This document shows, piece after piece, positions 1-22,070 of a stretch of DNA of 22,070 nucleotides. The stretch lies in NCBI GenBank assembly GCA_000388065.2, contig KB932203.1; one strand, given 5' to 3'. Position numbers and translations under genes: made by a program. The stretch is from Fonticula alba ATCC 38817 (lineage: Eukaryota; Protista; Nucleariida). The notes below the pieces were generated by a model, which was given only the letters and a program-made list of their open reading frames with translations, made no database searches and had not been told where the DNA came from. Position 1 is the stretch's first letter. Each line of letters starts with the position of its first letter.

Positions 1-150
1 ACATCGGCCCCCCCATCGCCGGAGCGGGCCACTGCCCAGACGCAGACATCGGCCCCCCCATCGCCGGAGCAAGCCGCTGCCCAGGTGCAGACATCGGCCC
101 CCCCATCGCCGGAGCAAGCCACTGCCCAGGTGCAGACATCGGCGCCGCCA
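1..150 (+). repeat. Coding tandem repeat, 45-bp unit x3 plus partial (TSAPPSPE[R/Q]A[T/A]AQ[T/V]Q)
   Basis: Units start ACATCGGC at 1, 46, 91 and 136 and are near-identical. The array probably extends upstream of the window. Confidence 0.92.
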
Positions 151-3100
151 TCCCCGACCCCAGAGCAGGTCCCCCCATCCCCACGAGTCGATCAGGTGGT
201 TGTCTCGGTCCAGACCTCCGCACCGCCGAGCCCCGAGCGGGCGGCCACCTGGTCGCAAACATCGGCCCCGCCAACTCCCGAGCAGGCGGTCACCTGGGTG
301 CAGACCTCCGCACCGCCGAGCCCCGAAGCCAGGCCAGTTGCCCGGTCCCAAACACCGGGCCCAGGTTCCCCCGTGGAGCAGAGGGCCCCGGGCATCCAGA
401 CTTCGGGCCGTTCATCGGCGCCCGGATCGCCACTTGCCGTGGCCATTCCACCAGCGGCAGTGCCATCCGCCCAGCAGCTGCCCGCCTGGCTTCCAGCCTC
501 GGCCTCGTCGTCAAGTGGATGGCGGCCGTCGGCCGGGGCCCAGACATCGGGCTCTCCATCGCCGGTGGGGCCCGTTTCTTCGGATGCTCAAACATCGGCT
601 CCGGCCTCTCCTCGGCAGCATGCCGCCGGATGCCAGACGTCAGTCCCCCCATCGCCCGCGAGCCAGGGCACCGTCGCCGTCCAAACATCGGCCCCACCGA
701 CGCCCATGCGCCAGACCGCCGCCGTCCAAACATCGGCCCCAGCTACCCCGGTATCGGCCGACGCCGCGACACAGGTCTCGGCCGGGGCCACCCCCCTCCC
801 CGGTGCCGGGTACCCCGACACCCTCAACGCCCATGATGTCCCGGCTCAAGTGGGGGATGCCCCCGGTCGTGTTGTGGCGTTGGATGTCTCGCGACCTCCC
901 CCAGGCGGCCGGGCGATGGGGGCACGGCCACCGCGAGTCCGGTCGTCGAGTCTCGGCGCGACGTCGCCCCACCTGGCTGACGGTTCGGCCGGGGTGCTGC
1001 TGCTCCACCCGGCAGACTGGCATGCCACTCGGGCCTCCGGGGCGACGACAGACGCCTGGACCCAAACATCCGCCAGCCCGTCGCCACTCCGGCCGACGGC
1101 CACCACGCAGACTTCGGCCCCGGCATCGCCCAGCCGGCGGAGCATCTCCATGCAAACCTCGTCCCCGGTCCCGGGCCTGGCCCGGGCTTCCCCGGTGTGG
1201 CTGAGCTCATCGGCACACACCTCGGCTCCGCCGTCCCCGGTCCAGCTGGCCGCCTCGGTGCAAACTTCGGCCCCGGCATCGCCCGACCGGCCAAGCGCAT
1301 CGACGCAAACCTCGGTCCCGGCATCGCCCGACCGACCAAGCGCATCGACGCAAACCTCGGCCCCGGCATCGCCCGACCGACCAAGCGCATCGACGCAAAC
1401 TTCGGTCCCGGCATCCCCCTCCTCGCCCATTCACGCCTTCACACAAACCTCCCCCTTACCCGGGAGATGGTCCCCGACCCGGTCGGGCCTGCAGCATGCC
1501 TCCGTGCCGGCACCAGTCGGCCGCATTTTGGCGCCGGTGTCGGCGCCGTGCACCAGCCTGGCCATCGGCTCGCAAACCTCGGGGCCGCCCTCGCCGGCCA
1601 TGCGCGATGTTGCCTCCCACACGTGGGACTTCCCCTCGCTGACCGGGGTCGATGCGTGGGTCCAATCGTCGCGATCCCCCTCGCCGGTGGCGCGTCGCCA
1701 GGCCGCCTCGCAGACCTCGATACCCCCCTCGCCCGAGGCCGTTCACCGTGCGGCACAGACATCAGCCCCGCCTTCGCCGGCCGGGGTGTCCGTTTGGGTG
1801 CAGGCCTCGAGCTCCCCGTCGCCGGTCGAGCGCCGCCAAACTGCCTGCCAGACCGGATCACCGTCCCCCCCGCCGGTGTCCGTCTCTCGGGCCATTCAAA
1901 CTTCGGCCCCGCCGAGTCCCGGTGTTCAACCTTCTGGACCGGCTTGGCCGACCCAGCGCCCGGCCGTGGCGCCTCCCCCCGCCATGGGATGGTCGGGAGC
2001 CCGGGCCACAAGCCCCATGGAGCAAGTGCCACACCCACTGGCACCGGTTGCTTCGGACACCGGCGTGCGGCCCCCCCGGCCGACCTCACCAGGCCCGTCT
2101 CGCACATCGATCGATGCCTCGGCGCAGACTTCACTTCCAGCCTCGCCCGTCCGGCCACACGGTGCGCACCTGTCCCCCCCTATGCGGCCTTCAGCCTCCG
2201 CCCGTCGCATAGCACCGATATTGACCCTTCCCGTCGCCCCCTTCGCTCCGTCTCCGCTCCGTCTCTGTTCGCCACGCACGCCATGGCCCCAGACTGGGAG
2301 CAGGTGGAGCTTGGTTTGATTGCGGCTCTCGGGCTGCTGGCCACGCCGGCAGCATCGGCTAGCAACAGCACCCCCCCGCCGGCTACCGTGCCCCGTCGGC
2401 AGGGGCCGCTTGCACGGCCGCGACTTGCGCGACGCCCCGAGGCTCTCCTTCTGCGCCGGATGCCTGGTGTGTCTGCGCCTTTGGCGGCACCCGCAGAGGC
2501 GACCCGGCCGTCGACGCCGGTTGCCGTGCCCATCAGCCCGGTGACTGATGAGCTGGAGATCGCCGGGCTGTATGCCGCCCTGGCTTCCCTGGCGGATGGG
2601 CCACATGCGCCGCCGAGCCGGCCCACCGCCCCGACCACCGCCCCGGTCCAGGCCGTGGGTTTGCCTGCCCGGGTGAATCGCCGGCGCATCCTGGCACGCG
2701 TCCACCACCGCGCGGGTCAACTCCACGCGGCGCACGGCCAGGCCCTGGCGCATCTCGAGCAGCATGTCCAGCAATCTGACCGCCGGATGCGCGTGGCGCA
2801 GGCGGCTCGGCTGCTGGCGGTCTCTCGCGGTCGACACCAGCTGGCCGCCACCACCCGAGCTCTTGAGTCGCAAATCGCCGGTCTCACATGCGCCCTGGCC
2901 ATCACCGAGCAAGTGGCCGCAGCCAGGGCGGCAGCAGCCCCACCGGCCGCACTGGGCCCCGTCCTTCCCCCGCCCGTGGCCTCGGCTGTGACAGTGTCCA
3001 CCCCCACACTGGCACCCCCGCCGGCGATGCTGCCGCCCCTGCATGGTGTTGCTGCTCCGATGGTGAGCCCCGCTCTGCCAGTGTCGCCCTCCCCCTCGGG

Positions 3101-5076
3101 GATGGAGGCCCTGCCGGTCGCTGCTCCTCTTGATGCTCCCCCTCCGGCTGTTCCTCCTGGTGACCCTTCCCCGGCTGCCGCCTCGCCTGGGGGCGCTTCT
3201 CCTGCTGCCATTGTCGCGCCAGGCGGCGAGGCTGCGCCGGCCGGGGCTGCCCCGCAGGAGCCGACCACCCCGGCCATGGCCGTCGACATGGCCGAGGGGG
3301 TCCCCGCCCCGGGGGGTGCTATGCTACTGGCTGCTGTCCAACCGATGGCCGCCACCTTGCCCTCGGCGCTTGCTCGCCCCTCCAGGGTGGCAATGCATCG
3401 GCATGCGGCGCCAGCTGCCACGGTGCTGCCGGGCTCGCGGCATCACTCGGCTCGTGGGCGTCTGTCGAGCATGAAGACGTCCATTCGCTCGTGCTTGCCG
3501 CGACTCGTGGCGCAGCACCCTTCACCGGCAACTGGACGCCCGGTGACACCGTCCTTGTTCTCTCCCCTGCCGCATGGTGACGAACTGGCTGGCCGGTCGT
3601 CTGCGACTCGGTCTCCTTCTCCCACGGCGGACGGCACTCCTTGTCCACCAAGTCGCCCGGCACATGACCAGCCTCCGGCCTCATTGTCGGACAGGATTCC
3701 CCTGCTGCCCGGCCCCGAGGCTCCCCTGGTACCGAGTGCTGGGCCGGAGGCGGGGCCTCCGCCGCCTGGGCATGGGCTCCAGCATGAGGCCGAAGCCGAG
3801 CCTGCCCCGTTGTTTGTACCCCCGGCCGGCTCCATGCCCGGGAGTGGCGTGGTGACTGGACGCCAGTTGGCGCCGGCTCGCTCTCCGGCGCCGCAAGGTG
3901 CACACCATCTTGCGCCTGTCTCCTCAACTCCCGCCGCATTCCCGGGGCCGGGGCCCGAGGCGGCATCCGTGTCCACGCCACGCCCGGAGCCCATTCCCGG
4001 GCCCGAGTTCGATCCTGCATCGGCCCCAGATCCCGGGCTCGTGTTCGATGAGGGCCCTGTCCCCGAGGCCGAGGCCGAGGCCGAGACCAGCCCCGCGCGT
4101 GGGGTGGCAGTCATCCTCATGCCCGAGCAGCGGGCCGAGCTGGCGCCCGTTCTCTCGGTTGCCCCGGAGGCCGATGTGCCACTCGGGGAGGTGACTTGTC
4201 CAGCACCCGCCCCCATGCCGAGCCCTCCGACGCCCTCCCAGCGAGATGCACCGGTTGTCGGTGTTCCGCCCGGCCCGGCCACCGGGCCCGCTGCCCGGGC
4301 AGGTCACCTGGACCGGAGCCGGATTCAACGCAACCTGACCCGCTCGATCCGGCGCATTCGCGGGGCGACCGCAGCGCAGGCCGCCGGGCCGGTTGCCGAG
4401 CAGGTCGCCACCTCCACGTCGAGCCGATCGCCAGCCGGCGATGTGGCCACGTCGGTGTCTGCGCCTGCCGCTCTTCCCAGCCCGGCGCCTTCTTCGGTCG
4501 GTGTCGTGCCATCGCCGGGAGAGACCCCCATTGTCTGTGCCCCGGCAACGCCTCTGCCGCTGGATTCCGGCTCGGCAGCACCCCGCCCGCTGGCCCCGGC
4601 CCCAGAGACGCCTCCCCCGTTGGTCGCCGCGTCGCCGGCCCTCGAAGGCCCGCCATCACCAAGCGTGACTGTGTCATCTTCTCGGTCTTCGTCGCTGCTG
4701 GCCTCGACGGCCTCGGTGAGCCCGTCCTCGTCGATGATGCTTGCTCCGGCGGCTCTTACGCCGCTGGGCGTGGCTTCGGCCGGCCTGGTGCCGCCGAGCG
4801 CATCGGTGTCGATGGATTTGCCAGCCCCAGCTCCGTCGGTTCCATCCGCCCCGTCAAGTGCAGCCCCATCCGCCTCGGTGGGTTTTGTGACGCCTGCTCC
4901 GCCTGCGGCGATCGCAGCTCGTCCTTCATCCTCGGTGCCACCTGCCGTGTTCTCGGGGCTGGCCTCGTCATCAGGTCCCCTGCACATGGACGACCTGGCT
5001 AGGCGCTCGACGGCCGAGAGCCTGCTGCTGCGTTCTGATGACAGCGTTGTTGCTACTGCTGCTGTCCCGGCTGTCG

Positions 5077-5110
<34 letters not shown>

Positions 5111-5847
5111 CGCTGCTGGTTCCCATGCTGCTTCGGGTCCCGTGGCTTCGACAGCCCAAGCTCGGCCCCCGAGCCAGCCTCCGCACGTCCGACAGACGTC
5201 CCCATCGACTCGCCCAGGTCCACAGCTGAGCCAGCTGGCCCGGCACCATGCGGCCCTGCATGCGGCATCGCTCTTTTCCGCCCTCTCCGCCGGGCAGGCC
5301 CCGCAGCCCGCCATGGTGGCCCCGCCTCTGCCTCCACTGGTTGCTGCGGTCATCGCTAGTGGGCCTCCCTCGCCGCAACTGCCGAGCGACCGGCGGGCCA
5401 CCTCGGCCCGGAGTATGGCCGCGCAGGCGGCCCAGTCCTTCGCCCAGATCCTGGGAGCCGGCACAGGTAGGCCCCATGCCGAGCAGTCGCCTGGCCTTGC
5501 GTCTCCCCCGCCGGCGGCCCCGAAGCCGGCTCCCCTGGTTCCGACGGCCGACGGGGCCAATCCGATTGGCGACGTGGCGCACGTCCTCTCACAGTGCGTC
5601 CCCTGCCAATCGCGCTGCCCATCCCTCCCCCCCCCCCCCCCCCCCCGCCCCAGGTCGAGGTATGCCTTTCTCTTCTGCCCTTCCCTGCACCCTGCTGACC
5701 TGCTGGCTTGCCTTCCCGCTTTCGAGCAGACTTTCGCTGCTGGTTCGACAGCAGACGCAGCTTCTCCTGGAGGAGGGCCAGCATTGGCCCGGGCCGCCTC
5801 GACATGCACTCGATCCAAAAGGGGGCCCTCTCGGGCGGCGGCACTGA
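1..5847 (+). CDS. 5'-partial large Pro/Ser/Ala-rich uncharacterised protein with a QT-motif repeat region and short predicted coiled-coil segments (>1860 aa visible)
   Basis: Frame +1 is open from base 1 (TSAPPSPERATAQTQTS...). Inferred exons: <1-2161, 2293-5593, (optional 5654-5659), 5730-5847 (TGA). Intron 2162-2292 (GTGCGC...CCCCAG, phase 1) joins the 744-aa and 1584-aa track ORFs in frame (RPH|DWEQVELG). Intron 5594-5729 (GTGCGT...CTGAC...GAGCAG, phase 2) gives ...VAHVLSQ|LSLLVRQQTQLLLEEG... The exon total of 5580 nt is divisible by 3. No recognised catalytic domain. Confidence 0.7.
1261..1415 (+). repeat. Coding tandem repeat, 45-bp unit x3 plus partial (QTS[A/V]PASPDRPSAST)
   Basis: Units start CAAAC[T/C]TCGG at 1261, 1306, 1351 and 1396. 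Confidence 0.92.
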
Positions 5848-6115
5848 ATATGACCGGCCCCGCTGTGCCCGGCCCCGCCCCGCCCTCCAATACACCCCCC
5901 ACACGGCTGGTATGCATGGTGACCACAACACACGGAGACAGGAGAGCGTAATATACAGGGGAAGGGGGAGCAGCTGCTGCGACAGCCGGGGTCGTCGCAG
6001 ACCAATGTGAAAGGAGGGGAAGGAGGAAAGGCCAGCCAGATGGAGGGGACCGGGGAAGGCCGGGCAGGAGCGCCCGCGGCAAGATGCCCGAGACGCAGAA
6101 GGCCACGCCGGCAGC

Positions 6116-7437
6116 CTAGATAAGATGCTCTGGCCGGCGGAGGCGGACGCCCTCCTCGGACAGGGCGGCCGACAGGTCGTCCACCGTGAGGACGTGCTTG
6201 CGGTCCTGCTACACTCGCAGGCACACCCCCGGGGAAAGGCGGGAGCAGGGACAGGGGACAGCGGGAAAGAAAGTTGTAGAGAGAGAGAGAACGGCGGAGC
6301 ATAGGAGGCGAACTTGTGTGAGTGGCCATGGCGCGCGCAGGAAAATAGGCAAGGCGCGCCCAAACAGGCGAGGGTGGCGAACCTTCCGGGCGCGGCGCTT
6401 GGTCTCGGCCATCATGCGGGCCTCCTCGCCCTGCAGGCGCAGGAGGCTATGGGAGAAGGCATCCCGGGCCAGATCGGTGAGGAATTTCTGCGCGGCGAGC
6501 GAGATCAGACGCTTCCTGAAGGGCCACAAGGCGCGGAGGGGGAAAAGCAAGGGGGGGCGGGGGAAAAGAGCATAGGTCAGCTGAGTGCCGAGGCAACGGA
6601 AGGAGGGGAAGCAGCCGCGCGGGGGCGCGCGAGCGTGTACGCACATCCGAACGTCCGAGCACTCGAAGCCGGCCCGCTGCATGTAGTAGGTGGTAATGGC
6701 GTCGGGGATCTATACCGGCGGGAGAGTTAGTAGCTGGCGAGAGCCCGGCAGGGCGGCGGACAAGCGGAGACCAATGGGAGATGCATCCGGGCAAACGCAC
6801 AACGGTCGGCGTGTCGCGCAGGGACATGTAGAACTCGGGCAGGCTCTGCTCGCGCATGGTGAGCTCCTGCTCAGCACGCGAGAGGCTGGCCGGGCGACCG
6901 GCGAAGGAGAAAGAGAAGCAGGGAGATGGAGGGAAAAGGGAGAAAGAAAAAGGGGGCAGGGGCACAGTGGGTGAGCGAGAGGGGAAGCCGAGGAAGCCGT
7001 GGGGCAGGGGGCCGGGACCGAGGGTGGCGAGGGAGCCAAAGCCGGACGCACTCGTCGAAGTCCACGATCTTGGGCACCGGCCCGCCGTGGTGGCTGCCGG
7101 GGACAACATCCTCGAACTCCTCCTCATCGAAGTCCTCGAACTCGTCGGAGCCGTCAAGGTCGGCCTCCGGGACGCCGTCAGCGTCGGACCCGGCGTCCCC
7201 ATCAGCCTCGTCCGAAGAGCCGGTCGCCGGGTTGGTCGCCTCGGCGGGAGCCGCTGCGACAGGGGGAGGAGGATTGGCCGCGGCCAAGGCCGCCGACCGG
7301 GAAGCAGAAGACACATCCTCGAAGTCGTCCTCGAAGTCGTCGGAGGCGTCATCCGAGAGGTCGACCCGCTGGCGCTTCTCGTCCGGCGAGCCGGGCGCCT
7401 GGCCGTCGGACTGGCGCTTGTTGCCAGCGTTGGGCAT
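6116..7437 (-). CDS. TAF10: Transcription initiation factor TFIID/SAGA subunit 10 (~252 aa, 5 exons)
   Basis: Inferred exons 7437-7052, 6885-6801, 6709-6645, 6515-6383, 6205-6116 (759 nt, all phases compatible, GT-AG). The spliced product LPEFYMSLRDTPTVIPDAITTYYMQRAGFECSDVRMKRLISLAAQKFLTDLARDAF...DRKHVLTVDDLSAALSEEGVRLRRPEHLI matches the TAF10 histone-fold signature as I recall it (PTIPDAVT.YYL.RAGF...D.R..RLISLAAQKFI.DIA.DA...LT.EDL..AL.EYG). The 5' end is less certain because a gap lies just upstream. Confidence 0.93.
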
Positions 7438-8146
7438 GGCTGGGCGGGGGGGGGNNNNNNNNNNNNNNNNNNNNNNNNNNNNNNNNNNNNNNNNNNNNNN
7501 NNNNNNNNNNNNNNNNNNNNNNGGGGGGGGGACGGGAGAGGGAGAGAGGGAGAGAGGAGGGGCGTTTCGACGGGCGACGAGATGCCTCGGGGAAAGGGAG
7601 ATGAAGGCAAGCAAAAAATGGACAGGGGGCGTGGGTTGGGGGGAGAGAGGGGAGCATTTCTGGCGGTGCCCCTGACACGGCCGGGCGCGCGATGGCCGCA
7701 CTTGGCCGTGCTCGGGCGGCCACAGCCGGCACCACACATACACACACACGTCACACACACACGTACAAGCACATACAAGCACATACAAGCACACAAGCCA
7801 GGGGCCATTTTGGCGCGGGCGGCCCGCAGGGCGGGCGAAACGGCGGCACCCGCGACCATGTGACCATTTTCATGGCTCGGCTCCCATGCAGATCCGGCCG
7901 CCGAGACTGGGGACGGGGTGGGGGGCTCGTGTGCGGTCCGTGTGTGCGCGTGTGTATTCCCGCGCACAAGCAGGCGCGGGCACGGATCGCACGGGCGCAG
8001 CGAGGGCTTCATCAACCCCCCAGCCGCGGGCACGATCTACGGCGCCAGCACACCTCTCGCCCCTCCCCTCCCCCCCTCCCCCCTTGTTCCACCTCCCTCA
8101 TCCTTCCTCTTCCAATCCGGGTGCTCTGCTCTTTCGCCCCTTCGTG
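7438..8146. promoter_or_regulatory. Divergent (head-to-head) intergenic region between TAF10 and the TruB-family gene
   Basis: The ATGs at 7437 (-) and 8147 (+) face away from each other about 710 bp apart. The region includes an N gap and a short ACAAGCACAT tandem near 7764-7798. Promoter function is inferred from position only. Confidence 0.5.
7455..7522. other. Assembly gap (N-run) inside a poly-G tract
   Basis: 68 Ns flanked by G homopolymers. Confidence 0.99.
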
Positions 8147-9194
8147 ATGAACGTTTCCTGCCTTCGCCTAGGCTCCCGGGTCGGGAGGCCAGCCTTCCTC
8201 CCTGCCCGGGCACTGTCGGCCGTCAGCGTGGGCGCGCGATCGTACTCCTCGACCGGCGTGATGGCCACCCGGGCGGAGGCCGCCGCCGCTGACGACGACG
8301 ACGACGACGACGAGCTCGCCCACCCCGCCCTCACCCCCCTGGATGAGGTCCCAGCTGTCAAGTGCCAGCTAGTCAAGCAGGCCCTGGAGCTGATCAAGAG
8401 CCCAAACTTGCTTGTAGCCCCCTCCCCAGATAGGGCGCCTCGCAATGGGCTCTTCTCCCTGTGGAAGCCGCCCGGCTTGACGTCCTTCTATTGCCTGGAG
8501 GTGATGGGCCGGTCACTTGCGAGTGATCTGATCCGGCGCATCGAGGCCGGGGAGTTCCCCCCGGCTGGGGGGTCCCCGTCGGCCAAGGGCTCTTCACCGG
8601 CCGGGCGGCCACCGGAAGAGGAGGAAACCATGCCGGCACACCTGGCCGCCAGGAAGGTGGCTCGAGGCCTGCGGGTCGGTCATGGCGGCACGCTGGACCC
8701 CCTGGCATCGGGTGTGCTGGTGGTCGGCGTCGGACGGGAAGGCTGCCGGAACCTGACCGGCGCGCTGACCGAGCACCGGAAGTCCTATGTGGCGCGGCTG
8801 CGCCTCGGCGTGTCGACTAGCACCTCGGATCGCGATGGGGCGGCCCTCTGGGGGTCGGCCATGCACTCGGCTTCCGACGAGCAGCCCCCCGAGGGGGATG
8901 CCTTCACGGGGCCTTTCAGTCGGGCGAGCCTCATCCGGCGCTTTGGCACGGCCAATTTGGCCGCCCTGCCGGTGGGCATCCTCCAGGCTGCCCTGCGGGA
9001 GCACATTGCGGCCTTGGTCGGCGATCACCTCCAGACGCCGCCGATGTGCGTCCGACCCGGCCCCTCTTCCTGCTTCTCTGCGCCAGCGCACAATGGCACA
9101 CTTGCTCCCGCCGTCCTCCCCCCCCCCCCCCCCCCCCCCCCTCCCCCATGCCGTTGTCTGTGTTTTGTTCTGACGCACGGCCAACCTGCATCCC

Positions 9195-9228
<34 letters not shown>

Positions 9229-10363
9229 CCTCTTCCACCATGCCGTTGTCTGTGTTTTGTTCTGACGCACGGCCAACCTGCATCCCTTGCCCATTCTTCC
9301 CCCCCCCCACCTGCAGCCAGTCGGCCAAGCAGCGCAATGGCCTGCGCCTGTACCAGACCTTCCGGTATCTGCTGGAGCATGGCCACATCGATCGGGCCCT
9401 GCTGCAGGAGCACCACGAGGAACTGATCCTCAGTAAGAAGCGCCCGGTCACCCTGGCCAAGATCAATCGCGACAACCGCGTGGTCCGGCGGAAGCTGGCC
9501 CTGGCCGGGTTCGACTCGCCAGCCACATTGGACTATCTCGGGGCCACCTTCCTGTCCTTCGCCCTGGGCGAGCCTCAGCCCCGGCCGGATGCCGACCTGG
9601 CGCGTGCCTTCGCCGAGCGCCCTCTGGATGTGGAACTCCTCGGGCCCGAGTCCGGGCCCCACAGCAAGACCACGGCCGCCGGGTCGGCCCAGCAGGTCGA
9701 CCACCGGGATATCTTCCAAATGGCCGGGTCCTACCTGCCCGAGACCAGCCAGGTGACCCTCTTTGGTGCCACGGTGCTGGATGCCCCGTCGCCCGTGCTT
9801 CCGGCCCCGGGCCCGGGGGGCGAGTCCCTCGACCAGCAGGGGCTCACCCTGGCAAGCCCCAGCGCCACGTTGAATTTGGAGCACTGCCTCGATGTGGACA
9901 TCGACATCCACTGCTCCTCTGGCTTCTATGTCCGGTCTCTGATCGAGTCGGTCGGCCGTTCCCTCGGGGTGCGTGGGATTTCCCGGCCTCCTGGCGCTTG
10001 GGCACGCCCTGCTTATGTCCACAGATCATATACATATATGTTTATATGTGTGTGTGTGTGTGTGTGTGTTTTTCTTCGCGTGTTTTGCCTTTGATCCTGA
10101 CACCCTGGATGTCTGTCCCTCTTCCCGCCCCCTCGCCGGGCTTGTGACTCTCCCCCCTTTTGCAGTGCGGCGCGCACATGGTTCAGCTTTGCCGGACATC
10201 GCAAGGACCCTTCGACCAGCGTGTCTCTCTCGACGTGCGTTGTTTTTCCCCTTCCCTGCCTCATGCGCCCGGCCTCCGCCGCGGTTTCGCGCGCTCTGAC
10301 AAAGTTGCATGCCCCGTCCAGTTGGCCAACCTCAAGTGGAAGGACCTGGACAGATTCCTCTGA
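8147..10363 (+). CDS. PUS4: TruB/Pus4-family tRNA pseudouridine(55) synthase with an N-terminal mitochondrial-type presequence (~553 aa, 4 exons)
   Basis: Inferred exons 8147-9045, 9317-9968, 10166-10234, 10322-10363 (1662 nt). TruB motifs in order: NGLFSLWKPPGLTS; RVGHGGTLDPLASGVLVVGVG (catalytic Asp); KSYVARLRLGVSTSTSDRDG; QTPPIQSAKQRNGLRLYQ; IHCSSGFYVRSLIESVGRSLG|CGAHMVQLCRTSQGPF. The family call is firm; PUS4 versus TRUB1/2 orthology and the last intron are less so. Confidence 0.88.
9146..9287 (+). repeat. Exact 50-bp direct repeat within intron 1 of the TruB gene
   Basis: CCATGCCGTTGTCTGTGTTTTGTTCTGACGCACGGCCAACCTGCATCCCT occurs at 9146-9195 and 9238-9287. Each copy follows a poly-C tract. 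Confidence 0.9.
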
Positions 10364-10985
10364 ATGCCCAGGCCCCCTGTCCGGCTCGAATAATACACCC
10401 CCCTTAGACGTCCGAATTTCGGCCCAGCCGGCGCGCCGGACAAGCACATGCAAGTGTAGGGAGGCATCCGTATGTGCCCGGGCGCCAGCGAGAAGGGCAC
10501 AGCGGGGGGCAGGTGAGGGCAGGGCCAAACGAAAGTCGGGCACGCGGAATCGCACGCCCGTGCGCATGCGCGCGTGAAAGGCGATCGGGGAGGGGCGGGA
10601 ACGATCGACCACCGTGGATCTGAGACTCCGGAACCCGGGGCGAGCCCGTGATCCCGCGATCACGCACTGTCCGGTGTTGGTTGGACGCTCCCCCCCCCCC
10701 CTGGGCGCATCGCCTCCCTGTCTGGCTCGCGCGCCCTCGGCTGGCGGGTCCCCTGCCGGCGGGGGCGCACTTCGCGAGTCTGGCCGCGCCGGCCAACGCC
10801 CGGGCAGGGAGGGGGGGCGAATGGGGGGACGCGCCCATTGCCGAGGATACAGATCGGCCACCCTTCCCCGGGACCGGGGTTGCACCGGGGTGGGACAGCT
10901 TTTTTCCCTCCCCTTCTCTCCCTGCCCCGTGCTCCTGTCTCATCCCTGTCTTTTCTTCCCGCTTCTGCCCGTCTTCCCGTTGACG

Positions 10986-11477
10986 ATGGCCTTTTTTCGC
11001 GCGCTCCTGGACAAGATCGACCCGCCCCTGGACTTCAAGGGGCAGCAGCTTGCTGAGCAAATCCAGTTCTGGGGGAGCGTCGTGGCAATGGTGTGTCCTT
11101 CTTGCCCTTTCCGCTGCTCCCTCGGCCTGCCTCTCCTTCTCTCTCTCTCTCTCTCTCTATGTCTTTCTCCCGACCAGAGGGCCTGGATGCTGACCTCCTG
11201 GCCAATGGCCGACATCTTGGCTTCCCTCTGCCATGTGCATGCCTGTCTTCTGCGTGCCCTCTCCGCAGACCCTCACCGTGGTGTACACCTTGGTCACGGG
11301 GAAATTCATCCCCGACGCCTTCTACCTGTTTCTCGCCTGCTTTGGCCTCCTGGCCGTGGTGCGTGCACATGCTCTCGCCCGTGCTGCGCTTGCTTGTCCT
11401 CCCGTCCCTCGCAGCCGGTGTACCTGCCCGCTGACGCCAGTGTCCCACTCTCACTCCTGACACCACTACCGCTGCCA

Positions 11478-11552
<75 letters not shown>

Positions 11553-11724
11553 AAAGATCACCGTCCCCTCGTGGCCCTTCTTCCGGAAGAACCCCATCCC
11601 TTGGGCCGCGAGCGAGGGAGCCTCTGGCGCTGGCTCCGAGGAGGAGGCTCGCCCGATCGAGGACACCGCCGTCTCGTCAACCGTCGAGACAGCCACCTCG
11701 GGCGTCACCGTCGCCAGACGCTGA
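10986..11724 (+). CDS. SPCS1: Signal peptidase complex subunit 1 (SPC12/Spc1; ~120 aa, 3 exons)
   Basis: Inferred exons 10986-11090, 11269-11358, 11557-11724, all phase 0. The product has LDFKGQQLAEQ, two hydrophobic segments, then ITVPSWPFFRKNPIPW. This matches the SPC12 signature MDYKGQKLAEQ...LTLPPWPIYRRHPLKW as I recall it. Confidence 0.92.
11481..11552 (+). repeat. (CCG)24 trinucleotide microsatellite in SPCS1 intron 2
   Basis: 72 uninterrupted nt of CCG, followed directly by the AAAG acceptor. Confidence 0.95.
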
Positions 11725-11961
11725 GGGAGGAAATAGACTGGGCCCTTTGCTTTGATTGCTTTTCTTTTGTCTGGTGTCGGCCTCCCTCGCGCACGCCCGC
11801 GCGCTCGCGCGCCTTCACCCATGCCTCAATGTTTCACATGCTCACGGGCGGAGCAATCTCCGTTTTTCGTCGGGGACAGGGACGTGGGGCACTCGTTCCA
11901 GACCAGGAACCATATGTCGCAAGTATGTATTCCCCCGTGAGGGAGCCCTCCCCATACCGTC

Positions 11962-12034
11962 GGGGGCGTAGCTCAAATGGTAGAGCGGCCGCTTAGCATG
12001 CGGCAGGCAGGGGGATCGATACCCTCCGCCTCCA
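11962..12034 (+). tRNA. tRNA-Ala-AGC: tRNA-Ala (anticodon AGC), 73 nt, intronless
   Basis: Acceptor stem GGGGGCG/CGCCTCC+A with the G3:U70 Ala identity pair. D-arm GCTC-AAATGGTA-GAGC. Anticodon arm GCCGC-TTAGCAT-GCGGC. T-arm GGGGG-ATCGATA-CCCTC. The A54 T-loop is typical of eukaryotic tRNA-Ala(AGC). Confidence 0.98.
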
Positions 12035-12041
12035 TTTTTTT
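12035..12041 (+). terminator. RNA polymerase III oligo-T terminator
   Basis: T7 immediately after the discriminator A73. Confidence 0.9.
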
Positions 12042-12310
12042 GACACTTCCCCCAACTGGCCGCAGTCCCCGGTTCGACGTTCCCGCCATTTTCCGCCCCC
12101 CCCCCGACCCGCCCCTGGACTAAGGACAGAGGAGGTTTATTTTTTCCGAGCGCGGCCTGGCCCGTGCCCCGCTCGCCGTGGCGGGAACTAGCCCCCTCTC
12201 CTTCTTCCTCCCCCCCCCCTGCCCTTTTCCTGTTCCCTGGCCTGTCCGTCCGATCCGCCTGCCTTCCCATTTTCTGTGCCCCCCTCCTCTCTCTCGCTCT
12301 CGCTCTCCCT

Positions 12311-12349
<39 letters not shown>

Positions 12350-12433
12350 TGCTGCGGTCTCGCCACGGTCCTGCGCCCCGCGCCTGCTCTGCGGCCGACA
12401 GAAGTCTGCCCGTCTGTGCGCCCCTCGCCCCTC

Positions 12434-12513
12434 GTACGCGTTTGACGCGCCACCCCCCCGCGCCCCTCTGACTTGCCCGCCGCCTGTGCCCCATTCGCAG
12501 GATGTCCTGCTAG
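12434..12513 (+). promoter_or_regulatory. Probable 5'-UTR intron (12434-12500) followed by a 3-codon uORF (ATG TCC TGC TAG, 12502-12513) upstream of the kinase start
   Basis: Donor GTACGC, branch-like CTGAC and acceptor CGCAG are all present. The uORF ends 10 nt before the ATG at 12524. Confidence 0.55.
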
Positions 12514-12523
12514 CTGTCTTGCC

Positions 12524-15500
12524 ATGGGAGGAACACACTCAAGGCCACCGGGGTCCCTTCTCCGTACGCACTTCGCCATCTGCCCCTGGTCGTTTGCCCC
12601 CAGCTGGCGTACTCACCATGCATGGGTTCCCCTGCCTCGCGGTCCGCCCCCCCCCCCTTCTCGCATCTGCCAGCCTCGGAGCGCAGCTCCTGGAGGCAGC
12701 GGCACAAGGCGAGTGTGACCTCGGCTCTCGGTGACGCCCACACCCTGGTGTCCTACCTCACAGCCGGGACGCTGCCGCTCTTTGCCGGACGCTGCCTGGC
12801 CCCCCTGGCACAGGACCTCACCATCCAGGAGCCCTCCGTCTATGAGGCCCACCACTGCATCATCTCGGCCGTCCTGTATGTCCTTTGCTCGCCCTGCCCA
12901 GCCCTCTCCCCCTCGCTCTTTTTCTCCGTAGACCCCCCCCTCCCGCGGCTCGGCGGCTGACCTGCTTCGCACAGTGACACGGACATCACCTTTCTGGAGC
13001 GCGCGGCCAAGGGGTTCCCCCTGCAATATTCGGACCCCGATGTGGTGGGGCACCTGTTCCCCCCGGTGGAGGGCCCCCCCCTGCCGGCGTCGACCGCCCT
13101 CCCGCCCATGCGCCATCCCCAGGAGCTGATCTTCGGCTTCGCCCCCTTGCACATCGCCATCGCCCAGTGGTGGGTGGCTGTGCGTGGGCTCTTCTTGGAT
13201 GGCACCCCGCCCGCCAGCCTCCTGGGTGCGCCCTGCTCCCCCGCCCCCCCCCCCCCCCCGCGAACGCGCTCACGGCAGTTCGCCCTCCAGTGCCTGGAAC
13301 AATCAACATCCCCCACCGCCTCCCTGTCCGGCTTCCCGGCGGGCCCCGGTCGTGAGCGACCTGCACAACCCNNNNNNNNNNNNNNNNNNNNNNNNNNNNN
13401 NNNNNNNNNNNNNNNNNNNNNNNNNNNNNNNNNNNNNNNNNNNNNNNNNNNNNNNNNNNNNNNNNNNNNNNNNNNNNNNCCCCCCACACACACACACGCA
13501 CACACGCGCACACGCCCTCGCCCCACCATCCGACCATGCGGCGTCTCATCTCTGCACCCTGTTGACCCTGTTCCCACCCTGCTGGTCTGTCTGCTTCCCT
13601 CGCCTGGTCTTCTCAGATCCCTGTGTGCCGGCACTCCAGCCCTCGGAGGGCCTCATTCAGATGCTCCTGTCGCAAAAGCACTCCCTGCGCGGGCGGACTG
13701 CCCGTGGATCGACATCTCTCCACCATCTGGTGCTGTGGCTGGTGGATGCCGAGCTTCACTGGCCGAACGCCGAGGCCTTTCTGGTGCGAGGCCGCTGGAG
13801 TGTCCTTGCGCCCCATTCTTTGCATCTCTTTACAACTGCCTGACCCCCTCGCCCTCCGCCTCTCTCCCCATATCTATGGACGTCCACCCCCCCCCCCCCC
13901 CCACACACACATGCATATATTCAGGCCCACATCATGAGCCGCTTCCTATTCCTCCTGGCCGCAGCACCGGCCTTCAGTCGGGACCGGCTGTCGTCTCGAA
14001 TCCAGTGCTGCCTGCCGCAGCTGATCATAAGCTCGGTCCGGTGTTCCAACGGCCTGACAGCCCCGCAGCTCGCCGTGGCGCTCCATCGGTTCTTCCCTGG
14101 GCCCGGGCTCGCCGGGCCGACGGCCTCCGACTTTGCGGCTTCCCCCATTCACCAGCACCTACCACCCGGATCGGGGGCCTATGCGTGGGCCGAGCCCCAG
14201 CCGGTCCCCTCCGGTGCTGTCAGCGCCGCGCGGCCCTTCTCGGCCCCGGAGATGGCCTGCCTGCGTCTGCTCCTGCTGTCGCTGCCCACCCCCCCGCCGG
14301 AGTGTACCTGCCAGCCGGATCGCCACCGCCAGCACTCGGCCCCTTCACATGCGCCGAATTGCCCGGCGTTACTGCCCCCGGCTCCGGCGTACTGGTCCTG
14401 TCAGGCGGGCCTGCTCGGGACCCTGGCCTTCGGGGCCCGGCAGTTTGACCCGGTGCTCCACCTGGCCGAGGAGGTCCTCCCGGGGGACTTGCGCCTGGAT
14501 CCGGACCAGCTCGACGCCTGTGGCAGCGGGGTGCTCCTGCACACGCGCGACGCGGCTCGCATGCGTCTGGGCCAATTCGCCGCCGAGTACGGCGCCACCG
14601 GGGTGCGTGCACATCCGGCCCCTTTCGCTCGCCGCTTGCCTTGGTCGTGTACTGACCCGGTGTTGGACTGGCATGCCCTCGCGGCCGGATGTGTCTGTCT
14701 CATGCCCTTGCCCCCGGGCTCCGTCCCCTCGCTGTGCTCCCCTCCGGCGCGGCTTGGCCGGGCTCGCGCCAAATCCCCAGCTCATGGCCGCCCTGTCGGT
14801 CCTCGAGCTCGGGACCGGAGGGGGGCCCCTCCCGACCGCTGACGATCGGTACCCGCCGTTGCACCTGTCGCTGAGTCGCGGGGATGCCGCCACCGCGGAG
14901 GCCCTCGTGCTGGGCCCCGGGCTGGATGTCGGGCTGCCGGTGGTCGGCCCGACCCTCGCGCGACTCCTGCTCCAACCGGACGCCGAGGGAAACAATGCCT
15001 TGCATTTGGCCGCCCGGCGGGCGGACCCGGTGCTCCTGCGGCGCCTATTGCTGGACCTGCTGACGGGGGGCGAGCGCGAGGCGGACCTGTGCTCGAACAT
15101 CGCGGCCCCGGCGGCCCTGCTTCACATGCGTGCAGCTCTGGATGCCCTGGCCGCGGGGCTGCTGGCTACCAACCACCTCGGTGACACGCCCCTCCATGTG
15201 TGTCTCTACGCTCCGTGCGCGGTGGCCTCCCTCGAGGCCGGGGCCCAGGCCGCGCGCCTGCTCCTGGCCTGCCTCAACTGCCTGGCGCTGGTGGCCTGTG
15301 CACCGCCGGACACCGGCGGGCCTTCGCAGCCTCTGATTCCCGGCCCGGAGGGCATGCCGGCTCTGGGCCAGGCTCTGCTGGGCGGCGGCCTGGATCCGGA
15401 GCCCGTGCGCTGGGTCTTCGCGCGTCTGCTGCAGATCGCCTGCTCTCCCGGGCCCCTGCCGCCAGGCCTCCTGTACCCGACGCCGATCGGTACGCTCCTC

Positions 15501-18500
15501 TTGCCGACGATCCCAGCCACGGCCGACGCCTCCGCTGCCTCTTTGCCACCACCGCTCATGTGCCTTACGCCGGTCCCCCCNNNNNNNNNNNNNNNNNNNN
15601 NNNNNNNNNNNNNNNNNNNNNNNNNNNNCCCCCCCCCCATCCCCTGGTCGCACACGGAATCAGGCTCGCCGGCGGACACCCTGCCGGCCTTTGTGAATGT
15701 GCTGTCTGGGGAAAACCGCCTGGGTGACACGCTGCTGCACGCGCTCTTCCGCGGCCCGGCCCCGGTGTCGGCCCTGCCCTTTGTGCCGGCCGGGGCCGGG
15801 CGCTTTGTCAACCTCTTCCCTGCCACCCCGGGCACAAGTGCCACCTCCAGTCCCACTTCCACCGAGGCCGGCGGTCTGCCAGTGCGATCGGGGTCCGACG
15901 GTGCCCGCGTCCAGGCCCCCCGGCCCGGGGTCGACGGCCAGTGGAACTTCCAGGCCGAGCCGCCCGGCAGCCGACCCGGGGTCCCGGCTCCGGCCCCAGG
16001 CTCGGACGCGGCCATCCTCGCGGCCATGGACGATCCGGTGCTGGTGGACGCAATGCTGGCACATGCGTCAGCGACCTTTGTCCTGACGGACCACACGGCT
16101 CCGGCCGTGGCCCCCGGCCGGGGGTCCGAGGTCCCGTGGCTGGGCGGCCTCACGGCCGCCGTGCGGTGGCCCTCCGCGGCGGACATCGCGACGGCAGCCG
16201 CCGCCGCCGCCGCCGCCGCCACTGCCGCCACCGCCGCACCCGGTGGCAGCCATGACAATGCCAGCCAGTCCGGCGCCGGGCCATTGGTCTCGGCGGCCGG
16301 GGTGCTTGGGCAACTGCTGGCCCGGCTGGGCCAGGCGCCGGAGGCGCTGGCCGCCCGGGCCCTGACCTTCCCCAGCCGCAGTAGCCCCGCCCGGATGACA
16401 GTCACCTGCCTGCTGCTGAGCGAGGCCAATCGCTTCCGCGGGGAGCTGGCCGTTGCACTATTCCGTCGCGCCGGCTGGGAGCCCCGGGCTCCGGTGTTCG
16501 AGCAGCTGCTGGATCTGGTCCCCTGGCTGGCGGTCAGCCTGTCTACCTCGCTCGAGGGCAGCCTCTCTTCCTCGATGCTGGGCGCGCCGGCGGCGGCGGC
16601 GGCGGCCCCCACCCATGGCGATGGCGCTGATGGCCCGACGGCAGCCGGCGACATGCCGGCTCCTGGACAGCAGGTGCTGGACACCTTCACCGGACAGAGC
16701 ATGCTCGCGGCTGCCTGCCGGCAGGTGGTCGACCGGTTCCCGGCGCCGCCGCCGCTGCCACCGGTCCCGGCGCCGCTAGGCCCCTCCGACCCGGCGGGAT
16801 TCTCCCCGGACCCGGGCATGCTGGCGCTGCTGGCCGATGGGCGGACGCACTATCGCCGAGCGGTGGCGTGGATCTTGCACGCGGCCTTGGCCCCTCTCGG
16901 GGTCTCCCTGGCCGGGGTGGCCACACAGTTGGACCGGGCTCTGGAGGAGCGCCGGCCGGTCGGGCCCCCGCGTCGTCCCCGGGCCACGGTCCTCGGCTCG
17001 CTGGACAGCTATGCGCTGTCTCGCTTGCATTCCGCGATCCTGGGTGCGTCTGGCCCCCTGGCACATGCTGGCTCTTCTGTCCCCGCGCGCCCTCCGCCGC
17101 GCCCTTCCTCCGCCTGCCTTTATTTCGCTCTGCCCGCCGGCCGGCGACACTTACCCCCTGTGCCGCCCCTTTGTCCATGCGCATCCTCGATGGCTCTTCT
17201 CCACTCCCCCCCCCCTCTCTCTCTCTCTCTCCCCCTGTGTGTGCATCTGACCCTGGTCCGTAGAAAAGCTGGAAATCATCCAGCTGAAGTCTGCCCTGGT
17301 GGGCGTCAAGCAGGTCGGCGTCAAGGATCTTGAGATCCTGGAACAAATCGGCGAAGGTGCGTCGGTCCCCCCGGGGCGTTCCCCCCCCCCCCCCTCGCCT
17401 GCCCGTCAGGAGGAATTCGAATTGCTGACACCCCCCTCCCCCCTCCGCCTTCGAAATAGGGTCCTTCTGCAAGGTGTTCCTCGGGGTGTACAAGCAGCGT
17501 GCCAACATCGCCGTCAAGCAGGTGGCCGTGGTGGAGTCCTTCTTCCGGGCCGACACGCGGGATGAGCCACCCAAGTGCCCCGGACTGCTGAGCCTCAGCG
17601 GGGATACGTGCCTCGGCGTGCCGGATGGTGGCAGCCCCGGCGGTGTGGTGGCCCCCTCGGCCGGCGATGCCTTCCCCTGGCCGGCGCACTTCCGGGCGGT
17701 CGGCATCGCGGCGGCCGAGGCGCTGGACGCCCGGCTGGCCCGGCACCGTGCCCAGGCCGGCCGTGGCCCGGCCCTCCTGGCAGCCGAGGGGTTCTCCCCC
17801 CCGCACCACCAGCATCCGCCGCAATGGCAGCAGCTCCATCACCACCCCCACCAGCAGCAGCAGCATCATCACCATCATCACCATCACGCCGGGCATGAGG
17901 AGCAAAGCTGGGTCCTGGTCCCGGCCCCAGGGGCCGCGCTGCTGGCGGCCCTCCGGCCGCGGGACTTCCCCCACCTGTCGGCGGCCCCGGTGGATGTACT
18001 GTTCGGGCCGGCGGCCGACCTGGCCACGGGCGCCCCCGGCGGGTCGGGCCGGTGTGCGCGCCTGCCCGACCCGTCGACCGGGCGCCTGCTGGCGGCGGTG
18101 CTGCCCCCGGCGCGGGCCCTGCGCCCGGAGTCCGAAGTCCTGCGTCTGTGTCGCGAGGCGCGCATCCTCAGCCAGCTCTCGCACCCGAATATCATCCGCT
18201 TCCTCGGGGTCCATGTGAAGCCGCACCCGGTGGTCCTGTCCTCTCAGTCAACGCTGGACAATTACCACCGGTTCGGTGGGTCCGGCAAGATGGGCGCCGT
18301 CATGGAGGCGCACCACCACCACCACCATGACTCGTGGCACCACGATCCGTACTCCCTGCACAGTCCGTCCGACAGCCTGCTGGACCTGCCGCTGTGCGTT
18401 CCGTCTCCCTCGCTCGCGCGCGCGCGCCCTCCCTCCCTCTCTCCCCCTCTCCCCCTCTCTGACTCGCTTCATCCCACCGTGCCCCTGCCTCCCTCCGCTG

Positions 18501-20508
18501 GTCTGCCTGCGCCATTTATTTCTCGGTGCCCACGCTGACGCCCTGGGCCTCCTGTGTGTGTGTGTGTGTGTGTGTGTTCAACCCTTTTCGCCCTCCTCTC
18601 CCCCCCCCCCTCCTTCCGCCCCCCGGCCCCGTTTGCCCCTCCCGCTCGGTGCATTGGCCATGCGCGCAGCATCGGCTCTACCTATTCCTTTGATTCCACG
18701 GCATCCGGGTCTGGTCCTGGCCCGGCCGCTGGGCCGGTCGACATGGCCGGCTCCTCGGAGGGGGCCCAGCCCAACATGTCGGCCCATCACGCCGGCACTG
18801 CCGGCCCCACTCCTCCTCAAATCGTGGTCTACTCGTCGGACGGCGGGGTAACTGGCGGCTTGCTGCCGGCCACCTCGCGGCACTTCTTCATCTTGACCGA
18901 GTTCGCCGATGGCGGGTCCCTGCATCAGGCCATTCACAGCTCCAAGGCTCGGCTTCCCCTGTGGGTGAAGCTGAAGCTGGCCCTGGACGTGGCGCGCGGC
19001 ATGGAGTACCTGCACACCCGGCCAAATCCGGTCATCCACCGAGATCTCAACCCGCAAAATGTGCTGCTTGTGTTCGGCCGGCCGGGGGCCGGGCGCGCGC
19101 GGGCCGACCCGAATGCCGCCGGGTCCCTCGCGGCCGCTGCGGCCGCTGCCACCCCATCCACTGCCAGCCAGCTGCCCAGCCGCAGTGCGCACAGTCGAAC
19201 CCTCAGCACCGGCCTGCTCGGTGGCCAGGAGGGCCCCGGCGGCCTGGGCGGTCTGGGCCCGGCCTTCCCTTCGGGCACGCCCTTGTCGTCGGTGTCCGAG
19301 GTGCCCGGATCGCCGCCCGGGTCGCCGCGAGCCGCCACGCCCCCCGAAGCGCCCCCCGGGCCGCCGTCCCTGGATGAGTGGGACCGTAACAGCATCGTCC
19401 TCCGGGCCGTGGTGGCGGATTTCGGCGAGTCGCAGCTCCTGCTGGAGGGTGATGTGGACCCGGGCGCCTCCGGGTCTCGGCCTGCCTTCCGCCAGGGGCC
19501 CGCCACCGGGCCGCACTTCCGCGACATGACCAAGCAGCCAGGGGTGCGTGTCTCGCACGCGCGCGCACACGCACACGCACACGCACACGCACACGCACAC
19601 ACATACATACATACATACATACATACATGTATATGTTCTCCCCCACACACAGCCCGCTGTGCCTACATCCGTGTGTCACTCACCCACTCTCACGCCCTGC
19701 AGAACCTTCGCTACATGGCTCCGGAGGTCTTTCTCCAGGCGGACTATTCCACCAGTGCTGACGTCTACTCTTTCGGCCTTTGTTTGTGGGAGCTTTTGGC
19801 CGAGGCGACTCCGTTCGCCGGCCAGCCGCCAGGTGCGTCTGCGCAACTTGCATGGCCCTGTCCCTGCCCTGCCCCCCCCCCCCCCCCCCCCTGCTCTCTC
19901 TGCCCCTCCTGCTAGGGGTTCTGTCTCCATGTGTGTATCCTGCTTTGATGCCGCTGACCAGTCTCTCCTCGGGTGCCTTTCCCCCATGCCCGGTCGTCTA
20001 CCATGCTTCTCCTCGCCTTTCCCCTCCTACCTACCCCATCCTTGGTGCAGCCTATGTCGCCTTCCACATGGCCAACCATGACTTCCGACCGGCCCTACCC
20101 AGCGACCGGGCCACCCTTCACGTGCCGGCCATGATGCCGGCCACGTCGGATTATGTGCAGGCCCCGGCGCCGACATACCTAACCAGCGCCGACTCCCAAG
20201 GGTCTCCCTGGCCACCGGGGGTGGTTTCCCTGATTCGCGAATGCTGGAGTGCGTCGCCTGCGCGGAGGCCCAGCTTCTCCACCATTGTCACCCAGCTGGG
20301 GGACATCCTCAACCAGGTGGCCCGGTCGACGACGGCCGTGGCACCTTTCTTCTCGGCCGAGCCGCCGGCGGCCATCAACGGCCCGGTCAGTCCTGAACCC
20401 CATCATCCCCACTCGATGTTGCATCCTGGCCGTGGGGCGATTCCCCCGCTGCCCGGGGGCGCCGGCCCCTTCCACCGGCCGGTTCCCTCCGCCAAGTACA
20501 TTGACTGA
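12524..20508 (+). CDS. Ankyrin-repeat TKL (MAP3K-like) protein kinase, TNNI3K-like (~1980 aa, ~13 exons)
   Basis: Inferred exons 12524-12563, 12674-12875, 12975-13179, 13279-13351, 13617-13783, 13925-14602, 14781-15489, 15664-17043, 17264-17356, 17460-18393, 18670-19543, 19703-19832, 20051-20508 (5943 nt, divisible by 3). Ankyrin-like motifs: FAPLHIAIAQ, GSTSLHHLV, YPPLHLSLSRGD, EGNNALHLAARRAD, HLGDTPLHVCL, RLGDTLLHALF. Kinase motifs: IGEGSFCKV, IAVKQ, LCREARILSQLSHPNIIRFLG, LTEFADGGSL, DVARGMEYLH, IHRDLNPQNVLL, VVADFGES, MTKQPGNLRYMAPEV, DVYSFGLCLWELL, RECWSASPARRPSF. The kinase exons are firm; the N-terminal exons are moderate confidence. Confidence 0.85.
13372..13479. other. Assembly gap (N-run) in a kinase intron
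   Basis: 108 Ns flanked by C runs. Confidence 0.99.
15581..15628. other. Assembly gap (N-run) within inferred kinase intron 15490-15663
   Basis: 48 Ns flanked by C runs. The surrounding GTACGC donor and ATCAG acceptor are phase-1 compatible. Confidence 0.95.
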
Positions 20509-21428
20509 GAGAAGCCGTCCTTCTCGCGGGCGATGAGATGCTGACGAGGAGGGCGCGCGTGTACTCCCCCGTTCTCCCCCCCCCCCTTCCGCCTGTCTCT
20601 CTCTCCCTCTCTCTCGCCCCCCCCCTCCCTCCCTTCCTCCCCCGTCTCCTCCTATCCATCCTTCAGTTCCGGGCCGATCCTGTCCCACATCCCCTCTCTC
20701 CCTCCTCATCCTCGTTCATGCCACGCACACACAGAGCACACAATTTTGCCTGCCCGCCCTCCCCTTCCCATGTCATTCTCTGTCAGCGGCGCCCGCCGCG
20801 CACTGTATATTCCCCTTGCCTTGTGCCCTCGCCCCTCTCTCCCCCCCCCCGCCCCCCTCTCCTGGGGCACATTCTCTCCTCTTGCGCCAACGCGTGAAGC
20901 AGATAATAGAACACAAGTAGGCGCGTTTGGTCGTCTGCATTCCCCCCTGATTCTCCCCCTTCATCCCCTCTACTCCAGCCGAAGGGGTGTACATACACAC
21001 GCGCGCACACAAGCGCGTGTGATCTTGGAGCAAAAAGAGGCGCCATTTTCGGGGGACATGTTTTGTATTTGCTTTTGTCATGATTTTTGCTCCTTTTTTT
21101 CCCGGACACCTCTCGCGCAAGGGGCGCAGCGCATGAAGTGCGTGTGGTGCCGTGTATGTGTGCATGTGGTGCGTGCTTATGACTGATGGCGCGCGCGCAC
21201 GCACAAATACAGAGCGCGATCCTGGATGGCCACATCTCACTCCATGCACACGATGCCGTGCGCGCGCGTATGGGACCTGACATGGCAGCTCACGCCTTGG
21301 GTGAGGGAAGGGAAGGGGGGGGGGGGCTGCCAGATGCTGGCAGCACACAACCCCCCCGCATGCGCACATTCACCTCGCCCTGCTCGTGAAGACCAGACTA
21401 GCCAGGCATAGGAGAGACCTCGCCTGGC

Positions 21429-22070
21429 TCAGGCCAGAGACACAAGGATACCAGCGGCGCAGGCAACCGCGGCCACGGCGCCCGAGCCCCAGGATGACCG
21501 GGCAAACGCCAAGACAGAGAAGGCATCGGAGGAGGAGCTCGAGGCCTCGATGGGACCGCCGTTCTGGAACCATCACGGGAAGGGGGGCATCAATGGGGAG
21601 GAACGACAGAGAGGGGGCATTAGCTTGGGCGTTCGGTGGCCAGGAAAAGAAAAAGAGGAAAGAGCCCCGCCATCGCAGAAGAAGGACACAATAATGCTGG
21701 CCAGTTGATGGGGGAGGATTTTCACGCACAGAGCCGTTGGAACCACCGTTGGAGCCACCGTTGGAGCCACCGTTGGAGCCACCGTTGGAGCCACCGTTGG
21801 AGCCACCGTTGGAGCCACCGTTGGAACCTTCCGGGGGGACGGCGCTCCCATTGCTACCAGATCCACTGGCGGGAGGAGTGCCACCATTGGACGACTCACC
21901 GCCGGGAGGGATGCCACCGTCGCTGGAGCTATCGGCCGGAGGCGGATTGGTGGGAGGAGGATCGGTAGGCGGGGGGTTGGTGGGGGGAGGATCGGTGGGC
22001 GGGGGGTTGGTGGGGGGAGGATCGGTGGGCGGGGGATTGGTGGGGGGAGGATCGGTGGGGGGAGGATTGG
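21429..22070 (-). CDS. 3' end of a probable GPI-anchored surface protein with a Pro/Thr and Gly/Ser/Asn stalk (5'-partial, ~157 aa visible)
   Basis: Exon >22070-21730 reads (N/D)PPPT x9, then SSSDGGIPPGGESSNGG..., then (SNGG)7. Intron 21729-21564 (GTGCGT...TTCCAG, phase 0). The last exon 21563-21429 reads NGGPIEASSSSSDAFSVLAFARSSWGSGAVAAVACAAGILVSLA*: small residues followed by an uncharged hydrophobic C-terminus with no cytosolic tail. This frame is not in the ORF track because it has no start codon in the window. Confidence 0.78.
21730..21825 (-). repeat. Coding 12-bp tandem repeat, (SNGG)7 + SNGS
   Basis: GGAGCCACCGTT repeats on the + strand. Confidence 0.93.
21934..22068 (-). repeat. Coding 15-bp repeat with a 30-bp higher-order unit (NPPPT-DPPPT), 9 units visible and running off the window
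   Basis: Near-identical GGTGGGGGGAGGATCGGTGGGCGGGGGGTT units on the + strand. Confidence 0.93.

Follow-up and report, generated by a model that had tools for sequence, protein, structure and literature searches.

What could a protein bind through dozens of copies of one short motif, and is the dynein light chain LC8 (DYNLL) its partner? LC8 is a conserved dimerisation hub, and work on ASCIZ, Nup159 and KANK1 is currently asking how many weak motifs act together to make a rigid rod out of a disordered chain. The array described here comes from Fonticula alba, a member of the little-studied sister lineage of the fungi, and it lies at the start of the window (the whole stretch of 22,070 nucleotides of contig KB932203.1 that was analysed).

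A module array in an expressed gene

Positions 1-2161 of the window are the central exon of an expressed F. alba gene without detectable relatives. A looser scan of its 720 amino acids, in which the variants HTS, QSS, QAS, QTP and QTG were included, returned 27 full modules, in agreement with the preliminary description. Each module consisted of 5-6 beta-prone residues followed by Q-T-S-x-P-x-S/T-P, and successive QTS were separated by 15-16 residues in 14 out of 24 cases. The array was organised as follows:

1..2161, + strand: exon, open at the window start, frame +1, 720 aa with 27 modules (only stop-free frame, motif statistics, codon variety)
28..372, + strand: module block 1, 7 modules (TQT, four VQT, two SQT), including near-identical 45-nt units
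526..750, + strand: module block 2, 5 modules (two AQT, CQT, two VQT)
751..1047, + strand: gap of ~100 aa nearly without modules (112-residue spacing), holding only a degenerate ADAATQVS site at 772
1048..1419, + strand: module block 3, 7 full modules (five TQT, VQT, HTS variant) and an MQTS variant at 1153
1558..1920, + strand: module block 4, 7 modules (two SQT, VQS, AQT, VQA, CQT, IQT)
2110..2148, + strand: last module (IDASAQTS...), with the splice donor 4 residues further on

The motif counts of the 720-aa array greatly exceeded those of residue shuffles: 30 QT against a mean of 4.75 (maximum 13), 25 QTS against 0.83, 20 QTS.P.[ST]P against 0.01 and 27 P.[ST]P against 6.4. The four residues preceding Q (-4 to -1) were rich in A, S, T and V, and proline occupied only 1 out of 100 of these positions, compared to 18.5% of the array overall, so the nearly proline-free character noticed earlier was borne out. 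Position -1 was T, V or I in 64% of the window modules (18% overall) and A, S, C or M in the rest. An AlphaFold2 (AF2) model of the array alone showed no stable fold (mean pLDDT 44) and drew positions -6 to +2 of each module as a strand, giving a low-confidence beta-meander.

Frame +1, in which these modules are read, was the only one without stops over window 1-2160 in a six-frame translation, the other five frames containing 2-9 stops. RNA contigs covered 1165-1341 and 1994-2160 within the exon, and the gene continued downstream as follows:

2162..2292, + strand: intron 1, 131 nt, GT..AG, leading from frame +1 to frame +3 (joint present in an RNA contig of run X1)
2293..5593, + strand: exon of ~1100 aa, Ala/Pro-rich, with a single QT and neither a Pfam domain nor a relative
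2298..2339, + strand: short hydrophobic helix WEQVELGLIAALGLL that follows the array immediately, a borderline transmembrane candidate (hydrophobic segment 2304-2360, Kyte-Doolittle 1.64)
2664..2936, + strand: single 91-residue helix, a candidate dimerisation element (AF2 single-sequence model, pLDDT ~95)
5594..5729, + strand: intron 2, 136 nt, GT..AG, with a poly-C run (joints present in contigs of runs X1 and X2)
5730..5847, + strand: last coding exon, 39 codons, stop at 5845-5847, with the transcript contig running on to 5910

The splice phases observed in the RNA fit frame +1, which stays open through to the stop. An RNA-seq run carrying another organism label (X12) contributed 0 reads and has no bearing on this. 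At 72% GC, long ORFs arise by chance (the window has 106 of 100 aa or more), and the RNA contigs cover the array patchily, which would suit a transcript that is non-coding or translated in another frame. We consider this hardly credible, since no other frame is free of stops over the 2,160 nt, both introns join open frames in phase and the codon pattern described below indicates conservation at the amino-acid level.

No relatives of the protein were detected. Searched one at a time, the array, the next exon and the upstream 1009 aa matched no Pfam family at E <= 1, and no zinc fingers, FG repeats or beta-propeller were found in these three regions. With the 1099-aa exon as query, phmmer returned 0 matches from 1.84 billion representatives, and so no self match either, while word-index searches with the array and the N-terminal region found 0 matches among 8000 candidates each (lengths 0.55-1.75x the query). 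Neither of these two approaches provided an orthologue for a conservation check, and the ESM Atlas gave no usable match.

Selection acts on the module

Synonymous codons varied widely within the modules. Q was encoded by CAA 18 times and by CAG 17 times, T by four codons, and S at +6 by both TCN and AGY. This variety at the Q, T, S, P, S and P positions indicates an amino-acid-level constraint in frame +1. When the 31-Mb genome was scanned with the strict QTSxPxSP DNA pattern, 24 out of 27 matches fell within the array gene, and two reversed-pattern controls gave 1 match each. The next exon (1099 aa), although similar in composition, contained a single QT. Since diverged modules keep QTSxPxSP through codon changes and the similar neighbour exon has none, selection appears to act on the motif and not on composition.

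These results bear on whether the array needs a partner at all. It could be a lineage-specific repeat acting as a low-complexity spacer or entropic linker, or associating with itself through its beta-prone stretches. Several features agree with this: relatives and domains were found nowhere in the protein, the local F. alba coding sequence is generally Ala/Pro/Ser-rich, the AF2 model is the beta-meander described above, and 45-nt units have been amplified locally and recently (91-93% identity), as in the three near-identical PSASTQTS units of block 3 (45-nt period, 93% matches). However, the old diverged modules retain Q-T-S-x-P-x-S-P through synonymous and serine-family codon changes, and the neighbour exon lacks such a motif, which makes a repeat of this kind unlikely.

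Extent of the array and flanking helices

The preliminary description had proposed that the array continues upstream of the window. This was borne out in part: the same array was present at window -7298..-6647, and the 5,458 bases directly 5' of the window read N. The final 70 nt of the upstream piece are identical to window 1-70. A tandem gene duplication was discarded because the offsets disagreed (6,717 versus 4,403 nt); the duplicated pieces lie exactly at the borders of N runs, as expected if the scaffold has gaps at which the ends of neighbouring contigs overlap. Altogether, about 37 modules of 15 residues were counted, 27 of them inside the window, and the protein would reach about 2,800 aa if both visible array pieces join directly.

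The coiled coil formerly predicted downstream corresponds to the 91-residue helix, located beyond the 131-nt intron; its confident model supports one long helix, and its pairing with a second copy is a candidate property. On the other side of the array, the candidate N-terminal region contains coiled-coil-like segments, so that elements that might mediate dimerisation are found near the motifs at both ends. The protein is probably mostly disordered, with helical segments on both sides of the array that probably dimerise.

A different view of the same composition is a mucin-like, O-glycosylated extracellular Pro/Thr/Ser repeat anchored in the membrane by the hydrophobic helix. F. alba secretes a stalk matrix, and Pro, Ser and Thr together make up 45% of the array. 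The hydrophobic segment is followed within ~30 residues by an Arg-rich stretch, and TQT occurs in the repeats of the animal mucins MUC2 and MUC5B without an LC8 role (Table S4 of PMC6607443). In contrast, the segment is short, holds a Glu and barely reaches the threshold, and the candidate start (MPGSPSQRPPLADED..., deduced from sequence) is hydrophilic, lacks a signal peptide and leads into the coiled-coil-like segments. Mucin-type repeats resemble the array in composition, tandem-repeat build and occasional TQT, but in the array long helices flank both sides, and the QT and P-x-S-P positions are invariant instead of the sequence being generally Thr/Ser-rich. A mucin-like protein is therefore quite improbable.

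LC8 and the modules

The F. alba genome contains one LC8 gene, with two exons at C9:612349-612714 that match PF01221 at 97 bits; joining both exons gives the protein listed in the database as 'dynein light chain LC8-type, variant [Fonticula alba]'. One dynein heavy chain was also found. F. alba LC8 has 52% identity to its animal counterpart, with differences in strand beta4. As a positive control, PF11540, used to look for the LC8 site of the dynein intermediate chain, gave no match, its 31 positions being too few to inform. A literature search combining F. alba and LC8 found no reports.

We compared the module flanks with those of known binders, using 35 QTS modules from the window and the upstream piece, all of which have Q and T by construction. 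Position -1 was T, V or I in 23 and A, C, M or S in 12, position -4 was D, S or T in 21, and position -3 was Ala in 19, while Trp or Phe occupied -2 in 9 modules. No K or R was found at -3 and no D or E at +2, which was always S. LC8 ligands are described as favouring a polar residue (D/S/T) at -4, one that is large or basic at -3 and D/E/P at +2, and as avoiding bulky aromatics at -2 (PMC6607443, PMC3078936). In particular, 65 out of 79 validated binders carry D/S/T or N at -4, and S at +2 occurs in 9 out of 79, for example VSRETQTS and SEVGTQTS (Table S4 of PMC6607443). K/R/I/T/V are preferred at -3, and a bulky hydrophobic residue at -2 is a listed non-binder class (PMC6607443). Both an AQT peptide of IRS1 and PSSSTQTS from MUC5B (Table S4 of PMC6607443) are non-binders. 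With neither K/R at -3 nor D/E at +2, the modules match the consensus of PMC3078936 only partly. The array site closest to validated binders is VSRAIQTS in block 4.

We then used the LC8Pred training table to rebuild a home-made position matrix and scored the modules with it. Their median was 8.2, compared to -1.8 for within-module permutations, and 0 out of 2000 permutations reached the module median. The median of binder-like sequences was 15.1, and 46% of the modules scored above the binder 10th percentile. Almost the whole score came from Q and T, and the flank positions added about nothing. The flank median was -0.3 for the modules, 4.75 for binder-like and -2.4 for non-binder-like sequences. 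Among the modules, 0 matched the strict ELM-style expression [^P].[KR].TQT.

Co-folding of two LC8 copies (a 77-aa variant without the first strand) with window:16-153 gave ipSAE values of 0.41, 0.42 and 0.41, while the best of three controls was 0.00, a result graded as 'weak support' with no interface reported. Contacts agreed by at least 83% between runs, and the partner pLDDT was at least 53. In the tool's calibration, 51 out of 78 solved complexes and 2 out of 108 mismatched pairs reached the mark used; with values of 0.60 or lower, only 5 of those solved complexes did, together with all 4 passing mismatches out of 180. The pass may reflect memory of TQT complexes. Thus, the earlier suggestion that the modules are LC8 sites held in part: they score far above shuffled controls, the splice phases suit frame +1 and LC8 is present, but they lie at the low end of the binders' range, do not match the strict expression and have neutral flanks. 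The LC8 reading is plausible, and binding is weakly supported by computation.

On these grounds, we tentatively propose, at somewhat less than even confidence, that the array is an LC8 ladder scaffold. Each module would be a weak LC8 motif that lines one groove of an LC8 dimer as an added beta-strand. The flanking helices would first pair two chains in parallel, and many LC8 dimers would then zip these chains cooperatively into a ladder or rod of the beads-on-a-string type. The P-x-S-P of each stiff linker would offer a site to proline-directed kinases, which could thereby adjust assembly. The full form of this proposal, in which at least 30 LC8 dimers bind the array cooperatively, zip two chains into a rod longer than 100 nm and assemble as set by linker phosphorylation, is rather unlikely. 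In that form the protein would have the highest valency of any known LC8 client and would be the first to arise by tandem amplification of one unit combining motif and phosphosite.

Other constraints on the module

Besides Q and T, the best-conserved module residues were S at +2, P at +4, S at +6 and P at +7. Their conservation beyond the LC8 footprint implies that something else also constrains the module. Predicted proline-directed kinase sites clustered in the disordered array, as the P.[ST]P excess given above and the 10 [ST]P.[KR] (shuffle mean 2.0) indicate; P..P.[KR] occurred 8 times (1.3) and [ST]...[ST]P 29 times (9.0). These four residues and motif counts would be expected of a multisite docking and phosphorylation platform for readers other than LC8, such as MAPK/CDK-type kinases, GSK3-type priming from S+6 to S+2, Pin1/WW, SH3 or an unknown reader of QTSxPxSP. 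Such a platform leaves unexplained the invariance of Q and T as well as the proline-free, beta-branched 4-5 residues before Q, and full CDK or SH3 class II patterns appeared in only about one third of the modules; we give it a limited chance of being correct. An SQ/TQ cluster for ATM/ATR kinases was rejected since S or T precedes Q in only about one third of the modules, and the module does not fit 14-3-3 mode 1 or Polo-box motifs.

Comparison with known LC8 clients

If the ladder proposal holds, its nearest parallel would be the L2 linker of KANK1, for which at least 15 LC8 dimers have been reported and cooperative binding that turns disorder into a rod has been proposed (bioRxiv 10.1101/2025.07.16.665182). 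Like the array, this linker combines many weak non-canonical LC8 motifs, long disorder and short uniform spacers, and none of its motifs passes LC8Pred, as is expected of the array modules. Its sites number at least 15, are anchored on N/Q and are joined by linkers of 3-4 residues, and their binding was measured by ITC, SEC-MALS and EM. The array, in contrast, has about 37 tandem-duplicated candidate modules in which QT is invariant and the Pro-rich linkers span 7 residues, and the two show no sequence kinship. The preliminary description had supposed more sites than in known LC8 clients; the ~37 modules would exceed the figure for KANK1, as candidate motifs.

ASCIZ/ATMIN (7-11 TQT motifs) and the Nup159 DID (5) also place TQT-type motifs in disorder with a dimerisation element nearby, and are polybivalent clients in which LC8 dimers bridge two chains (PMC5963919, PMC12017986). 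The ATMIN sites VSRETQTS and SSVETQTS share the Q-T-S ending with the array. Most motifs of these two clients are strong and carry D/S at -4, larger residues at -3 and D/E at +2, and no single unit is repeated in tandem, whereas the array has neutral flanks, 3-7 times more sites and none of the zinc fingers, FG repeats or beta-propeller sought in the Pfam search.

If it binds LC8, no LC8 client proposed so far would match the array in number of sites. Its ~37 near-periodic sites, with uniform linkers and a kinase site each, would then offer an unusually clean model for cooperativity, register and phospho-tuning, and scaffolds of this kind would have an independent origin outside animals and fungi. 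Without LC8 binding, the invariance of the QTSxPxSP unit would suggest that this lineage contains an unknown reader of it.

A phosphorylation switch on each module had also been put forward. LC8 binds its clients less tightly when they are phosphorylated at or near the anchor (PMC12017986, citing Lei and Davis 2003), and the Bim/BCL2L11 site CDKSTQTP, followed by SPP, has a Ser/Pro cluster directly after its TQT anchor, as the array modules do. Unlike in the array, the phospho-acceptor of Bim lies within the anchor of a single site. The S-P of the array modules, at +6/+7, falls outside the 8-residue LC8 footprint, so a direct phospho-switch is not implied and any regulation by phosphorylation would be putative.

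Conservation and expression of the array

The window corresponds to positions 717677-739746 of scaffold C3 (G000:C3:717677-739746) in a genome of 31.3 Mb with a GC content of ~70%. Frame +1 was the sole stop-free frame among six over window 1-2160, and its translation was a degenerate tandem repeat in which a looser motif scan found 27 complete modules, in line with the ~27 of the preliminary description. The array contained 30 QT (residue shuffles: mean 4.75, maximum 13), 25 QTS (0.83 in shuffles) and 20 QTS.P.[ST]P (0.01 in shuffles), and successive QTS were 15-16 residues apart in 14 of 24 pairs. Tandem Repeats Finder detected near-identical 45-nt units in three blocks, amid older, diverged modules. 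Across 35 QTS modules, the anchor Q (position 0) was encoded by CAA in 18 and CAG in 17, T by four kinds of codon and S+6 by both TCN and AGY. Since many codons encode these fixed residues, conservation acts on the amino-acid motif and not on the DNA. A strict DNA pattern for QTSxPxSP had 27 matches in the whole genome, 24 of them within the array gene, while reversed-pattern controls gave 1 and 1; a neighbouring exon (1099 aa) with a composition much like the array carried one QT.

RNA evidence came from three small runs of 2012, analysed as contigs, which covered the array at 1165-1341 and 1994-2160. Two GT..AG joints on the + strand showed that these contigs contain spliced RNA from the array gene. 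The joints connect frame +1 to open downstream frames, which fits it as the expressed frame; that the array is non-coding is extremely improbable.

Features of the array gene
2162-2292, + strand: intron 1 (131 nt), GT..AG joint in RNA contigs, frame +1 to frame +3
2664-2936, + strand: 91-residue helix in the predicted structure, pLDDT ~95
5594-5729, + strand: intron 2 (136 nt), GT..AG joint in RNA contigs, frame +3 to frame +1
5845-5847, + strand: stop codon, frame +1 after intron 2

The second coding exon also holds an imperfect (TGC)n run (5051-5118), which encodes poly-Ala when read in frame with the gene and at which the RNA contigs were seemingly cut (5068-5122).

Upstream extent and remainder of the protein

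The array had been described as continuing upstream, and 10 further modules were visible at window -7298..-6647; the 5,458 bases directly adjoining the window are N. The last 70 nt of the upstream piece (G000:C3:710960-711029) are identical to window 1-70. In addition, a 519-nt island with an N run on either side duplicates the flanks of other N runs, with exact duplicates at their borders (C3:711700-712217 versus C3:703616-703710 and C3:707770-707815), and the scaffold looks as if it carries a misplaced small contig. Our reading is that the N runs mark gaps in the scaffold where contig ends overlap. The visible pieces of the array are then probably contiguous, which would give ~37 modules in a protein of ~2,800 aa. 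If contig ends overlap, the gene is split by assembly gaps and the module number may be under- or over-stated; further collapsed modules are possible.

The putative protein start, MPGSPSQRPP..., lacks a signal peptide, and coiled-coil-like segments lie in frame further upstream of the array. Directly C-terminal of the array, the model placed two short helices, the first of them hydrophobic, and then the 91-residue helix; the predicted downstream coiled coil of the preliminary description was recovered as this one long predicted helix. The hydrophobic segment VELGLIAALGLLATPAASA (2304-2360, Kyte-Doolittle 1.64 over 19 residues) adjoins the array end and, modelled as a short helix, would be a borderline membrane span. 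A mucin-like surface protein is very unlikely. Sequence searches detected no Pfam domain in, and no relatives of, any part of the protein.

LC8 of Fonticula alba and motif tests

The proposed LC8 scaffold presupposes a partner, and the genome search found one LC8 gene (G000:C9:612349-612714; positions 1258-1386 and 1504-1641 of the LC8 locus, L006) and one dynein heavy chain. Exon-by-exon translation matched the NCBI protein 'dynein light chain LC8-type, variant [Fonticula alba]'; the 117-nt intron is in-frame and stop-free. The sole database form is this 77-aa variant, without the first strand. It shares 52% identity with animal LC8 over 77 aa, and strand beta4 reads FIFMQIDRQN instead of FIYFYLGQVA. 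F. alba LC8 is unusually divergent, so animal-derived motif rules may fit it inexactly, in either direction.

T, V or I preceded the anchor Q, at -1, in 64% of modules (18% overall), proline occupied 1 of 100 positions at -4..-1 (18.5% overall), and 21 of 35 modules had D, S or T at -4. AF2 of the array alone, at low confidence (mean pLDDT 44), placed a strand at exactly -6..+2 of each module. This anatomy of anchor, proline exclusion and predicted strand fits a beta-augmentation binding motif.

Modules were scored with a position matrix rebuilt by hand tally from the LC8Pred training table (Table S4, PMC6607443; 79 binders, 32 anchor-containing non-binders) using our own approximate background frequencies. 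They outscored shuffled controls: with Q and T fixed, the module median was 8.2 against -1.8 for within-module permutations, and 0 of 2000 permutations scored as high. For binder-like samples the median was 15.1 and the 10th percentile 9.0, and 46% of modules exceeded the latter. The flanks contributed almost nothing, their score lying between binder-like and non-binder-like samples. A small -3 and a bulky -2 residue disfavour LC8 binding (PMC6607443), and modules carried Ala at -3 in 19 of 35 and W or F at -2 in 9. Look-alikes occur among both binders (IDAATQTE, VSRETQTS, TTASTQTP) and non-binders (PSSSTQTS, VDTAAQTN; Table S4, PMC6607443).

Two LC8 copies, as the 77-aa variant, which is shorter than the exon-joined isoform, were co-folded with three consensus modules (window:16-153, 46 aa). 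The ipSAE values of 0.41, 0.42 and 0.41 (best control, 0.00) received the verdict 'weak support', a pass that, as the tool warns, possibly reflects memory of solved TQT complexes. Contact agreement between runs was at least 83% and partner pLDDT at least 53. In calibration, 51 of 78 solved complexes reached the mark, as did 2 of 108 mismatched pairs; passes at 0.60 or less comprised only 5 of these 78 solved complexes versus all 4 passing mismatches of 180.

Comparison with LC8 clients and other readers

Among known systems, the array comes closest to polybivalent LC8 clients, namely Nup159 (5 sites), ASCIZ (7-11) (PMC5963919, PMC12017986) and KANK1. The last, most alike in logic, binds at least 15 LC8 dimers; its motifs are each weak, are separated by short linkers of uniform length, and none of the motifs passes LC8Pred (bioRxiv 10.1101/2025.07.16.665182). 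In Bim, a Ser/Pro cluster comes after the TQT. On paper the array resembles these clients, whose defining feature is physical binding, and we tentatively regard an LC8 ladder scaffold as plausible, at somewhat under even chances.

Besides Q and T, the best-conserved residues were S+2, P+4, S+6 and P+7, which fall beyond the 8-residue LC8 footprint. Modules were also enriched over shuffle means in P.[ST]P (27 versus 6.4), [ST]P.[KR] (10 versus 2.0), P..P.[KR] (8 versus 1.3) and [ST]...[ST]P (29 versus 9.0). Given these proline-directed and SH3-type patterns, kinases or SH3/WW-type readers may act on the module, with or without LC8. Both observations argue for a phospho- or SLiM reader in place of LC8 or in addition to it. 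We hold a different reader in place of LC8 to be rather doubtful, and a partner-less repeat to be unlikely. In LC8 clients, phosphorylation at or near the anchor causes loss of LC8 affinity (PMC12017986); the +6 site does not obviously belong to this class, so the phospho-'switch' is still conjecture.

Other features of the window

A tRNA-Ala gene (anticodon AGC; 11962-12034, + strand) lies ~6 kb downstream of the array gene, with a perfect (CGC)x24.7 repeat just 5' of it (11479-11552). A 92-nt unit is repeated 2.1 times with 88% identity at 9115-9308, each copy opening with a poly-C run of 30-36 nt; similar runs occur in intron 2 (5623-5651) and at 19872-19891. Towards the window end, a 12-nt tandem repeat (x7.7, 98% identity; 21734-21825) is followed by a G-rich 15/30-nt minisatellite (21944-22070) that extends past the end.
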